The notes under the pieces: generated by a model | What the model saw: only the letters and a program-made list of their open reading frames with translations | What the model was told of the DNA's origin: nothing | Databases searched by the model: none | Made by a program: the position numbers and the translations under genes | Shown here: piece by piece, positions 1 through 52,027 of the stretch | How the letters are laid out: each line of letters begins with the position of its first letter | Position numbering within the stretch: the stretch's first letter is position 1 | Origin: Planctomycetota bacterium | GTDB lineage: Bacteria > Planctomycetota > Planctomycetia > Pirellulales > PLA5 | Direction of reading: 5' to 3' | Length of the DNA stretch: 52,027 bases | Assembly: GCA_029259895.1 (NCBI GenBank) | Contig: JAJDEG010000123.1 | Location: 1-52,027, forward strand

Positions 1-122
1 GCGTCTCGATCTTGCCTGGCTTGCCATCAAGCGGCTCGCAACGGCCACAAGAAGCCGACTCGCCGTTTCCAACCGCCAAACCGAGCTTCGGAAGTTCGCC
101 GCGGCCGCGGCATGAAACGCCC

Positions 123-140
123 TTTTTCAACGGGCTGCTA
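123..140. mobile_element. Possible insertion-sequence terminal inverted repeat
   Basis: TTTTTCAACGGGCTGCTA resembles IS1182/IS5-like right ends. It follows a + strand frame open from the window start that stops at about 114. No transposase motif is visible. Confidence 0.25.
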
Positions 141-306
141 ACCGTTGCTTAGGCCAGCGTGAACAACAAGGAAGCGTTCGGAATTTGACCACGACATGCT
201 GGCGTTGCGTGGGCTGACAATTTCGCGCAGTGCGGACCAACAAGTTGATGGTGAGCACATTGCACCTGGTATGTTCACCGAGGGCTAGGTACGTCGGGGA
301 GCTAAA

Positions 307-1458
307 TTACTCCGCGTCGGCGAAGAGGGCTTCTGTGAATTCGTTGGGGTCGAAGGTGGCGAAGTCTTCTGGTTTTTCGCCGAGGCCGACGAATTTTACT
401 GGGAGCTTGAATTCTTGGCGGATGGGGACGACTACGCCGCCTTTGGCTGTGCCGTCTAGTTTGGCGAGGATGATGCCCGTGCATTGGACGGCTTCGGTGA
501 AGCCTTTGGCCTGGCTGACGCCGTTTTGGCCAGCGGTGGCGTCTAGGACTAGCAGGACTTCGTGCGGGGCGGCGGGGATTTGTTTGTTGATGACGCGGTG
601 GATCTTGGACAGCTCTTGCATGAGGCTGGTTTGGGTTTGCAGGCGGCCGGCGGTGTCGACGATGCAGACGTCGGCTTTCTTCTCGATGGCCGTGGCGACG
701 GCGCGGTGGGCGACGCTGGCCGGGTCGGAGCCTTGGGGACCGGTGACGATTTCGGCACCGACGCGGGCGGCCCAAACGGTGAGCTGCTCGACGGCGGCGG
801 CGCGGAAGGTGTCGGCGGCGCCGAGGACGACGGTCTTGCCTTCGCCGCGGAAACGGCTGGCTAGCTTGGCGATGCTGGTGGTTTTGCCGGAGCCGTTGAC
901 GCCGCAGATCATGAGGACGGTGGGGCCGGATTCGGCGAATGCGAGCGGCGCGGCGGCGGTGAATTCGTCTTGGGCCATGAGCGACTTGAGCTTCTCTTTG
1001 ACCTTGGCGAGGACTTCGGACATCTGGGCGACGCGGGCGCGGAAGTTGTCGCGGACTTCGGCGACGATTTCCTTGGAGGCTTTTACGCCCATGTCTGTCT
1101 TGACGAGGGCGGCGAAGAGTTCGTCGAGGAAGGCGTCGTCGACGAGGCGGCCTTCGCGCTTGAAGAGGTCGCGGATGTCGGTCTTGAGGAGCGCGGTGGT
1201 CTTGGAGAGGCCGGTTTTTAGGCGGGCGAAGAAGCCGCGCTTTGCGGGGACTGGGGGCTGGGGGCTGGGGGTTGGGGGTTGGGATTCGGGGGTCGGGATT
1301 CGGGATTCGGGGGCGGTGTCGATGGCGCTATCGGTGGCATTATCGACGGCGTCGACTTCTTCGAGATCGACTTCGTTAACATCGACTTCGGAGACGGGCG
1401 CGGGCGGTGTTTGCGTGGTGGGTTTTGGTTTGCTGCGGAAGCGGTCGAAGATGCCCAT
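307..1458 (-). CDS. ftsY: Signal recognition particle receptor FtsY
   Basis: GVNGSGKTTSIAKLA, AADTFRAAAVEQL, DTAGRLQT and KLDGTAKGG SRP-GTPase motifs; acidic N-terminus. Confidence 0.97.
   Translation of the reverse strand: MGIFDRFRSKPKPTTQTPPAPVSEVDVNEVDLEEVDAVDNATDSAIDTAPESRIPTPESQPPTPSPQPPVPAKRGFFARLKTGLSKTTALLKTDIRDLFKREGRLVDDAFLDELFAALVKTDMGVKASKEIVAEVRDNFRARVAQMSEVLAKVKEKLKSLMAQDEFTAAAPLAFAESGPTVLMICGVNGSGKTTSIAKLASRFRGEGKTVVLGAADTFRAAAVEQLTVWAARVGAEIVTGPQGSDPASVAHRAVATAIEKKADVCIVDTAGRLQTQTSLMQELSKIHRVINKQIPAAPHEVLLVLDATAGQNGVSQAKGFTEAVQCTGIILAKLDGTAKGGVVVPIRQEFKLPVKFVGLGEKPEDFATFDPNEFTEALFADAE
1250..1313. repeat. Heptamer tandem repeat (GGGGCTG/GGGATTC-type) inside ftsY
   Basis: ctggggg ctggggg ctggggg ttggggg ttgggat tcggggg tcgggat tcgggat tcggggg; encodes PESRIPTPESQPPTPSPQPP. 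Confidence 0.8.
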
Positions 1459-1596
1459 GGGGGGAAGTCTCGGTTTTCAAGGTTCAAGTTTCAAGGTTCA
1501 AATGAGGTTTAAGGTCTAGGCAGTGCTTTCGGCGAAAGGATTCGCCTCCTACAGTTCTGGGATAAGCACTAAGTCTTACGACTCAGGCCTCGGGCC

Positions 1597-2250
1597 TCAA
1601 GCCTCACGCCTTCGTTGGACGAGGGCGGCGAGCTTGTCGACGACCTCCTCGGGTGTGAGGCCGTCGGTGCGAACTTCGATGGCGTCGGGGGCCGGGACGA
1701 GGGGGCCGACGGTGCGGGTGGCGTCGCTGGCGTCGCGGTCGTTTTGTTGGGCTAGGACTTCGTCGAAGTCGATCGTTTCGCCGCGGGCGAGGAGGTCGGC
1801 GTGGCGGCGGCGGGCGCGTTCTTCGGCGCTGGCGGTGAGGAAGATTTTGCACTCGGCATTGGGGAAAGCGACCGTGCCTTGGTCGCGGCCTTCGGTGACA
1901 AAGTCGGCGGCGGCGACGACGCGCTGCTGGAGGGCGACGAGGTGCGCTCGGACTTGGGGATTGCCTGCGGTGTGGCGGGTGAGGCGGGTGACTTCGACGG
2001 TGCGGATGGCGGCCGTGACGTCCTCACCGTCGAGCAGGACGCGCTCGGCCGTGACGTCGATGTTGGCGGCATTGGCGGCGTCGGCGACGGCTTGGGCGTC
2101 GTTCCAGTCGACGCCGCGGCGATGGGCGGCCAGCGCGGCGGCGCGATACATCGCGCCAGTGTCGAGGAAGCGGAAGCCGAGACGCTCGGCGAGCCGCCGC
2201 GCGACGACGCTTTTACCGGCACCGGCGGGTCCGTCGATGGTGACGATCAT
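1597..2250 (-). CDS. cmk: Cytidylate kinase
   Basis: IVTIDGPAGAGKS, LDTGAMYRA, EGRDQGT and FLTASAEERARRR motifs. Confidence 0.97.
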   Translation of the reverse strand: MIVTIDGPAGAGKSVVARRLAERLGFRFLDTGAMYRAAALAAHRRGVDWNDAQAVADAANAANIDVTAERVLLDGEDVTAAIRTVEVTRLTRHTAGNPQVRAHLVALQQRVVAAADFVTEGRDQGTVAFPNAECKIFLTASAEERARRRHADLLARGETIDFDEVLAQQNDRDASDATRTVGPLVPAPDAIEVRTDGLTPEEVVDKLAALVQRRREA

Positions 2251-2254
2251 GAAC

Positions 2255-2299
2255 GGGGGCTGGAGGTTGGGGGCTGGGGGTGGGGATTCGAGATTCAGG
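2255..2299. repeat. Heptamer repeat, same family as the one in ftsY
   Basis: gggggctggaggttgggggctgggggtggggattcgagattcagg between the GH38-like gene and cmk. Confidence 0.6.
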
Positions 2300-2308
2300 G
2301 CACGGCGA

Positions 2309-5116
2309 TTACCAGCGGGCTTCTAGGGCTAGCCATTGGCCGGCGGATAGTTCGGCGATGGCGTTGCCATCTTCCGTGGTTAGGTCGTAGACGGTTTTGC
2401 CGAGGAAGTCGACTTCTTGGGCCGTGGCGATGGGGTGCAATGCGGAGATGCGAACTTTCGCCGGACGGCCGAGCGTTTCGAGCAGGCGGGTGCGAAAGCC
2501 GACTGGTTTGCCGTCTTCGACAATGGGCGACCAGTGCGTGGCAACGACGTTCTTGGCGTCGATGTGGAAGAACCAACTCGTCGCGCCGACGGCTGGGGCG
2601 GTTGTCGGTTCGGCGAGCAGGGCTGGCGGCGCTAGCAGATCGAGAGCCGCGGCCATTGGCTGTTTAATGCCAAGGCCGAGGGCGATGCGATAGCGGCGGG
2701 CCGTTTCGCCGCGGGTGACGAGCAGCGTGTCGAGCATCCGCGGACCGCTCACTCGATGGTACGGCAGACCGAGCGTGAAGATCGTCACCATGCCTTGCGG
2801 CAAGTCGAGGTCGATGTAATGCGGAGCTTCGATGCGGGAAAGTTCGGTCGGTTGACGAAGGCCGCCGACTGTGCGAAAGAGGTTGGCGGTTTCGTCTGCC
2901 CAGGCGAAGCGGCTGCCGTAGTAGGAGTTCCAGGGATCGGCACGGGGCGGCTCGTCGATGTCGAGTTCGATGTCGATTTCGAGCACCGGGCGGCTGCGCC
3001 AGAGGCGGAACGTTTGGCGATAGCCGGCGAGGCGCTTGCCTTGGCGGTCGAGCAGGCGGCCGGCGGCGACGGTCTCGCCCAACACGGGGCCGGCGGACTT
3101 GACGGTGACGCGGTCGGCGGCCATGACCGAGTAGACGGCGGCCTCGTCGGGATCGCGCCACGGATCGCCGGAAGCTCGGGCAGGGCCGGGCGTGCGTAAC
3201 GCGAGTTGCTGCGAGATCAGGTTCTTGCGGTGATTGACGCCGCGGAAGGATTGTAGCGCTCCGGTGACCGGATTGACGTGGGCCTCGATGTAGCCGTTTT
3301 GGAGCAAGCCGGTTGCGTCGGCCATAGGGGCAGGTGGCTTGACGCGACCACGCGTCGCTGGCGGGGCTGTCTGGCTATCACCGCCGCCGATCCAGGCGAA
3401 ACCGAGCGGCGGAACTTCGACCACGGCGCGGCATACAGAGCCATCAACGCCGGCGGCAAGGACGGGACCGTCGACGTGCGGCGTGGCCATGCCGGATGGC
3501 ATGTTGACGCCCAAGCGGCGTTTGAAGCTCAACGGGTTGAAGACGAGAATGCCGGGAGAGCCGCCCGCGACGACGCGGGGAATGCGGTCGTTGATGGCGG
3601 CGATGAGGGCGTCGGGTGATTGGGCATCGCTGTTTGGCTGGCTACCGAGTGCAACGGCGATCGTATGGAGCGCGTCGTGGGCGGCGCGTGCGGCGGCGGC
3701 TTGGTGATCGCGAACGTGCCGCGAAATTGGATCGGGCCGCTCGCGGAGGACGTCGTGCGTAAGCAGCGGCGAGCGATATTCGTCGGCCTCGAAGCGGACG
3801 AAGACGCTGGGCGACGACGACTCGCCGAAGAAGTCCTCGATGGTGACGAACTTGCCGAGCACGGGCGCGTAGCGATGGGCGCGGCGAAGATCCTCGTGCC
3901 AACAGGCGACCTGACCGGGCCAATGGGCGAGCACGACGCAGGCGACGTGATGGTGGTCCATCGACTCGCCCATCTTGACCGAAAGGCCGAGAAAACTATC
4001 GGCACGGGCGGCATCGAGCGGCAGGCGGTTCAAGGCGTCGATGGCCGTGCCGTCGAGGCCTTCCCAGCGGGATTTCGCCTGCTCGCTCTGCGGGAAACGT
4101 CCCTCGTCGAGCGAAACGTGCCACGCTCCGGCGAAACCGGTCTTCGAGAGGAGCTGCGGAAGCCACGGGGCGATGGCGAAGCGGCGGCTTCCCCACACGG
4201 CCGGCTGGTGACCGAGGTGCTGCTCGTACAAGTTCAAGCCACGGCGGAAGTCCGTGAGGACGGTTTCCGGATCGGCCAGCGGCGGGTCGGCCGCGCCGTA
4301 CGATCCACCGATGACGCCGATACGCTTCTCTGTCCACGCCGTGCGGATGTCGGCGAGCGTGTCGCCGTGAGAATCGGCAAGCGCGGCGAGGTCGTCGCCG
4401 GCAAGGAGCAGGCTGACCGGAACTGGACCGGCGACTTCCCGGCGCAGCGACTGGCCAAGCGTCGTGGACGCCGTCAGGACCACGTCGATTAGATAGGCGT
4501 CGACGGGGTAGAAATGTTCACGGGCTTCGGCCAACACGTCGAAGCAGTTTTGCAGCCGGCGGCGGGTTTCTTCCTGGTCGTTGCCGACATAGGCGGTGGC
4601 GCCGGCGACGATCTGTTGGTTGAAGTTGGCCTGATCGATGTTGCTCATGTACCGCATGCGGCGGGTGAGCAGTTCGACCTGAAGGTAGAGAAAGCCGACG
4701 GCGAGAAAATCGGCGGCGAGGTCGTCTGTGGATGGATCGTCGGTTGAACTGCTGGCAGTCGGATTGTCGCTGTCATCCCGTTCATCGAGGGCGGCCAACG
4801 CCGCCGCGACGATCTCGCCGCGATGGCGAAGCTTGCGGATGACCGCCGCGCCTTCTTCTTCCGCCCGGCTGATATAGCCGGCGGGCAGTTCACGATCGCA
4901 CATTTCTGGCACGACGACCAACCGTCCGGCCAGCGTTTCCGGCGGGCAATCGACGCGCTGCCACGTCGGCATCGCCGCAGCCGATGCGATCAGCCTAGGA
5001 TGCCAGAGCGCCGACCACGCCGAAAGCACGGCCTCGGCCTCGTCGGCTTCATAATGGACCGGAAAGTCCTCCAGACTGTGGCACGGCAGTAGGACGATCA
5101 GTTCTTCGAACTTCAT
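2309..5116 (-). CDS. Large conserved hypothetical protein, glycoside hydrolase GH38/GH57 (alpha-mannosidase)-like
   Basis: 935-aa ORF with host-like codon usage. Segments WEGLDGTAI, VFNPLSFKRR, VEVPPLGFAW and LLQNGYIEAHVNPVTGAL resemble GH38 middle and C-terminal regions. Confidence 0.6.
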   Translation of the reverse strand: MKFEELIVLLPCHSLEDFPVHYEADEAEAVLSAWSALWHPRLIASAAAMPTWQRVDCPPETLAGRLVVVPEMCDRELPAGYISRAEEEGAAVIRKLRHRGEIVAAALAALDERDDSDNPTASSSTDDPSTDDLAADFLAVGFLYLQVELLTRRMRYMSNIDQANFNQQIVAGATAYVGNDQEETRRRLQNCFDVLAEAREHFYPVDAYLIDVVLTASTTLGQSLRREVAGPVPVSLLLAGDDLAALADSHGDTLADIRTAWTEKRIGVIGGSYGAADPPLADPETVLTDFRRGLNLYEQHLGHQPAVWGSRRFAIAPWLPQLLSKTGFAGAWHVSLDEGRFPQSEQAKSRWEGLDGTAIDALNRLPLDAARADSFLGLSVKMGESMDHHHVACVVLAHWPGQVACWHEDLRRAHRYAPVLGKFVTIEDFFGESSSPSVFVRFEADEYRSPLLTHDVLRERPDPISRHVRDHQAAAARAAHDALHTIAVALGSQPNSDAQSPDALIAAINDRIPRVVAGGSPGILVFNPLSFKRRLGVNMPSGMATPHVDGPVLAAGVDGSVCRAVVEVPPLGFAWIGGGDSQTAPPATRGRVKPPAPMADATGLLQNGYIEAHVNPVTGALQSFRGVNHRKNLISQQLALRTPGPARASGDPWRDPDEAAVYSVMAADRVTVKSAGPVLGETVAAGRLLDRQGKRLAGYRQTFRLWRSRPVLEIDIELDIDEPPRADPWNSYYGSRFAWADETANLFRTVGGLRQPTELSRIEAPHYIDLDLPQGMVTIFTLGLPYHRVSGPRMLDTLLVTRGETARRYRIALGLGIKQPMAAALDLLAPPALLAEPTTAPAVGATSWFFHIDAKNVVATHWSPIVEDGKPVGFRTRLLETLGRPAKVRISALHPIATAQEVDFLGKTVYDLTTEDGNAIAELSAGQWLALEARW

Positions 5117-5432
5117 GAAACCGTGCGGGTGTGGCGAGGACGATGGGACGACCCAAACAAGACGCGGCCGATATGGACATGGGCAGCGCGGATTGGCCGA
5201 ACGGGGGACGCTTCACGATAAACCACGGTTGGTCGACCGTCGAGGCGTGCTTCCGGGGGCCGTGACGGCAACGGCCTCGAATGCAATCGGCAGGCGTCGC
5301 GGAATCCTTGCGTGCCACGCCGGCGTTGGTTAGGCTGTCGACGAACGGTTTTTGAGGGACTTTGCGGTCTGATTAGGCGACCGCTTACGGCACGGCCGAT
5401 GCCGACGCGAACCGGCCCGCGGGGAACTTGCG

Positions 5433-5849
5433 ATGACGGATGCGAAGACGGAAGCAAAGAGCGACGCCCCGGCGAAGCTAGGCACGGGGAAGCGGGTGTT
5501 GCTGGTAGACGACGATTACGAGATCGTCGAGGCGATTCGCCACGCGCTCGAGGCGAAGGGATATACCGTGCTGCTCGCCCGTGATGGCAACCAGGGGCTG
5601 GCGATGGCCGAACGGGAAGACCCCGATTTGATGATCCTGGACATGATGATGCCCAAGCGGAGCGGGTTCTTGGTGCTCGAAAAGCTGCGGCGGAGCCGGC
5701 CTGTGCCGCTAAGAGTCATCATGATTACCGCTAACGAGGGGAGTCGTCACAAAGCATACGCGGAGATGCTGGGGGTCGACGACTATATCCGCAAGCCGTT
5801 CGCCATGGACCGGCTAATCGAGAGCGTTGGGCGACTGTTGGCGACATAG
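5433..5849 (+). CDS. Single-domain response regulator (receiver)
   Basis: VLLVDDD, PDLMILDMMMP, IMITA and YIRKPF receiver motifs. Confidence 0.93.
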   Translation: MTDAKTEAKSDAPAKLGTGKRVLLVDDDYEIVEAIRHALEAKGYTVLLARDGNQGLAMAEREDPDLMILDMMMPKRSGFLVLEKLRRSRPVPLRVIMITANEGSRHKAYAEMLGVDDYIRKPFAMDRLIESVGRLLAT

Positions 5850-5940
5850 CGGCTGCTGGCGACACGTAGCGACCTGGCGCGCAGCCACGATCACGGGAGC
5901 CGGGAGACGGAAAACGGAAGCGCTGCGGCAATAAGTCCCC

Positions 5941-5968
5941 TTTCGCAAACGCCGGCGACTCCTATAAT
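5941..5968 (+). promoter_or_regulatory. Probable sigma70 promoter of rpmI-rplT-pheST
   Basis: Perfect TATAAT at 5963-5968, about 45 nt upstream of the rpmI ATG. The -35 element is weak. Confidence 0.45.
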
Positions 5969-6012
5969 GCGGGATTACCGAGTTTTCCCGTTCTCGACGC
6001 GAGCGACGAGTT

Positions 6013-6216
6013 ATGCCTAAGCAAAAGACCCACAAAGGAGCCAAAAAACGGTTCCGCGTGACCGCCAACGGCAAGGTCATGCACCGTGCGGCCGGCACGA
6101 GCCACTTGGCCGCCGGGGTGAGCAAGAAACGCCGCCGCAATTTGCGCGGAACGCGCGTGCTGGCCGACGTCTCGTCGAAGAATATCCGACGAGCGCTGGC
6201 TGGAAAAAGTTACTAA
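6013..6216 (+). CDS. rpmI: 50S ribosomal protein L35
   Basis: MPKQKTHKGAKKRFRVTANGKV; located upstream of rplT. Confidence 0.97.
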   Translation: MPKQKTHKGAKKRFRVTANGKVMHRAAGTSHLAAGVSKKRRRNLRGTRVLADVSSKNIRRALAGKSY

Positions 6217-6431
6217 CCGAACAACCGCCGAAGGCTACTGGCCTTCGGCACGTCGCGTGGCGAGAAAATACGCCGCGCGATAGGCCAGCAGCGCGATGAG
6301 CGTTGCCGGCTGCGGGCGAAACGAAACGGCCGACTGTCCCGCTCCGCCCGATGCCCGGCACATGGGCGAACCAACTTCCGTCGGCCTTTGCGGCGGGGGC
6401 CCGATGTGCCAACAGTGAGAAAGATTGAACC

Positions 6432-6800
6432 ATGCGTACACGTAAAGGTGCCGCGCGCAATCAGGCGAAGAAGCGGCTGTTCAAGAAGGTCAAGGGCTAC
6501 GTCGGCGGCCGTCACGGACTCTTGCGGACGGCGAAGGAAACGCTCGTTCGCGCCGAGGCATTCGCCTTCCGCGATCGCCGAGCCAAGAAACGCGAGTTTC
6601 GTCGGCTGTGGATCATCCGCCTCAACGCCGCCTGCCGCGAGCGTGGCTTGCGTTATAGCGAGTTCATCAACGGTCTGGGCAAAGCGAATATCGAAACCAA
6701 CCGCAAGATGCTTTCGGAAATGGCGATTCGCGATCCACAAGCTTTCGACGCCGTGTTCGCCCTCGTCAAGGACGCGCTCGGCGCGACGGCCGCGGCATAG
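6432..6800 (+). CDS. rplT: 50S ribosomal protein L20
   Basis: [23 protein letters not shown] and NRKMLSEMA motifs. Confidence 0.98.
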
Positions 6801-6827
6801 CGTTTCGCAACGGTGTAGTTGCGTGAC

Positions 6828-6908
6828 GTAGGGTGGGTCGAATGGAGTGAGGCCCACCAGGTTTCGGCGTCCTTCTCGGTGGGCCTCACTCCGTTCGACC
6901 CACCCTAC
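6828..6908. repeat. GTAG-type REP doublet (REPIN-like), copy 1
   Basis: GTAGGGTGGGTCGAATGGAGTGAGGCCCACC ... GGTGGGCCTCACTCCGTTCGACCCACCCTAC inverted pair; near-identical copies at 49120 and 51341. Confidence 0.85.
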
Positions 6909-6965
6909 GCGAAGTCCGCACTGGCTGACCAGCCGGTGGCAGTACCCCGATAATCTGTTAGGACA

Positions 6966-8021
6966 ATGGGTCTGGCCGAATTCACCGCCGAACTGGAAGC
7001 GATGCGCTCGGCGGCGGCGACAGCCTTCGCTTCCGCGGCCGATGTCGAAGCGCTCGAGGCGGCCCGCGTCGACTTTCTCGGTGCCAAAGCGGGCCGTTTG
7101 CGAGCCGCCCAAAAAGGTCTCGGCGCTGTCGCCAAGCAAGACAAACCGCTCGCGGGCAAGCACTTCAACGAAGCTAAGCAGGCCATCGAAGCGTCGTTCG
7201 CGGCGGCGCAGCAGCGGCTCGCATCGAATGGCTCCGCGAAGCGAACCGGGCCGGCGTTCGATCCGACCGTGCCCGGCACGCCGCTCGTTCTCGGCCATCT
7301 GCATCCGATCACACAGACGATCGACGAGCTAACGGACATCATGGGCCGCTTGGGCTTCGCGGTCGCCGACGGACCAGAGATCGAAGACGAGTGGCACAAC
7401 TTCGAGGCGCTGAACATCCCGTTGTCGCATCCGGCCCGCGACCCGCTCGAAAATTTCTACCTTTCGACGGCGAAAGCAGCCGATCCGGCCGGCGGTAAGT
7501 TGAAGCAAGCCGCGACGAGCGAACCGACGCTGCTGTTGCGAAGTCAAACCAGCACGGTCCAAATTCGCGTGATGGAAAAGACTCCGCCGCCGGTGCGCAT
7601 CATTGCACTGGGCCGCGTCTATCGTCCCGACACGGCCGACGCGACGCACTACCCGATGTTCCATCAAATCGAAGGTCTGCTGATCGACCGGCACGTGACG
7701 ATGGCCGACCTCAAGACGGTGCTGCGGTTGTTCGCCAGCAGCTACCTCGGCAGCGACGTCCGCATCCGCTTCCGCCCGTCGTTCTTTCCTTTCACGGAAC
7801 CGAGCGTCGAAGTCGACATGAGCTGGAATGACGGCTGGCTCGAATTCGGCGGTGCGGGCATGGTCGATCCCAACGTGTTACGATCCGTCGGCTACGATCC
7901 CGACGAAGTCTCCGGCTTCGCCTTCGGTCTCGGCGTCGAGCGACTATGCATGCGCCGCCACGCCATCGACGACATCCGCGAGTTCTACAAGAACGACGTG
8001 CGGTTCCTAGAACAGTTTTAG
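6966..8021 (+). CDS. pheS: Phenylalanine--tRNA ligase alpha subunit
   Basis: [41 protein letters not shown] and [11 protein letters not shown] motifs. Confidence 0.98.
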
Positions 8022-8092
8022 GCGTCACGATTCACCGAGAAGCTTGTCTTCGTTCTGCCCCTTGTCCCCTGCCTTCTGTCCCCTGATCTCCG

Positions 8093-10111
8093 ATGCTCAT
8101 CTCCTGGGACTGGCTCAAGACCTTCGCTCCGCTCGTCTGCACGCCAGACGAGTTGGCCGTTCGCCTAATGATGGCGGGCCTCAATCACGAAGGCACCACC
8201 GCCGTCGGCGATGACTGGGCGATCGACCTGGAGATCACGAGCAATCGGCCCGATTGCCTGGGGCACATTGGTGTGGCTCGCGAAGCGGCCGTGCTGTTCG
8301 GATTGCCGCTGAATATTCCCCCGGCAGCGGTCAAGGTGACGGGGTCGGCGGTCGGGTCGATTACCAAAGTCACCGTCCACTGTCCGGAGCTTTGTCCGCG
8401 GTATACGGCGCGAGTGATTCGGGGCGTAAAGGTTGGCCCGAGTCCGGCGTGGCTCACGAAGCGGCTTGCCACGATTGGCGTCGCGTCGATCAACAACATC
8501 GTCGACATCACGAACTACGTCCTGATGGAGTCCAGTCAGCCGCTCCATGCGTTCGACCTCGCCAAGCTCGCCGGGCCGGAGATTATCGTCCGCGCGGCGA
8601 CGCAGGGCGAAAAGCTCGTAGCGATCAACCATCACACTTACGAACTCGACGCTGCGATGTGCGCGATTGCCGATGCCCGCGTGCCGGTTGCGTTGGGCGG
8701 CGTGATGGGCGGCGCAGTGACGGAGGTATCGTCGGCTACGCGGGACTTGCTGATCGAAGCAGCCGAGTTTTCGCCGATGTCGATCCGCTCGACGGCCCGC
8801 AAATTGAACCTACACAGCGATTCGTCATACCGCTTCGAGCGTGGCGTCGATCCGGCCGGCGTCGATTGGGCGAGCCGGCGGTGTTGCGAATTGATTCTGG
8901 AACTGGCCGGCGGCGAATTGGCCGAGGGCGTGATCGATTCGGCTGCCGCCAGCGAACCGCTCCAGCCCGTGACGCTACGCTTCGCGCAGCTCAAGCGAAT
9001 TCTCGGCATCGACGTCGACTCGGACGCCGCCCGTCGCATTCTCACGGCCCTCGGCTGCGGCGAGCAGTCGGCCGATCGCGACAACGTGATCGTCGTGCCG
9101 CCAACGTGGCGACGCGACCTGACGCGCGAGATCGACCTCGTCGAGGAAGTTGCCCGCATCAACGGTTACGACAAGATTCCCGAGGACGTGCCCGTGGCAA
9201 TGACGGCATCGACGCGTTCGCCGCACGATCGCGTGGCCGAGAAAGTTCGCCGCGTGCTCACGGCCGCCGGATTCAACGAAGCGCTCACGCCCAGCGTCGT
9301 GACGGAGGATTTCTCCGCGCCGTTCAGTCCCTGGACGGACAACCCGCCGCTGCGATGCAGCGTGCCCGTGCTGCGGCGGGCCGACCTTCTGCGGCGAAGT
9401 CTCGTGCCCAGCTTGCTCGAATCGCGGCGAACGAACGAAGCGCTAGGCAACGAGCGGATCGAGCTGTTCGAGACCGCCCGCGTTTATCTGCCGCAGGGCG
9501 AAGCGTTGCCGCGCGAGGACTTGATGCTGTGTGTGGCCAGCGGCCGGTCGTTCGTCGATGTGAAAGGCGCGCTCGAAGCGGTGGTGGCGTCGGTCCACGC
9601 GGCGGCCGAGGTTGCCAGCGAGGACTACGAACATCCGCTATTTGCCGCGGCGGCCTGTCGGTTGTTGCTCGACGGCGAGCCGTGGGGCTTCTTGGGTGAA
9701 CTTTCCAAGGAGGGCCTTACGCAGTTCGACCTCCGCGAAAACGCGACCGTGGCGGAAGTGCGCTTCGGCCGCCTGCTGGAAATCGCCCGCCTTGTGCCGA
9801 AGTACGCCGTCGTGCCGGCGTATCCGGCGATCGATCGCGATTTGAATTTCGTCGTCGCGGAATCGGTCCGCTGGTCGCAACTCGCGGCGACCGTTCGCTC
9901 GGCGGCCGGCGAGCATCTGGAGCGGATCGAGTATCGCGAAACCTATCGCAACGCCAAGGATCCGCAGTTGGGCAAGGAGCGAAAGAGCTTGCTGCTGGCC
10001 TTACGACTGCGCTCGCATCGCGGCACGCTCACGGGCGAAGAGGCCGACGCCATCCGCGAGCAAATCGTCGCGGCCTGCCAAAAGCAGCACGCCGCGGAAC
10101 TGAGGGCGTAG
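8093..10111 (+). CDS. pheT: Phenylalanine--tRNA ligase beta subunit (short form without the B2 OB domain)
   Basis: LEITSNRPDCL, NIVDITNYV, QPLHAFD, SYRFERGVD and DLTREIDLVEEVARING motifs. Only 672 aa; the N-terminal helix joins directly to the ITSNRPD segment. Confidence 0.96.
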   Translation: MLISWDWLKTFAPLVCTPDELAVRLMMAGLNHEGTTAVGDDWAIDLEITSNRPDCLGHIGVAREAAVLFGLPLNIPPAAVKVTGSAVGSITKVTVHCPELCPRYTARVIRGVKVGPSPAWLTKRLATIGVASINNIVDITNYVLMESSQPLHAFDLAKLAGPEIIVRAATQGEKLVAINHHTYELDAAMCAIADARVPVALGGVMGGAVTEVSSATRDLLIEAAEFSPMSIRSTARKLNLHSDSSYRFERGVDPAGVDWASRRCCELILELAGGELAEGVIDSAAASEPLQPVTLRFAQLKRILGIDVDSDAARRILTALGCGEQSADRDNVIVVPPTWRRDLTREIDLVEEVARINGYDKIPEDVPVAMTASTRSPHDRVAEKVRRVLTAAGFNEALTPSVVTEDFSAPFSPWTDNPPLRCSVPVLRRADLLRRSLVPSLLESRRTNEALGNERIELFETARVYLPQGEALPREDLMLCVASGRSFVDVKGALEAVVASVHAAAEVASEDYEHPLFAAAACRLLLDGEPWGFLGELSKEGLTQFDLRENATVAEVRFGRLLEIARLVPKYAVVPAYPAIDRDLNFVVAESVRWSQLAATVRSAAGEHLERIEYRETYRNAKDPQLGKERKSLLLALRLRSHRGTLTGEEADAIREQIVAACQKQHAAELRA

Positions 10112-10347
10112 TTCCCTGGCTGTTGGAGGCGACGTCCGCGACGCGAATCGCGCGCGACGCCGGCCGATTTTCGGCAATACCACCGTCTCCGCGGCGAATT
10201 TGCCTTCAGTTCGCCATATCCCCTTTCCCACGGCGACGGGCAACGCCAGTTCCTTTCACCCCGCCCGTTGCCACCGCGTACCCCCGCGACGTACCATATT
10301 GTGGCATTGAGCGACTGCGCGCACGGAACGCCTGGGAGGGACGAGTC

Positions 10348-11010
10348 ATGGAATTCATAACCCTTTGTTTTTCGTTACCGGTTCTGCCGTTCACCGTCCT
10401 GTTGATCGTCGTGTTCCTGTATTGGACGCTGGTGATCGTCGGGGCACTTGCGCCGGATTCGTTACATATCGACGTCGACGGAGATTTGCACGCGGATATC
10501 CACGCCGATGTCCATGCCGATGCCGGGCACATGGACGTCGGCGGCTCGGCCCTGATGGGCGCATTGAAGTTCGTCAATGTCGGCGAAGTGCCGCTGATGG
10601 TGGTGGCCAGTTTTTTCATATTCACCCTGTGGGCCTGCACGCTGATTTCCAACCATTACCTCGGCGCGACGCTCGGTGCGTTCGTATCGATCATCATGCT
10701 CGTACCGAATGTGATCGTCAGTGCGCTGGTCGCCAAGGTCGTCACGACGCCGTTCAAGTTCATGTTCAAGCACATCAACGCGGGGATCGCCGCCCCGGCC
10801 AAAATTGTGGGCAACACTTGTATCGTTAAAACGCCTGAAGTCGACGACACGTCGGGCCAGGCCGAAATGAAGACGGACAGCTCGCCGCTGTTGCTCAACG
10901 TTCGCACGAAACCGGGCGAAACGCTCGCCAAGGGTGACGAAGCACTGGTCGTCGCCCACGATCCACAACGGGACATTTATACGGTCGTCAAGTTCGACCT
11001 GGAGATGTAG
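10348..11010 (+). CDS. YqiJ/DUF1449-like membrane protein with a C-terminal NfeD-like OB fold
   Basis: ATG at 10348 after GGGAGG; hydrophobic helices, an Asp/His-rich loop (DVDGDLHADIHADVHAD) and VGEVPLM; directly upstream of the flotillin gene. Confidence 0.8.
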   Translation: MEFITLCFSLPVLPFTVLLIVVFLYWTLVIVGALAPDSLHIDVDGDLHADIHADVHADAGHMDVGGSALMGALKFVNVGEVPLMVVASFFIFTLWACTLISNHYLGATLGAFVSIIMLVPNVIVSALVAKVVTTPFKFMFKHINAGIAAPAKIVGNTCIVKTPEVDDTSGQAEMKTDSSPLLLNVRTKPGETLAKGDEALVVAHDPQRDIYTVVKFDLEM

Positions 11011-11012
11011 TC

Positions 11013-13109
11013 ATGGGAATCTGGGAAATGATTTTCTATGTCGGTCTATCGCTGCTTGTCGTCGTAGGCATCGGCTTTCTGATCCTGCTTGTCAACTGCT
11101 ATAAGAAAGTCGAGCAGGGTACGGCCGTCGTGCGCAACGGCGTCGGCGGCACGCGGGTGAGCTTCTCCGGCATCTTCGTGATTCCGGTGTTCCATCGCAG
11201 CGAGCGGATGGACATCTCGGTCAAACGCATCGAAATCTACCGCCACGGGGCGGAAGGTTTGATCTGCAACGACAACATCCGCGCCGACATCAAAGTCGCG
11301 TTCTTCGTTCGCGTCAACCAGACGCAGCAAGACGTGATGCACGTCGCCCAATTGCTCGGCTGCACCCGCGCGTCGGAGGAGCGGCCGCTGGTCGAACTGT
11401 TCGACGCCAAGTTTTCCGAAGCGCTCAAGACGGTCGGCAAGCAGTTCGATTTCGTCGATCTGTACAACTCGCGCGAACGGTTCAAGGGCGAGATTCTCAA
11501 GACGATCGGCACGGACTTAAACGGCTACGTCCTCGACGACGCGGCGATCGACTACCTCGAGCAAACGCCCATCGAGAAGCTCAATCAGGATAACATTCTC
11601 GACGCCGAGGGCATCAAGAAGATCACCGACCTCACCGCCAAGCAGCAGGTGCTCTCGAACAGCATCCGCCGCGAGCGGGAAAAGATGATCACGAAGCAGG
11701 ACGTCGAGGCCCGCGAGGCGATTCTCGAGCTCGAGCGCCAACAGGCCGAAGCGGAAGAAAAGCAGCACCGCGAAATCTCCGAAGTGCAGTCGCGGCAGCG
11801 GGCCGAAGCCGAGATCATCGCCCAACAGGAGCGACGCCGCAGCGAGCAGGCTCGCATCGCGGCCGAGGAAGAAATCCAGATCGCCGAGGAGAACAAGCAG
11901 CGGCAGATCATCGTCGCCTTGAAGAACAAGGAACGGACGACGGCGGTCGAGACGGAACGGGTGGAGCGCGACCGGTTGCTCGAAGTCACCGAGCGCGAAC
12001 GGATCGTTACGTTGGCCGAGATCGAAAAGGAAAAGGCCGTCGAAGTCGAGCGCAAGATTATCCAGGACGTGATCCGCGAACGGGTCGTCGTCGAGCGGGC
12101 CGTCGTCGAGGAACAAGAGAAGATCAAGGACACGCAAGAGTTCGCCACCGCGGACCGAGCGAAGAAAGTAGCCGTCACACAGGCCGAAGCAAAGGCGCAA
12201 GAATCGTTGGTTCGCGAAGTGCAGGCCGCCGAGGCGTCGAAGCAATCGGCGACCCGGCTGGCAGAGCAAAAGCTGGTCGAAGCGGAAGCCGACCGGGCCG
12301 CGGCCGAGAAGCAGACCGAGGCCAAGAAAATGCTGGCCGAAGCACGAACCGCCGAAGAGGCCGCCACAGGCTTGGCCGAGGCCCGCGTGCTCACCGCCAA
12401 GGCCGATGCCGTCGAAAAGCACGGCACGGCCGAAGCGGTCGTCGTCGAGCGCAAGGCCGTCGCCGAGGCCAAGGGCCTGGTCGCCCGCGCCGATGCCGTC
12501 GAGAAGGAAGGCACGGCGGAAGCCAAAGTACTCGAACTGAAGGCCACGGCCGATGCCGAGGGCATCAAGCAGAAGGCCGAGGCGATGAAGCTGTTCGACG
12601 GTGTGGGCCGCGAGCACGAAGAATTCAAGCTGCGTCTGCATAAGGACCGCGACATCGAGTTGGCCGAAATCGCCGCGCAGAAGGATATCGCGTCGAGCCA
12701 GGCGATGGTGGTCAGCGAAGCGCTCAAGAGCGCCAAGATCGACATCGTCGGCGGCGATACAACGTTCTTCGACCGGATCGTGGCCAGCGTGTCGAGTGGC
12801 AAGGCCATCGACCGGCTGGTCGACCACAGCGACCTGCTGACCGATGTGCGGCATTCGATGCTCAACGGTGAAGCCGACGGCGAAAGGCTGCAAGATCGGA
12901 TCGCGTCGATGGCCAAGAAGTTCGGCATCACGACCGAGGACGTCAAGAACCTGACGATCTCGGCGCTGGTGTTGAAGATGATTGGCCTTGCCGATAACGA
13001 CGGAGCCCGCGGCGAACTGAGCAGTCTGTTGGATCGCGTCCGGCATAGCAAGCTCGGCGACGCGCTGGCCTCGACGCTGAACCTGGGCAAGGCGGCGGCG
13101 AAGAAATAG
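11013..13109 (+). CDS. Flotillin-like SPFH protein (YqiK-like)
   Basis: N-terminal TM helix, SPFH domain (GLICNDNIRADIKVAFFVRV) and a long AEA-rich coiled coil. Confidence 0.88.
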   Translation: MGIWEMIFYVGLSLLVVVGIGFLILLVNCYKKVEQGTAVVRNGVGGTRVSFSGIFVIPVFHRSERMDISVKRIEIYRHGAEGLICNDNIRADIKVAFFVRVNQTQQDVMHVAQLLGCTRASEERPLVELFDAKFSEALKTVGKQFDFVDLYNSRERFKGEILKTIGTDLNGYVLDDAAIDYLEQTPIEKLNQDNILDAEGIKKITDLTAKQQVLSNSIRREREKMITKQDVEAREAILELERQQAEAEEKQHREISEVQSRQRAEAEIIAQQERRRSEQARIAAEEEIQIAEENKQRQIIVALKNKERTTAVETERVERDRLLEVTERERIVTLAEIEKEKAVEVERKIIQDVIRERVVVERAVVEEQEKIKDTQEFATADRAKKVAVTQAEAKAQESLVREVQAAEASKQSATRLAEQKLVEAEADRAAAEKQTEAKKMLAEARTAEEAATGLAEARVLTAKADAVEKHGTAEAVVVERKAVAEAKGLVARADAVEKEGTAEAKVLELKATADAEGIKQKAEAMKLFDGVGREHEEFKLRLHKDRDIELAEIAAQKDIASSQAMVVSEALKSAKIDIVGGDTTFFDRIVASVSSGKAIDRLVDHSDLLTDVRHSMLNGEADGERLQDRIASMAKKFGITTEDVKNLTISALVLKMIGLADNDGARGELSSLLDRVRHSKLGDALASTLNLGKAAAKK

Positions 13110-13135
13110 CGCGGTTGTGGTGTGATATACGAAAC

Positions 13136-13219
13136 GAACCGCAAAGGCGCAGAGTCGCAAAGGAATACAGAATCGACGCCAACGATCTCGCCCTCTGCGT
13201 CTCCGCGCCTTTGCGGTTC
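13136..13219. repeat. Palindromic intergenic element (CGCAAAGG/CGCAGAG-type)
   Basis: gaaccgcaaaggcgcagag ... ctccgcgcctttgcggttc inverted arms; a related element lies at 51703-51846. Confidence 0.7.
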
Positions 13220-13305
13220 ATTTCCCTACACGATCGGCGCTTGTTGTGAATCGCGCAGCAACGCCTTCTCGACGCTATGTGTCATTGGATTGGGACTGAC
13301 CGGAC

Positions 13306-16300
13306 ATGTCGGACGCCGCGAAAGCCACTGATGAGCAAACCAGCGCCGGCAATGCGGCGTCCACGGCGGCGTCCACTGCGGCGTCCACTGCGTCGTCCGA
13401 CGTGCAGCTCGATCGCGGCACGTATGAGATCATCCGCCAGCGTCTTGATGGCCATGCCGCGGAGCTGAAAGCTCGCCTCGAACGGCTCAACGACGCTCGC
13501 CGCGACGTCTTTGGCTCCATCGAGACGAAGCTGCTGGCCACCGAGCGAATCACGACCAGCAACAACTGCATCGCCCGCGATATGGTGGCGATCGGCGAGC
13601 GGTTCTTGTTCGGCTACAACGTCCACCTGGGGCTGAAGACCGAAACCGATCTGGCCGACGTGCTGGCGGTGCAGCGCTTCGACGGCGCGGCGTTCCACGA
13701 AGAATCGTTCGACCTCTTGGCCGACCCGCGGTTTGAAAACGATTTCAAGCAGCTCTACAAGTATTACAAGAACACGACGTTCTCGCGGTTCTACCACCAC
13801 GGGCCGGCGCTGTACCTGGTGTTTCAAGTCGGCAAGTCGGCCAGCGACATCAAGTCGTTCAAGTGGCTCATCGAAGGCGACGCTCTGCGGTACGTCGACA
13901 ACCGCAGCGACCACGAGGTCCGCTACCCGCCGCAGCACGAGTTCGAGTGGACGCGGACCCACCGCGATTTGCAGCGCAAGGGTTTGCACCCGCACATTTC
14001 GATTGAGGACCGGCTGTTCGTCGAGTGCGTCGGCGGCGACTTGACGATCAAGATCGAGGACAACACCGACAGCGGCGAGGGCATCTTCCGCGAGCCGGTC
14101 GAAAACGCCGATCAGACTCTCGACGACGCCGAAATATTCTTTGCTTCGCTCGGCAACATCATTCTGCTCAAGATACGGCCGTATCAAGAAAAGGCGTTCC
14201 GCTACATCGCCTACAACGAGAAAGTGCAGAAGGCGATCCGCATCGACGCCGTCGAACAGGCGTGCGTGCTGCTGCCTGAAGATCACGGCGTGATTTTTTC
14301 CAGCGGCTACCTGCTGCAAACCGGCGAGCACAAGACGTTCGACAGCGGCCTCTCCGGCTTGATGTTCGACCACAAGGTCATCTCGCCCAACGGCGAGGAC
14401 GTGCTGTACGTGTTCTATCATCCGGAGTCGGGCCAGCACGTACTGCTGTCGTACAACCTGATCGAGCAGCGCGTCGACACGCCGATCGTGTGCCACGGCT
14501 ACGCGCTGTTCGAGACCGGCAAGCTGCTATTCTTCAAGGCGGTCGACCAGACGCAAAAGCACCACGCTATTCAAGTCTGGCAAACGCCGTATCTAGGGGC
14601 CGACTTCGCCATGCCGGTCGGAGACGCGGCCAAGAGCGACTCGCTGCTGTTCAAGATCGGCAACCGCGACGTGGTCCGCGCGATGGCCGAGTGCCACGAA
14701 ATCATCGGCCTCACGTCGAAAGACGACACGTACGCCAACCTGTACGTCGACGTGGTGAAACTGGCCGGCGACGTGCTCGACACGTACCACTGGCTTGGAA
14801 ATGCCGAGGCGAGCAACCTCGCGGAGACTCTCGGCGAAATCCGCAGCGCGGCCGCCGCCGCCGTCGACGAGTTCGACAAAGTCGTCCGCGTCCGCCGCAC
14901 CACGCAGCAACGGTTTGAAAAAGTCGCCGGCGACGCCAAGAAGCTGCTCTCGTCGGTCGGGGCGAAGCGGTACGAAGCGATCAACGACTACGTGGCGTCG
15001 CTGGCCGAGTTGCGGCGTGCTCGCGGCGACGTGATCGGACTGCGCGACTTGCGATACGTCGATCGGCCGGCCGTCGATGGCCTGGAAAAACAGATCAGCA
15101 CGCAGGCCGACCGGCTGGCCGCCAAATCGGTCGAGTTCCTGCTCAAGCCGGATGCCCTGGCCACCTACGAACAACGCATCGCCGCGCTGCGCAGTCGGAT
15201 TGACGAAGTGCCTACGGCCACCGAGGCCAAGAAGCTCGACGAAGAGTTCGCCGCGGCCGGCGGCGAGCTAGAGATGCTCATCGACGTGGTGGGCAATCTC
15301 AAGATCGACGACGCCACGCGCCGCACGGCGATCATCGACAACATCTCGACGATCTACTCGCAGCTCAATCAAGCGCGCGCCGAACTGAAGAAGAAGGCCA
15401 AGGAACTGCTCTCCGTCGAGGGCGTGGCCGAGTTCGCCGCGCAGATGAAGTTGCTCGGCCAGGCGGTGACGAACTACCTCGATCTGTGCAACGATCCGCG
15501 CAAGTGCGACGAGTATCTCACCAAGGTGATGGTGCAGATCGAGGAGCTCGAAGGCCGGTTCGCCGAGTTCGACGAGTTCATCGAGCAACTCGCCGCCAAG
15601 CGCGACGAAGTCTACACCGCCTTCGACAGCCGCAAGGTCTCGATCGTCGAGGCCCAGAACAAGCGGGCCGCTTCGCTGCAGGCCGCCGCCGACCGGATCA
15701 TCAAGGGCATCGCCACGCGGGTGGGCGGCTTCAAGGAAGCGGCCGACATCCACGCCTATTTCGCCGCCGACCTGATGATCGAAAAGGTCCGCGACCTGGT
15801 CCGCCAACTCGGCGAACTAGGCGACTCGGTCAAGGTCGACGAGATTCAAAGCCGGTTAAAAACGGTCCGCGAAGATTCCCTGCGGCAACTCAAGGATCGC
15901 AAGGAACTGTTCGTCGACGGCCAGAACGCGATCCGTCTCGGCAAGCATGCCTTTACCGTTAATACGCAGACGCTCGACCTGACCACCGTGCTAAAAAGCG
16001 GGCGGTTGTGCTTCCACCTCGCCGGCACAAACTTCATCGAGCCGGTCACGGACGAGACGATGCTCTCGGCCAAGGACTTGTGGGATCAAGAGGTCGTATC
16101 GGAAAGCGACGAAGTTTACCGCGGCGAGTATTTGGCGTATCGGATGCTGCGTGAACTAGAGGAAGGCCCGGCAGCGGAACTCGACGCCGCGTCGCGCCTC
16201 GATGAAACGGCCCTGCTCGTCCAAGTACAGCAATTCATGTCCCCGCGGTATGCAGAGGGCTACGTCAAGGGCGTACACGACCAGGACGCCGCGAAATTGT

Positions 16301-18693
16301 TCAAGGCCGTGCTGGAGGTCCGCGCATCGATCGGATTGCTGCGGTTTCATCCGCGGGCCAGAGCGCTGGCGGTCTTGTGCTGGCTCGACAAGGAAGACGC
16401 CGCTCGCAAGAAGCACCTCGCGCTAAAGTTTCGCGGAGCGGGAGCCGTCGCCAAGGCGTTTCCGGGCGTCGATATCGCCGAAGCCTACGTCGCCGCGCTA
16501 CGGCCGATTCTCGCCGCATTCGTCCACCGCACGAGCCTGTTCCCCGAGTCGCTCGTCGAACAAGCCGCGGAATACTTGTTCGAGGAGCTTTCGCAGCACG
16601 AGTACTTCGCCTTGCACGAAAAGACGGCGTCGCTGCTGCGCGAGTTCAACGCCTACTTGGACAAGCATCGACTCCGCGAGTCGTACACCAGTTCGCTCGA
16701 GCCGTTGTTGAATAACGCCGAAGCGGCGTTCGTGCTGCTCCGCGATTGGGTCGGGTCGTTCTTGCGGCAACGCGGCGAGGGCGAAGACGCCGTGTACGCC
16801 GACGCCGTGGCCGTTTCGCTTCAATATCGCACGCCGGTCGAGCGCCCCGTTCTCGCCGGCACGTCGACACGGGAGATTCCCGGTCTGCTCGGTCAGCACG
16901 CCACAATCGACAACGGAACCTACCGCCTCGACTACAACGCGTTCCGCCTCAAGCTCCGCCGCTACGAGCGGGACGTTGTCCCCCGGTTCGAGGCGTATCA
17001 CGCGGCCAAGAAGTCGCTGCTCGACACGAAGCGCCATCAGCTTAAGCTCGAAGAATTCAAGCCCCGCGTGCTCACGTCCTTCGTCCGCAATCGGCTGCTC
17101 GATCAAGTGTTGCTACCTGTCATCGGCGACAACCTAGCCAAGCAAATCGGTGTGTTGGGCGAGGACAAACGCACCGACTTGATGGGCCTGCTGCTGCTCG
17201 TCTCGCCGCCGGGCTACGGCAAGACGACGCTGATGGAATACATCGCCAACCGGCTCGGCATCACGTTCGTCAAAATCAATGGCCCGGCGATCGGCCACGG
17301 CGTCACGTCGCTCGATCCGACCGAAGCCCCCAATGCCGGCGCTCGCGAGGAAGTCAACAAGCTCAACCTGGCGCTCGAGATGGGCGACAACGTGATGCTG
17401 TACATCGACGACATCCAGCATTGCAATCCGGAGTTCCTGCAAAAATTCATCTCGCTCTGCGACGCCCAGCGAAAGATCGAAGGCGTGTATCAAGGCCGCA
17501 CGCGGACCTACGACCTGCGCGGCCGCAAGGTCTGCGTCGTGATGGCCGGCAATCCGTACACCGAGAGCGGCGAAAAGTTCAAGATACCCGACATGCTCGC
17601 CAATCGCGCCGACGTCTACAACCTCGGCGACATCGCCGGCGGAAGCGCCGAGGCATTCCGCTTGAGCTATCTCGAAAACGCGCTCACCTCGAACGCGGCT
17701 TTGTCGGTGATCGCCTCGCGGAGCCACAAGGACGTGTACGGTGTGGTCAAGATCGCCGAGACCGGCTCGGCCGAAGGCGTCGAGTGGGACGCGACCTATT
17801 CCAGCGAGGAACTGGCCGACGCCGTGGCCGTGATGAAGAAGCTGTTCCGCGTCCGCGACGTGCTGCTGCGGGTGAACGAGGAATACATCCGCTCCGCCGC
17901 ACAGGCCGACGAGTTCCGCACGGAGCCGGCGTTCAAGCTGCAAGGCTCGTATCGCGATATGAACAAGTTGGCCGAGCGGGTCGTGCCCATAATGAACGAC
18001 GCGGAGCTTTCCGCGATGATCGACGCGCACTATCGCAACCAGGCCCAAACGCTCACCACCGGCGCGGAAGCGAACCTGCTCAAGTTCAAGGTCATGTTCG
18101 GTCACTCGACGGCGGACGAAGCCGAACGCTGGGAAAACATCGGCCGCACGTACCAGCGCAACCAGATGCTCCGCGGCGTGGGGTCCGACGACAAGACGGG
18201 CTTGGTGATCGCCCAGTTGACGGCGCTCGGCGAAGGCCTGACGGCGATCAACAAGTCGCTCGGCGGCGCAGTGGAACGGATGGACCAGCCGCGCGAGACG
18301 GCCCAACCAATCGTCGCCACAGAACACGTCGCCGCGGCCCTCGCTCATTTGGAGACGCTCGGCCAAAGTCTCAGCGCCGTGCAAGAAACACTTGCGGACG
18401 GGGCGGGCAAACTCGGCAAATCCCTTTCCGCCAAGGCCAAGAAAAAGGACCAACCGGCCGTGCCGGCCACGGTCCACGTCGTCAATCGCGTGCCGCGGGC
18501 ATTTCTCGACGTCATTCAGACGCAGTTTCAGTTGCTCTACGCCTGGATGAAAGCCAGCGTGGCGGAAAAGGCCATGCCCGGCGGCGGTCCCGGCGACGGT
18601 GAAAAGTTTCGCAAGGCGGTCGACGAAACGATGCAGCGCTATCAAGTGCTGATCGAAAAGCTCGAACAAGGCGCGCAGCGCGGCAGCGGCTGA
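13306..18693 (+). CDS. Giant AAA+ ATPase ('DNA repair ATPase'/DUF3686-type) in the yqiJ-yqiK cluster
   Basis: 1795 aa; Walker A variant LVSPPGYGKT, Walker B MLYIDDIQH, AGNPY and LANRAD motifs; coiled-coil middle region. Confidence 0.8.
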   Translation: MSDAAKATDEQTSAGNAASTAASTAASTASSDVQLDRGTYEIIRQRLDGHAAELKARLERLNDARRDVFGSIETKLLATERITTSNNCIARDMVAIGERFLFGYNVHLGLKTETDLADVLAVQRFDGAAFHEESFDLLADPRFENDFKQLYKYYKNTTFSRFYHHGPALYLVFQVGKSASDIKSFKWLIEGDALRYVDNRSDHEVRYPPQHEFEWTRTHRDLQRKGLHPHISIEDRLFVECVGGDLTIKIEDNTDSGEGIFREPVENADQTLDDAEIFFASLGNIILLKIRPYQEKAFRYIAYNEKVQKAIRIDAVEQACVLLPEDHGVIFSSGYLLQTGEHKTFDSGLSGLMFDHKVISPNGEDVLYVFYHPESGQHVLLSYNLIEQRVDTPIVCHGYALFETGKLLFFKAVDQTQKHHAIQVWQTPYLGADFAMPVGDAAKSDSLLFKIGNRDVVRAMAECHEIIGLTSKDDTYANLYVDVVKLAGDVLDTYHWLGNAEASNLAETLGEIRSAAAAAVDEFDKVVRVRRTTQQRFEKVAGDAKKLLSSVGAKRYEAINDYVASLAELRRARGDVIGLRDLRYVDRPAVDGLEKQISTQADRLAAKSVEFLLKPDALATYEQRIAALRSRIDEVPTATEAKKLDEEFAAAGGELEMLIDVVGNLKIDDATRRTAIIDNISTIYSQLNQARAELKKKAKELLSVEGVAEFAAQMKLLGQAVTNYLDLCNDPRKCDEYLTKVMVQIEELEGRFAEFDEFIEQLAAKRDEVYTAFDSRKVSIVEAQNKRAASLQAAADRIIKGIATRVGGFKEAADIHAYFAADLMIEKVRDLVRQLGELGDSVKVDEIQSRLKTVREDSLRQLKDRKELFVDGQNAIRLGKHAFTVNTQTLDLTTVLKSGRLCFHLAGTNFIEPVTDETMLSAKDLWDQEVVSESDEVYRGEYLAYRMLRELEEGPAAELDAASRLDETALLVQVQQFMSPRYAEGYVKGVHDQDAAKLFKAVLEVRASIGLLRFHPRARALAVLCWLDKEDAARKKHLALKFRGAGAVAKAFPGVDIAEAYVAALRPILAAFVHRTSLFPESLVEQAAEYLFEELSQHEYFALHEKTASLLREFNAYLDKHRLRESYTSSLEPLLNNAEAAFVLLRDWVGSFLRQRGEGEDAVYADAVAVSLQYRTPVERPVLAGTSTREIPGLLGQHATIDNGTYRLDYNAFRLKLRRYERDVVPRFEAYHAAKKSLLDTKRHQLKLEEFKPRVLTSFVRNRLLDQVLLPVIGDNLAKQIGVLGEDKRTDLMGLLLLVSPPGYGKTTLMEYIANRLGITFVKINGPAIGHGVTSLDPTEAPNAGAREEVNKLNLALEMGDNVMLYIDDIQHCNPEFLQKFISLCDAQRKIEGVYQGRTRTYDLRGRKVCVVMAGNPYTESGEKFKIPDMLANRADVYNLGDIAGGSAEAFRLSYLENALTSNAALSVIASRSHKDVYGVVKIAETGSAEGVEWDATYSSEELADAVAVMKKLFRVRDVLLRVNEEYIRSAAQADEFRTEPAFKLQGSYRDMNKLAERVVPIMNDAELSAMIDAHYRNQAQTLTTGAEANLLKFKVMFGHSTADEAERWENIGRTYQRNQMLRGVGSDDKTGLVIAQLTALGEGLTAINKSLGGAVERMDQPRETAQPIVATEHVAAALAHLETLGQSLSAVQETLADGAGKLGKSLSAKAKKKDQPAVPATVHVVNRVPRAFLDVIQTQFQLLYAWMKASVAEKAMPGGGPGDGEKFRKAVDETMQRYQVLIEKLEQGAQRGSG

Positions 18694-18696
18694 CGA

Positions 18697-18783
18697 GTCA
18701 GGATTCAGCATTCGGCATTCAGGGCAAAGCTGTTCGGCGTTGCGCGATCGTTCAGTCATTTTCCCGAATCCTGAATACCGCTC
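18697..18783. repeat. Heptamer inverted-repeat element
   Basis: caggattcagcattcggcattcagg ... cccgaatcctgaatacc downstream of the ATPase. Confidence 0.5.
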
Positions 18784-18917
18784 CCCGTCGTAACAGGCTT
18801 CCATCGCGTCGCCGTGCGCCGTATTCTAGTGGTCATGCCACCCGCGAGACGTAGCCGCCTTCCCACGAAGGGCACGCGGCGAAGTGCTCGATTCTACGCG
18901 CGCGAGGACCATCCGCC

Positions 18918-19646
18918 ATGCCGATCGAATTCGCCTGCACTCACTGCGGCAAACAACTGCGCACTCCCGACGAAACGGCCGGCCGCCAGGCGAAATGCCC
19001 GCAATGCGGCGGCGTCGTGCCGATTCCGCAGGCGGCCGCGTTCGCAGCGGCATCGCCAGCCGCGCCGCCGCCGGACAGCGGACAGGACGAATTCAATTTC
19101 AATCCATACCAATCGCCAACGATTTCGGCGGCGTACCCTCGCCGCGGCAGGGAATATGGCGACGCGCAGCTGGCGTCGCTTGGGGCGCGATTGGGCGGCT
19201 GGCTCTTGGATTTGTTGTTCATGTTCGTCGGCGCGTTGCCCGGTATCATTCTCATGGTCGTCAACTCAGCAGCCGGTGCAGGTCGCGCCGTCGGTCGAGA
19301 CGAACGCGTCGTGGAGTTGATTACCAACATGGCGGGATCGGTTGGCTTGATGGCCTTGGGAGTCTTCGTCGTGGCCATTGTGAATTGGGTTTTGATCAGT
19401 CAGTCGGGCCAGTCGCTTGGCAAGAGAATCGTCGGGACGCGCATCGTGCGCCTCGACGGCAGCCTGCCCGGCTTCAGTTACGGCGTCGCCATGCGAGTTT
19501 GGCTTTTTGCGTTCATAAGCAATATCGTCGGCCTTATTCCGTTCATCGGCCATTTTTTCGGGCTGGTGAATGTCCTGTTCATCTTCGGCGATGAGCGGCG
19601 CTGTATTCACGACTATATCGCCGGCACGCGCGTGGTCGTTGCCTGA
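18918..19646 (+). CDS. Zinc-ribbon + RDD family membrane protein
   Basis: CTHC...CPQC zinc ribbon, NPYQSP, ASLGARLGGWLLD, GQSLGKRIVG and RRCIHDYIAGTRVV motifs. Confidence 0.9.
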   Translation: MPIEFACTHCGKQLRTPDETAGRQAKCPQCGGVVPIPQAAAFAAASPAAPPPDSGQDEFNFNPYQSPTISAAYPRRGREYGDAQLASLGARLGGWLLDLLFMFVGALPGIILMVVNSAAGAGRAVGRDERVVELITNMAGSVGLMALGVFVVAIVNWVLISQSGQSLGKRIVGTRIVRLDGSLPGFSYGVAMRVWLFAFISNIVGLIPFIGHFFGLVNVLFIFGDERRCIHDYIAGTRVVVA

Positions 19647-19682
19647 CGGTAATTCATCGGCATCGCGACGGGAAGGAGATTC

Positions 19683-20399
19683 ATGTCGATCGAGTTTTCA
19701 TGCCCGCACTGCGGCAAGCACCTGCGCACGCCCGACGAAACGGCCGGCCGCCAGGCGAAATGCCCGCAGTGCGGCGAATTGTCGCAAATCCCGATTGCCG
19801 CACTTGCTCCGGCACCGACCGTCGGAGATGCTTTTCACGGTACTGCCGGGCCAAGCGGCGAGTCATTCGAATTCAATCCCTATCAGTCGCCAACGACGAT
19901 CTCTGCGTCGCCAGCGACTCAGACGCGGTTCGATCCGCGCGATTTGGCATCGCTTGGCGCACGCCTCGGCGGCGCGATCCTCGACAACTTGATTTTCGTC
20001 GCCGCCGCGACGCCGGGATTCATTTTGCTCATTCAAAGCGAAGCGAATGGCCGCGCCGGTGCCGGACAGGATGAGGAGGCGATGTTCCTGGAGCCGACGG
20101 CCGGCGCGATGTTATTTTGGGCCGGCCTGCTCGCCGTGGGCATCGTCAACTGGATTTTGATCGCCCAGAGTGGCCAATCTCTGGCAAAAAAGATGATTGG
20201 CACGCGGATCATCCGCCTCGATGGCAGTCTGCCCGGATTCGGCTACGGCGTCGTAATGCGGTCGTGGCTACCGCAGGTCATCGGCGCGATTCCGATTGTC
20301 GGCGGCTTATTCGGATTGGCGGATACGCTGGCGATCTTCGGTAGCGAGCGGCGCTGCATCCACGACCATATTGCCGGCACGCGCGTCGTGCGGGCGTAG
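19683..20399 (+). CDS. Zinc-ribbon + RDD family membrane protein (tandem paralog)
   Basis: Same architecture as the previous gene; shares LRTPDETAGRQAKCPQCG and RRCIHD.IAGTRVV. Confidence 0.9.
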   Translation: MSIEFSCPHCGKHLRTPDETAGRQAKCPQCGELSQIPIAALAPAPTVGDAFHGTAGPSGESFEFNPYQSPTTISASPATQTRFDPRDLASLGARLGGAILDNLIFVAAATPGFILLIQSEANGRAGAGQDEEAMFLEPTAGAMLFWAGLLAVGIVNWILIAQSGQSLAKKMIGTRIIRLDGSLPGFGYGVVMRSWLPQVIGAIPIVGGLFGLADTLAIFGSERRCIHDHIAGTRVVRA

Positions 20400-20537
20400 G
20401 CGAGTGTCCGCCTCCGACGCCACGGTTGCATCGCGCTTTCTCGCGCTTCTTCCGGGGTTTGGGCGCGCTCCGCAGTTATCGCCCTCTCCGCTCTGCGGTT
20501 CGATGCCTACGGACGCCATCAAACGCGGGAGAAGACG

Positions 20538-21323
20538 ATGTCACGGTTGCTAACAAGCATGATGCCCGTACTGCGGGGCGTGATCGAGCGGCGAGTTCTC
20601 GTGAATTATCGCGTCGATCCGTCCGTCGCGGCGGGTCTGCTGCCCGCGCCGTTTCGGCCGCAGTTGGTCGCCGGTCGGGCCGTGGCCGGCGTCTGTCTCA
20701 TCCGGCTCGCAAAATTGCGTCCCAAGGGACTTCCGCCTTGGCTCGGTCTACGATTCGAGAACGCCGCGTTGCGGATCGCGGCTGAGTGGGACATCGACGG
20801 CGTCACGCACAGCGGCGTGTACGTGTTCGGTCGATGCACCGCTTCGCCACTGGCGGCGCTGGCTGGCGGTCGCATCCTTCCAGGTGTTCAGCGACGGGCG
20901 GCGTTTGTCGCCAGCGAGTCGGGTCGGAGCATACGCGTAAGCTATCGCGGCGACGACGGCACGGCATTGCGCGTCGAGGGCGAAACGACGAGCGACTGGC
21001 CGGAAGACTCGGTGTTTGCTTCGCCCGCCGAAGCGTCGGCATTCTTTGCCGCCGGCAGCTTGGGCTACTCGTGGAACGAGCGGCGCGGCGAATTCGAGGG
21101 CATGGAACTGTGCGTCCCCGAATGGCGGGCGACGCCACTTGCCGTACACGAACTGGCGGCGAGCTACTTCGACGACGAACGCCGGTTCCCGCCAGGATCG
21201 ATCGCGTTCGACCACGCCTTGGCGATGCGCGACATCGAACACGAGTGGCGGATTTCCCGGCCGATCGCGGACGCGGCAATTGCCGGCACGAGGCACGGCG
21301 CGGTACATTCACATGTGAATTGA
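20538..21323 (+). CDS. DUF2071 family protein
   Basis: RRVLVNYRVDP, LPAPFRPQLV, AGVCLIRL and ENAALRIAAEW motifs. The start may be the ATG at 20559 or 20562. Confidence 0.7.
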   Translation: MSRLLTSMMPVLRGVIERRVLVNYRVDPSVAAGLLPAPFRPQLVAGRAVAGVCLIRLAKLRPKGLPPWLGLRFENAALRIAAEWDIDGVTHSGVYVFGRCTASPLAALAGGRILPGVQRRAAFVASESGRSIRVSYRGDDGTALRVEGETTSDWPEDSVFASPAEASAFFAAGSLGYSWNERRGEFEGMELCVPEWRATPLAVHELAASYFDDERRFPPGSIAFDHALAMRDIEHEWRISRPIADAAIAGTRHGAVHSHVN

Positions 21324-21435
21324 AACCAGTTCCACCGCGCGCCGGTGTTAAGGCGACTTTCCGCGAATTCGGCGATTGTTGCGCCGACATAGTCGACGCC
21401 GACGGCACCCCTCCAACGACGAATCGCCTCATCGC

Positions 21436-21852
21436 ATGTCCACACCCTCGCACGACACGCTCGTCGCCGAAGTCCTCTCGGCCAATCAACGCTTGCTCGA
21501 GTCGATCGCTGAGGGCGATTGGAATACGTACGCCGGGCTGTGCGAAACCGATCTCACCTGCTTCGAGCCGGAGGCCCGCGGCGAGTTGGTCAGCGGGCTG
21601 GCGTTTCACAAGTTTTATTTCGACCTCGCCGGCACGTCGTCTTCCCGCGGCGCGACGCCCCGACACACGACCATGTGCGCCCCGCACGTTCACCTCGCGG
21701 GCGACGTCGCCGTGATCTGCTACGTCCGACTCACGCAATCGGTCGACGCCGCGGGCCATCCGCAGACCGGCCGCTGCGAGGAAACCCGCGTCTGGCGGCG
21801 CACGGCCGGGCACTGGCGGCACGTGCATTTTCATCGTTCGGCAAACGGCTAG
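21436..21852 (+). CDS. CaMKII association-domain-like (NTF2/DUF4440) protein
   Basis: LLESIAEGDWNTYAGLC..DLTCFEPEARGELVSGLAFHKFYF and EETRVWRR..GHWRHVHFHRS match the CaMKII hub domain. Confidence 0.85.
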   Translation: MSTPSHDTLVAEVLSANQRLLESIAEGDWNTYAGLCETDLTCFEPEARGELVSGLAFHKFYFDLAGTSSSRGATPRHTTMCAPHVHLAGDVAVICYVRLTQSVDAAGHPQTGRCEETRVWRRTAGHWRHVHFHRSANG

Positions 21853-21890
21853 CCGCGCGTCGCGACACGGCGCGTCGCCGCACAAGCGAT

Positions 21891-22865
21891 TCAATCTTCG
21901 CCGAACGTCCGGCCATCGGGATGAAATGTCGCCCAGGTCTTGCGATATGAAATATTGGCCGGAATCGGTTCGAGTTGCTTTCCCTTGAGTTCCCCCGATT
22001 CGCAGGCACCGCGGACGGCGTGCCACACCGATCCGGTCTGGGCATCGGTCATACGCCCCTGCTCGCCGGCCTTGAACGTAAGCGCCTTTCCGTCCACGGC
22101 GCGGCTGAAGATTTGACCCGCCGTGCTCGCCGAATCGAAGGTTACGACGACGGCCACACGGCCAGCCACGTCGTTGACGACTTGCCGTTTGGCAAGCAGA
22201 TCGAAAGGATACGCGATCGTGTCGCCGTCGTGTACCAATCCCAGCACGAACGTATTCGGCTTCTTCTGAAACTCGAGCCGATACTCCTTCGACGTACGGC
22301 CAAGCGCCATCACGGTCGTTTTCGGATGCGCCTCTTTCCAACTCTTCCAGTCCATCATCGTCGACGCGATCGACTCCAACCGCTCGCCCTTGAGGTCGCC
22401 GTCCATCGCCTCGCCGAGGATGTGGCTCCACAGCGACCGCGTTTCCTGGTCGAGCATCACGAGGCTGCGGTTCCACAGCATGCCCGACACGGAGAAAGTA
22501 AGCTCCCGGCCCTTGACGCTTCTGGCATACACGATGCCATTGTGGCAGAGATGTCACCAGGTGGCCGCGATGGCCTTGCCGCCGACTTTGTCGTTGATGA
22601 TTTCTCGGCTCGGCCCGGTGAGCTGATTGATCGGATACGCCCGCGCTTTACCTTCGACGACCACGCCCAGCACCAACTCGCTGTCGGCAACCACGTCGTC
22701 GCCAACCTCACTGCCGGGCCGCATCGGCGCATCGACGATCGGCCGAAATGCCCGGGCAAGGGTCCGCGGATTGAACGCCGGCCGCTTCGATTGCATAGGC
22801 TGTTGGCCCAGCAGAACACTGCTCGTCGCAACCAATAATGCCAGGGCGACTGTCGTTTTCATCAT
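21891..22865 (-). CDS. DUF3179 family probable selenoprotein (in-frame UGA at 22554-22556, UxxC)
   Basis: The two listed ORFs are in the same frame: KAIAATW-UGA-HLCHNGIVYAR. Signal peptide, ARAYP, EIINDKVGG and LVMLDQETRSLWSHILGEA motifs are present. Confidence 0.85.
22523..22540 (-). promoter_or_regulatory. Candidate bacterial SECIS hairpin
   Basis: UGGCAU-CGUGU-AUGCCA hairpin with its loop about 20 nt 3' of the UGA and G as the second loop base. Confidence 0.55.
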
Positions 22866-23085
22866 TGTCTCCTTGTAGGAATAAACTCGATTGCCAATCG
22901 CGCCCTGGACTGCATCCGGTCACCCGCGCTCGCTATCGTAACCGCCGCACGCACAAAACACGAATCGAGGCCAAATCGACGAATCGAGGAGTTCGCCATC
23001 AACGATAATGCGCGGTCACAGTGCCGATCATCGCTGCCGCTTGGTAGAATCGGTTGAGAGTCCCATGTAATCGGAGGGCGTCGCC

Positions 23086-24672
23086 ATGTTGCAACGTGTG
23101 ACCATTCTCGTTCTGCTCTGTGCGGGCCGATCCGCGTCGGCGGCCACGATCCAAGTACCCCAAGACCACAAGACCATTCAGGCGGCCATCCATGCCGCGC
23201 GACCGGGCGATACCGTACTCGTCGCGGCTGGCCGTTACCGCGAGCGGATACGCCTGGGGCCGGGAATCATCGTCCGCAGCGTCGGCGACGACGCGAAGGG
23301 AAAGATCGGTCTCAAACGGGCCGAGGAAACGATCCTCGACGGTGGCGGCGAGAACGGCCACGGCGAGAACGGCGGCGGCGAGAACGGCGGCGATCCTGGA
23401 GTCGCGATGGCCGCAGGGAGCACGCTCGATGGCCTCACCGTAACCAACGTCGGCGGCTACGACGAAGCCGTCTGGCGAAAGCACTTCGAATCGCACGGCG
23501 AAGAGCTTGCCGACGACCAAGGCGCCGTGCGGGCCGAAGGAACCGTGGCGGCGATTTCGATTCGCTTCGTCGATTGCTCCGCGACGAACAACATCGTTCA
23601 CCACAACGGCGACGTCGGCATCGCCGTGATCGGCGACGAGGGCCGCCGCGTCGCGCCGGTAGTCAGCGGCAACGTTTCGTTTCGCAATCTGGGCGGAGGA
23701 ATCGGCGTGGCCGACCGCGCTTCGCCCGTGGTGCGCGACAACGTGTGCTACGAGAATCTGCGGGGCGGCATCGGTTGCCGCAATTCCAGCCCACTGATTC
23801 TCGACAACGTCTGCTACGGAAACATTCGCGCCGGCATCGGCTGCCGTGAAGGGGCGACGCCCGTCGTGCGCGGTAACAAATGTTATCGGAACCGCCGCGC
23901 CGGCATCGGCATTCGCATGAAAGGGACCGCGCCGGTGGTCGAAGGCAACGAGTGTTACGAAAACGAGATGGCCGGCATCGGTTGCCGCGATGGGGCGGAG
24001 CCGATCATTCGCAACAACCTGTGCCGCGACAACAAATTGGCCGGCATCGGCTGCGACGGGGCTAGTCCGCTGATCGTTGCGAACGAGTGCCGCCAGAACG
24101 CGGCGGCGGGCATCGGCGTGCGTGGAAATGGCAACGCCACCATCGTCGCGAACAAGTGCCACGAGAACAAGCTGGTCGCCATCGGCATCACCGACGGCTC
24201 GACCGCGACGATCCACGGCAACCAACTCGAACGCACCGGCGGTGTGCCGCCGATCGTAGCTGTAAAAGATGGTTCGACGGCACGGATTTACGACAACAAA
24301 ATCAGCGGTGGCGGCGTGGCGGCCGTACTCGTACAAGGAACAGCCACGATTGGTAGCAACGAGTTCGTCGGCCAGGGCGAGCGGCAGGGAAACGCCGTGT
24401 GGGTGTGGGAAGGATCGATCGCCAGCATCGACGCCAACAGGTTCGACGGCTATCGCGCGGCCGTCAGCGCGACCAAGGCCACCGTCGTCGTGAGTGGAAA
24501 CACGGCATCGGGCACGACCGGCGCGGCGTTCGTCGTCAAAGACAGCGTCCGGCCGCCACACGTCTACGGCAACACCGTCATCGCGCCGAACGACAAAATC
24601 AAGGCGGTGGAGATCATCGGCGCGGCCGGCATCGTCGCCGACAACGTCGTAACGCAGCAGGCGGACGAATGA
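23086..24672 (+). CDS. Secreted right-handed parallel beta-helix repeat protein
   Basis: Signal peptide; VPQDHKTIQAAIHAARPGDTVLVAAGRYRE; repeated N.CY.N..AGIGCR...P.I..N coils. Confidence 0.88.
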   Translation: MLQRVTILVLLCAGRSASAATIQVPQDHKTIQAAIHAARPGDTVLVAAGRYRERIRLGPGIIVRSVGDDAKGKIGLKRAEETILDGGGENGHGENGGGENGGDPGVAMAAGSTLDGLTVTNVGGYDEAVWRKHFESHGEELADDQGAVRAEGTVAAISIRFVDCSATNNIVHHNGDVGIAVIGDEGRRVAPVVSGNVSFRNLGGGIGVADRASPVVRDNVCYENLRGGIGCRNSSPLILDNVCYGNIRAGIGCREGATPVVRGNKCYRNRRAGIGIRMKGTAPVVEGNECYENEMAGIGCRDGAEPIIRNNLCRDNKLAGIGCDGASPLIVANECRQNAAAGIGVRGNGNATIVANKCHENKLVAIGITDGSTATIHGNQLERTGGVPPIVAVKDGSTARIYDNKISGGGVAAVLVQGTATIGSNEFVGQGERQGNAVWVWEGSIASIDANRFDGYRAAVSATKATVVVSGNTASGTTGAAFVVKDSVRPPHVYGNTVIAPNDKIKAVEIIGAAGIVADNVVTQQADE

Positions 24673-24817
24673 TTGCGGCCCAAGCGTTCGGAACGTTGCG
24701 GCGGTCTGACCGCGGCGATGAGATTTCGCCGCGCGGCAGCGCAATTTTGCTTAATTCGCCAGGACAGTGGGAATAAAGTCCTCGCGCGACGGATCGAAAC
24801 GTCGAAGGGAGGCGACT

Positions 24818-25471
24818 ATGCCAGCGACCAAGACCATCGTGGTAACGGGCGTCGCCGTTGTTCTGCTCTTCGGCGTCGTCGCAGGTTGGTTTGGGCCGAT
24901 GGCCGGCGACGACGCGGTGCTGTTGCAGATTCCGACCGTGGTCCTGCTGGCGTTGCTCGTCGTCGCGGCGTGGCGCGGGTGGCTCGACACTGTCGGCTTT
25001 GTGTCGGCCGCGGCATTCTTGGCGCTACATAGCGTGGCCGCGTATTACGGCTACTGCAACGTGCCCTACGACGATTGGACCGAGTCGCTGTTCGGCTTTC
25101 GATTCGCCTCGTGGTTCGATTCGGACCGGAACCATTACGACCGGTTCATGCACTTTGCCTACGGCCTGTTAATGCTGCTGCCTGTGCGTCAGGCGGCGGG
25201 GCGGATGCTCGGACTGCGCGGTTTCGCCGCGACGTGGGTGGCGATCGAATTCATTCTCGCCACGAGTCTGCTCTATGAGGTCGCCGAATGGCTGATCGCC
25301 GTGTTCATGGCGCCGGACGTCGCCGATCGCTACAACGGGCAGCAGGGAGACATGTGGGACGCACAGAAGGATATGGCGCTGGCGGCGTGCGGCGCGATCG
25401 TGGCGGCCGGAGTGTCGCTTGCGGCCTGGGCAATGCCGTCGCGGCTACGCCGTGGCGGTGCGACGCGGTAA
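24818..25471 (+). CDS. DUF2238 (YjdF-like) inner membrane protein
   Basis: GGGAGG then ATG at 24818; RNHYDRFMHFAYG, YEVAEW and GQQGDMWDAQKDMALA motifs. Confidence 0.87.
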   Translation: MPATKTIVVTGVAVVLLFGVVAGWFGPMAGDDAVLLQIPTVVLLALLVVAAWRGWLDTVGFVSAAAFLALHSVAAYYGYCNVPYDDWTESLFGFRFASWFDSDRNHYDRFMHFAYGLLMLLPVRQAAGRMLGLRGFAATWVAIEFILATSLLYEVAEWLIAVFMAPDVADRYNGQQGDMWDAQKDMALAACGAIVAAGVSLAAWAMPSRLRRGGATR

Positions 25472-25638
25472 CAGCGCGACTCGCGCCGATTCCATTCGCT
25501 ACGTGTGCGTTTGACGATTGGGCCGCAAACATTTAGCATGGATGCGAGAGTCGCGGTGGTCTCGACTCGGCGAATGTAAGCCTTTCGGCGCGAAGAGCTT
25601 TCGTCGAACGTTAGCGTGTTGCTGTGTCGCGGTATTTC

Positions 25639-26406
25639 ATGCTCGCAAAACGTGTAATTCCCTGCTTGGACGTGAACCAAGGCCGCGTGGTGAAGGGGAC
25701 GAATTTCGTCAACCTCCGCGACGCCGGCGATCCGGTAGCCGTGGCCGCGCGCTACGAGCAGGAGGGGGCCGACGAACTCGTGTTCCTCGACATCACCGCG
25801 AGCCACGAGGGCCGCGACATCATGCTCGACGTCGTTCGCCGGACGGCCGAGGTGATCTTCATGCCGCTCACCGTCGGCGGCGGAATTCGCTCGCTCGACG
25901 ATATTCGCGCGCTGCTCAAGGCCGGGTGCGATAAGGTTTCGATCAATTCGGCCGCCTGTCGCGATCCGGAATTCGTACGCCAAGCCGCGCGGCGATTCGG
26001 CAGCCAGTGTATCGTCGTGAACATCGATCCGAAGCGCGTACAGCGCGACGGCCGCGAGGTGTGGGAAGTTCACATCAACGGCGGCCGCGTGCAAACCGGA
26101 AAAGACGCGGTGACGTGGGCTGCCGAAGTCGAAGCGCTGGGCGCGGGCGAGATCGTGCTGACCAGTATGGACGCGGACGGCACGAAGGATGGCTACGATA
26201 TCGAGATTACCCGCGCGGTGAGCGATGCCGTGTCGATTCCAGTCGTGGCCAGCGGCGGCGCTGGAAAGCCGGAGCATTTGGCCGACGCCGTTGAGTTTGG
26301 CAAGGCCGACGCGGCGTTGGCGGCTAGCATTTTTCACTTTGGCGAGTTTACGATAGAAGAGACGAAGCGTGTGATGGCCCAGCGAGGGATCGCCGTGCGA
26401 ATGTGA
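25639..26406 (+). CDS. hisF: Imidazole glycerol phosphate synthase cyclase subunit
   Basis: [45 protein letters not shown] and ALAASIFHF motifs. Confidence 0.98.
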
Positions 26407-26528
26407 GGCACGGAAGCAGGAGTCAGGAGACGGTAGACGATCGCCGCGTCAAAAGGCGTGACCGAACCCCTCCTTTCTCCTGAACACAGTCTCCCACATC
26501 CTGAACCCTGACCCCCGATCCCTAATCC

Positions 26529-27668
26529 ATGGCGACCGCCGACATCACCGTAGACCGCGCCGGCAAGCCGGAGCTGGAAATCGACAAGCTGTTTCGCGCC
26601 GTCGTAAAGCTCGACGGCAGCGATCTGCACATGAAGCCGGACAGGCCGCCCTTCGTGCGCGTGACGGGCGTGCTGCGGCCGCTCAATCGGCCGGCCGTCG
26701 ACGATGCGGAGATGCGGCGCTTGGTCGAACCGCTGATGAACGAGCGACTCAACGGTATGCTCGACGCCACCGGCGGGGCGGACTTCGCCTATACCGTAAC
26801 GTTCGACGACGTCGCTTGGCGGTTTCGCCTGAGTGTGTTTCGACAGATGGGCCGGCTGGGGCTGGTCGCTCGCAAGGTCAACGCCCAGGTGCCGGACTTC
26901 GCGGCGTTACATTTGCCGTCGTCGCTGGAGAAGCTTTGCCATCACCAGCAGGGGATGGTCCTCGTGGCCGGTCCGACCGGTTCCGGAAAAAGCACGACGA
27001 TCGCCTCGATGTTGGATTACATCAACCATCAATACCGGCGACACATCATCACGCTTGAAGACCCGATCGAATTCGTGTTCACCGAGGACAAGTGTCTGAT
27101 CACGCAGCGCGAGGTTGGGCTGGACGTCGTCGACTTCGAGAACGGCATGAAACAAGTCGTTCGCGAAGATCCGGACGTAATGCTGGTCGGCGAAATGCGC
27201 GACCGCACGTCGTTTATGACCGCCATGCAGGCCGCCGAAACGGGCCATCTCGTTTTTGCGACGATTCACGCCTCGAGCGCCGCGACGACGGTCGGACGCA
27301 TTCTCGATCTTTTCCCGTCCGACATGCATCACGCCGTGCGGATGTCGATCGCCGCGAATATGCGGGGCATGGTCGCGCAGAAGCTGTTGCCATCGATCGT
27401 CGAGGGCGTGTCGCGCGTGCCGGCCGTGGAATTGTTGCTTTATACACCCGTCGTGCAAAAAATTATCGTCGAGGGCCACGACGACAAACTCGGTGAAGCG
27501 ATCCGTATCGGAGCCAGCGAGGGCATGCAGGACTTCACGGCCAGCCTCAAGAAACTCGTTGAAAGCGAACTCGTCGACCGTCAGGTCGCCATCGACGCCG
27601 CACCCAAACCGGAAGAGCTAAAAATGGCCCTCAAGGGCATCTCGATCATGTCGGGCGGGATTCTGTAG
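26529..27668 (+). CDS. PilT/PilU family ATPase
   Basis: GSDLH, GPTGSGKSTT, ITLEDPIEF, REDPDVMLVGEMRD and AETGHLVFATIH motifs. Confidence 0.93.
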   Translation: MATADITVDRAGKPELEIDKLFRAVVKLDGSDLHMKPDRPPFVRVTGVLRPLNRPAVDDAEMRRLVEPLMNERLNGMLDATGGADFAYTVTFDDVAWRFRLSVFRQMGRLGLVARKVNAQVPDFAALHLPSSLEKLCHHQQGMVLVAGPTGSGKSTTIASMLDYINHQYRRHIITLEDPIEFVFTEDKCLITQREVGLDVVDFENGMKQVVREDPDVMLVGEMRDRTSFMTAMQAAETGHLVFATIHASSAATTVGRILDLFPSDMHHAVRMSIAANMRGMVAQKLLPSIVEGVSRVPAVELLLYTPVVQKIIVEGHDDKLGEAIRIGASEGMQDFTASLKKLVESELVDRQVAIDAAPKPEELKMALKGISIMSGGIL

Positions 27669-27672
27669 TCGG

Positions 27673-28557
27673 CTATTCTTTCGTTGTTTCCTTCGCTTGC
27701 TTTGCCGCTTCTCTCTCTCGCAAGAATTTCGACAGGCCGGGCAAGTCGTCGGTGTTGATCAAATCCACGCCGGCGTTGTCCAGCGCTTGCCACGCCTCGG
27801 CACGGTCGGGCGCGGCCCAAAAGCGGAGTTTGCGGCCGCGTGCGTGCGTGCGTTTGACGGTGTCGGTGAGTTTCGCAAGCTCATCGGCGGGCATTGCGCC
27901 GCGACCGTTCCACTTGAAGTGGTTCGACCAGTTGTCGCTCAGCCACGGCATCAGATGCGCCGGCGCGTCGGAATCGAGATCGCTCATGCGGCCGTCGATG
28001 CCGACGAAGCGCTGTTCTTCGGCGGCGACGAGGGCGTGAGGGCGGTTGCCGGAAAGGACGATGTTGACGGCCCGGCGCTCGGCTTTTCCGCCGCGGACCG
28101 TCGTCAGCATTTCCGAATAACCGGCAAGCTCCTTGGCGAGAGCCTTGTAGGTCGGCTCGGCCTTGGACTTGAGATCGATCATGAGCGCGAATTCCGGCCC
28201 GTCGCGATAAACTCGCCCGCCATTCGATTTGACGCGCTCGGCGAGCGGATCGAGGTATAGCTTGGCGAGCGTGCGGCTCTTGCGGACTTCGAGGATGCTG
28301 TGAGCGACAAGCAATTGGCCTTCGATGAGAAAGATGTCCGCTTCGACGTTGCAGAAACCGTTGTCGAGCGCGTCGAGCAGCGGCCGGTCGTGTTCGTAGT
28401 CGTTGTGTGCGTGGGCGCGAACGAGCGGAACGACCCGTCCGCGATCCGTGTCATCATCCGCAGCGACGGCCAAAGGCGGACAAGTCAATAGGCCGGCAAT
28501 GCCGAAAGCGATCGCCAACCAGGAAACGTAACGCGAGCTACGTCGAACGTTCGTCAT
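27673..28557 (-). CDS. Secreted PI-PLC/glycerophosphodiester phosphodiesterase-like protein
   Basis: Signal peptide; AHAHNDYEH..PLLDAL..G...VEADI, LMIDLK and GVDLINTDDL motifs. Confidence 0.8.
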   Translation of the reverse strand: MTNVRRSSRYVSWLAIAFGIAGLLTCPPLAVAADDDTDRGRVVPLVRAHAHNDYEHDRPLLDALDNGFCNVEADIFLIEGQLLVAHSILEVRKSRTLAKLYLDPLAERVKSNGGRVYRDGPEFALMIDLKSKAEPTYKALAKELAGYSEMLTTVRGGKAERRAVNIVLSGNRPHALVAAEEQRFVGIDGRMSDLDSDAPAHLMPWLSDNWSNHFKWNGRGAMPADELAKLTDTVKRTHARGRKLRFWAAPDRAEAWQALDNAGVDLINTDDLPGLSKFLREREAAKQAKETTKE

Positions 28558-28694
28558 AGATCAATCCTCTTGGATGGATGCGCGGCTTTCGGGCGGGCGC
28601 AGCTAGTGCAGAACCCAGACGTTCGCTTATGATAATCGACCGCGACGCCGTTGGCATGGCGTGTTCGATCACAATTCGAGGCGCAACGAAGCTT

Positions 28695-29396
28695 ATGCCC
28701 CTTCCACATCATGGCCCAGAAAGACGAATCGTGATCACCGGCGCGACGCGCGGATTGGGCCGCGCCATGGCCGAACGCTTCATCGACGCCGGACATACGG
28801 TGATCGGATGCGGGCGCGACGGCGAGCGTATTGCCGAAACGACGCAACGTTGGAAGTCGCCGCATCGCTTCGACACGGTCGACGTGGTCGACGATGCGGC
28901 CGTCGCCACGTGGGCGAAGAGCGTGCTGGCCGACGGGCAGGTCGATCTGCTGATCAACAACGCCGGAGTGGTGAATGCGAACGCAATGTTGTGGGAAGTG
29001 CCCGTCGAGGAATTCGATCGGGTGATCGATGTCAACATCAAGGGCGTGGCGAACGCGCTACGGCATTTCGTGCCGGCGATGGTCGCGCGCGAGGCGGGCG
29101 TCATCGTCAATTTCAGTTCTGGCTGGGGACGTTCGGCCTCGCCGGAGGTTGCGCCCTATTGCGCGTCGAAATGGGCGATCGAGGGGATGACGCAGGCGCT
29201 GGCCCAAGAGCTACCCAGCGGAATGGCGGCCGTGCCGATCAACCCCGGCATCATCAACACGGATATGCTGCAAAGTTGTTTCGGCGGCGGCGCGGCGGCG
29301 TATCCCAGTCCGGACGAATGGGCCGAAGGCGCAGTCCCGTTTCTGTTGCAGCTTGGCGCGAAAGACAACGGACGGCCGCTTTCCGTGCCGTATTAA
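28695..29396 (+). CDS. SDR family oxidoreductase
   Basis: ITGATRGLG, LLINNAG and YCASK motifs. Confidence 0.93.
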   Translation: MPLPHHGPERRIVITGATRGLGRAMAERFIDAGHTVIGCGRDGERIAETTQRWKSPHRFDTVDVVDDAAVATWAKSVLADGQVDLLINNAGVVNANAMLWEVPVEEFDRVIDVNIKGVANALRHFVPAMVAREAGVIVNFSSGWGRSASPEVAPYCASKWAIEGMTQALAQELPSGMAAVPINPGIINTDMLQSCFGGGAAAYPSPDEWAEGAVPFLLQLGAKDNGRPLSVPY

Positions 29397-29436
29397 CTTC
29401 GAGCCAATTGCACGCGTACGCTTCGTGATGTCGTCG

Positions 29437-29784
29437 CTAGTTGCCGTTCACCAGCCGGTGCATGCGACGGTAGAGGTCGTGCCCTGAGAATAGCGCCGGG
29501 CTGCGACTGCAACCGCCTCGCGTTGGCGTCTCGGAGAGAGACGCGTCATGCTCGATCGGTGCATCAACCGCGATTCGCAACGCCAGCAACTCTTCCGGCA
29601 CGACTTCGCGAGCGGCGGCTTCGGCAAGGCTACGCACGCGGTCGCACGGGGCCGACGCTTTGATTGAAACCCGGCCGCTGACGGCGCGAATCTGAAGTCC
29701 GCGCAGCCGGCTGAGCGTCCGCTCGTGAAGGTGATTGGAAAGCTGCTTCCACCAAGCGCCCGAAGGTTGGTTCACTGCGATCAT
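29437..29784 (-). CDS. Hypothetical protein, possibly BON-like
   Basis: 115-aa ORF with an upstream GGAG; LRGLQIRAVSGRVSIKASAP resembles planctomycete BON-like small proteins. Confidence 0.45.
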   Translation of the reverse strand: MIAVNQPSGAWWKQLSNHLHERTLSRLRGLQIRAVSGRVSIKASAPCDRVRSLAEAAAREVVPEELLALRIAVDAPIEHDASLSETPTRGGCSRSPALFSGHDLYRRMHRLVNGN

Positions 29785-30065
29785 CCTTTGACATCTCCCA
29801 TTTACCGACTCCTGGAATTCACACGTTGCTTTTCATTCATTGTTCTCGTCTTTAACTGTAGCGGTCCGACATTAGGGGCGTGTGAGCGATTTGTTCGTTC
29901 GCTGCTAACTTTCCCGTGGCGGCGCAAGCCCAGTGGAGGAAAGTACTTGCGGTGACAGTCGGCGCTCATTTTTCGCCCAATTCATCATCCCTTGTCCGAT
30001 AATCTGCAATTCACGTCGCCGGCAACGAAGGCCTGCCACCGCCGGCGACGTCAAACGGCGACGTC

Positions 30066-30108
30066 AAAAAAATCGGCCCGGCGGCTGAGCTAACTCGGCC
30101 GCCGGGCC
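30066..30108 (-). terminator. Rho-independent terminator after the slipin gene
   Basis: GGCCCGGCGGCCGAG-TTAG-CTCAGCCGCCGGGCC followed by GA and T7. Confidence 0.85.
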
Positions 30109-30115
30109 TTCACGA

Positions 30116-31228
30116 CTACAGCAGATTAACGACCTTGTCGGCCAGACCCTTTTCGCCCAACACGACGTTGAGCTTCGACGCCGTGGCGATCTTCTCGAGG
30201 ACTTCCAGTTCCTTGAGCCGCATCAGCGTCGGACTTTCGGCCAGCAGCCGGGCCGTGTTGGCCTGGCTGCGCATGGCGGCCGTTTCCTCGCGACGGGCGA
30301 TGAGGTTCGCCTCGGCGACCTTCTTGGCCTCCGTGACGCGGTTCATCAGGTCCTTCATTTCGCCCGGCAGGATCACGTCGCGGATGCCGACCGAGATCAG
30401 TTCGATGCCGAGCGCGTGCGCCCGGCCGCGAACCGCTTCGGCTAACTCCGCCGCGACTGCGTCCTTGTCGACGAGGAAGGCGTCCAACTCGCGAGCGCCG
30501 ATCACCGCCCGCAAGGCAAGCTGCGCCTCGCGGTACAGCGCCTGCTGAGCGTTCTCGGCGACCGTCACGGCCAACCGCGCGTCGACGACGCGGTAGTTCA
30601 CCACGGCGTTGACGCGAAGCGTGACCTTGTCGGCCGTCATGATGTCCTGGCCCGCGATGTCGATCACCGCTTCACGCATGTCCTCCTGGACGAACGTGAC
30701 TTGCGCCACGTTCTTCCAGAAGGCGTAGCGGCCCGGCGGCAGCGTCTCGACGTAGCGGCCGTCGATGAGCAGCACGCCCTGATGGTGCGGCTCGACCGTG
30801 CCGATCTCCAGCACGCGGTCCGCCATCGACGAACGCGTGATCGTCTGCAGCGCGTTGTGCTCGAACCGCACGCGACGCGCGTCGACCACTTCGGACTTCA
30901 CCTCGCGGACGCCGGTCCAATACGCATACAAGCCCGGCGGCAGCACGTGACTGAAGCGGCCGTCGATCCACACGAGCGCGCGCTCGTTGTCCTTCAGGTC
31001 GAGCACGGTCGCGCGGCCCGCCAACGCGCTCGACTTGACGATCACGTCGAGCTTCACATGGACGAACCACGGATCGCGCTGCGACACGACTTCCACGCGG
31101 AGCTTGCCGAGCGGGTCGAACATCCAGTAGCAGCCCGGCGCGACGAGTCCGACGAACTCGTCGTCGCGGAACCGCAGGCCGATCTCGTAGCTGCGAATCG
31201 TGATGCGGTGGAACAACATGAAATACAT
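30116..31228 (-). CDS. Slipin family (SPFH/band-7) protein
   Basis: Repeated LPPG.Y.(F/Y)W beta units; GQDIMTADKVTLRVN, GIRDVILPGEMK and RREETAAMRSQANTARLL..PTLMRLKELE motifs; AAGGAG SD. Confidence 0.92.
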   Translation of the reverse strand: MYFMLFHRITIRSYEIGLRFRDDEFVGLVAPGCYWMFDPLGKLRVEVVSQRDPWFVHVKLDVIVKSSALAGRATVLDLKDNERALVWIDGRFSHVLPPGLYAYWTGVREVKSEVVDARRVRFEHNALQTITRSSMADRVLEIGTVEPHHQGVLLIDGRYVETLPPGRYAFWKNVAQVTFVQEDMREAVIDIAGQDIMTADKVTLRVNAVVNYRVVDARLAVTVAENAQQALYREAQLALRAVIGARELDAFLVDKDAVAAELAEAVRGRAHALGIELISVGIRDVILPGEMKDLMNRVTEAKKVAEANLIARREETAAMRSQANTARLLAESPTLMRLKELEVLEKIATASKLNVVLGEKGLADKVVNLL

Positions 31229-31339
31229 TGATCGGTCTCCTTCTTTCTCGATTTTTTTCTATCTGCTCAGCTACTATCTGTCACACGCGTCACCGTGGTT
31301 GCAGAAGGAGTACGACATTCGCGGCAACGCGCTGGTTCA

Positions 31340-31721
31340 CAAAAAATGCCCGCGGGCGATGAATCGTGTTCGCCGGTCGCGCGAGTTCGTGCGGAGTGCG
31401 GTTGAGCATCGCGGCGACTGGTGGTCGAGCGGCTTGGCGGCGAGCGTTGCAAGAAGCAATTGCTTCCCGCGCAACTCGGCGCTTGGCCGACTTTTCCGGC
31501 AGTGCAGCGACGCGGTATCCGCGCACTTCAGGGCACTACGCTCGTGCTGCCGTTGGCGAACGCGCACAACGCCTCGACGCAACGCACGCGCCAGTTCACA
31601 ACTGGCACGGCGTCGGTTTCGTCGTTCGCACGCGCCGCCGCCGGCTGACCTGCAAATCGTTCATCGCCGTTGGGCGACGGTTCGTGCTTTTGGGGCACGT
31701 GGAGCCGATGGTTCGCATCGG
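31340..31721 (-). ncRNA. Candidate structured RNA between the tRNA-like element and slipin
   Basis: Dense hairpins (GCCGATG/CATCGGC, CGTGC/GCACG, GCCAGTT/AACTGGC, TCGGC/GCCGA), a long-range GGCGATGAA/TTCATCGCC pair and no convincing ORF. Confidence 0.4.
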
Positions 31722-31794
31722 CGAGTGGTGCGGGATTCGAACCCACTACAGCCAGATTCATGGTCTGGTGCTCTATCCACTGAGCTAACCACAG
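31722..31794 (-). ncRNA. tRNA-like element (Arg-ACG-like body, loop CC-ATG-AA, 5-bp acceptor stem)
   Basis: GTGGT TAGCTCAGTGGATAGAGCA CCAGA CCATGAA TCTGG CTGTA GTGGG TTCGAAT CCCGC ACCAC. Confidence 0.7.
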
Positions 31795-31949
31795 GGGGTG
31801 CATCGCGGCCTTCGTCATATTCCACTCGCGGAACACGAATCGCTAACCGTCCGTAGATCGGAGCGACGCGCGCCGCTGGCCCAGCCGCGAAATACCTTGC
31901 TTGAAAATCGTTGCGTGATGTCGGCACGTTAGCACCGCACCACGCAAAA

Positions 31950-32021
31950 AGACGCCGGTGGGAGTCGAACCCACTTTGAACCGCTTTGCAGGCGGTCGCC
32001 TCGCCGTCTGGCTCCAGCGTC
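31950..32021 (-). tRNA. tRNA-Cys(GCA)
   Basis: GACGCTG/CGGCGTC acceptor, ACCGC-CTGCAAA-GCGGT, GGTTCGACTCC, U73. Confidence 0.9.
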
Positions 32022-32095
32022 GTGACCTCGCTCGCCGTTACCGGTGAGCGAGGATAGCTTTCATTCTCTAAAAGTAGTGGTCGCGATTGACGCCA

Positions 32096-32263
32096 TCAAA
32101 AACGGCCTGCCTTCATGCAGCACTTCTTGAATCGCTTGCCGCTGCCGCACGGACACATGTCGTTTCGGCCGAGCTTTTCTTCGAGTTGCTTGTCGCCATG
32201 TACGATTCGCACGCCGCGCTTGACGTGCGTTTCGGATGGGAGGCCCTTACGCCGTTTACTCAT
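32096..32263 (-). CDS. Small SEC-C metal-binding motif protein (core frame; possibly extended at both ends by +1 frameshifts)
   Basis: MSKRRKG...[21 protein letters not shown]. Confidence 0.85.
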
Positions 32264-32306
32264 CGTCTCGAAAGCAGGACTGATCTTCTTGTTCGACCTC
32301 GCACAT
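32256..32306 (-). CDS. 16-aa upstream ORF ([16 protein letters not shown]) overlapping the SEC-C start
   Basis: GGAGGT 5 nt before the ATG; its stop overlaps the SEC-C ATG (ATG-AG-TAA); contains TTT-CGA. Confidence 0.55.
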
Positions 32307-32350
32307 GGCACACCTCCATCGTGGAAAACCTCGTTGCTTCCAACAATCAG

Positions 32351-32424
32351 CGTCCTCGCCAGGAGTCGAACCTGGCCCTCGACCTTCGCAGGGTCGCGTG
32401 CAACATCCGGCACACCCCGAGGAC
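32351..32424 (-). tRNA. tRNA-Arg(GCG)
   Basis: GTCCTCG/CGAGGAC, CGACC-CTGCGAA-GGTCG, CCAGG-TTCGACT-CCTGG. Confidence 0.85.
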
Positions 32425-32514
32425 TTGAACAGGGGTTGGGGGTCGGGGACTAGGGGCTGGGAAAACGCGACAACGTTCTATGCCCTCCCGCCTCTGGCCT
32501 CCGGCCTGCTCGAG

Positions 32515-32585
32515 CGCCTCGCCGAGGAGTCGAACCTCGTCTTGCAGTTTCGAAGACTGCCGTGCGTCCATCACACTCGCAAGGC
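32515..32585 (-). tRNA. tRNA-Arg(TCG)
   Basis: GCCTTGC/GCGAGGC, GCAGT-CTTCGAA-ACTGC, CGAGG-TTCGACT-CCTCG. Confidence 0.85.
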
Positions 32586-32975
32586 CGACCACCGTTGCCG
32601 CGGGCATCGCCGTCGACGACGAGCAACTGCGGCGACTTGATGCTCGTCGACGTAGACAATCCTTCCCGGCTCGTAGGTTCGCTGCATTTGAACGGGCACA
32701 CCGGCGTCGCGCACCGCGGCGACTAGCTCCCACATCGTCGCGATCATCCGCCGCGAACCGCAGCGAAACCAGAACAGCGCTCGCCAACCGTGGCCGCCGA
32801 GATCCGGCATGTGCAGATGTTCGCCGAACCAGTCAAGCGTCTCGCCAATCCAATCGCGCAGGACTTCGTCGACGTGCGCGGACGTTTCGACTTGTCCCGC
32901 CGCCGCGAATATTCCCAGTGGCCGCGCCGTGTTTTCGCACCGCAGCGGCGTTTGAAATCGCAAGTAAGTTTCCAT
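32571..32975 (-). CDS. Hypothetical protein within the tRNA array
   Basis: METYLRF...LDWFGEHL..P...ALFWFR...MWELVAAVRDAGVPV....PGRIVYVDEHQVAAV looks protein-like. The stop falls inside tRNA-Arg(TCG). Confidence 0.65.
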   Translation of the reverse strand: METYLRFQTPLRCENTARPLGIFAAAGQVETSAHVDEVLRDWIGETLDWFGEHLHMPDLGGHGWRALFWFRCGSRRMIATMWELVAAVRDAGVPVQMQRTYEPGRIVYVDEHQVAAVARRRRRCPRQRWSALRV

Positions 32976-33052
32976 CGCATTGGCTTTCGCACTGGCTTTC
33001 GCATTGTCGCGCTTCGCTTCATGACCGAAATGTCGTTGATTCAATTAGACAA

Positions 33053-33141
33053 AGCCGACGACTGGATTCGCACCAGCATGAGCCGCCGTCTTTCCGTGTT
33101 GCCGTCAAGACCGGCGGTTTTCTACGTCGAGCCACGTCGGC
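33053..33141 (-). ncRNA. tRNA-like element with an extended anticodon arm and no canonical anticodon loop
   Basis: Perfect GCCGACG/CGTCGGC acceptor; GCTGG-TGCGAAT-CCAGT T-arm; CCGCC(G)GTCTT/AAGACGGCGG arm with a 14-nt loop. Confidence 0.6.
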
Positions 33142-33144
33142 AAG

Positions 33145-33215
33145 CACGAGCGCGAGGATTCGAACCCCGTGCGCCGGCTTTGGAGACCGGCTGCTCTCCC
33201 AGGAGCACACTCGTG
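33145..33215 (-). tRNA. tRNA-Trp(CCA)
   Basis: ACGAGTG/CGCTCGT, CCGGT-CTCCAAA-GCCGG, GGTTCGAATCC, G73; short D loop. Confidence 0.8.
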
Positions 33216-33256
33216 TTTCGCTCAACGACAGCCAGCCGCCGGGCGACGCTTCTACA

Positions 33257-33850
33257 TTACGATTGCAGCGGAACATTCCAGTACGTTTCGCTGACGAACT
33301 TCGACCAGCTTTCACTCGCCACGTCGTGCCGGGCGTATAGGGGCTTCCATGTCGGCCGCACCGGCGGCTTGCGCAGCTTCATGCCGGCCTCGCGCGGCGT
33401 GCGGTCGGCCTTGCGGTGGTTGCACGCGATGCACGCCAGCACGCAGTTCGTCCACGACGACGCGCCGCCTTTCGCACGCGGTGTAACGTGGTCGATGGTC
33501 AACTCGCCGCCGCCGGGCTGAGCGCCGCAGTATTGGCAGGTCCAGTGGTCCCGCTTGAATACGTTGCGCCGGCTGAAGCTGACCGCCGCGTCGGGCAACC
33601 GGTCGTACTCGGCCAGCACAATCACCTCCGGCACGCGCAGCCGTCGCCGCACCGCGCGGATGAACGCATCGCCGTCGCGCGGCGCGATCCGCGACCAATC
33701 GGCCCAGGTGTAAAGCTGGTAAGTCTCCGGATCGACCACCCGCGCCGCCTCGTTCCACACCAGCACCAGCGCCCGGGCGACAGTCGCTACGTTCACCGGC
33801 TGCCAGTTGCGGTTGAGGATCAGCGCCGGGCGCTGTAGTGTACGAGTCAT
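33257..33850 (-). CDS. HNH endonuclease (McrA-like)
   Basis: LILNRNWQPV, FSRRNVFKRDHWTCQYCG, LTIDHVTPRAKGG.SSWTNCVLAC..CN.RKADRTP motifs; ATG at 33850. Confidence 0.93.
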   Translation of the reverse strand: MTRTLQRPALILNRNWQPVNVATVARALVLVWNEAARVVDPETYQLYTWADWSRIAPRDGDAFIRAVRRRLRVPEVIVLAEYDRLPDAAVSFSRRNVFKRDHWTCQYCGAQPGGGELTIDHVTPRAKGGASSWTNCVLACIACNHRKADRTPREAGMKLRKPPVRPTWKPLYARHDVASESWSKFVSETYWNVPLQS

Positions 33851-33879
33851 GGTTCTTGATCCAACTTGGAGTCGCGATT

Positions 33880-34281
33880 GTGGTTGAAGAGCGAAAAGTT
33901 GACGTTTTTTGGACGGTCCGCAAGGGTCAGCGTCATTCAATTTCGTTGACGGAAAACGAAGCCTGGAAGTATCTTGAATTGCGTGCTTATTTCGGCGAGG
34001 AACCGAACGGATGGTCAGTCGATAAAACACGTGAAGTGGTCCCCGTTGTTTACGGAGAGATCGTTGAAGGCGAGGGAACAATGGTGGAGTTGGATGATGA
34101 CGGCAATGAAACGGTTTGTCGGGCGTACATTGCGTTAAGCGTATTCTGGAACTGCCCACACTGCGGCGAACGGCACAATGTCAGCCTCTACGATAACCCT
34201 ATCGAACAAACGGCCGAGGCATCGAATCCGTCGATCTGGGTTTGTGAACGGGGCGAAGGGCATTCGATTGTTCATTGGTAG
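33880..34281 (+). CDS. Hypothetical protein with a CPHC motif, antisense to the array
   Basis: GGAG then GTG at 33880; acidic 133-aa ORF with visibly lower GC than its neighbours. Confidence 0.55.
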   Translation: MVEERKVDVFWTVRKGQRHSISLTENEAWKYLELRAYFGEEPNGWSVDKTREVVPVVYGEIVEGEGTMVELDDDGNETVCRAYIALSVFWNCPHCGERHNVSLYDNPIEQTAEASNPSIWVCERGEGHSIVHW

Positions 34282-34332
34282 CCGTTGGATTGCGACGCGC
34301 GCATCCGACGGCGTTCCAATCTGAACATTGAG

Positions 34333-34407
34333 GGTATCTGACCGGACTCGAACCGGTACCTCTTGGTTCACAGCCAAGTGTGCAGAAACCGCTACACCAC
34401 AGACACC
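34333..34407 (-). tRNA. tRNA-His(GTG)
   Basis: G-1:C73, GTGTCTG/CAGATAC, CTTGG-CTGTGAA-CCAAG. Confidence 0.9.
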
Positions 34408-34412
34408 ACATC

Positions 34413-34491
34413 AGGCTATAGGCTGTAGGCTGTAGGTCAGAGAAGGCGTGCGTCTGCAACCTAAAATCCTACGGCCTACAGCCTCCGGCCT
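34413..34491. repeat. Heptamer inverted-repeat spacer (AGGCTGT/ACAGCCT)
   Basis: aggctat aggctgt aggctgt agg ... cctacgg cctacag cctccgg cct. Confidence 0.75.
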
Positions 34492-34499
34492 ATTCTCAG

Positions 34500-34586
34500 C
34501 GGAAAGCAAGGGAGTCGAACCCTCATCTCGACGAGCGAGAACCGCGTTAGCACCGCGGCCCGGCCAACCGTATCCGGCTACCTTCC
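34500..34586 (-). tRNA. tRNA-Ser(GCT)
   Basis: GGAAGGT/GCTTTCC, CCGCG-GTGCTAA-CGCGG, long variable arm, G73. Confidence 0.88.
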
Positions 34587-34596
34587 GAGTTCGGCC

Positions 34597-35020
34597 GTAG
34601 GGGTTTAGGCTTTAGGTATTTAGGGAATGAGTATGCGAGACCATACGAAACTTCGGGCGTTCGAATTGGCGGATCGGCTCGCAATCGCGGTCTACAGGTC
34701 CACGGCGACGTTTCCTCGTGAGGAGCAGTTCGGCCTCACTTCGCAAATGCGCCGCGCGGCGGTTTCTGTCCCTTCCAACATCGTTGAAGGATGTGCGAGA
34801 GACTCCAGATCGGACTATGTCCGGTTTCTGGGTATCGCGTTCGGTTCCCTTCGAGAGTTGGATTACCAAGCGTCGCTCGCTCATCGCCTCGGCTATCTTG
34901 CCGGTTACGAATCGCTCGCGGCGCTCATGACCGAAACGTCCAAAGTTCTCGCTGCGTTGATCCGCTCTCTTCGTTCTCCCAAAACCTAACTGCCTAAACT
35001 CCTACAGCCTAAACTCCTAC
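34597..35020. mobile_element. IVS-like cassette: four-helix-bundle gene flanked by inverted TTTAGG/CCTAAA repeats
   Basis: Left end GTAGGGGTTTAGGC versus right end GCCTAAACTCCTAC (13/14 inverted match), with further TTTAGG/CCTAA units inside. Confidence 0.6.
34627..34989 (+). CDS. Four helix bundle protein (23S rRNA intervening-sequence protein family)
   Basis: FPREEQFGLTSQMRRAAVSVPSNIVEG and RFLGIAFGSLREL motifs. The start may be 34633. Confidence 0.93.
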   Translation: MSMRDHTKLRAFELADRLAIAVYRSTATFPREEQFGLTSQMRRAAVSVPSNIVEGCARDSRSDYVRFLGIAFGSLRELDYQASLAHRLGYLAGYESLAALMTETSKVLAALIRSLRSPKT

Positions 35021-35025
35021 CGCAG

Positions 35026-35096
35026 TGGACCGCCGGGGAGTCGAACCCCGATCCCCTGGTTGCAAGCCAGGTATCTTTCCGTTGGACGAGCAGCCC
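35026..35096 (-). tRNA. tRNA-Ala(TGC)
   Basis: G3:U70, CCTGG-CTTGCAA-CCAGG, A73. Confidence 0.9.
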
Positions 35097-35112
35097 GATT
35101 CTTCTGCTTCAA

Positions 35113-35183
35113 GGGTTCGTCCGGGAACTGAACCCGGCCTTCCGCCTTACCACGGCGGCGTGCAGCCGAAACACCTACAGACC
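35113..35183 (-). tRNA. tRNA-Thr(GGT), degenerate
   Basis: CCGCC-GTGGTAA-GGCGG; C:A mismatch in the acceptor stem; T loop TTCAGTT. Confidence 0.7.
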
Positions 35184-35193
35184 GTTCTTCGAG

Positions 35194-35266
35194 TGATCCC
35201 GGATGGAGTCGAACCATCGCTCTCCTGCTTGTCACGCAGGCGTCTTCGCCGTTGGACCACGGGATC
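35194..35266 (-). tRNA. tRNA-Val(GAC)
   Basis: GATCCCG/CGGGATC, CCTGC-GTGACAA-GCAGG, A73. Confidence 0.88.
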
Positions 35267-35275
35267 AGATACAAG

Positions 35276-35351
35276 TGACCGGAGTGGGCGTCGAACCCAC
35301 AAAATCACGAGGCTCTCGACCTCGTCGCTTTACCAGTTTGCGTACCCGGTC
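35276..35351 (-). tRNA. tRNA-Leu(GAG), short variable region, C33
   Basis: GACCGGG/TCCGGTC, CGAGG-TCGAGAG-CCTCG, variable region TGATTTT. Confidence 0.8.
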
Positions 35352-35443
35352 GGAACACGCCGGAGGCTGTAGACGGGAGGCCGGAGGAAAACTCGCAATT
35401 GCGTTCCTCAAGTCTCCGGCCTCAAGCCTCGCGTCTCTTCAAG

Positions 35444-35512
35444 TGGCAGGCTCGGGTGTCGCACCCGACGGTCCGGGCTTATGAGGCCCAGTTGAGCACT
35501 GGCTCGCCTGCG
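35444..35512 (-). tRNA. tRNA-Met(CAT)-like, non-canonical
   Basis: C1:C72 mismatch, GCAGGC/GCCTGC, TGGGC-CTCATAA-GCCCG, reduced D arm, T loop TGCGACA. Confidence 0.65.
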
Positions 35513-35516
35513 TCGT

Positions 35517-35620
35517 GGGAGGCTTGAGGGATGAGGCTTGAGGCGAGAGGAATGCAGTACAGCGTCTTCCTCAAGTCTCAAGTCTCAAGTCTCAAGCCTC
35601 ACGCCTCACGCCTCACGCCT
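35517..35620. repeat. Heptamer inverted-repeat spacer (GAGGCTT/AAGCCTC)
   Basis: gaggctt gagggat gaggctt gaggcga ... ctcaagt x3, ctcaagc, ctcacgc x3. Similar spacers at 32430-32508, 35361-35430, 35715-35807, 35886-35979 and 37515-37581. Confidence 0.8.
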
Positions 35621-35627
35621 TTTGCAG

Positions 35628-35714
35628 TGGGTCGTGAAGGAATTGAACCTCTCGTCGTCCACCTCACTTGTTTGCTGACAACGGCTTTACAGGCCGCCGT
35701 GAGGAACACGACCC
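35628..35714 (-). tRNA. tRNA-Tyr(GTA) lacking a D arm
   Basis: GGGTCGT/ACGACCC, GCGGC-CTGTAAA-GCCGT, long variable region, GG-TTCAATT-CC, A73. Confidence 0.7.
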
Positions 35715-35809
35715 GGAGGAGCTTTGAGTCCTGAGGTTTGAGGCGTGAGGGTTATAGAACCAACGGGCGATGCCTTCGGAACCTCAAGCCTCGTCCCTCA
35801 AGCCTCCAG

Positions 35810-35883
35810 TGGCACAGGCGGGAGTCGAACCCGCAGTCACCAAGGTTTGAGCTTGGCCGCTTTGCCGGTTTGCGTACCGTGCC
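35810..35883 (-). tRNA. tRNA-Leu(CAA), short variable loop
   Basis: GGCACGG/CTGTGCC, CCAAG-CTCAAAC-CTTGG, variable loop TGACT. Confidence 0.85.
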
Positions 35884-35981
35884 GTGGGAAGGCGCGAGGC
35901 TTGAGGCATGGGGCGTGAGGATCGTGCTGATTTCCATTTCCTCCTCAAGCCTCATCCCTCGAGCCTCAAGCCTACTCCCAG

Positions 35982-36056
35982 CGTCCCCGACGGGATTTGA
36001 ACCCGTGACCTCCACCGTGACAGGGTGGCGAGCACTCCAGGCTGCTCCACGAGGAC
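35982..36056 (-). tRNA. tRNA-Asp(GTC)
   Basis: GTCCTCG/CGGGGAC, CCACC-CTGTCAC-GGTGG, G73. Confidence 0.93.
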
Positions 36057-36071
36057 GATTCAATTTTGCAG

Positions 36072-36145
36072 TGGCTCAGGTGGGACTCGAACCCACAGCA
36101 TCTCTCGTTCTAAGCGAGAGTGGTCTGCCGATTGCCTACCGAGCC
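36072..36145 (-). tRNA. tRNA-Leu(TAG), short variable loop
   Basis: GGCTCGG/CTGAGCC, TCTCG-CTTAGAA-CGAGA. Confidence 0.85.
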
Positions 36146-36155
36146 GAAAGGTCAG

Positions 36156-36229
36156 TGCCCAGGGCCGGAGTCGAACCGGCAACCGCGTGGGTTTAAGCCG
36201 CGCCGCTCTACCGATTGGCGTACCTGGGC
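36156..36229 (-). tRNA. tRNA-Leu(TAA), short variable loop
   Basis: GCCCAGG/CCTGGGC, CGCGG-CTTAAAC-CCACG (one mismatch). Confidence 0.82.
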
Positions 36230-36232
36230 GAG

Positions 36233-36304
36233 TGGTCCCGGATGGACTCGAACCATCGTTTCCTGGGTGTAGGCCAGGAGTCGTTGCCGCTGGACCACGG
36301 GACT
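36233..36304 (-). tRNA. tRNA-Val(TAC), C33 and A1:C72
   Basis: CCTGG-CCTACAC-CCAGG, GATGG-TTCGAGT-CCATC. Confidence 0.8.
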
Positions 36305-36325
36305 GTTTGCATGATCGAGTCGAAG

Positions 36326-36400
36326 TTCCGGGGGTTGGAATCGAACCAACGGCTTTCTGATTCAGAGTCAGGCGTCACTACCAGCAGCAACTGCCCCGGA
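36326..36400 (-). tRNA. tRNA-Gln(CTG)
   Basis: TCCGGGG/CCCCGGA (U1-A72), CTGA-CTCTGAA-TCAG. Confidence 0.85.
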
Positions 36401-36436
36401 ATGCTGTTCGTGCTGACATGACTCGTCGCACGAAGG

Positions 36437-36507
36437 CTCGGGGAGATGGATTCGAACCACCACTGCCTGGTTCAAAGCCAGGCGGCCTGCCGTTAGCCGA
36501 TCCCCGA
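36437..36507 (-). tRNA. tRNA-Gln(TTG)
   Basis: TCGGGGA/TCCCCGA, CCTGG-CTTTGAA-CCAGG. Confidence 0.9.
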
Positions 36508-36517
36508 ATATCGTGAA

Positions 36518-36589
36518 AGTGCCCTGCGAGAGTCGAACTCGCCTGTCCAGCTTGGAAGGCTGGCGCCTCTGCCGCTCGGCCAAGGGCAC
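36518..36589 (-). tRNA. tRNA-Gly(TCC)
   Basis: GTGCCCT/AGGGCAC, CCAGC-CTTCCAA-GCTGG, U73. Confidence 0.88.
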
Positions 36590-36609
36590 GTCACTACGAA
36601 AGCTAGAGG

Positions 36610-36693
36610 CGGAAGGAGAGGGAGTCGAACCCTCAAGGCTCATCGCTCGACTGTTTTCGAAACAGTTGCCGTCGCCCATCGGCTTGCCCTTCC
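36610..36693 (-). tRNA. tRNA-Ser(CGA)
   Basis: GGAAGGG/TCCTTCC, ACTGT-TTCGAAA-ACAGT, long variable arm, G73. Confidence 0.9.
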
Positions 36694-36707
36694 GTATTCA
36701 TCAAAAG

Positions 36708-36782
36708 CTGCGGCGGCAGGAATCGAACCTGCGACTGGGCGCTTAACAGGCGCCTGCCGGTACCAGCACCGGCCCCACCGCA
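36708..36782 (-). tRNA. tRNA-Asn(GTT)
   Basis: TGCGGTG/CGCCGCA, GGCGC-CTGTTAA-GCGCC, G73. Confidence 0.88.
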
Positions 36783-36788
36783 ATCGAG

Positions 36789-36863
36789 TCGGCGTAGTTG
36801 GATTCGAACCAACGATCTCCTGCTCCCGAAGCAGGCGGATTTGCCAGGCTATCCCATACGCCG
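36789..36863 (-). tRNA. tRNA-Pro(CGG)
   Basis: CGGCGTA/TACGCCG, CCTGC-TTCGGGA-GCAGG, A73. Confidence 0.92.
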
Positions 36864-36871
36864 GTCGTCAA

Positions 36872-36942
36872 AGCGCCCAGCGGGAGTCGAACCCGCGCTT
36901 CCGCCTCGGCAAGGCAGCAGGCTGCCGCTACATCATGGGCGC
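36872..36942 (-). tRNA. tRNA-Gly(GCC)
   Basis: GCGCCCA/TGGGCGC, CTGCC-TTGCCGA-GGCGG, U73; weak D stem. Confidence 0.85.
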
Positions 36943-36973
36943 GCTTGGAGAAGTAAATTGTCAAAGAACTGAA

Positions 36974-37045
36974 AGCACTGGGCCGGACTCGAACCGGCGT
37001 TACCGCGTTACGAACGCGGAGTCCTTGCCTCTGGACGACCAGTGC
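36974..37045 (-). tRNA. tRNA-Thr(CGT)
   Basis: GCACTGG/CCAGTGC, CCGCG-TTCGTAA-CGCGG. Confidence 0.9.
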
Positions 37046-37076
37046 TTGCCAACGTCTTGTCGGTGTGACTTATCAG

Positions 37077-37149
37077 TGGGACCAGAAGGACTCGAACCTT
37101 CACCGACCTGGTTAAGAGCCAGGCATGCTGCCGCTAACACTTTGATCCC
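37077..37149 (-). tRNA. tRNA-Lys(CTT)
   Basis: GGGATCA/TGGTCCC, CCTGG-CTCTTAA-CCAGG. Confidence 0.9.
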
Positions 37150-37186
37150 GTTCAATCTCTGCTTGTCGTTTCCGCCTCTCGCGCGA

Positions 37187-37259
37187 TCGGCGCGGAAGGA
37201 GTCGAACCTTCGACCTGTGTCTTATAAGGACACGGCTCTCACCGCTGAGCTACGCGCCG
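37187..37259 (-). tRNA. tRNA-Ile(TAT)
   Basis: CGGCGCG/CGCGCCG, canonical D and T arms, GTGTC-CTTATAA-GACAC, A73. Confidence 0.9.
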
Positions 37260-37405
37260 GCACTGAAGCCAGACCAATCTGGCCGAATGGGGCCGAAGGG
37301 AGTCGAACCCTTACCATTCCGCTTAAAAGGCGGAAGCGCTACCGTTACGCCACGACCCCGAAAATGGATCGGACGTATGCGTTTGAGCCGCGTCGTTTGT
37401 CGCAT
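37250..37405 (-). CDS. Candidate 51-aa Arg-rich ORF reading through tRNA-Lys(TTT)
   Basis: AAGGAG-AACAACA-ATG CGA CAA ACG ACG CGG CTC AAA CGC ATA CGT ...; stops at the TAG in the 5' end of tRNA-Ile(TAT). Confidence 0.45.
   Translation of the reverse strand: MRQTTRLKRIRPIHFRGRGVTVALPPFKRNGKGSTPFGPIRPDWSGFSAGA
37288..37359 (-). tRNA. tRNA-Lys(TTT)
   Basis: GGGGTCG/CGGCCCC, TCCGC-CTTTTAA-GCGGA. Confidence 0.9.
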
Positions 37406-37438
37406 TGTTGTTCTCCTTGCGTTCTTTGCTCGCGCGAA

Positions 37439-37509
37439 TAGTCCGGGGTGGAGTTGAACCACCGCCGACGACGTATCAGATCGCCATGCTTCCGTTACAC
37501 CACCGGACA
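37439..37509 (-). tRNA. tRNA-Ile(GAT)
   Basis: GTCCGG/CCGGAC with U1:U72, GCGAT-CTGATAC-GTCGT. Confidence 0.8.
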
Positions 37510-37586
37510 GCAATCAGGCCGAAGGCCCAAGGCGGTGGGTCGACAATGCGTTTACTCGTGCGGCCTACCGCCTCCAGCCTGCTCAG

Positions 37587-37660
37587 CGGCTCGTATGGGA
37601 GTCGAACCCATCTCCCGGCCTTGAAAGGGCCGTATCCTCAAACCGATAGACGAACGAGCC
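37587..37660 (-). tRNA. tRNA-Glu(TTC)
   Basis: GGCTCGT/ACGAGCC, CGGCC-CTTTCAA-GGCCG, G73. Confidence 0.92.
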
Positions 37661-37687
37661 GAAATCTGCGCGCACACTGAGCGCAAG

Positions 37688-37759
37688 TGGGTCGGGAGGC
37701 GCTCGAATCCTCGTCTCCTGGTCTTCAACCAAGCGCTAAACCATCTCAGCTACCGACCC
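37688..37759 (-). tRNA. tRNA-Phe(GAA), non-canonical (G37, A53:G61)
   Basis: GGGTCGG/CCGACCC, CTTGG-TTGAAGA-CCAGG, T arm GAGGA-TTCGAGC-GCCTC. Confidence 0.78.
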
Positions 37760-37801
37760 ATCGTTTTGTTCCGGCATGGCTTCGCGCTCGCCAAGACCAA
37801 C

Positions 37802-37834
37802 AAAAAAAGGCCCGGCGTTGTAACGCCAGGCCTT
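37802..37834 (-). terminator. Attenuator terminator upstream of the first tRNA
   Basis: AAGGCCTGGCGT-TACA-ACGCCGGGCC followed by T7. Confidence 0.85.
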
Positions 37835-37859
37835 GAATTGCCTTTCGAGCCGAATTGCC

Positions 37860-37874
37860 GGCCGAGCGTCACAA
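37860..37874 (-). promoter_or_regulatory. Antiterminator strand containing the leader stop codon
   Basis: TTGTGACGCTCGGCC pairs 14/15 (2 GU) with GGCCTGGCGTTACAA, the terminator 5' arm plus loop (37818-37832). Confidence 0.75.
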
Positions 37875-37997
37875 GCGCAATGGATGCGCGGGGCTATTCC
37901 CTACGAGGCCATTCCGATAATCGGAACAGGCGGCTCGCAGCGCGGAATAACCCGCAACTATGCGTTCTTGGTTCGATCTCGGCCGTAAAAACAACAT
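37869..37997 (-). CDS. Candidate 42-aa leader peptide MLFLRPRSNQERIVAGYSALRAACSDYRNGLVGNSPAHPLRL
   Basis: GGAG 11 nt upstream; contains TTA, AGA, ATA, CGA and GTA codons; the stop lies within the antiterminator. Confidence 0.65.
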   Translation of the reverse strand: MLFLRPRSNQERIVAGYSALRAACSDYRNGLVGNSPAHPLRL

Positions 37998-38071
37998 TGA
38001 ACGAATCGCTCCATTCACAAAAGGTTCGTGAAACTAGCGGTCGCGATGCCACCGCGGCGTTTGTTAACCCT

Positions 38072-38101
38072 TTAGACGCCACCAAGAGACGCAAGGTTCA
38101 C
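38072..38101 (-). promoter_or_regulatory. ECF-sigma-type promoter of the tRNA array
   Basis: GTGAACC-N16-CGTCTAA, matching the general ECF pattern (GAAC -35, CGTC/TCTAA -10). Confidence 0.65.
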
Positions 38102-38286
38102 AGGGTTGATCCAAGTTTGCGCCAAATATTCCCGGCGAAGAAGCGTCGTGGCAAGCAACGACACAACGCACGGACCGTTTCGGATCGCGACAGCGCTCAC
38201 TTGCGGCCCGGCACGATGCGCCATTACGATGGCTCGCGAAACGACTTTTGGCCGTGGCGTTCTTTATCTCAAGTGTTTGGATGGCG

Positions 38287-39744
38287 ATGAGTTACCCCAA
38301 GATCGCACAGTTTAAGGACGTGGCGGCATTTCGCGCGCGGCTGGACGAGCTTGGCTTGTCGATGCCCGTCGACGACGCGGCACAGTCGGCCGCGGAGGGT
38401 TCGCCGCTGGCCGCGCCGCTGTCGGTTGGTTCATCGCTCTGCGGCAGTTCATTCCGCGTGGGCAATCGCTGGTGCATTCATCCGATGGAGGGTTGGGATG
38501 CGAATCGCGATGGTTCGCCGTCGGAATTCACGCTGCGGCGTTGGCGAAATTTTGGGGCCAGCGGAGCCAAGCTCATCTGGGGCGGCGAAGCGGCTGCCGT
38601 GCAGCACGACGGAAGAGCGAATCCGCGGCAGACGCTGGCAACGGAAGAGAACTCTCGCGGGCTGGCTCAATTGCGCGAAACACTGGTCGACGAACATGCA
38701 GCGCGGTTCGGCGATACGACGGATCTGCTCGTGGGCCTGCAATTGACGCATAGCGGTCGATATTCTCGGCCGGACGGACCGCCGGCTCCACGAATCGCAT
38801 ATCACCACCCGTTGCTCGACGTGAAGATGGGCATCGATCCGCGCGACGCGAACGCCGTGTGGTCCGACGACGACTTGGAACGCCTAGTCGACCGATACGT
38901 TGCCGCGGCCGTGTTGGCCGAGCAAGCGGGGTATCAATTCGTCGACGTGAAGGCGTGCCACGGTTATCTGTTGCATGAGTTTCTGAGCGCGCGGCGAAGG
39001 CCGGGAAGATTCGGCGGCGACTTCGCGGGACGGACGCGATTGATGACGACGATTATCGAGCGAATTCGCGACGAACTGCCGCGGCTACTGATCGGCGTGC
39101 GGCTGAGCGTATTCGACACGGCGCCGTTCGCGACGAGTCGCGACGTAGGGCGGCCAATGCCGTTTGTTGAGCTGTTGCCCTACGACTGCGGCTTCGGCGT
39201 CGATGCGAACGATCCGCTGACGATGGATTTGACGGAGCCGATTGCGCTGCTCGTGAAATTAAGAGAGCTAGGCGTGGCAATGGTCAATCTTTCGGCCGGC
39301 AGCCCGTACTACAATCCACACGTGCAGCGGCCGGCGATCTTTCCGCCGAGCGACGGCTATCGGCCGCCGGAAGACCCGTTGGTCGGTGTGGCGCGGCAGA
39401 TCGACGCGGCCCGGAGATGCAAGGAGGCCGTAAGCGATTTGCCGATGGTCGGCACGGGCTACACGTATCTGCAGGAATATCTGCCGCACGTGGCCCAGGC
39501 CGCGGTGCGGGCAGGTTGGATCGACAGCGTTGGACTGGGCCGCATGGTCCTATCGTATCCGCGATTACCGGCCGACGTACTGTCGGGCAGCGCAACGACG
39601 CGCAAGCTCGTGTGCCGCACATTCAGCGATTGCACGACCGCGCCGCGCAACGGAATCGTCTCGGGCTGTTACCCGCTCGATGCTTTTTACAAGCGCTTGC
39701 CAGAGGCCGAGACGCTACGGCGCGCGAAGCAGAGCGATACTTGA
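38287..39744 (+). CDS. NADH:flavin oxidoreductase (old yellow enzyme family)
   Basis: NRWCIHPMEGWD, GLQLTHSGR, VDVKACHGYLLHEFLS and RPGRFGG motifs; C-terminal CRTFSDCT. Confidence 0.9.
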   Translation: MSYPKIAQFKDVAAFRARLDELGLSMPVDDAAQSAAEGSPLAAPLSVGSSLCGSSFRVGNRWCIHPMEGWDANRDGSPSEFTLRRWRNFGASGAKLIWGGEAAAVQHDGRANPRQTLATEENSRGLAQLRETLVDEHAARFGDTTDLLVGLQLTHSGRYSRPDGPPAPRIAYHHPLLDVKMGIDPRDANAVWSDDDLERLVDRYVAAAVLAEQAGYQFVDVKACHGYLLHEFLSARRRPGRFGGDFAGRTRLMTTIIERIRDELPRLLIGVRLSVFDTAPFATSRDVGRPMPFVELLPYDCGFGVDANDPLTMDLTEPIALLVKLRELGVAMVNLSAGSPYYNPHVQRPAIFPPSDGYRPPEDPLVGVARQIDAARRCKEAVSDLPMVGTGYTYLQEYLPHVAQAAVRAGWIDSVGLGRMVLSYPRLPADVLSGSATTRKLVCRTFSDCTTAPRNGIVSGCYPLDAFYKRLPEAETLRRAKQSDT

Positions 39745-39830
39745 TTGCGCCGCTTGATTGCGCCGCTGCGTTGTCGGCTCTACCGACAAATTCACGAAGG
39801 AGCACGACGTACGAATTCACTGCATGGACG

Positions 39831-42800
39831 TTACCACCCGCGGCGGCGGGCGCGAAGTTTGGTCGAAAGCGGCACATCGTCGGCGTTGGATGCCGAAGCG
39901 TGGAGTGCATCGTGCGTCAACACGACATCGAGGGCCGCGCGATGAATTGCTCGTGGACGGCGCGAGGCCGTTATCGCGTCGCGGCTTACGGCGCGGGTGA
40001 CGACCGCGCTGGCGGCGGCCGAGGCCGGTGCCGGGGCGACGTTGCGGCCAAAGTTACGCACGAGGACGACCACATCGGCGCGATTGATAGCGCCGTCGCC
40101 GTTGGCGTCGCCTTGGGCAAGCGTCGCGCCGCTGGCCGTGCCTAGGTGACTTTGCAGGATCGCCACATCGACAAGATCGACGCGGAGATCGGAATTGAAA
40201 TCGCCGGGCAGGCGATCGACCGTGCCGGGCGAGCCGCCCGTTGCATAGCTGGGCCGCCAATTCGTCGAGCTGTCCCAGGCATCGAGCGCCGCTAACTCGT
40301 CGACGACAACCAACGACGGGCCGCTGCCGTCGGTCGTGGGATGCCATGCGTCGTCGTAGGTGAAGGCCTGAATCATGCCGCCGCCGGCGTCGAGCAGGGC
40401 GATTCGCTCACCACCGTTGCTAAGGCGGTAATTCTCCGGCGTGCCGCCGTACTGTCCGGCGACGTTTACGGCCGTGCCGTTGCGCAGTTCAAACGCCGTG
40501 AGATTCTGGGCAACGACAATTCGTTCCTGCGGCGCGAGATCGACGTCGCCAAACGTGAATTCGATGCCGTCGGCGAAACGAACGCCGGCGAGATTAACCG
40601 TCACCGTGTTGCTGGTGTTGACCAGTTCGAGGAATTCGAAGTCGTCGCGGTCGAGAACGCCGGCGTCGATTTCCGCTTGCGTGCGTGCGGCCGGATTGTA
40701 GTGGAGTTCGCTGATGCGGAGCGGCGACTGCACGGTGAAAAATGCATCGGTCAGCGCGCTCCACTGGCCGGCAGAAAAAGTTCTCGCCCGCACCGTGGCG
40801 CTGTCGGCAAGTGGTATCGGTCCGCTATACGGCAAGGCGGTCGGCGAAATCGCGGCGTCAGGCAAGTCGCCGGCGATGAGTGCCGCTGAGAGCAGAAAGT
40901 CCGAGCTGGTGATTGCTACGTTGAGGCCGTGGATTGCGAGAATATTCGTGCCGACCTGCAGCGCCGCAAGAAACGCCGAGACATTGAAATTGGCCGGATT
41001 CACAGCGTCGGTGTCGCTATGAGAGGTGCTCGATAACGCATTCCAAGCAGGCGTGCCAGGGTCGGCATTGGCGCGGGCGATTTCTTGACCATTGAGATAC
41101 GCCACGAAACCGTCATCGTAGCGGACATTCAGTGACATGAAGTCGAACGCGGCCAGATCGCCGGCGTCGACGCTGAACGGGATGCGGACGAAGACCGACG
41201 TGTTGACGTCGTTCATCGCGGTGCCGAGATCGAGCGACGGCGAAATGAACGGAACGTAAGTGGCGTTTTCGTCGTAGCCCAATCCGCCCGTGCCGGCGAG
41301 CCAACTGGTGACGTCGAACGGTTCGTTGGCCGGCGTGCCCTTCCAAGAATCGCCGAGCAGGTTGCCGCCGTTGAGCGCCGTGGGAACGAGAACGTTTTTG
41401 GCGGCCGCTTCGGCGACGAGCGACGTGGCCATGGTCGGCGCCGGGACGCTCGGATCGCTGCCGTCGGTCGTGTAATAGATCGTGTTGCCCGGCAGCGGGT
41501 CGGGATCGGCGATCGTCAGTTCGTAGCCCGCCGCGACGGAACCGCCGTGCTGTCCGTAGACCGGCGCAGCGACGCTCGGATAGAGACCGTCGGCGATGAA
41601 GCGCTGTAGGGTGAGGGTGTGACTTTGCGGAAAGTAGTTATCGCGAACGTTGTCGCGTTCGGCGCGCCAGTGGTCGACGGTCATTGTGGGAATGACGACC
41701 GAAGGCTGGCCGGAGTCGACGGTGATGACTTCGCCTTCACGGGCGTCGCCCCAGCGGGCCGATTCGGCGATCATCGCGGATTCGATGACGTTGGCCCATT
41801 GCATCCAAAGGGCCTGATTCGCCTCGGTCGACAGCGCGCCGCCATTGAACATGTGCTTTTGCACGCGGTCGCCGAAGTGGGCGCGGAATGCAGCGCTATT
41901 GCGAAGCTCGCTGAATAGTTCGGCCGGGGAATTGGCGTTCGCCGCGTCGGTGCGATCGCGATAGCGGCCGTCGAGGACGATCTCCTGATCCCAAACGTGG
42001 AATTTGAACCCGGCGGAATCGGCCGTGCGGCTGCGGGCGGCGTACCAGTTGTGATGCGGCCAGTCTTCCGCGCCCCCGTAGAGGTGCAGCATCATGTAGT
42101 CGGAAAAATTGTCCATGTCGAGCAGCACGGGAAACGCCGCATTGCGCGAGCCGTCCGGGTTGTTGCCTTGAAGCTGCTGATAGATGGCGTCGGGATTGGG
42201 GCCGGTGAGCTGATTGGCCAGGGCGAACATCTGGTCCCAGGCCGTGCGGTTGCCAGCGAACAGTTCGTTGAAGTCCTTGATGACGTCGTAGTCGTCGCGG
42301 TCGCCGCCGAGATACTCGGCCTGAAAGGCTTCGTCGGGGCGCTCGGCCGGGTTGTACAGGCCCCAGTACAGCCCGTTGATGTAGAGATGGACGTACGTGT
42401 TGTGGGCCGAAGGGCCGCCCATCGCCAGTTGCGTTTCGCGCATCCAGACGTCGCGGAGGTACATCGAATCGAGCGGCGAATAGCGGCCGGTTTGCGTGCG
42501 CGTGGCGTAGCCGTCGGTAAAAAAGGCGCGGAGCACGACCGTGTTGATGTTGTCCGAGGCGTCGTCGCCGAAAAGCGGAAAGTTAAGCGTGTTCGGCCCG
42601 GCAAAGTCTTCGCTGAAGATGAGACGGAAGCTGTGTTTCTTCTGCCGAACGTTGTCGCGGCTCGCTCCACCGTGGATTTGCACGCCAGCGTTGTATTGAA
42701 ACTGGTCGCCAGTCGCCGGGTCGTAGTACTCGATCGAGCCGGCTCGACGCCAGGCGCTACCCCGCGTGTTGGAATTCGGATAGATGCCGTTGCCTTGATT

Positions 42801-45449
42801 CCACAAGTCGGCCGGGTCCATGACGATCGACATCGTCGGAATCGACATCAGCGATTGGCGGATGCCGACGTCGGTGTTGGCCGGATTGAAGTCGTCCCAT
42901 TGGGCGACAACCTCGGAGTCCATGGCGAAATCGGCGCTAGCGCCGGCTTGCCAAATGGCGGGATACGAACGAGGCGTGAGCGTGGGGGCTTCGCCTTGCG
43001 AGAAGCCGACGCTGTCGAGAAACGTCCGCGTCGCGCTATTGTTGGGGGCGACATCGTCGAGGTAGACCCGAACGACGCCGGAACCGTCGGCGACGGCCTC
43101 TCCGACGAGGCCGTTGTAGAGGATGCGGTCGCCGGAAACCTGGCCGGTGAAGTAGGCGTTGTCGGACGTGAACTGCGTGAGCGCGGCCGGCGAAAGGCCC
43201 GCGCGTACCGTCCACACGTTGGCGGCGTCGGAGTCCCAGAAATTTGCGAAGACGTTGTACGATTCGCCCGGCGTAAGGCCGTCTATCGCAACAGTGATCA
43301 TCGGCACGCCATCGGGCGCGCCGGCGGTGGCCGATTGCCAGGCCGTGGTAAACGTGCCGAAGGGCGTGCCAGAAGTGGCCACGCGCGGCACCCAAAGGTT
43401 CGTCGACGCGCCGTTGACGGTCGGCAACGCCCAATCGGCCGCTCCGCTAATCGTGCCGACGGTGTTGGCGTTCGATATTTCGACGTAATTGACTCCGCTT
43501 TCGGCCTGACGAATCACGTGATCGAGGAACAGATAGGTCTGCGTGTCGACGTCGGTCGGGCGGAAGTCGTTTTTGTAGCCGGCAGCGCGGAGCGTGGTCG
43601 TCGTGTTGATACGCACCGGGCCGGAGTAGAGCACCGCGGCAGGATTCGTTGCAACGGGCACGCTGCCATCGAGCGTGTAGTAGATGTTCGCACCGACTGT
43701 CAGCGTGGCGATCGTCACGTCGAACGGTGCGTCGTAAAAGCCGCGGTCGCGGCTGAACGTGGTGTCTTCGACAAAGCCGAACACGCCTTCGCCATTGGGG
43801 CCGCCCGGTGTGGCGGTTTCGAAGTACTGGCCGACACCGCCGCCGGAAAGCGCCGTGCCGATCAGTTCCGGCAGGATGACGAAGTCTTCGTCGGCCGACG
43901 TCGAATTCAGGCCGTGAAAGGCCAGCACATTCGCGCCGTCGGGGACGAGCAGATTTCGATGGGCCGAAAGGTCGATCGTTTCGTAGGACGTTGTCTCAGG
44001 GACGCTACGCTCGACCGTCGAGGCCGCGTTGAAAGCCGGCGCAACGCCGGCGGCAGTAGGCGCGTTGCGGCGGGTGACTTCTTGGCCGTTAAGGTAGGCG
44101 ACGAACCCAGCGTCGTATTTCACACGCATCGTCAGCGCGTCGTAAGTCGCCCCGGCGGGAACGTCGAACGGCACGCGAACGTAGGCCGACGCATTGACGC
44201 CCGACATCTGCGGACCGACATTCGTCGCCACCAGCCCCCCGATGCCGGCTAGTTCGACGCTCAGGGCGTTGAGGAACACGCCGTGGGACGTACCGCCATT
44301 ACGTACGCCGCGGAGGATCAACTCGCCGCCTGGCGACGCAATCAGATCGGCGGCCATCGTGTCGTCGCCGTCGCTCGTCGGAACGGCGTTGCCGTCGAAC
44401 GTGTAACTCTGTTCGATGACGACGGGCGTGCCGCTGGCGATTTCGGTCCAATCCGAGACGCGCGCGTTGACGCTGCTATTGTCGTACGACCACAGCGTGA
44501 CGCGATACGGCGTGCCGGGCGTAAGGCCCTGGAGGCGGACTTGCAACTCCGCACCGTCGAACGTGCCGTTGGCGAAGACGAAATCGTCGTAAATCTGCGC
44601 CGTGGTTAGCGCACCGGAATTGGTCGGTACGGCGCGGTCGCGGTCGTCGAGCGTCGCGCCGCCGAGCGTGGAGAGTGATACCGTGATGCCGCCGAACGAT
44701 TGGCCGTTTTGATTGATCGTCATGCCGGTGAATCCGGCTTGTGTATCGGCCGCGCCATCCCCGGACGTGCGCGCGTTGAAGTCCAAGGCCAGGACAGATG
44801 ATCCGCCGCCTGGCGCATAGCCGACGCCGGTCGGGCCGGACGTCCACGAACCGTCCGGGACGTAGCCGGCATCGGTCCACGTTTGGCCGAGACTGGCGTT
44901 GGGCGGAACGAGCACGCTGGCGTTCGCGCCGGGGCCGATCAGCGTCGCGGCTTGGCCGAGACCGTACGAGACGTCCTCGAATTGGCGCGGATAATTCGTA
45001 CCGGCGGGACCGAAGCTGGAAACGATCGTCGCTCCGTCCGGTTGAACGAGCGCGACGTATTCGCCCGTGCGGGTCAACTCGAAGTTTGTATGCAGTTCCA
45101 CCGCCGGATCGGGGCAATCGACGCCGGGCACGTTACAGCCCGAGGCGAAGACGACGAGAAATTCCCCGGCCGGAAGATTCGTGCTGGGAAACGTCCACTT
45201 CGCCAAATTGGCGGCGTTGTCGGTGAGATGCCAACCAGCCAAGTCGATGGCCTCGTCGCCAGCATTGAAGATTTCGATCCAATCGCGAAACGCGCCGGTC
45301 GAATCGGCCAACGTCGAGCCGTTGCTGGCCATGAACTCGCTAATGACCGGTGCGGCGGCCAGCATCTGACGCTGTTCGAGCGTTTCTGGCGACGCGAGAC
45401 GGTGGCGACGAAAGGATCGGGAAACGCGGCGGGCTCTTACCTGCGGCAT
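39831..45449 (-). CDS. Large secreted protein: planctomycete export motif, lamin-tail domains, Fn3-associated/chitobiase segments, CotH kinase, dockerin-like C-terminus
   Basis: ETLEQRQMLA; ISEFMASN...DWIEIFN; IYYTLDGSVP; VHLYINGLYWGLYNPAER, DWPHHNW, WDQE; LRISELHYNP; GDFNSDLRVDLVD and GDANGDGAINRAD. Confidence 0.88.
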   Translation of the reverse strand: MPQVRARRVSRSFRRHRLASPETLEQRQMLAAAPVISEFMASNGSTLADSTGAFRDWIEIFNAGDEAIDLAGWHLTDNAANLAKWTFPSTNLPAGEFLVVFASGCNVPGVDCPDPAVELHTNFELTRTGEYVALVQPDGATIVSSFGPAGTNYPRQFEDVSYGLGQAATLIGPGANASVLVPPNASLGQTWTDAGYVPDGSWTSGPTGVGYAPGGGSSVLALDFNARTSGDGAADTQAGFTGMTINQNGQSFGGITVSLSTLGGATLDDRDRAVPTNSGALTTAQIYDDFVFANGTFDGAELQVRLQGLTPGTPYRVTLWSYDNSSVNARVSDWTEIASGTPVVIEQSYTFDGNAVPTSDGDDTMAADLIASPGGELILRGVRNGGTSHGVFLNALSVELAGIGGLVATNVGPQMSGVNASAYVRVPFDVPAGATYDALTMRVKYDAGFVAYLNGQEVTRRNAPTAAGVAPAFNAASTVERSVPETTSYETIDLSAHRNLLVPDGANVLAFHGLNSTSADEDFVILPELIGTALSGGGVGQYFETATPGGPNGEGVFGFVEDTTFSRDRGFYDAPFDVTIATLTVGANIYYTLDGSVPVATNPAAVLYSGPVRINTTTTLRAAGYKNDFRPTDVDTQTYLFLDHVIRQAESGVNYVEISNANTVGTISGAADWALPTVNGASTNLWVPRVATSGTPFGTFTTAWQSATAGAPDGVPMITVAIDGLTPGESYNVFANFWDSDAANVWTVRAGLSPAALTQFTSDNAYFTGQVSGDRILYNGLVGEAVADGSGVVRVYLDDVAPNNSATRTFLDSVGFSQGEAPTLTPRSYPAIWQAGASADFAMDSEVVAQWDDFNPANTDVGIRQSLMSIPTMSIVMDPADLWNQGNGIYPNSNTRGSAWRRAGSIEYYDPATGDQFQYNAGVQIHGGASRDNVRQKKHSFRLIFSEDFAGPNTLNFPLFGDDASDNINTVVLRAFFTDGYATRTQTGRYSPLDSMYLRDVWMRETQLAMGGPSAHNTYVHLYINGLYWGLYNPAERPDEAFQAEYLGGDRDDYDVIKDFNELFAGNRTAWDQMFALANQLTGPNPDAIYQQLQGNNPDGSRNAAFPVLLDMDNFSDYMMLHLYGGAEDWPHHNWYAARSRTADSAGFKFHVWDQEIVLDGRYRDRTDAANANSPAELFSELRNSAAFRAHFGDRVQKHMFNGGALSTEANQALWMQWANVIESAMIAESARWGDAREGEVITVDSGQPSVVIPTMTVDHWRAERDNVRDNYFPQSHTLTLQRFIADGLYPSVAAPVYGQHGGSVAAGYELTIADPDPLPGNTIYYTTDGSDPSVPAPTMATSLVAEAAAKNVLVPTALNGGNLLGDSWKGTPANEPFDVTSWLAGTGGLGYDENATYVPFISPSLDLGTAMNDVNTSVFVRIPFSVDAGDLAAFDFMSLNVRYDDGFVAYLNGQEIARANADPGTPAWNALSSTSHSDTDAVNPANFNVSAFLAALQVGTNILAIHGLNVAITSSDFLLSAALIAGDLPDAAISPTALPYSGPIPLADSATVRARTFSAGQWSALTDAFFTVQSPLRISELHYNPAARTQAEIDAGVLDRDDFEFLELVNTSNTVTVNLAGVRFADGIEFTFGDVDLAPQERIVVAQNLTAFELRNGTAVNVAGQYGGTPENYRLSNGGERIALLDAGGGMIQAFTYDDAWHPTTDGSGPSLVVVDELAALDAWDSSTNWRPSYATGGSPGTVDRLPGDFNSDLRVDLVDVAILQSHLGTASGATLAQGDANGDGAINRADVVVLVRNFGRNVAPAPASAAASAVVTRAVSRDAITASRRPRAIHRAALDVVLTHDALHASASNADDVPLSTKLRARRRGW

Positions 45450-45568
45450 GTTTGTTTCCAATGAGATGAGGTTAGGCGGTTGCACGTGCCGACAATCGAG
45501 CGGCTAGGCTCACTTCGCTTTGCCTAGCCGCCAACGAACGGAATGAGAACGCACGTTTTCGGAAAACG

Positions 45569-45599
45569 AAAAAACGCGCCGAGCGGGTTGCCGGCGCGC
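45569..45599 (-). terminator. Terminator-like hairpin in the 5' region of the CotH gene
   Basis: CGCGCCG-N10-CGGCGCG followed by T6, about 120 nt upstream of the ATG. Confidence 0.5.
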
Positions 45600-45922
45600 T
45601 GATGACTAGGGTAGTCGCCGGCGATATCGGGCACGAAGAAAATGAAATTCGCCTGCACACGACACGGGCGCCGGATTTGCCGATTCATTATCCTTCTGCG
45701 CGCTGGCGAAGGCAAGTTATTTTTCTCGAAAAATGAAAACGCGACGGTGGTCGATCATTGTTGACTATAGTAGCCTCTTAGATACTCGATCGGCCACCGA
45801 TCGTCAGATGCCGTCGCCGCACCGCGAATCGGTCGAGTCCAACCCATCGCCGCCGTCAGTGCAATTGCGACGGCAGGCGATTAGCACACTCCCGCCACTC
45901 ACCTAACCGAAGGGCAATTCCG

Positions 45923-47245
45923 ATGTCCACCTCCCGCCAAAATCGCCGCACATTTCTCAAGACCACGGCCGCCGTCGCCGGTGCATCCGCCGTGACGCCC
46001 TACTTCTTCAGCGGAGAGAAACCGCTGGCCGCCGAATTCGCCGCCAAGAACGACCGGCCGCTCGTCGGCCAAATTGGCTGCGGCGGACAGGGCAACGGCA
46101 TCACCAACCGGGCAAAGCGGTACGGCGACATCGTGGCCGTGTGCGACGTCGACGCCCATCGCGCCGAGCAAGCCAAGGCCAAACAGGGCGGCGGCAAGGC
46201 GGAGATCTTCGACGACTACCGCAAGCTGCTCGACCGCAAGGACATCGAAGTCGTCACGATCGGCACGCCGGATCATTGGCACACGCGGATCGCCATCGCG
46301 GCGATGAAGGCCGGCAAGGACGTGTATTGCGAAAAGCCGCTCACGCTGACCATCGACGAAGGGAAGCTGATCTGCAAGGTCGTGAAGGAAACCGGCAAGG
46401 TGTTTCAGGTCGGCACGCAGCAGCGGAGCGACGGCTCGCGGTTTCTCACGGCGATCGCGCTGGCCCACCAAGGGCGGCTCGGCAATATCAAAACCGTGAG
46501 TTGCTCGATCGGCGGCGCGCCGTCGAGCGGCCCGCTAAAGAAGGAAACGCCGCCGGATCATTTGAACTGGGAGCAGTGGCTCGGGCAGGCCCCGCTGGTC
46601 GATTACATTCCGCGGCGGTGCCACTACGAGTTCCGCTGGTGGTACGAATACTCCGGCGGCAAGATGACCGACTGGGGCGCACACCACGTCGACATCGCCA
46701 CGTGGCTGATCGGCGCGGACGATACCGGCCCGATCTCGGTCGGAGGAACGGCGACGCATCCGGTCCCCTTCGAGAACGGTCATCCGACGCTCGACAACCA
46801 GTACAACACGGCGAACAAGTTCAATGTGTCGTGCAAGTATAAGAGCGGCGTCGAAGTGATTATTCGCGACGACATGGACAACGGATTACTGATCGAAGGG
46901 GACAAGGGACGCATTTTCGTGAGCCGCGGAGCGCTCAAGGGCAAGCCGGTCGAAGACCTGAAGGACAATCCGCTGCCCGAGGATGCAATCATCAAAGTCT
47001 ACAAAGGCAAGAAGCCGGGCGATCACATGGGTAACTTCTTCGATTGCCTCAAGACGCGCGAGCAGCCGATCTCGGACGTGTTCACGCACCACCGGGCGAT
47101 GACGACGTGCCACCTGGCGAACATCGCCATTCGCCTCGGCAGGGCGCTGAAGTGGAATCCCGATACCGAGCAGATCGAAGGTGACTCCGAAGCGAACGCA
47201 ATGCAGAACCGCGAACAGCGCAAGGGCTACGAGATCGAGGCCTGA
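45923..47245 (+). CDS. Tat-exported Gfo/Idh/MocA oxidoreductase
   Basis: NRRTFLK, IGCGGQG, TPDHWH, DVYCEKPL, GTQQRS and DWGAHHVD motifs. Confidence 0.94.
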   Translation: MSTSRQNRRTFLKTTAAVAGASAVTPYFFSGEKPLAAEFAAKNDRPLVGQIGCGGQGNGITNRAKRYGDIVAVCDVDAHRAEQAKAKQGGGKAEIFDDYRKLLDRKDIEVVTIGTPDHWHTRIAIAAMKAGKDVYCEKPLTLTIDEGKLICKVVKETGKVFQVGTQQRSDGSRFLTAIALAHQGRLGNIKTVSCSIGGAPSSGPLKKETPPDHLNWEQWLGQAPLVDYIPRRCHYEFRWWYEYSGGKMTDWGAHHVDIATWLIGADDTGPISVGGTATHPVPFENGHPTLDNQYNTANKFNVSCKYKSGVEVIIRDDMDNGLLIEGDKGRIFVSRGALKGKPVEDLKDNPLPEDAIIKVYKGKKPGDHMGNFFDCLKTREQPISDVFTHHRAMTTCHLANIAIRLGRALKWNPDTEQIEGDSEANAMQNREQRKGYEIEA

Positions 47246-47368
47246 TCGCTCGGCGAACGAAATCCATTTCCAGCTTGACTTTGGGGCGGCGTCGGACCAG
47301 ATTGGTTCCGGCCCGCCCCTTTATTCTTGCCCGCCGCATCGCCGCGGTTCACTCCAGGAATCTCCGCC

Positions 47369-49108
47369 ATGTTTCCTCGCCGCTCGATGGCTTGCTTTGC
47401 ATTCGCCCCCTTGGTCTCGCTGGCGATCTGCGTTTCATTCGCGGATACCGTTCGCGCCGACGACGAAGCCGTGCTCAAGGGAAGCGTGACGAAGCACACG
47501 TTCGATAAAAGCAAGGTATTTCCCGGCACGGTCCGCGATTATTGGGTCTACATACCTGCACAGTACGACCCGGCCAAACCGGCGTGCGTGTACGTCAATC
47601 AAGACGGCATCCAGTACAACGCCCCGGCCGTGTTCGACCAGTTGATCGCGGCGGGCGAGATGCCGGTCACCATCGGCGTGTTCGTCATGCACGGCCGTGT
47701 GCAAGCGCCGAACGAAATGGCGATCGACCGCTTCAATCGCAGCTACGAGTACGACGGCTTGGGCAACAACTACGCACGGTTCTTGCTCGAAGAACTGCTG
47801 CCGGAAGTTGAAAAGCTCAAGACCGCCGACGGCCGCGAGATTCGCCTCTCGAAGGACGACAACGACCGCGCCATCGGCGGATCGAGCAGCGGGGCGATTT
47901 GTGCCTTCACGGCGGCGTGGGAACGGCCCGATGCGTTTCGCCGCGTGTTCAGCGCCATCGGCACCTACGTTGGCTTGCGCGGCGGGAACGACTACCCGAC
48001 GCTGGTGCGGAAATACGAGCCGAAGCCGATTCGCATCTTCTTGCAAGACGGCAGCGGCGACTTGAACATTTATGGCGGCGACTGGTGGATGGCCAACCAA
48101 GCGATGCAGCGGTCGCTGACATTTGCCGGATACGAGGTGAACCACATCTGGGGCGACGGAGGGCACAACGGAAAGCACGCCACGGAAATCTTCCCCGACG
48201 CCATGCGCTGGCTGTGGAAGGACTGGCCCGCACCAATCAAGTCTGGCCGCGGTTCGCCGCAGCTTCAAGAGATTCTCATCGCCGACGAGGACTGGCAGTT
48301 GGTCGGCGAGGGCTACAAGTTCACCGAAGGCCCGGCGGCGAACGACGCTGGCGAAGTATTCTTCAACGACATCCCGAACAGCAAGACGCACAAGATCGGT
48401 CTCGACGGCAAGGTCTCGGAGTTCATCGCCGATTCGCGGCGCGCCAACGGTCAGGCCTTCGGACCCGACGGACGGTTGTACGCCGTCGCCAGCGGCGCGG
48501 AGCAGATTGTGGCCTACGGCGCGGATGGCAACGCGGCGACCGTGGCCGAGGGATTCCGCGGCAACGATTTGGTCGTGCTTCATGACGGCGGGATGTACGT
48601 GACGAATCCAGATCGCCAACGGGGCGAAAGCAAAGTGTGGCACATCCGCGCGAAGGGGGACGCTCGCGTGGTCGATACGGGCCTGAGGTTCGCCAACGGC
48701 GTCACTACCTCGCCAGACCAAACGCTGCTCTACGTCGCCGACAGCCGCTCGCATTGGGTCTACAGCTACCAAATCCAAAGCGACGGCACGCTCGCCCACA
48801 AGCAGAAGTATTACCACCTGCACGTACCGGACACGGCCGACGACAGCGGCGCGGACGGCATGCGCGTCGACCGCGACGGGCGGTTGTACGTCGCCACGCG
48901 AATCGGCATCCAAGTATGCGATCAAGCCGGCCGCGTCAATTGCATCATCCCCACGCCGAACGGCCGCATATCGAACCTCTGCTTCGGCGGACCGGAGCAC
49001 GACACGATCTACGCCACCTGCGGCGACCGCGTGTACCGCCGAAAAGTAAAAACAAAAGCGGCGGACGCTCAAAACGAGCCGATCAAACCGGCCAAGCCGC
49101 GGTTGTAG
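47369..49108 (+). CDS. Secreted esterase (alpha/beta hydrolase) + SMP-30/gluconolactonase fusion
   Basis: RDYWVYIP and GGSSSGA nucleophile elbow, followed by FTEGPA, FANGVTTSPD and ADGMRVDRDGRLYVA. Confidence 0.9.
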   Translation: MFPRRSMACFAFAPLVSLAICVSFADTVRADDEAVLKGSVTKHTFDKSKVFPGTVRDYWVYIPAQYDPAKPACVYVNQDGIQYNAPAVFDQLIAAGEMPVTIGVFVMHGRVQAPNEMAIDRFNRSYEYDGLGNNYARFLLEELLPEVEKLKTADGREIRLSKDDNDRAIGGSSSGAICAFTAAWERPDAFRRVFSAIGTYVGLRGGNDYPTLVRKYEPKPIRIFLQDGSGDLNIYGGDWWMANQAMQRSLTFAGYEVNHIWGDGGHNGKHATEIFPDAMRWLWKDWPAPIKSGRGSPQLQEILIADEDWQLVGEGYKFTEGPAANDAGEVFFNDIPNSKTHKIGLDGKVSEFIADSRRANGQAFGPDGRLYAVASGAEQIVAYGADGNAATVAEGFRGNDLVVLHDGGMYVTNPDRQRGESKVWHIRAKGDARVVDTGLRFANGVTTSPDQTLLYVADSRSHWVYSYQIQSDGTLAHKQKYYHLHVPDTADDSGADGMRVDRDGRLYVATRIGIQVCDQAGRVNCIIPTPNGRISNLCFGGPEHDTIYATCGDRVYRRKVKTKAADAQNEPIKPAKPRL

Positions 49109-49119
49109 TCGCATACGCC

Positions 49120-49200
49120 GTAGGGTGGGTCGAACGGAGTGAGGCCCACCAACCGCCGCGTTCTATCCTGGTGGGCCTCACTCCGTTCGACGCACCCTAC
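49120..49200. repeat. GTAG-type REP doublet, copy 2
   Basis: Same arms as 6828-6908 with a different spacer. Confidence 0.85.
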
Positions 49201-49407
49201 GTGATTCAGGCAACGCGATTCTCATCGACTCGGCTTCTCGAAACGCCCGTCGATCTTGTATGTTGTGGCAAGAATGGTTCAATGCAACCGTGATTGGGCA
49301 ACCGTCGCTGCCCGTTGGTACTCAATGTGACGTATTCGCAGAGCACCCCACGAGTCGTTGGACCCGAAGACCAATTTTTTCACCGCGAAATCTCGACGAA
49401 ATCTGAT

Positions 49408-50559
49408 ATGGCTAAGAAAAAACCCCGCCCCCGCAGTCAGTCCAACGGTTCCACCGCCACGTTGACCGCCAAAGACAAACAAACGCTCACCCAGATCGTC
49501 AACCTCGCCGATGGCGTCGTCGCCGCCGCGGAGAAGAAGCGCGATCCGTCGCTCGACATCCCCACCCGCGCGCTCTCCAACGTCAAGTACAACAAGACGA
49601 AGCGGTTCATCGAGATGGGTTCGGCCAAAAACCGCCGGCAGTTGTTCAATCTCGCCCAGGCCAAGAGCTACATGCAGACGATCCTGGTGGCCAGCGGCTC
49701 GAAGAAACTCATCAATGAGGGCAAGACCACCAGCATCCGCGGTTTGTACTACCTGCTCAAGCACACGATCGAAGGCGCGAAGGAAGAGACTTTCGACGAC
49801 CAGGGCGATTGCGATACGATCATCGAAGACGTCGAGGTCACCCTCAACGCCCTCCGCGAGGAGTTGCACGTCTACGCCAGCAACCGCGGCGGCATGGTCG
49901 GGCCGATTTCGCTCATCGACAGCGGCGACGAGATCGACTGCGCGCGCATGGGCAGCGGCGGATACAGCATCCCGTCCATCGTCGAACCAGAAGTCATCCA
50001 GTTCAAAAAGTGTACGGGTGATTTCATCCTCCACGTCGAAAAGGACACGGTCTGGCGGCGGTTCAACGAAGATAAGTTCTGGCGCGAGCACAACTGCATT
50101 CTCACTCACGGCGGCGGACAGCCCCCGCGCGGCGTGCGGCGGATGCTCTATCGTCTGCACAACGAACTGAAGCTGCCAATTTATTGCCTGCTCGATAACG
50201 ACCCGTGGGGATACTACATCTACAGCGTCCTCAAACAGGGTTCGATCAACCTGGCGTACGAATCGAAGCGAATGGCGATTCCCGACGCAAAGTTCCTCGG
50301 CCTGCGGAGTATCGACTTCGAGCGCTGCCAGCTCTCGCCCAGCGTGCAAATCGCCCTCAGCGAGCAGGACGTCAAACGGGCCAAGCAAATCGCCAACTAC
50401 CCGTGGTTCGAGCACAAGAAACCGTGGCAGCGCGAAATCCAAAAGATGATCGACAACGGCTTCAAGCTGGAAGTCGAAGCGCTCATCAGCAAGGACATCA
50501 GCTACGTGACGGAAACCTACGCGCCGGAGCGGTTGGCGACGAAGGATTGGCTGGATTGA
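49408..50559 (+). CDS. top6A: DNA topoisomerase VI subunit A (Spo11-like)
   Basis: TSIRGLYY (catalytic Tyr region), F.DQ...D.IIEDVEV, VEKDTVWRR, GGQP, DNDPWGYYI and KLEVEAL motifs; ATG at 49408. Confidence 0.92.
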   Translation: MAKKKPRPRSQSNGSTATLTAKDKQTLTQIVNLADGVVAAAEKKRDPSLDIPTRALSNVKYNKTKRFIEMGSAKNRRQLFNLAQAKSYMQTILVASGSKKLINEGKTTSIRGLYYLLKHTIEGAKEETFDDQGDCDTIIEDVEVTLNALREELHVYASNRGGMVGPISLIDSGDEIDCARMGSGGYSIPSIVEPEVIQFKKCTGDFILHVEKDTVWRRFNEDKFWREHNCILTHGGGQPPRGVRRMLYRLHNELKLPIYCLLDNDPWGYYIYSVLKQGSINLAYESKRMAIPDAKFLGLRSIDFERCQLSPSVQIALSEQDVKRAKQIANYPWFEHKKPWQREIQKMIDNGFKLEVEALISKDISYVTETYAPERLATKDWLD

Positions 50560-50612
50560 GCATGAATCGCAAAGCGAACCGGAAGTGCGCAACGCCCCGC
50601 CGGAATGCCCAG

Positions 50613-51251
50613 TCAGTGTAGCGGTGCATCCCAGGCCATCGTCTTTTGCGACGCTCGAATAAACGCCACCTTGCCCGCGTCGCGCCCTTCGCCGTAATAC
50701 CAATACGTAAGGAAGAAATCGTCGGCGGAGCGCGTCGGTCGGCCCAACAGCGCGACGACATCCGGCGGCGTCATGCCCGCTTGCATCTCGGCCCATTTGA
50801 TTGCTACTCTGCGATCGCGGCGTAGTGGCGGCGGCGTCGGTTGAGCCGGCAACTCGTCCGGCAATTCGCTCGGCAGTTCGCCCATCAGTTCGTCCGTCGA
50901 CGCATCGTTCCCTTGATCCGTATCGCCAGTAACATCATCGCCGATACGGTCTTCGCCATGATCGCCGTCGGTTGCAGGCAAAGCCGCGCCGCCGTCGTCG
51001 CCCGCTGTCGCCGATTCCTCAGCGTCGCGCCGCAGATCGCCCAGCACTTCGCTTGGCGGAATCGCCGGCTCTCGCTCCTCGCGCCGTCGCGCTGCCTCGT
51101 CGAACGCACGCTGCTCGGCTTCGGCGGCCTCGCGAACGAGCGCCTCCGCTTCCGGCGACAATTCCGGCCCATCGCTACAGCCAACCACCGCCAGGCAAGC
51201 GGCGAGCGCCAACCAGCGCGACACAACAACGGCGAATCGAAGAACGTGCAT
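50613..51251 (-). CDS. Putative lipoprotein with a C-terminal SmpA/OmlA-like domain
   Basis: Lipobox-like LAVVGC; acidic linker; GMTPPDVVALLGRP...YWYY. Confidence 0.7.
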   Translation of the reverse strand: MHVLRFAVVVSRWLALAACLAVVGCSDGPELSPEAEALVREAAEAEQRAFDEAARRREEREPAIPPSEVLGDLRRDAEESATAGDDGGAALPATDGDHGEDRIGDDVTGDTDQGNDASTDELMGELPSELPDELPAQPTPPPLRRDRRVAIKWAEMQAGMTPPDVVALLGRPTRSADDFFLTYWYYGEGRDAGKVAFIRASQKTMAWDAPLH

Positions 51252-51340
51252 GACCGAAAAGAACCCGCCCAGTCGAGCGAGCCGTAAAGATGTGGCTCGA
51301 AATAACTTCCTGAGTTTACGGTTCGCGGTTTCGAGATTCT

Positions 51341-51424
51341 GTAGGGTGGGTCGAACGGAGTGAGGCCCACCGGATCGTGTTTCATCGCATGCCGGGCCTC
51401 ACTCCGTTCGACGACCCATCCTAC
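51341..51424. repeat. GTAG-type REP doublet, copy 3
   Basis: Left arm intact; right arm slightly degenerate. Confidence 0.8.
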
Positions 51425-51702
51425 GCGAAATCCGTTACGAATAACGGAACTTTAATCGAGCCGATCCCTAATGATTCAGCCGAACGAGCAATCGACGAAA
51501 ACAAATCGGCGAAACGGATTCGGTAAGAATGCGATGACGAGCCTACAAAGCGACGATCACAGCGACGGGACAATGAATTGGGCGCAACGAACAATTGCTT
51601 TCCGTATCGTAGTCCGTCGACGGCAAAGGGGCAAGGAATTCTCAGTCCATCGTACGACGAATCAGGAACTTCTTTCACGCATGCACAAATTTTGGCTGGT
51701 CG

Positions 51703-51846
51703 TTTTTTCCACGCAGACCACGCGGAGGGCGCACGGAGGTTGCGGAGATTGTATCTTCGGCGCGCTTGTCATTGCACCGTCACGCCGCAGCTCGCGCTCT
51801 TCTCTGCGTCCTCTGCGAAACCTCCGCCACCTCTGCGTTAGAAAAG
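51703..51846. repeat. Palindromic CGCAGAG/CTCTGCG element
   Basis: ttttccacgcaga...cgcggag ... ctctgcg..ctctgcg..ctctgcgttagaaaa. Confidence 0.55.
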
Positions 51847-52027
51847 TACCAGCTCGCTATTCACGTGCGGCCAACGGCTGCTCCAAGCATCCGCAGTCGA
51901 CTAACGCCGCGTGCCATCGCCGCGCAACGCCGATTCCGAATCCGCCGTCGATTCCGCGGCAGAACTCGCGGAGACCGCACCGCCAACGCGCCGCGCCCCG
52001 ATCGCCAGCCCAACCCAACCGTCGTGT

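Follow-up and report, generated by a model that had tools for sequence, protein, structure and literature searches.

The minus strand of the 52,027-nt stretch of DNA analysed here (the window) carries one copy of a supernumerary, HNH-carrying tRNA array (L-array) that is widespread in Pirellulales. On balance, this long array has probably spread horizontally and is probably controlled by an ECF-type promoter together with a trp-like, ribosome-sensing attenuator. For tRNA arrays of this kind, an attenuator-type switch-on under slow ribosomes would be a form of control that has yet to be described. The features of the locus are listed in Table 1.

Table 1. Features of the tRNA array locus, in the direction of the minus strand.
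Feature	Position	Strand	Description or basis
ECF-type promoter-like motif	38073–38099	-	GAACC 38099–38095, 16-nt spacer, CGTCTA 38078–38073
Leader ORF (looks translated)	37869–37997	-	42 codons + TGA, MLFLRPRSNQERIVAGYSALRAACSDYRNGLVGNSPAHPLRL followed by stop; 31-leader alignment
Region 1	37978–37988	-	TTACGGCCGAG; leader codons 4–7, 5' strand of P1, pairs with 37859–37866
Region 2	37859–37874	-	TTGTGACGCTCGGCCG; holds leader stop codon; P1 3' strand and antiterminator 5' strand
Leader intrinsic terminator	37800–37834	-	12-bp stem 37834–37807, U7 37806–37800, dG -23.4, z -5.5
tRNA block A	34332–37759	-	25 ARAGORN calls; ARAGORN + Rfam
Tyr(GUA)-like class II tRNA remnant, sub-threshold	35628–35715	-	Rfam tRNA-Sec model 25.4 bits, anticodon loop CUGUAAA
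Met(CAU)-like element, sub-threshold	35431–35510	-	Rfam Tymo_tRNA-like (viral tRNA-like model) 26.3 bits, loop CUCAUAA
HNH endonuclease gene	33257–33850	-	~197 aa; Pfam HNH/HNH_5; phrog_16726
tRNA block B	31950–33214	-	Trp, 89-nt tRNA-like, 467-nt insert, Arg(UCG), Arg(GCG), SEC-C ORF, Cys
Odd 89-nt tRNA-like element	33053–33141	-	In block B
SEC-C ORF	32096–32263	-	55 aa, small, basic; Pfam SEC-C, E 7e-9
tRNA-like RNA upstream of Band-7 gene	31720–31794	-	ARAGORN 'His(AUG)'; Rfam tRNA 47.6 bits
Band-7/SPFH (slipin-like) gene	30116–31228	-	370 aa; Pfam Band_7, E 2.7e-31
3' intrinsic terminator	30066–30108	-	Stem 30108–30075, U7 30072–30066, dG -32.4, z -5.8

ARAGORN identified 30 tRNA genes between positions 37759 and 31720, a density of approximately 5 per kb. 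Block A begins with Phe, Glu, Ile(GAU), Lys(UUU), Ile(UAU), Lys(CUU), Thr, Gly, Pro, Asn, Ser, Gly, and Gln, and continues after this first Gln with Gln, Val, Leu(UAA), Leu(UAG), Asp, Leu(CAA), Leu(GAG), Val, Thr, Ala, Ser, and His. The Rfam tRNA gathering score was reached by 24 of the 30 calls; for four, the best model was tRNA-Sec, always under its cut-off. Arg(GCG) scored 23.5 bits in Rfam, and Thr(GGU) had no Rfam match at E ≤ 1. The confident calls cover 18 amino acids, and Met and Tyr are absent from them. Two sub-threshold elements occupy the positions of Tyr and Met in syntenic arrays, the latter ahead of Leu(GAG); the Met(CAU)-like element received no ARAGORN call, even at a low threshold. 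The initial annotation had counted 31 tRNAs for all 20 amino acids; neither figure was strictly reproduced, as ARAGORN gave 30 calls, one of them a tRNA-like RNA, and Met and Tyr are represented only by these sub-threshold elements, on which the coverage of all 20 amino acids depends. As also claimed there, no array tRNA encodes CCA, and the same is true of the housekeeping tRNAs. The rest of the genome yielded 51 further tRNA calls spanning all 20 amino acids plus SeC; the array is therefore supernumerary and not the genome's sole source of housekeeping tRNAs. It is a divergent second set, with 48–73% identity between array and housekeeping tRNAs of the same anticodon.

The HNH, SEC-C, and slipin genes had been assigned to the same unit as the tRNAs, and all three were found with Pfam, the extent of the HNH gene being set by alignment with homologues. 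However, the SEC-C and slipin genes do not belong to the core of the module, as they were found at few other loci: among 20 other HNH loci searched, Band-7 occurred at three and SEC-C at one, and SEC-C also occurred in two further arrays. The SEC-C zinc-binding motif lies at the end of its ORF, which is sited between Arg(GCG) and Cys; counterparts with 81–83% identity occupy the same position in arrays L014 and L185, and that of L186 is split over two reading frames. Band-7 counterparts (71–91% identical) lie downstream of arrays L023, L014, and L017, and three other arrays instead have an Rsr/Ro60 gene at the 3' end, with tRNA-like repeats upstream of it. The ARAGORN 'His(AUG)' call was rejected as a decoding tRNA on the basis of its C33 and 5-bp acceptor stem and was treated as a tRNA-like RNA; its body is conserved, its anticodon loop differs among L023, L014, and the window, and it is a candidate Band-7-associated tRNA. 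No RtcB gene adjoins the array; those of this genome are located on contigs C482 and C502. The strong terminator expected past the slipin gene was recovered. In both the window and its congener, the slipin gene is preceded by a second motif, GAACC-N17-GTCGTA, with which the locus may produce either one transcript or two.

Upstream of the tRNAs, the parts of a control region, their conservation, and their alternative pairings were demonstrated in silico. The motif GAACC-N15/16-CGTCTA was found in strict form in 26 of 31 leaders and as near variants in four more. In these 26 leaders, 62–116 nt separate it from the downstream leader ATG, and an A/T-rich tract precedes it in the window. We call it ECF-type on the basis of its resemblance to ECF consensus motifs. 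It was not enriched genome-wide in G000 (5 matches vs approximately 3.6 expected), and no sigma or anti-sigma gene was linked to the array. tRNA-Phe starts 40 nt downstream of the leader terminator, and because only this distance separates the U-tract from the first tRNA, there is little space for a separate promoter.

The leader ORF looks translated, judging from its pattern of conservation. Between the aligned start and the aligned TGA, 30 of the 31 leaders hold the frame, in 10 distinct lengths from 96 to 153 nt. None of 30 leaders has a stop in this frame, whereas stops interrupt the two alternative frames in 28 and 19 of them, respectively. Column entropies at codon positions 1, 2, and 3 were 0.67, 0.84, and 1.02, the third position being the most variable. 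Rare codons account for 8 of the 42 codons vs 5.9% genome-wide, and TTA, AGA, and ATA occur within the first 13, in or near region 1. A recognisable Shine–Dalgarno sequence is absent from most leaders.

Mutually exclusive pairings can be drawn in the leader RNA, involving P1, the antiterminator, and the terminator. P1 (columns 29–35:174–180 of alignment A3) is 87.6% paired, shows double changes at three of seven pairs, and is part of the minimum-energy folds of full leaders; in 14 of 31 leaders, its pair 33:176 does not form. The terminator, which had been proposed ahead of the tRNAs, occurs in each of the 31 aligned leaders (99.4% paired; three pairs carry double changes). For P1 and the terminator together, 94.6% of cells are paired, which was equalled by none of 500 shuffles, and 27 cells carry double changes vs 9.7 expected, although these shuffle controls overstate significance because the leader sequences are related. 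The antiterminator (columns 167–180:214–227) is 88.7% paired vs 29–45% with a slid partner, and when the segment is folded in isolation, the minimum-energy structure includes it in 30 of 31 leaders, with a stability similar to that of the terminator (median dG -24.0 vs -23.1 kcal/mol). Its covariation is nearly nil (one pair with double changes, matched by 446 of 500 shuffles); it is supported by conservation and by the slid controls, and such controls are biased towards a structure that was drawn from these very sequences. Across the 31 leaders, the terminator loop is conserved and can pair with the stop-codon strand. The promoter motif, in-frame ORF, and alternative pairings thus lend comparative support to the two control layers suggested initially, an ECF-type promoter and ribosome-coupled attenuation.

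Under this proposal, transcription would start at GAACC-N16-CGTCTA and enter a leader of approximately 260 nt with the 42-codon ORF and the terminator. Region 1 lies in codons 4–7, some of them very rare, region 2 holds the stop codon, and regions 3 and 4 are the terminator arms. Pairing of regions 1 and 2 would leave the 3:4 terminator free to form, and pairing of region 2 with the 5' arm and loop of the terminator would produce the antiterminator. If the ribosome were absent, P1 and the terminator would form, and the array would be off; a fast ribosome at the TGA would cover region 2, and the terminator would again form and keep the array off. A ribosome slowed anywhere in the ORF, possibly because tRNAs are scarce or damaged, because the cell is starved, or because an inhibitor acts on the ribosome, would hold region 1 or melt P1, and region 2, remaining free, would capture region 3, allowing RNA polymerase to read into the tRNA genes. 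Expression of the array would supply the divergent second tRNA set, followed in this genome by the tRNA-like RNA and by the Band-7 gene, a type of gene known from RNA-repair loci. We infer sigma dependence, ribosome sensing, induction, and benefit to the host, and the array may have a rescue function.

In terms of distribution, the same tRNA order around a 53–82% identical HNH gene recurred in 18 of 40 relatives when synteny was compared. Leader model R1 matched 73 of 151 Pirellulales genomes, some with 2–4 copies, and one of 150 genomes outside the order. Complete copies with 34–35 tRNA genes exist, one of them in a single-contig genome. A few metatranscriptome contigs from relatives cover the Ile and Glu–Phe tRNAs; these may reflect DNA carry-over, and they cannot reveal where transcripts start or end. 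The host of the window is a soil-type planctomycete. The patchy, partly multicopy distribution would also suit cryptic selfish DNA spread by the HNH endonuclease, in which the promoter, ORF, and terminator would be a separate small gene or a silencer, with no regulated benefit. Many arrays have decayed, with 0–8 tRNAs remaining beside the HNH gene, and several copies have interruptions or frameshifts in this gene, as would be expected of selfish or cryptic DNA. Moreover, upstream flanks vary between families, REP-like hairpins stand in place of tRNAs in the window copy, and low L-array expression is described in the literature (PMC8421152). We nevertheless regard this explanation as unlikely, because different families retain the same tRNA order, short-arm Leu tRNAs, and unusual set of anticodons, the leader directly precedes tRNAs at 29 of the 30 best leader loci inspected, and the complementarity between the terminator loop and the stop-codon strand would be pointless for a plain terminator.

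The leader itself could be read differently. A long-range P1 around a multi-stem domain and a variable hairpin, followed by an antiterminator and a terminator, is also the architecture of an OFF riboswitch, and the leader has several internal stretches whose nucleotide sequence is conserved. These observations would fit a switch that binds a ligand or an RNA (riboswitch- or T-box-like), in which ligand-stabilised P1 decides and the ORF is incidental or secondary. We consider this quite improbable, because an untranslated aptamer would have no reason to keep a frame free of stops, as 30 of 31 leaders do although the variable hairpin comes in 10 lengths, and the leader matched no Rfam family, riboswitch, or T-box even at E ≤ 10. 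Slightly less probable still is an active leader peptide, either an arrest peptide for a specific small molecule or factor (TnaC- or Erm-like) or a small protein acting in trans. The peptide motifs RPSS.QER, LRPS, QER, GYSA, GN.P, and HPLRL-stop are conserved across families, and the stop is always TGA at a fixed place; such conservation is needless for a pure speed sensor and could therefore indicate a different mechanism. However, most of the conserved stretches overlap the pairing strands of regions 1 and 2, and it may therefore be the RNA that is conserved; the centre of the ORF varies freely in length and sequence. Least credible is a remnant of an integrated prophage or plasmid tRNA cluster: jumbo phages, other phages, and plasmids with tRNA arrays have HNH homologues that are 31–40% identical, but the 13 flanking ORFs (19.7–29.8 and 38.2–50.8 kb), five of which had no Pfam match, contained no integrase, transposase, or phage domains, in line with the initial annotation, the G+C content of the array (0.56–0.62) is not distinct from that of the flanks (0.60–0.66), and copies are chromosomal (e.g., at 3.35 Mb of a 4.2-Mb single-contig genome).

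The reading that we favour, a horizontally spread array behind an ECF-type promoter and a ribosome-sensing attenuator, has parallels in several known systems. Long tRNA arrays with HNH genes, including those of Planctomycetes, have already been published (PMC8421152, PMC4758250), and Planctomycetes are among the phyla listed with L-arrays (Santamaria-Gomez et al. 2021, PMC8421152). As outlined there, the trn operon of Anabaena/Nostoc sp. PCC 7120 is likewise a long, same-strand supernumerary array with a full housekeeping set and a neighbouring HNH homing-type endonuclease gene; it is normally silent, translational stress induces it, and it promotes survival (PMC8421152), and induction when translation is impaired is what we propose here. 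Relative to that account, the Pirellulales arrays differ in being preceded by a conserved ECF-type promoter and a putative leader-peptide attenuator and in being chromosomal, whereas the Anabaena array is on a plasmid (PMC8421152). The tRNA array units of Mycobacterium, plasmids, and phages, as summarised by Morgado & Vicente 2018 (PMC5966550), similarly combine a dense array with an embedded HNH gene. The Mycolicibacterium plasmid pCBMA213_1 has an array of approximately 29 tRNAs with an HNH of the same family (36% identical), but unlike the window it has another tRNA order, long-arm Leu tRNAs (85 nt), and Arg(ACG). In the RNA-repair loci sketched in a preprint (Band-7 with tRNA-like RNA; Rsr/Ro60; 10.1101/312249), a tRNA-like RNA whose anticodon loop is non-canonical is likewise followed directly by a Band-7 gene, and the Rsr/Ro60 gene with upstream tRNA-like repeats has its counterpart at the same 3' position in other arrays; unlike those loci, as described, the array has no adjacent RtcB, and in Pirellulales the modules adjoin an array of >30 tRNA genes. 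Our literature search found no paper joining tRNA arrays with leader-peptide attenuation. In ribosome-mediated attenuators of the trp/his/phe leader-peptide type and antibiotic-responsive leaders such as bmrCD (PMC4191407), a short translated ORF with rare or regulatory codons in region 1, alternative 1:2, 2:3, and 3:4 pairings, and an intrinsic terminator directly before the first gene are found, as predicted here. Unlike in those systems, the genes apparently controlled in the window are tRNAs rather than biosynthetic or resistance proteins, the ORF has no run of codons for one amino acid, and it spans the whole P1 domain, with its stop codon inside the antiterminator strand.

ARAGORN called 31 tRNA genes in the window, 30 of which lie on the minus strand between 37759 and 31720, all in one orientation and at a density of about 5 per kb over 6.04 kb. 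The Rfam tRNA gathering score was reached by 24 of these 30. For four class II or otherwise odd tRNAs, the best match was to the tRNA-Sec model, below the cut-off; the Arg(GCG) gene scored 23.5 bits, and the Thr(GGU) gene had no Rfam match at E ≤ 1. The confident calls cover 18 amino acids, and Met and Tyr are represented only by sub-threshold elements. The initial annotation had listed 31 tRNAs for all 20 amino acids; the count of about 30 stands, but confident coverage falls short of the full set. That no array tRNA encodes CCA was borne out, and the same is true of the other tRNAs of the genome. Apart from such minor miscounts, the original observation was essentially right. Most spacers are 3–100 nt long, and the larger gaps are occupied by the HNH gene, the SEC-C ORF, an insert or REP-like hairpins, so that the genes appear close enough together to be co-transcribed. 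The one call outside the array, a 95-nt "tRNA-Ala(GGC)" at 2028–2122 on the plus strand, sits at a distance from it within long ORFs and is probably false.

The HNH, SEC-C and slipin genes proposed for the unit were recovered as a Pfam HNH gene, an ORF with a SEC-C motif and a Band-7/SPFH gene, as was the terminator that closes it. The 13 flanking ORFs look ordinary chromosomal (an SDR, an OYE-type reductase, a giant LTD/CotH/dockerin protein, GFO/IDH/MocA and others). In agreement with the earlier statement that no integrase, phage or plasmid genes lie nearby, a mobile-element domain was seen in none of the 13, although five have no Pfam match at all. Within the array, the spacers at 34407–34498, 35352–35626, 35715–35808 and 35884–35980 are filled by long imperfect hairpins of GAGGCYTGAGG-type repeats, located where syntenic arrays carry Glu(CUC), Leu(CAG) and other tRNAs. 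Genome-wide, the motif was counted 66 times, on 42 contigs; eight of these copies are on the window contig (seven of them within 35420–35943), and the hairpins look like a REP-like element that has invaded the array. Gap sequences are shared only with close relatives. A 90-aa ORF at 34612–34884 (minus strand), between Ser(GCU) and Ala(UGC), has no family match; it is 69% identical at the protein level to a sequence in the same-genus array L023 (L numbers denote sequence stretches from relatives or from the window's genome), and part of it is 75% identical in DNA to L053. A 467-nt insert at 32586–33052 (minus strand), between an odd tRNA-like element and Arg(UCG), contains a 157-aa ORF, also without a family match; tblastn found 43% identity over 122 aa in L016, directly after the Cys tRNA, where the sequence contains stops.

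Features of the array locus and of related loci, with coordinates in the window unless a locus is named
Feature	Coordinates	Strand	Remarks
Short Leu tRNAs	35275-35351, 35809-35883, 36071-36145, 36155-36229	-	window copies; also in L011-L030
Tyr-like element, sub-threshold	35628-35715	-	anticodon loop reads GUA; position of Tyr in related arrays
Met-like element, sub-threshold	35431-35510	-	anticodon loop reads CAU; position of Met in related arrays
HNH endonuclease gene, ~197 aa	33257-33850	-	Pfam HNH; extent by homologue alignment
55-aa ORF	32096-32263	-	C-terminal SEC-C zinc motif; within array
"His(AUG)", tRNA-like	31720-31794	-	last ARAGORN call; C33, 5-bp acceptor stem
Band-7/SPFH gene	30116-31228	-	array 3' end
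3' terminator, strong	30108-30075	-	dG -32.4; downstream of Band-7 gene
Rsr/Ro60 homologues	L015:11778-13406, L016:3622-5250, L024:3838-5448		TROVE + vWA

Elsewhere in the assembly (791 contigs, 7.19 Mb) there are 51 further tRNA calls. Because these already cover all 20 amino acids and SeC, the array is a second, supernumerary set, and the possibility raised in the initial annotation, that it might hold the genome's only housekeeping copies, is contradicted. Array and housekeeping tRNAs of the same anticodon are only 48–73% identical, and in 19 of the 26 cases that can be compared the two have unlike anticodon loops. Only four array anticodons are missing from the housekeeping set: Arg GCG, Arg UCG, Ile UAU and "His AUG".

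Two features of this second set recur in the window and the loci L011–L030. Four of the five array Leu isoacceptors (GAG, CAA, UAG and UAA) are only 73–80 nt long, with a variable region of 5–7 nt, and retain the 3-bp D-stem, large D-loop and A73 typical of tRNA-Leu. This short-arm form was seen in all 25 instances across the arrays; the Leu(CAG) of the arrays is long-armed (83–86 nt), and the housekeeping Leu tRNAs measure 82–86 nt. Arg(GCG), Arg(UCG), Arg(CCG) and Ile(UAU) are also found in the arrays, but Arg(ACG) never is and a CAU tRNA is rare; the housekeeping set contains Arg(ACG) and three CAU tRNAs. With this composition, the array set could do without A34-to-inosine and lysidine editing. 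The short-arm Leu tRNAs and the inosine- and lysidine-avoiding anticodons provide concrete handles for studies of tRNA identity and modification. At the Lys(UUU) position of one relative's array (genome G086; L035 / L186:13130-13199), ARAGORN read the anticodon UUA, which is complementary to the ochre stop.

In a protein search of 40 relatives, a paralogue 38–46% identical to the array HNH was found in nearly every genome, and a closer form (53–82% identical) in 18 of the 40, at 20 places. The paralogue (~200 aa) is present in the window's genome at G000:C584:35121-35735, and the relatives' copies lie outside tRNA arrays as far as seen. Around the 20 places of the closer form were 14 loci with 5–36 tRNA genes, one with four and five with 0–2, some of these last adjoining interrupted HNH genes or contig ends. 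The synteny comparison proposed in the initial annotation, run on these 40 relatives, gave a constant tRNA order around the closer HNH form. The shared order is Phe-Glu-(Pro)-Ile-Lys-Ile(UAU)-Lys-Thr-Gly-Pro-Asn-Ser-Gly-Gln-Gln-Val-Leu-Leu-Asp-Leu-(Tyr)-Glu-Leu-(Met)-Leu-Val-Thr-Ala-Ala-Ser-Arg-His, then HNH, then Trp-Thr-Arg-Arg-Arg-Cys. One copy with 34 genes is located at 3.35 Mb of a single-contig genome of 4.2 Mb, and the matches of a pattern scan came mostly from Pirellulales, Pirellulaceae and Thermoguttaceae MAGs. In several genomes (L002, L185, L186 and others), stops interrupt the reading frame of the array HNH or the gene is divided between two frames, so that the endonuclease decays while the tRNAs persist.

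The sequence ahead of the first tRNA gene was examined in an alignment of 31 leaders. The frame from the aligned start to the aligned TGA is kept in 30 of them, at ten lengths between 96 and 153 nt; the 31st is out of frame from the aligned start and has an alternative in-frame ATG. Translation would begin at ATG in 27 leaders, at GTG in two and at a start shifted by one codon in one. In-frame stops are absent from all 30, compared with 28/30 and 19/30 leaders interrupted in the other two frames. The variation in leader length is located in a variable hairpin, whose indels accordingly all come in multiples of three. Column variability is 0.67, 0.84 and 1.02 bits at codon positions 1, 2 and 3, respectively, and the consensus peptide reads M.FLRPSS.QER.G.GYSA...(variable)...GN.P.HPLRL, followed by the stop. 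Rare codons account for 8 of the 42 in the window leader ORF versus 5.9% genome-wide, and TTA, AGA and ATA (1.5–2.6 per thousand), the three rarest sense codons used, stand at codons 4, 7 and 13, on or just after the paired strand termed region 1. TTA at codon 4 recurs in roughly 18 of 30 leaders, as read off the alignment by eye, and the ORF has no run of one codon. By these marks, the leader appears to contain the short translatable ORF of a leader-peptide attenuator.

Just after the stop lies region 2 (CTCGGCCG), the pairing partner of region 1 (codons 4–7, TTACGGCCGAG). The helix formed by the two, P1 (alignment columns 29–35:174–180), is 87.6% paired, with double changes at three of its seven pairs. 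All 31 leaders have a terminator with a U-tract behind it; the terminator is 99.4% paired and shows double changes at three pairs. Jointly, P1 and the terminator have an observed pairing or covariation score that none of 500 shuffles reached. The stop codon lies within a further strand, TTGTGACGCTCGGCC, which overlaps region 2 and shows complementarity to the 5' arm and loop of the terminator. The resulting antiterminator, a 14-position helix, is 88.7% paired, compared with 29–45% for slid partners; its covariation is almost nil (one double-change pair, equalled by 446 of 500 shuffles). When folded in isolation, the segment adopts the antiterminator as its minimum-energy structure in 30 of 31 leaders, with a median dG of -24.0 kcal/mol versus -23.1 kcal/mol for the terminator. 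We favour alternative pairing, since little else would account for the conservation of a terminator loop matching an upstream strand. The predicted structure has a terminator before the first gene, an antiterminator exclusive with it and an ORF strand that would sequester region 2, as expected of an attenuator. No curated Rfam family of riboswitch or T-box leader was matched at E ≤ 10 by the stretch 37760–38260, which gave only weak sRNA and terminator-like matches.

The motif GAACC-N15/16-CGTCTA, preceded by an A/T-rich tract, lies 62–116 nt upstream of the leader ATG in 26 of the 31 leaders, and one-base variants of it occur in four more. Promoters dependent on ECF sigma factors have a -35 element of the GAAC type and a -10 element of the CGTC type, spaced by 16–17 nt, and by its likeness to these consensus motifs the putative leader promoter would be of ECF type. 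Transcription of the window leader is predicted to start about 7 nt behind CGTCTA, near 38066. A cognate ECF sigma/anti-sigma pair is usually autoregulated from the same motif. A scan of the window's genome gave five matches against ~3.6 expected, which is uninformative for a sigma regulon, and in a simple ORF print-out no recognisable sigma gene stood behind any of the five. Of the two-layer control proposed by the initial annotation, the promoter motif, the ORF and the pairings proved conserved, but no sigma gene could be linked to them.

A covariance model of the leader (R1), built from eight leaders, gave over 100 matches. Within the order, 73 of the 151 genomes searched had at least one, with most families represented and 2–4 copies in some genomes; among 150 genomes from other orders of the phylum, only one was matched. 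The window's genome has a second, weak match on contig C782 (E = 5.6e-4). tRNA genes lie directly downstream of the leader in 29 of the 30 best loci; in the 30th, 1.2 kb without a tRNA call is followed by the contig end. Conservation between families covers the 450 nt ahead of tRNA-Phe, and no shared upstream flank or adjoining regulator was found beyond the same genus. Judged by sequence conservation, the array with its putative attenuator is a conserved module of the order, and a conserved ECF-type promoter and translated trp-like attenuator ahead of a supernumerary array are well backed as a predicted architecture, whose function is unproven.

Among sequencing runs, nearly the whole stretch (0.96 of its words) was present only in the probable source metagenome, and two metatranscriptome runs contained 6–7% of the window words. 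The metatranscriptome contigs derive from relatives and cover tRNAs only, namely Ile(GAU) and Glu-Phe; the non-coverage of the leader is uninformative. Two of them extend upstream of Phe into sequence ending in a U-rich tract, which is compatible with read-through in relatives but may reflect DNA carry-over, and is at best a weak hint.

The 3' ends of the arrays differ in their cargo. The body of the tRNA-like "His(AUG)" is conserved in two other arrays, with a variable anticodon loop, and in these and in the window a Band-7 gene lies downstream; a fourth Band-7 array has only a tRNA-like T-arm at this place. With its Band-7 protein gene and adjoining tRNA-like ncRNA, the window locus is a candidate for the Band-7 and b7a-tRNA module. 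In a later preprint (10.1101/312249), Burroughs and Aravind (2016) are cited for a Band-7 protein and a "band 7-associated tRNA" beside RtcB, interchangeable with Rsr/Y RNA. In three other arrays, the last tRNA is followed by an Rsr/Ro60 homologue (TROVE and Ro60 vWA domains). Ahead of this gene stand two repeats, possibly Y RNAs, which have tRNA-like T-arms and share the motifs CTTCGTCG, CGACTGCC and GGAGTACAT. None of six related loci contained a YrlA or Y RNA at the Rfam gathering score. RtcB does not adjoin the window array, and the genome has matches only on contigs C482 and C502. The latter, a short contig (L180, L182), carries an RtcB gene (288 bits) and, on the same strand, a weak, sub-cut-off TROVE match (20 bits), and may be a separate rsr-rtcB repair locus. 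A SEC-C ORF occurs at the same place in three arrays of another family; the Band-7, SEC-C and Rsr genes are accessory rather than core. An internal terminator before the Band-7 gene was rejected because the sequence folds no better than shuffles (z 0.27). The stretch at 31229–31400 (minus strand) contains CGCACTCCGC and then a T-tract, and lies upstream of the Band-7 gene in all four Band-7 arrays (window, L023, L014 and L017), in the AACCGCACTCCGCA form in three of them. A second motif before this gene, GAACC-N17-GTCGTA, is limited to the window's genome and its congener (L023). Such associations would link tRNA arrays to the Band-7/b7a-tRNA and Rsr/Y-RNA repair modules.

In the mechanism that we propose, P1 and the terminator would form when the leader is not translated, and a ribosome at the TGA would cover region 2, again allowing the terminator to form. 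A ribosome delayed within the ORF would keep region 1 or P1 open, leaving region 2 free to take the 5' arm of the terminator, and RNA polymerase would then proceed into the tRNA genes. Since the ORF extends across the entire P1 domain and no codon forms a run in it, it would sense a general slowdown of decoding and not a shortage of a single amino acid. Read-through would be the simplest source of array transcripts because only 40 nt separate the U-tract from tRNA-Phe. The ECF-type promoter would act as a second gate, at the sigma level. If correct, this control would close a feedback loop, in which slow decoding yields more and different tRNAs, and would make the leader a clean, testable sensor of translation speed. 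The order offers a set of arrays whose control region, a predicted stress-type promoter followed by a trp-like attenuator, can be read from sequence. Our broadest reading, which is tentative and which we consider somewhat doubtful, is that Pirellulales possess a self-contained, inducible, "hardened" decoding set, in which the speed-sensing leader and a dedicated ECF sigma would release ~35 divergent tRNAs once housekeeping tRNAs suffer damage or run short. On this reading, the array appears built to work without host anticodon editing and to differ at the sites cut by anticodon nucleases, with Ile(UAU) instead of a lysidine-modified CAU, Arg GCG/UCG/CCG instead of an inosine-forming ACG, and Leu tRNAs lacking the long variable arm. 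It would be coupled to RNA-repair cofactors, either the tRNA-like RNA with Band-7 or Rsr with Y RNA, and would amount to a tRNA-level damage response or immunity system.

To our knowledge, Anabaena is the only organism in which the role and control of such long supernumerary arrays are understood. Tran et al. (2016, PMC4758250) define a tRNA array unit as 20 or more tRNA genes with a density of no less than 2 per kb, and they and Santamaria-Gomez et al. (2021, PMC8421152) place long arrays ("tRNA array units" or "L-arrays") in several phyla, including Planctomycetes. The window array, with 30 calls at ~5 per kb, falls within this definition, and also has the single orientation, supernumerary isodecoders and neighbouring HNH of L-arrays. 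L-arrays are further marked by a scattered phylogenetic distribution that points to horizontal spread; the occurrence in 73 of 151 genomes of the order and one of 150 outside it may reflect either transfer or loss. In PMC8421152, the Anabaena array likewise has an HNH neighbour, shows low basal expression, responds to translational stress with induction and promotes survival; promoter repeats reportedly exert its control, in contrast to the ECF-type promoter and attenuator predicted here. The array of Mycolicibacterium pCBMA213_1 contains an embedded HNH of the same family as that of the window (36% identity), whereas its tRNA order and tRNA types are unlike those of the window array, and an HNH match on an Acaryochloris plasmid had no tRNAs within 7 kb. 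A full-text search found no literature combining tRNA arrays with Pirellulales, and "tRNA gene array" was absent from the literature surveyed on attenuation and leader peptides. The window leader has the same geometry as attenuators of the trp/his type, but the output of trp-type attenuators is enzymes, whereas here it would be tRNAs. Long tRNA arrays and their stress induction were already known; what is new, as far as our searches reach, is the predicted control by an attenuator, the conservation across the order, the association with Band-7/b7a-tRNA or Rsr and the peculiar tRNA set.

What the first reader, a model, noticed from the sequence alone, without database searches (positions are those of the whole stretch)
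32061..32317. SEC-C mini-gene with three successive UUU-Y +1 frameshift sites
Seen: the only strong SD (GGAGGT, 5-nt spacing) opens a 16-aa ORF containing UUU_CGA, where a +1 slip (UUU to UUC) enters the SEC-C frame ([10 protein letters not shown]...). The SEC-C frame ends at UUU_UGA, whose +1 frame reads DGVNRDHYF and ends at UUU_UAG. The +1 frame of that site reads RE-stop. Each site has a Phe codon able to re-pair in the +1 frame, followed by a slow codon (rare CGA or a stop). Established: this resembles the prfB CUU_UGA shifty stop and the influenza PA-X UUU_CGU site. Inference: product length reports the state of tRNA-Arg, release factors or tRNA-Phe. The gene sits directly downstream of tRNA-Arg(TCG) and tRNA-Arg(GCG). 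Alternative for site 1: simple translational coupling through the ATG-AG-TAA overlap.
Basis: partly seen in the sequence, partly recalled or inferred. Interest (0 to 1): 0.85.

Follow-up and report, generated by a model that had tools for sequence, protein, structure and literature searches.

The report
Tiny zinc-knuckle gene needing three frameshifts
A tiny, widely conserved bacterial gene for a zinc-binding protein can be read in full only if the ribosome slips forward one base at three UUU codons, a layout kept across many bacterial groups and apparently not yet described in print.

Summary
On the minus strand, a strong Shine-Dalgarno sequence and ATG (32306) open a 12-codon N-peptide. UUU_C (32273-32270) leads +1 into the SEC-C core, UUU_U (32101-32098) leads +1 into DGVNRDHYF, and UUU_U (32073-32070) leads +1 into RE-stop (32061).

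I compared 80 related loci from species-representative genomes. The layout is conserved:
- Site 1 is UUU+Y in 79 of 80 tabulated loci.
- Site 2 needs a shift in 75 of 80.
- Site 3 needs a shift in 66 of 79.

Each segment varies like coding sequence in its own frame. Twelve of 80 loci have no ATG/GTG/TTG at the core's "Met" position. Natural in-frame fusions exist at every junction, and there the Phe codon is TTC or is not followed by a pyrimidine.

The best reading is serial programmed +1 ribosomal frameshifting that makes an ~80-aa zinc-knuckle protein (confidence 0.85). No experiment backs it yet. There is no internal SD or conserved RNA stimulator, and CGA is not rare in this genome.

The family lies beside RNA-repair genes (33 of 79 loci) or tRNA genes (12 of 79). 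I found no published description. Another window of this scan reached the same reading.

The parts
32312..32317 (-). Shine-Dalgarno GGAGGT, 5 nt before the start codon
   Evidence: An SD-like motif precedes the upstream start in 77 of 80 loci, and a strong 5-mer does in 66 of 80.
32271..32306 (-). N-peptide, 12 codons (ATG 32306 to Phe TTT 32273-32271). Unshifted ribosomes run on to TAA 32258-32256, giving the 16-aa ORF.
   Evidence: All 80 loci have an upstream start with a path into the core (73 ATG). The median N-peptide is 12 aa and the consensus ends DFDEQPFF. The coding signature is weak: synonymous fraction 0.17 against 0.10 and 0.11 in the other frames.
32270..32273 (-). Shift site 1: UUU_C. 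The 0-frame A-site codon is CGA and the +1 codon is GAG.
   Evidence: Across 80 loci: TTT+CGA 62, TTT+TGA 16, TTT+CAA 1, and 1 locus where this junction is in frame and a UUU_UAG site lies further upstream.
32099..32269 (-). Linker (E-T) plus SEC-C zinc-knuckle core, 57 codons. Contains the internal ATG 32263-32261. Ends in Phe TTT 32101-32099.
   Evidence: Pfam SEC-C E 3.2e-9. There are 840 protein clusters at E<=0.01. Synonymous fraction is 0.74 in the core and 0.50 in the linker, against 0.07 or less in the other frames.
32098..32101 (-). Shift site 2: UUU_U. The 0-frame codon is the stop TGA 32098-32096 and the +1 codon is GAT.
   Evidence: Across 80 loci: TTT_TGA 64, TTT_CGA 6, CTT_TGA 2, CTG_TGA 3, in frame 5. 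L054 was dropped by my pattern; by eye it has CTT_TGA.
32071..32097 (-). Tail segment DGVNRDHYF (9 codons) in the +1 frame of the core
   Evidence: Mean entropy by codon position is 0.58, 0.47 and 1.21. Synonymous fraction is 0.54, against 0.21 and 0.09 in the other frames, n=79. The tail is in frame with the core in L050, L071, L072, L078, L084 and in many database proteins.
32070..32073 (-). Shift site 3: UUU_U. The 0-frame codon is the stop TAG 32070-32068 and the +1 codon is AGA.
   Evidence: Of 79 evaluable loci: TTT_TAG 43, TTT_CAG 18, TTT_CCG 5, in frame 11 (7 with TTC, 1 with TTT followed by A, 3 non-Phe), other 2.
32061..32069 (-). Last two codons R-E and the final stop TGA
   Evidence: Arg is kept across codon families (AGA 35, AGG 30, CGN 12). 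The end peptides are RE 33, RD 18, REKD 7 and similar.
32026..32053 (-). GC-rich hairpin (8+3 pairs, GTAA loop). It starts 7 nt after the final stop and ends 4 nt before tRNA-Cys.
   Evidence: MFE -29.2 kcal/mol, z -4.3 for the 63 nt from the final stop. 52 of 77 loci have a hairpin of 8 or more pairs within 70 nt; the median gap is 9 nt, and 26 of the 52 are followed by a T-rich stretch.
32350..32424 (-). tRNA-Arg(gcg) directly upstream (context)
   Evidence: ARAGORN; it does not reach the Rfam tRNA gathering score. The same order Arg(gcg)-gene occurs in 9 of 79 loci.
31950..32021 (-). tRNA-Cys(gca) directly downstream (context)
   Evidence: (48.2 bits). It is downstream of the gene in 8 of 79 loci.

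Best explanation
One small gene is read in four pieces by three programmed +1 ribosomal frameshifts.

1. Ribosomes start at AUG 32306 behind a strong SD.
2. At each of three UUU_Y sites, the peptidyl-tRNA-Phe (anticodon GAA) on UUU re-pairs one base forward, on UUC at site 1 and on UUU at sites 2 and 3. Reading then continues with GAG (Glu), GAU (Asp) and AGA (Arg).
3. The full product is an ~80-residue protein: an acidic N-peptide, a basic stretch, a SEC-C zinc knuckle, and the tail [11 protein letters not shown].
4. Ribosomes that do not slip stop early. After site 1 they stop four codons on, at a UAA that overlaps the internal AUG, so re-initiation could give a 55-aa core in this lineage. 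At sites 2 and 3 they stop on UGA or UAG.

Shown: the layout, its conservation, and frame-specific purifying selection. Inferred: that the ribosome does the shifting, how efficiently it does so, and what the protein does.

The likely role, inferred from gene neighbourhood only, is an RNA- or ribosome-binding factor of the tRNA/ribosome damage response. Its yield would depend on the state of decoding.
For: - **The TTTY=F rule.** It gives one open 80-aa product in the window. In 72 of 81 loci it gives a complete product from an SD-led start to the conserved end.
- **Junction tables.** P-site codon TTT followed by C or T: site 1, 79 of 80; site 2, 70 of 80, plus CTT_T 2 (the prfB site) and CTG_T 3; site 3, 66 of 79.
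- **In-frame junctions.** Where a junction is in frame, the codon is TTC, TAC or TAT, or TTT followed by a purine. Site 2: 5 of 5. Site 3: 8 of 11, the other 3 being non-Phe codons.
- **Coding signature in each segment's own frame.** Arg after site 3 switches between AGR and CGN codons.
- **No in-frame start.** 12 of 80 loci lack ATG/GTG/TTG at the core's Met position. 8 of those 12 have no in-frame start at all.
- **Natural fusions.** P0121 (73 aa) is in frame throughout; many proteins have core and tail in frame.
- **Repeated change of the 0-frame codon.** The fewest changes on a core tree are 11 at site 1, 11 at site 2 and 24 at site 3, while the need to shift stays. The tree rests on about 150 nt and is weak.
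- **Published background.** UUU_Ynn is described as especially prone to +1 shifting in bacteria, and UCC_UUU_CGU is the influenza cassette (passages of PMC5009743). 18 of 79 loci have TCC_TTT_CGA.
- **SD-less shifting.** prfB shift sites commonly lack the SD in Planctomycetota and Cyanobacteria (passages of PMC10798248).
- **No special tRNA.** ARAGORN finds no tRNA with a 4-base anticodon among the 81 tRNAs of the genome.
Against: - No protein, ribosome-profiling or RNA data exist for any member. The RNA contigs I laid do not cover the gene.
- There is no conserved internal SD before the sites: 9 of 79, 35 of 75 and 18 of 67 loci have any SD-like word.
- There is no conserved RNA structure around sites 2 and 3: 3 pairs, 0 compensatory changes.
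- UUU-Y is not avoided in this genome. 6386 of 11286 TTT codons in long ORFs are followed by C or T, so UUU-Y alone cannot be highly shifty here.
- With three serial sites, the full-length yield could be very low unless an unseen stimulator exists.
- 5 loci carry an in-frame TTT_C inside the core that must be read normally.
- 16 of 80 loci have a run of seven T at site 1. They need two +1 steps, or one -1 step, or slippage by RNA polymerase.
- 3 loci have CTG_TGA at site 2, where re-pairing is not possible.
Confidence: 0.85

Rival explanations
1. Only the 55-aa core is made, from the internal ATG 32263, by coupling to the 16-aa upstream ORF through the ATG/TAA overlap. The flanking conservation reflects something other than coding.
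For: In the window the upstream ORF's TAA overlaps the ATG region. 68 of 80 loci keep ATG at that position. In the seven-T loci the upstream ORF ends in an ATGA overlap. Gene callers usually predict 55 aa.
Against: - 12 of 80 loci have no ATG/GTG/TTG at that position, and 8 of those have no in-frame start at all.
- In the single-shift loci the upstream ORF's own stop lies anywhere from +5 to +173.
- The linker, the tail and RE all show codon-like variation in their proposed frames.
- Natural in-frame fusions exist.
Confidence: 0.05
2. The frame changes are made in the RNA, by polymerase slippage on the T runs or by editing, and the ribosome reads normally.
For: 16 of 80 loci have seven T at site 1. 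On such a run, adding or losing one U would put the upstream ORF in the core frame or in the one-shift frame. Slippage on long T/A runs is established (review PMC5009743, passages).
Against: Most sites are runs of only three to five T. Site 1 has three T in 35 of 80 loci, including this window. That is far below the run lengths known to slip. No RNA data are available either way.
Confidence: 0.05
3. UUUY is read as a four-base codon by a dedicated tRNA with an enlarged anticodon loop, for example one from the adjacent tRNA array.
For: A single rule, TTTY=F, decodes the gene. The gene sits in a 30-tRNA array in this window.
Against: - ARAGORN reports no tRNA with a 4-base anticodon among the 81 tRNAs of the genome. 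Both tRNA-Phe genes have anticodon gaa.
- 65 of 79 loci have no tRNA gene within 2.5 kb.
- 5 loci have a core TTT_C that must be read as a triplet.
- TTT-Y is common genome-wide.
Confidence: 0.02
4. Sequencing or assembly error, or a decaying pseudogene.
For: The sites are homopolymer runs. One decayed copy does exist on a Manganitrophus plasmid.
Against: The same sites occur in 80 independent assemblies, including complete genomes. All segments are under purifying selection. A second assembly shows no indels.
Confidence: 0.01

Closest known systems
prfB (release factor 2) programmed +1 frameshift, CUU_UGA
   Same: A P-site tRNA on NUU slips onto UUN while a stop codon waits in the A site. 2 tabulated loci, plus L054 by eye, use CUU_UGA itself at site 2. 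UUU_U is used by a minority of prfB genes (PMC5009743 passage).
   Different: There are three sites in one ~80-codon gene. There is no conserved internal SD. The 0-frame codon is often a sense codon: CGA at site 1 in 62 of 80 loci, CAG or CCG at site 3 in 23 of 66. The product is not a release factor, so no obvious autoregulatory loop exists. prfB of this genome matches the family model in one frame.
UUU_Ynn +1 shift-prone sites in bacteria (E. coli error sites; Yersinia YopN-TyeA fusion)
   Same: The same tetranucleotide, working without a need for a stop codon (PMC5009743 passage).
   Different: Those are single sites of low level, or of a single lineage. Here the sites are obligatory for the conserved product, come in series, and are kept across phyla.
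Influenza A PA-X shift cassette UCC_UUU_CGU
   Same: UCC_UUU_CGN: 18 of 79 loci have TCC_TTT_CGA at site 1. The window has TGC_TTT_CGA.
   Different: That is a viral mRNA on eukaryotic ribosomes, where CGU is rare. Here the ribosomes are bacterial and CGA is not rare.
Genes with many +1 shifts in Euplotes and in some mitochondria
   Same: Several +1 shifts within one gene, often at stop codons (PMC5009743 passages).
   Different: There it is a property of the whole translation system. Here it is one gene family in otherwise ordinary bacterial genomes.
SEC-C metal-binding motif of SecA, YecA and YchJ
   Same: The CxC...CC zinc-knuckle motif. It matches Pfam PF02810 and the solved YchJ and SecA C-terminal peptides.
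   Different: This is a stand-alone ~80-aa protein with its own conserved basic N-terminal half and tail. No NCBIfam family reaches its cut-off.

Membership tests
SEC-C motif (Pfam PF02810) | Match to the 19-position profile above the gathering score | tested here: met
   36.9 bits against a cut-off of 20.4, covering residues 33-51 of the 55-aa core.
YecA / YchJ families (NCBIfam equivalogs) | Whole-protein score above the curated cut-off | tested here: not met
   The best score is 39.9 bits against a cut-off of 140. Only the C-terminal motif aligns.
Programmed +1 ribosomal frameshift (prfB type) | P-site codon able to re-pair in the +1 frame | tested here: met
   All three window sites are UUU_Y. 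Across loci this holds for 79 of 80, 72 of 80 (TTT or CTT) and 66 of 79. The exception is 3 loci with CTG_T at site 2.
Programmed +1 ribosomal frameshift (prfB type) | Stop or slowly read codon in the 0-frame A site | tested here: inconclusive
   In the window the codons are CGA, UGA and UAG. CGA is not rare here. Site 3 has CAG or CCG in 23 of 66 shifting loci.
Programmed +1 ribosomal frameshift (prfB type) | Internal Shine-Dalgarno stimulator a few nt upstream of the site | tested here: not met
   Only 9 of 79, 35 of 75 and 18 of 67 loci have any SD-like word upstream. This element is also often missing from prfB in Planctomycetota (PMC10798248 passages).
Programmed +1 ribosomal frameshift (any type) | Downstream frame conserved as protein, and the shift site conserved among homologs | tested here: met
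   in-frame natural fusions.
Programmed +1 ribosomal frameshift (any type) | Trans-frame protein demonstrated | not testable with these tools
   No proteomic or profiling data. The RNA contigs do not cover the gene.
tRNA array unit (at least 20 tRNA genes, at least 2 per kb; definition in the abstract of PMC4758250) | Number and density of tRNA genes around the gene | tested here: met
   ARAGORN finds 30 tRNA genes at 31720-37759, about 5 per kb. 23 of them reach the Rfam gathering score.

The most novel reading that the evidence does not exclude
The three serial UUU-Y sites act as a steep gauge of the state of decoding. Full-length protein appears only when slipping becomes frequent at all three sites. 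That could happen when tRNAs are cut or under-modified, or when release factors are limiting. The zinc-knuckle protein then works with the RNA-repair enzymes (Hen1, RNA ligase, RlaP, Ro60) or the back-up tRNA arrays that it is encoded beside. A ribosome that reaches the last stop would also sit on the foot of the hairpin that starts a median of 9 nt downstream. That could couple frameshifting to what happens to the downstream RNA. If so, this would be a natural example of a trans-frame protein made specifically under translational stress. The 2016 review says no such example is known (PMC5009743 passage).
Probability: 0.2. Interest if true: 0.95.

Novelty: new variant of a known kind. Interest (0 to 1): 0.85.

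Why it matters
Apart from prfB, conserved +1 frameshifting in bacterial chromosomal genes is very rare. I know of no bacterial gene reported to need three or four shifts (this rests on my searches and on the review passages I read).

The family is small, widespread and present in cultured bacteria, including Massilia, Stieleria and Novipirellula by record title. That makes it a practical natural system for three questions:
- what makes UUU-Y slip without an SD or a pseudoknot;
- whether cells use frameshift frequency as a signal;
- what a stand-alone SEC-C knuckle does next to tRNA-repair genes.

It also matters for annotation. Gene callers predict a 55-aa stub, a spurious N-terminal extension, or nothing at all.

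Tried and rejected
- **Internal SD stimulators.** None is conserved.
- **Conserved RNA structure around sites 2 and 3.** RNAalifold gives -0.53 kcal/mol, 3 pairs and no compensatory change.
- **'Every in-frame UUU-Y is a four-base codon'.** The rule fails in 9 of 81 loci. In 5 of them the cause is a core TTT_C that must be read normally. The other 4 are non-canonical starts or misses of my search patterns.
- **Structure.** AlphaFold2 of the natural in-frame homolog P0121 with a 39-row alignment gave mean pLDDT 55, with only the knuckle near 70. I ran no fold search.
- **Expression.** Four runs were laid. The RNA contigs cover only tRNA parts, SEC-C motifs of other genes, and tRNA-Cys with 43 nt of its leader. 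They say nothing about the gene's expression.
- **Phage and plasmid collections.** Matches are to the SEC-C motif only, except one distant phage-contig hit (48% identity) and a decayed copy on two Manganitrophus plasmids.
- **prfB of this genome as an internal control for SD-less shifting.** It matches the model in one open frame, so it is no help.
- **Hairpin as an attenuator specific to repair operons.** Its frequency is the same with repair neighbours (20 of 33) and without (31 of 43).
- **Burroughs and Aravind 2016, on RNA-repair operons.** I could not open it. It or its supplements may mention a SEC-C neighbour.
- **Literature searches that found no description of this gene.**, and 'find' look-ups in PMC5009743 (only its first 300,000 characters are held), PMC8421152 and PMC4758250.

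Full report
**1. What is in the window**

The feature lies on the minus strand, between tRNA-Arg(gcg) (32350-32424) and tRNA-Cys(gca) (31950-32021). It sits inside an array of 30 co-oriented tRNA genes at 31720-37759.

- GGAGGT at 32317-32312, then five bases, then ATG 32306.
- Twelve codons that end in TTT (32273-32271), followed by CGA.
- One base forward, the frame reads E-T-M-S-K-R-R-K-G and continues through a SEC-C zinc knuckle. Pfam PF02810 scores 36.9 bits against a cut-off of 20.4.
- That frame ends TTT TGA (32101-32096).
- One base forward it reads DGVNRDHYF and ends TTT TAG (32073-32068).
- One base forward again it reads R-E and TGA (32069-32061).

With the single rule 'TTT followed by C or T is one step', the stretch gives one open product of 80 residues with exactly three such steps.

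**2. Not an artefact**

The contig that another assembler built from the best-holding public run covers 32007-32500. It differs by one substitution and has no inserted or deleted letters. That run may be the source sample, so this only excludes an assembler slip. The stronger argument is the recurrence in other genomes, described next.

**3. Comparative evidence**

The 55-aa core has 840 protein clusters at E<=0.01. Most are exactly 55 aa and 75-89% identical to it.

The best 80 were kept. By their record titles most are Planctomycetota. Others are titled Massilia, Verrucomicrobiae, Cyanobacteria, Melainabacteria, Bdellovibrionales, Binataceae, Desulfatiglandales, Deinococcales and Lysobacterales.

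I tabulated 80 of the 81 loci (the window plus 80). L054 was dropped by my pattern for the tail. By eye it has the same layout, with CTT_TGA at site 2.

Junction counts:

| Site | Loci that need a shift | In frame, other or not evaluable |
|---|---|---|
| 1 | TTT+CGA 62, TTT+TGA 16, TTT+CAA 1 | 1 locus (L072): this junction is in frame and a UUU_UAG site lies further upstream |
| 2 | TTT_TGA 64, TTT_CGA 6, CTT_TGA 2, CTG_TGA 3 | in frame 5 |
| 3 | TTT_TAG 43, TTT_CAG 18, TTT_CCG 5 | in frame 11, other 2, truncated contig 1 |

Where a junction is in frame, the Phe or Tyr codon is TTC, TAC or TAT, or is TTT followed by a purine. At site 2 this holds for 5 of 5. At site 3, 7 have TTC, 1 has TTT followed by A, and 3 have non-Phe codons. 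So 'TTT plus a pyrimidine' and 'TTC' replace each other at these junctions.

**4. Each segment is coding in its own frame**

- *Tail (79 loci).* Mean entropy at codon positions 1, 2 and 3 is 0.58, 0.47 and 1.21. Of the codons that differ from the consensus, 54% are synonymous in the proposed frame, against 21% and 9% in the other two.
- *Core (positive control).* 74%, against 7% and 6%.
- *Glu-x-Met-Ser linker just before the internal ATG.* 50%, against 5% and 3%.
- *After site 3.* Arg is kept through a change of codon family (AGA 35, AGG 30, CGN 12). The ends are RE 33, RD 18, REKD 7 and similar.
- *N-peptide.* Only weakly conserved: 17% against 10% and 11%; consensus end DFDEQPFF.

**5. The core often cannot start on its own**

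12 of 80 loci have ACC, ACG, ATC, TCN or CTG where the window has ATG 32263. In 8 of these 12 the core frame holds no ATG, GTG or TTG between the upstream stop and the tenth core codon.

All 80 loci have an upstream start with a path into the core (73 use ATG). It is preceded by an SD-like motif in 77. Simple coupling therefore cannot be the general route, although it remains a possible side route in this window.

**6. Natural fusions**

Database proteins include one that is in frame throughout (P0121, 73 aa) and many with core and tail in frame. Loci L050, L071, L072, L078 and L084 have site 2 in frame. L050 and L084 also have site 3 in frame. The joined protein is therefore the conserved unit, and lineages differ in how many junctions need a shift, from none to four.

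**7. Mechanism**

The most economical reading is P-site slippage of tRNA-Phe(GAA) from UUU to UUY. Review passages state that UUU_Ynn is especially shift-prone in bacteria even without a stop codon. They also give UCC_UUU_CGU as the influenza PA-X cassette, and note that a minority of prfB genes use UUU_U (PMC5009743). 18 of 79 loci have TCC_TTT_CGA at site 1.

What I could not find is a stimulator:
- There is no conserved internal SD. Passages of PMC10798248 say that prfB sites in Planctomycetota and Cyanobacteria also mostly lack it.
- There is no conserved RNA structure at sites 2 and 3.

Other points against a simple picture:
- CGA is not rare in this genome, and TTT-Y is common: 6386 of 11286 TTT codons in 1552 naive long ORFs.
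- 5 loci hold a core TTT_C that must be read normally.
- 3 loci have CTG_TGA at site 2.
- 16 of 80 loci have seven T at site 1. They need two +1 steps, or one -1 step, or RNA-polymerase slippage.

A dedicated four-base-anticodon tRNA is unlikely. ARAGORN reports none among the 81 tRNAs of the genome, and 65 of 79 loci have no tRNA gene within 2.5 kb. The efficiency of shifting and any regulation of it remain unknown.

**8. Context and likely role (inference)**

In 33 of 79 loci, at least one RNA-repair-type gene lies within 2.5 kb, mostly downstream on the same strand. The families are HD+AAA_33 kinase (14 loci), Hen1 (12), RlaP (10), Ro60/TROVE (9) and RNA ligase (7). Family names come from Pfam on one representative of each BLAST cluster.

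12 of 79 loci are next to tRNA genes. 9 of them have the order Arg(gcg)-gene, 8 of these with Cys(gca) next, inside large arrays as in this window.

The gene was found in 27 of 401 sampled genomes of the phylum, with a patchy spread, and in one copy in this genome.

A GC-rich hairpin follows the final stop in 52 of 77 loci, with a median gap of 9 nt. In the window it is at 32053-32026. It is no more frequent next to repair genes than elsewhere.

I infer an RNA- or ribosome-binding factor of the tRNA/ribosome damage response. This rests on neighbourhood only.

**9. Novelty**

I found no paper that describes this gene or its frameshifts (searches; look-ups). No NCBIfam family covers it. I could not open the main survey of RNA-repair operons, and supplements were closed.

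A note from another window of this scan (e1-5201118) reached the same reading in another genome. It is an unchecked AI note and not independent evidence. I re-derived its claims here from this window.

**10. Verdict**

This is a new, multi-site variant of programmed +1 frameshifting in a conserved bacterial mini-gene. It still awaits any experimental proof.

Noticed in passing
window 31720-37759, minus strand: Array of 30 co-oriented tRNA genes, including the odd anticodons His(atg) and Ile(tat). The contig holds 31 of the genome's 81 tRNA genes, so the array looks like a second set; tRNA-Phe(gaa), for example, is also on another contig. 7 of the 30 ARAGORN calls, including both tRNA-Arg genes next to the mini-gene, do not reach the Rfam tRNA gathering score.
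   Followed up: partly
window 33257-34159 (-) and 34627-34989 (+): Two protein genes lie inside the tRNA array: an HNH endonuclease (Pfam HNH, E 9e-13) and a 23S rRNA-intervening-sequence protein (PF05635, E 9e-32). An SPFH/Band 7 gene (30116-31228, -) follows the array.
   Followed up: partly
window 32026-32053 (-), and 52 of 77 related loci: A GC-rich hairpin lies just after the final stop of the mini-gene (median gap 9 nt). Half of the hairpins are followed by a T-rich stretch. In the window the hairpin ends 4 nt before tRNA-Cys. It could be a terminator, a processing signal or an attenuator; which one is not resolved.
   Followed up: partly
L009, L010, L012, L015, L017, L019, L024, L034, L044, L046, L047, L062, L069, L076, L081 and one more locus with seven T: In 16 of 80 loci, site 1 is a run of seven T before CGA. 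The upstream ORF is then two bases out of the core frame and ends in an ATGA overlap with the internal ATG. Two successive +1 steps, one -1 step or polymerase slippage would all reach the core frame. Which one operates is unexplained.
   Followed up: partly
L056, L059, L066 (site 2): Three loci have CTG_TGA instead of TTT_TGA at site 2, and one codon fewer in the core. The tail and end are still intact in the +1 frames. Re-pairing of tRNA-Leu is not possible there, so another way of shifting, or loss of the tail in these species, must be assumed.
   Followed up: no
L088 (Candidatus Manganitrophus plasmid CP114562.1, locus 3950-4200): A decayed, unannotated copy of the mini-gene. The site-1 TTT has become TCT and there is a stop inside the zinc knuckle. 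It lies between a tyrosine recombinase gene and SIR2/ATPase genes.
   Followed up: partly
window 31948-32064: Contigs from two estuary metatranscriptome runs (X2, X16) cover tRNA-Cys plus 43 nt of its 5' leader with 1-2 differences. They reach the last codons of the mini-gene but go no further.
   Followed up: no
G000:C725:9868-10896: prfB of this genome matches the family model at positions 9-353 in one open frame of 391 aa, so it appears to lack the usual programmed frameshift.
   Followed up: no
window 2028-2122 (+): ARAGORN calls a 95-nt tRNA-Ala(ggc) far from the array. The length is odd for a tRNA-Ala. I did not check it against Rfam.
   Followed up: no

What the first reader, a model, noticed from the sequence alone, without database searches (positions are those of the whole stretch)
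37802..38012. Leader-peptide attenuator gating the tRNA array
Seen: GGAG, then a 42-codon ORF (37997-37869) carrying codons expected to be rare in GC-rich DNA (TTA, AGA, ATA, CGA, GTA). Its TGA sits inside TTGTGACGCTCGGCC, which pairs 14/15 with the 5' arm and loop of the terminator located about 40 nt before tRNA-Phe. Established: this is the mutually exclusive geometry of trp/his-type attenuators. Inference: a ribosome reaching the stop masks the antiterminator, so transcription terminates. Stalling, drop-off or frameshifting anywhere upstream frees it and turns the tRNAs on. The array supplies tRNAs for TTA, ATA, CGA and GTA, closing a feedback loop that senses general translation failure rather than a single amino acid.
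Basis: partly seen in the sequence, partly recalled or inferred. Interest (0 to 1): 0.9.

Follow-up and report, generated by a model that had tools for sequence, protein, structure and literature searches.

The report
Leader-peptide attenuator before spare tRNA array
A short, evolutionarily conserved coding frame whose stop codon sits inside an RNA switch, followed by a transcription terminator, stands directly in front of a 30-gene spare tRNA cluster, so the cluster is probably switched on only when ribosomes falter.

Summary
That strand pairs 14/15 with the 5' arm and loop of a 12-pair terminator ending 42 nt before tRNA-Phe.

It is not chance. The same module heads tRNA arrays in 73 of 151 sampled genomes of the order. 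Record titles of the public loci are mostly Pirellulales and other Planctomycetota.

- **Frame:** ATG to TGA is kept in frame in 81 of 88 pattern-found copies, across about 19 lengths. It is also in frame in all 27 model-found divergent copies where both codons align.
- **Start signal:** SD-like words are enriched at the correct distance from the ATG.
- **Helices:** three mutually exclusive helices (1:2, 2:3, 3:4) are conserved, and 1:2 and 3:4 covary.
- **No room for a promoter:** the first tRNA starts a median 27 nt after the T-run.
- **The array is spare:** 26 of its 30 anticodons also exist as dispersed genes.

Best reading: a ribosome-mediated transcription attenuator of an L-array. No Rfam family matched, and four literature searches found no description. 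The direction of regulation and the signal are inferred, and no expression data could be obtained.

The parts
38073..38100 (-). Promoter-like motif TGAACC-N16-CGTCTAA, 76 nt upstream of the leader ATG
   Evidence: The strict regex GAAC[CT]-N14-19-CGTC[TC] matches 55-119 nt before the ATG in 61 of 77 homologous leaders. The genome holds only 14 strict hits. Of 51 tRNA genes outside the array run only 1 has a strict match (GAACC-N16-CGTCT) within 300 nt upstream; 3 more match the looser regex with a less similar second box. The likeness to ECF-sigma promoters is recalled, not tested.
38009..38012 (-). Shine-Dalgarno-like GGAG, 11 nt before the ATG
   Evidence: Family-wide, AGGA/GGAG/GAGG occurs at -16..-4 in 36 of 78 leaders, against 4 of 78 and 6 of 78 in two control windows.
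37869..37997 (-). Leader ORF, 42 codons plus TGA (MLFLRPRSNQERIVAGYSALRAACSDYRNGLVGNSPAHPLRL*)
   Evidence: The frame is kept in 81 of 88 pattern-found homologues over about 19 lengths. It is kept in 27 of 27 model-found copies where ATG and TGA both align, over 14 lengths. pN/pS is 0.72 in frame against 0.96 and 1.02 in the shifted frames.
37978..37985 (-). Segment 1 (CGGCCGAG, codons 5-7), the 5' strand of helix 1:2
   Evidence: It pairs with CTCGGCCG (37866-37859) in the MFE fold and in the RNAalifold consensus. Across 94 sequences 87.8% of cells are paired, and one pair covaries as AU 33, GC 28, GU 10.
37890..37953 (-). Central long hairpin inside the ORF (GGGTTATTCC...GGGAATAGCCCC). Its tip varies in length.
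   Evidence: It appears in the MFE fold. An inner pair switches GC to CG in the alignment. All length changes fall here and are multiples of three.
37860..37874 (-). Segment 2 (TTGTGACGCTCGGCC), holding the stop codon TGA at 37871-37869. It can pair either with segment 1 or with segment 3.
   Evidence: Most columns of this strand are invariant across the first 10 homologues found by similarity search. The 2:3 pairing is kept in 86.6% of cells, against 46% or less when the partner is slid.
37818..37832 (-). Segment 3 (GGCCTGGCGTTACAA), the terminator 5' arm plus loop and the partner of segment 2 in the antiterminator
   Evidence: The loop bases CACAA are conserved, which a plain terminator does not need.
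37802..37834 (-). Intrinsic terminator (3:4): a 12-pair stem-loop at 37834-37807 and a T7 run at 37808-37802
   Evidence: Family-wide 96.9% of cells are paired, with covarying pairs (AU 53 / GC 28 and GC 71 / AU 18).
31720..37759 (-). The gated unit: 30 tRNA genes running from tRNA-Phe(gaa) to tRNA-His(atg). Embedded protein genes include an HNH endonuclease at 33257-33850.
   Evidence: ARAGORN. In the genome census 26 of the 30 anticodons also occur among 51 tRNA genes outside the array run. Pfam HNH matches at 5e-13.

Best explanation
This is a ribosome-mediated (leader-peptide) transcription attenuator. It gates a supernumerary long tRNA array together with the protein genes embedded in it.

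A dedicated promoter-like site starts a transcript that first carries a 42-codon ORF. Four RNA segments then decide the outcome.
- Segment 1 lies in codons 5-7.
- Segment 2 contains the TGA and the 9 nt after it.
- Segment 3 is the terminator 5' arm plus loop.
- Segment 4 is the terminator 3' arm plus the U-run.

The proposed logic is as follows.
- A ribosome that keeps pace with the polymerase reaches the UGA and covers segment 2. Helix 3:4 forms and transcription stops 42 nt before tRNA-Phe.
- With no ribosome, 1:2 forms and again leaves 3:4 free to terminate.
- If the ribosome is held on the first few codons, it covers segment 1. Causes could be scarce tRNA for the rare TTA at codon 4, a translation inhibitor, or any early elongation block. 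Segment 2 then pairs with segment 3 as that strand emerges, the terminator cannot form, and the array is transcribed.

Shown here: the conserved ORF frame, the conserved start signal, the three conserved and mutually exclusive helices, and the lack of room for another promoter.

Inferred: that the ORF is translated, the direction of the switch, and the signal.
For: **1. The ORF.**
- All 10 leaders found by DNA similarity keep ATG to TGA in frame, at lengths of 31-42 aa.
- Of 88 pattern-found copies with a hairpin and a T-run, 81 have the in-frame ATG ORF, in about 19 length classes.
- Among 40 weaker covariance-model hits, which were not tied to my search pattern, 27 have ATG and TGA at the model columns. 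All 27 are in frame and open, at 14 lengths. Eight more have a start a few codons away, or a displaced alignment, but end at the same TGA context.
- Stop codons in the sense strand number 0 in frame, against 143 and 47 in the other two frames. The zero is by selection.
- pN/pS is 0.72, against 0.96 and 1.02 in the shifted frames.
- Third-position wobble is seen at conserved Ser, Ala, Gly and Pro columns and in H-P-L (CAT/CAC, CCN, TTG/CTG/CTA).
- SD-like words are enriched, 36 of 78 against 4 and 6 of 78 in controls.

**2. The RNA.**
- The fold z-score is -5.3.
- Helix 1:2 is 87.8% paired with covariation, and the terminator is 96.9% paired with covariation. No shuffle out of 500 reaches the observed score.
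- The antiterminator 2:3 is 86.6% paired, against 46% or less in slid controls.
- Median duplex energies are 1:2 -13.2, 2:3 -19.7 and terminator -21.4 kcal/mol.
- With codons 1-8 masked, 2:3 forms in 73 of 93 prefixes.

**3. Gating.**
- Of 81 loci with 300 nt or more after the TGA, 75 have a same-strand tRNA within 350 nt of the T-run and 59 within 60 nt. The median gap is 27 nt, and the first tRNA is Phe(gaa) in 54.

**4. Context.**
- The array is supernumerary.
- Long arrays of this kind are reported to be induced by impaired translation in Anabaena (PMC8421152 abstract).
- B. subtilis bmrB-bmrCD is a tested precedent for a leader ORF with three alternative stem-loops. It responds to protein-synthesis inhibitors, and its rare codons tune read-through (PMC4191407, abstract and section 16).
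- TTA and ATA are the most over-represented leader codons, at 7.3x and 5.7x. Codon 4, just before segment 1, is TTA, ATA or AAA in 42 of 82 leaders.
Against: - There is no expression evidence. RNA runs held only tRNA parts of relatives, as contigs.
- Equilibrium folding is ambiguous. Without a ribosome, only 47 of 93 prefixes form 1:2 and 33 of 93 already form 2:3. The window's own prefix forms 8 of the 15 2:3 pairs and no 1:2 pairs.
- With segment 1 masked, the full-length MFE is still the terminator in 73 of 93. The decision would therefore have to be kinetic.
- Peptide conservation is weak outside the C-terminus, and the pN/pS contrast is modest.
- About half the leaders lack a 4-base SD word.
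- Five of the 88 copies are frameshifted, one starts with GTG and one is 5'-truncated. Five of the 40 weak hits show no such ORF.
- The 88-copy set was ascertained with a pattern that fixes LRL-TGA-C, so conservation of those letters in that set is circular.
- Related genomes are not independent samples.
- There are no runs of one amino acid's codons, unlike the trp and his leaders.
Confidence: 0.7

Rival explanations
1. A structured regulatory leader RNA that senses a ligand, a protein or a tRNA through its closing helix 1:2 and its central hairpin, like a riboswitch or a protein-binding leader. In this reading the ORF is incidental or only auxiliary.
For: The fold is very stable (z = -5.3). 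The closing helix covaries. An inner helix shows GC to CG switches. Some nucleotide columns are conserved while the amino acid varies, for example A-N-A at codon 13 read as Ile, Lys or Arg. The architecture of a P1-like helix competing with a terminator is typical of riboswitches (general knowledge).
Against: Reading-frame conservation over about 19 lengths, a conserved ATG, and SD enrichment at the correct distance have no explanation in a purely non-coding element. Synonymous variation in H-P-L, including a copy where the local hairpin is destroyed but the peptide is kept (L005), points the same way. No Rfam family matched even at E up to 10.
Confidence: 0.1
2. An independent small-protein gene with its own terminator. 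The peptide, with its conserved C-terminal HPLRL, acts in trans, and the array is expressed by constitutive leak through the terminator, controlled only at the promoter.
For: The C-terminal residues are conserved with synonymous changes. A dedicated promoter-like motif is conserved. Leader peptides with trans functions are known, for example peTrpL (PMC7298713, abstract seen in a search listing).
Against: The middle of the peptide diverges almost freely. The stop codon is embedded in a strand with two conserved alternative partners. The terminator loop is conserved so as to complement that strand. A protein search found no relatives of 23-74 aa, although small ORFs are rarely called.
Confidence: 0.1
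3. A chance ORF and a chance complementarity next to an ordinary terminator.
For: None beyond the general fact that short ORFs and hairpins are common in GC-rich DNA. Terminator-like sites in the region are no more frequent than in shuffles (8 found against 8.7 expected).
Against: The whole module is conserved in 73 of 151 genomes of the order and in 88 pattern-found public loci.
Confidence: 0.01

Closest known systems
trp/his/phe-type leader-peptide transcription attenuators of amino-acid operons (general knowledge; PMC1183508 and PMC3082878 seen only as abstracts in a search listing)
   Same: A short leader ORF. Segment 1 lies inside the ORF. The stop codon is placed so that a terminating ribosome covers segment 2. 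The 1:2, 2:3 and 3:4 helices are mutually exclusive, and an intrinsic terminator stands before the regulated genes.
   Different: There is no run of codons for one amino acid. The ORF is longer (31-52 codons) and encloses a large hairpin. The regulated genes are tRNAs, not biosynthetic enzymes. The element occurs in Planctomycetota.
bmrB-bmrCD of Bacillus subtilis, a ribosome-mediated attenuator induced by protein-synthesis inhibitors (PMC4191407, abstract and section 16 read)
   Same: A leader ORF harbouring three alternative stem-loops. Translation of the leader is required for induction. The response is to general translation inhibition rather than to one amino acid. Rare codons in the leader raise read-through.
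   Different: The target there is an ABC transporter, and the terminator lies within the bmrB coding region. Here the terminator follows the stop codon and the target is a tRNA array. Nothing here is tested experimentally.
L-array (trn operon) of Anabaena sp. PCC 7120 (PMC8421152: abstract, section 22 and find-mode passages; PMC10272220: abstract)
   Same: A long supernumerary tRNA array beside a complete dispersed tRNA set. An HNH endonuclease gene is linked to it. In Anabaena the array is silent and is induced when translation is impaired.
   Different: In Anabaena, control is at the promoter, through 9-nt repeats bound by the repressor TrcR. The words leader, attenuat and terminator do not occur in PMC8421152. 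Here a leader ORF and a terminator precede the array.

Membership tests
Leader-peptide (ribosome-mediated) transcription attenuator | Short ORF in the leader with a start codon and a ribosome-binding signal | tested here: met
   The ATG is conserved. The frame is kept in 81 of 88 and in 27 of 27 copies. SD-like words occur in 36 of 78 leaders against 4 and 6 of 78 in controls. Translation itself was not observed.
Leader-peptide (ribosome-mediated) transcription attenuator | Intrinsic terminator between the leader ORF and the regulated genes | tested here: met
   A 12-pair stem plus T7. Family-wide 96.9% of cells are paired, with covariation. The median gap to the first tRNA is 27 nt.
Leader-peptide (ribosome-mediated) transcription attenuator | Antiterminator pairing (2:3) that excludes the terminator | tested here: met
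   14 of 15 pairs in the window. 86.6% of cells are paired in 94 sequences, against 46% or less in slid controls. Covariation is weak because segment 2 hardly varies.
Leader-peptide (ribosome-mediated) transcription attenuator | Segment 1 inside the ORF pairs with segment 2 (anti-antiterminator) | tested here: met
   Seen in the MFE fold and the RNAalifold consensus. 87.8% of cells are paired, with a covarying pair of AU 33, GC 28, GU 10. However, it forms in only 47 of 93 prefix MFE folds.
Leader-peptide (ribosome-mediated) transcription attenuator | Stop codon placed so that a terminating ribosome covers segment 2 | tested here: met
   The TGA lies inside segment 2 in all 10 similarity-found leaders. 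In 27 model-found copies both ATG and TGA sit at the model columns, and in 35 of 40 weaker hits the ORF ends at a TGA in that context by the looser count.
Leader-peptide (ribosome-mediated) transcription attenuator | Run of regulatory codons for the end-product amino acid (amino-acid subclass only) | tested here: not met
   No amino-acid runs occur in any leader. It therefore does not belong to the amino-acid subclass. It resembles the inhibitor-responsive subclass.
Leader-peptide (ribosome-mediated) transcription attenuator | Read-through that depends on translation of the leader | not testable with these tools
   RNA runs gave only contigs of tRNA parts from relatives.
L-array (long supernumerary tRNA array, PMC8421152) | Long run of tRNA genes that duplicate a complete dispersed set | tested here: met
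   The array has 30 tRNAs, and 51 tRNA genes lie outside the array run. 26 of the 30 anticodons also occur outside the array.
L-array (long supernumerary tRNA array, PMC8421152) | Induction when translation is impaired | not testable with these tools
   No usable expression data.
Any Rfam family (riboswitch, T-box, known leader, sRNA) | Match to a curated covariance model | tested here: not met
   Apart from tRNA, only sub-threshold hits driven by the terminator appeared: STnc240 at 22.8 bits (cut-off 55), sau-63 at 21.7 (cut-off 100), anti-hemB at 16.4 (cut-off 49.5), and mir-326 at 15.4 (cut-off 66), which lies on tRNA-Glu rather than the terminator.
ECF-sigma-type promoter | -35 box containing AAC and -10 box containing CGT at about 16 nt spacing (consensus recalled, not from a call) | tested here: inconclusive
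   The TGAACC-N15/16-CGTCTAA motif is conserved in 61 of 77 leaders and rare in the genome. No sigma factor was linked to it and no start site is mapped.

The most novel reading that the evidence does not exclude
The module may be a spare-tRNA homeostat that closes a loop on itself. The leader's sensor codons, above all TTA at codon 4 just before segment 1 and also ATA, are read by tRNAs that the array supplies. tRNA-Ile(UAU) is found only in the array. When such tRNAs are depleted, damaged or cleaved, ribosomes stall on segment 1. Possible causes are anticodon nucleases, phage attack, toxins or starvation. The same stall would follow when an antibiotic slows early elongation. The backup tRNA set, together with its HNH and SPFH genes, would then be transcribed until decoding recovers. 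That would be transcription attenuation in which the sensed product is a tRNA rather than an amino acid.
Probability: 0.3. Interest if true: 0.9.

Novelty: new variant of a known kind. Interest (0 to 1): 0.8.

Why it matters
Long supernumerary tRNA arrays occur in several phyla. Their purpose and control are largely open. The one studied case, Anabaena, is induced by translational stress through a promoter-bound repressor.

A leader-ORF attenuator in front of the planctomycete arrays would have three consequences.
- It would be a direct molecular link between ribosome performance and the supply of spare tRNAs.
- It would extend leader-peptide attenuation to genes whose products are tRNAs.
- It would give a simple, testable handle (ATG, rare-codon and helix mutants) on when and why these arrays are used.

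It also adds a widespread conserved small ORF and RNA switch to a phylum in which very few cis-regulatory RNAs are described.

Tried and rejected
- **Rfam.** A scan of 37600-38400 at E up to 10 gave nothing but tRNAs, sub-threshold terminator-driven hits, and a chance mir-326 hit on tRNA-Glu.
- **Protein search.** The 42-aa peptide found no candidate of 23-74 aa. This is weak evidence, because such ORFs are seldom called as genes.
- **Expression.** The look-up of sequencing runs gave one DNA holder of the whole stretch, and RNA runs with shares of only 0.05-0.07. Laying X19, X20, X2 and X3 showed that the two RNA runs cover only tRNA parts, at 85-99% likeness and as contigs. X3 has slight cover at 37834-37895 and X2 covers upstream of the ATG from 38029. 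No piece listed in table 8 lies on the leader ORF or the terminator, and 11 pieces were not shown. This is no evidence either way.
- **Viral contigs.** The 21-nt pattern had no match.
- **Equilibrium folding as a test of the switch.** The result was not decisive (numbers are given in the Against line).
- **Promoter motif as a general stable-RNA promoter.** Rejected. Only 1 of 51 tRNA genes outside the array run has a strict match (GAACC-N16-CGTCT) within 300 nt upstream; three more match the looser regex with less similar second boxes.
- **Known arrest-peptide motifs.** I compared the peptide only from memory and found no convincing match. This was not tested.
- **Literature.** Searches for an attenuator or leader ORF before tRNA arrays found none. 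PMC8421152 and PMC4758250 contain no 'leader' or 'attenuat'.
- **Supplements.** The supplementary tables of PMC8421152 and PMC4758250 and S2 Text of PMC4807772 may list planctomycete arrays, and I could not see them.
Full report
**Observation**

On the - strand the window reads as follows.
- GGAG at 38012-38009.
- ATG at 37997, followed by 42 sense codons and TGA at 37871-37869.
- The 15-mer TTGTGACGCTCGGCC at 37874-37860.
- A 27-nt spacer.
- The hairpin AAGGCCTGGCG-TTACAA-CGCCGGGCCTT with a T7 run, at 37834-37802.

The consensus scan lists this hairpin as a 12-pair terminator. tRNA-Phe(gaa) starts at 37759 and heads 30 tRNA genes on the same strand, down to 31720.

The 15-mer pairs with the terminator's 5' arm and loop (37832-37818) through 12 Watson-Crick pairs, 2 G-U pairs and 1 mismatch.

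**A fourth segment**

Folding 37795-38015 gives -100.3 kcal/mol, with z = -5.3 against 200 shuffles. CGGCCGAG (codons 5-7, 37985-37978) pairs with CTCGGCCG (37866-37859), the part of the 15-mer that follows the TGA. This helix closes a domain that holds a long hairpin (37953-37890).

The leader therefore has the full four-segment layout of a classical attenuator.
- Segment 1 lies inside the ORF.
- Segment 2 carries the stop codon.
- Segment 3 is the terminator 5' arm plus loop.
- Segment 4 is the terminator 3' arm.

**Conservation**

*By DNA similarity.* A search of 41 genomes of the same order matched 10, and only over window 38013-37760, which is exactly the leader. Most of the matches lie just upstream of a tRNA-Phe that heads an array. 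In an alignment of 10 such leaders the ATG and most of the 15-mer are invariant. The ATG-to-TGA frame is open in all 10, at lengths of 31-42 aa.

Of these, 88 have a hairpin below -10 kcal/mol and a T5 run within 110 nt. Their record titles are mostly Pirellulales, Pirellulaceae, Planctomycetaceae and Thermoguttaceae metagenome-assembled genomes (MAGs). The other 32 are chance matches in other phyla, or are cut by contig ends.

*By covariance model.* A model built from 94 leaders found the element in 73 of 151 sampled genomes of the order. Among high-quality genomes the figure is 54 of 119, with 1-4 copies each. Elsewhere in the phylum it was found in only 5 of 150 genomes. The pattern had no match in viral contigs.

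**Is the ORF real?**

*Frame.* Of the 88 pattern-found copies, 81 have an in-frame ATG ORF ending at the conserved TGA. ORF lengths fall in about 19 classes from 66 to 141 nt, all multiples of three. A few of the shortest come from my picking a downstream ATG. The length changes sit at the tip of the central hairpin, where an RNA would have no reason to count in threes.

The seven exceptions are:
- five frameshifted copies (L032, L052, L055, L095, L123);
- one with a GTG start (L070);
- one 5'-truncated copy (L126).

*Ascertainment control.* The pattern fixes the last codons, so I fetched 40 weaker model hits that do not depend on it. In 27 of them both ATG and TGA sit at the model's columns. 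All 27 are in frame and open, at 14 different lengths from 72 to 159 nt. Eight more have a start a few codons away, or a displaced alignment, but end at a TGA in the same context. Five show no such ORF. In these divergent copies the last residues vary (RL, RW, RM, RK, RR) while the position of the stop is kept.

*Further signs of coding.*
- Third-position variation occurs at conserved Ser, Ala, Gly and Pro columns and in His-Pro-Leu.
- In L005 the peptide ...PPHPLRL is kept through synonymous changes that destroy the local hairpin.
- pN/pS is 0.72 in frame, against 0.96 and 1.02 in the shifted frames.
- AGGA, GGAG or GAGG occurs at -16..-4 in 36 of 78 leaders, against 4 and 6 of 78 in control windows.

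The middle of the peptide is poorly conserved. That fits a leader whose translation matters more than its product.

**RNA pairings**

On 94 sequences the results are:
- Helix 1:2 is paired in 87.8% of cells. One pair reads AU 33, GC 28, GU 10 and other 23.
- The terminator is paired in 96.9% of cells, with two covarying pairs.
- None of 500 shuffles reached the observed covariation score.
- The antiterminator 2:3 is paired in 86.6% of cells, against 46% or less when the partner is slid. Covariation is weak here because segment 2 hardly varies. The terminator loop (CACAA) is conserved so as to complement TTGTG, which a plain terminator would not need.

Median energies are 1:2 -13.2, 2:3 -19.7 and terminator -21.4 kcal/mol.

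Equilibrium modelling gives a mixed picture.
- With codons 1-8 masked, 2:3 forms in 73 of 93 prefixes that end at the terminator loop.
- Without any mask, 1:2 forms in only 47 of 93 and 2:3 already forms in 33 of 93. The window itself forms a partial 2:3.
- The full-length MFE remains the terminator in 73 of 93 even with segment 1 masked.

As in known attenuators, the choice would therefore have to be kinetic. Whether an untranslated leader terminates or reads through is not settled by these folds.

**Gating**

Of 81 loci with at least 300 nt after the TGA, 75 have a same-strand tRNA within 350 nt of the T-run and 59 within 60 nt. The median gap is 27 nt, and the first tRNA is Phe(gaa) in 54. 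There is no room for a separate promoter, so array transcription has to pass the terminator.

Upstream, a motif TGAACC-N15/16-CGTCTAA lies 55-119 nt before the ATG in 61 of 77 leaders. In the window it is at 38100-38073. It is rare in the genome, with 14 strict hits. Only one of the 51 tRNA genes outside the array run has a strict match within 300 nt upstream. It looks like a dedicated promoter. Its likeness to ECF-sigma promoters is my recollection, not a test.

**What is gated**

The genome has 81 tRNA genes: 30 in the array and 51 outside the array run, which form a full set. Of the array's 30 anticodons, 26 also occur outside it. Arg(gcg), Arg(tcg), His(atg) and Ile(tat) occur only in the array.

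This is the 'L-array' type described for several phyla, including Planctomycetes (PMC8421152, passages). Planctomycete clusters carrying tRNA-Ile(UAU) have been noted before (PMC4807772, passage).

Protein genes lie inside the array run or just downstream of it:
- an HNH endonuclease at 33257-33850 (Pfam 5e-13);
- a Band_7/SPFH protein at 30116-31228;
- a 157-aa protein with no family.

In L128 the leader is followed directly by the HNH gene. An HNH gene linked to L-arrays is also reported in cyanobacteria (PMC8421152, section 22).

**Signal**

In the window, TTA (1.5 per 1000), AGA (1.4) and ATA (2.4) fall within the first 13 codons. Leader GC3 is 0.57, against 0.76 in the genome's genes.

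Across 84 leaders, TTA and ATA are the most over-represented codons compared with neighbouring long ORFs, at 7.3x and 5.7x. Codon 4, immediately 5' of segment 1, is TTA, ATA or AAA in 42 of 82. A ribosome waiting there would cover segment 1. This is inferred from the usual ribosome footprint.

- RNA constraints may contribute to the codon bias.
- CGA is not rare.
- The tRNA for AGA is outside the array.
- A dispersed tRNA-Leu(taa) exists.

The stop is UGA followed by C in nearly all copies. From memory, this is a weak termination context in E. coli. It could prolong the ribosome's stay on segment 2.

**Comparison and novelty**

The mechanism belongs to the known class of ribosome-mediated transcription attenuation. 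The closest tested analogue in logic is bmrB-bmrCD (PMC4191407). The closest in biology is the Anabaena L-array, which is controlled by the repressor TrcR at the promoter (PMC10272220 abstract; PMC8421152 section 22).

I found no description of a leader ORF or attenuator before tRNA arrays in four full-text searches and no Rfam family. I therefore rate this a new variant of a known kind.

**Verdict**

The attenuator architecture is strongly supported by comparison across genomes. Translation of the ORF, the direction of the switch and the signal remain inferences to be tested at the bench.

Noticed in passing
window 38073-38100 (- strand): A conserved promoter-like motif TGAACC-N16-CGTCTAA lies upstream of the leader. 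It is found in 61 of 77 homologous leaders, is rare elsewhere in the genome, and is not shared by the tRNA genes outside the array. It resembles ECF-sigma promoters (recalled).
   Followed up: partly
window 33257-33850 (- strand): An HNH endonuclease gene (Pfam HNH 5e-13) is embedded in the tRNA array between tRNA-His and tRNA-Trp. The same family directly follows the leader in L128 and, in fragments, in L121. An HNH gene is also linked to cyanobacterial L-arrays in the literature.
   Followed up: partly
window 30116-31228 and 32571-33044 (- strand): A Band_7/SPFH protein lies just downstream of the array's last tRNA, and a 157-aa protein with no Pfam family lies inside it. Look-alikes of both sit in the array of another genome (L081), and an SPFH-like ORF is also seen in L047. 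They may be co-transcribed cargo.
   Followed up: partly
window 31720-31794, 32350-32585, 37187-37259: Four anticodons occur only in the array: His(atg), Arg(gcg), Arg(tcg) and Ile(tat). These are unusual anticodons for a bacterial housekeeping set.
   Followed up: no
window 32096-32413 (- strand): A 105-aa ORF ends in a SEC-C motif (Pfam 7e-9). As listed, its start overlaps tRNA-Arg(gcg). The true start is unclear.
   Followed up: no
window 2028-2122 (+ strand): ARAGORN calls a 95-nt tRNA-Ala(ggc) with the anticodon at position 38. That is unusually long for tRNA-Ala and may be an intron, an insertion or a miscall.
   Followed up: no
L032, L052, L055, L095, L123: These leader copies have a frameshift between the conserved ATG and TGA. 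The three whose record titles were printed (L032, L052, L055) come from MAGs with the same 'MFD' naming. Either assembly indel errors or decaying copies could explain this.
   Followed up: no
L066 (leader to tRNA-Phe, 1.6 kb) and L035: Transposase-like ORFs are inserted between the leader's terminator and tRNA-Phe (L066), or just after tRNA-Phe (L035). These are natural disruptions of the module. The ORFs were named by eye only.
   Followed up: no
L086, about 2.0 kb after the leader TGA: An EF-Tu-like gene (391 aa, GHIDHGKTT motif) follows a leader-headed tRNA array.
   Followed up: no
L067 and L071: Leader-plus-terminator-plus-tRNA modules occur in records titled Candidatus Entotheonella and Candidatus Nealsonbacteria. 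This could be horizontal transfer or mis-binning. The L067 leader is only 23 aa.
   Followed up: no
G000 contig C422, about 16561 (- strand): The same GAACC-N16-CGTCTAA motif lies 127 nt upstream of the dispersed tRNA-Ile(gat). It is the only tRNA gene outside the array run with a strict match.
   Followed up: no
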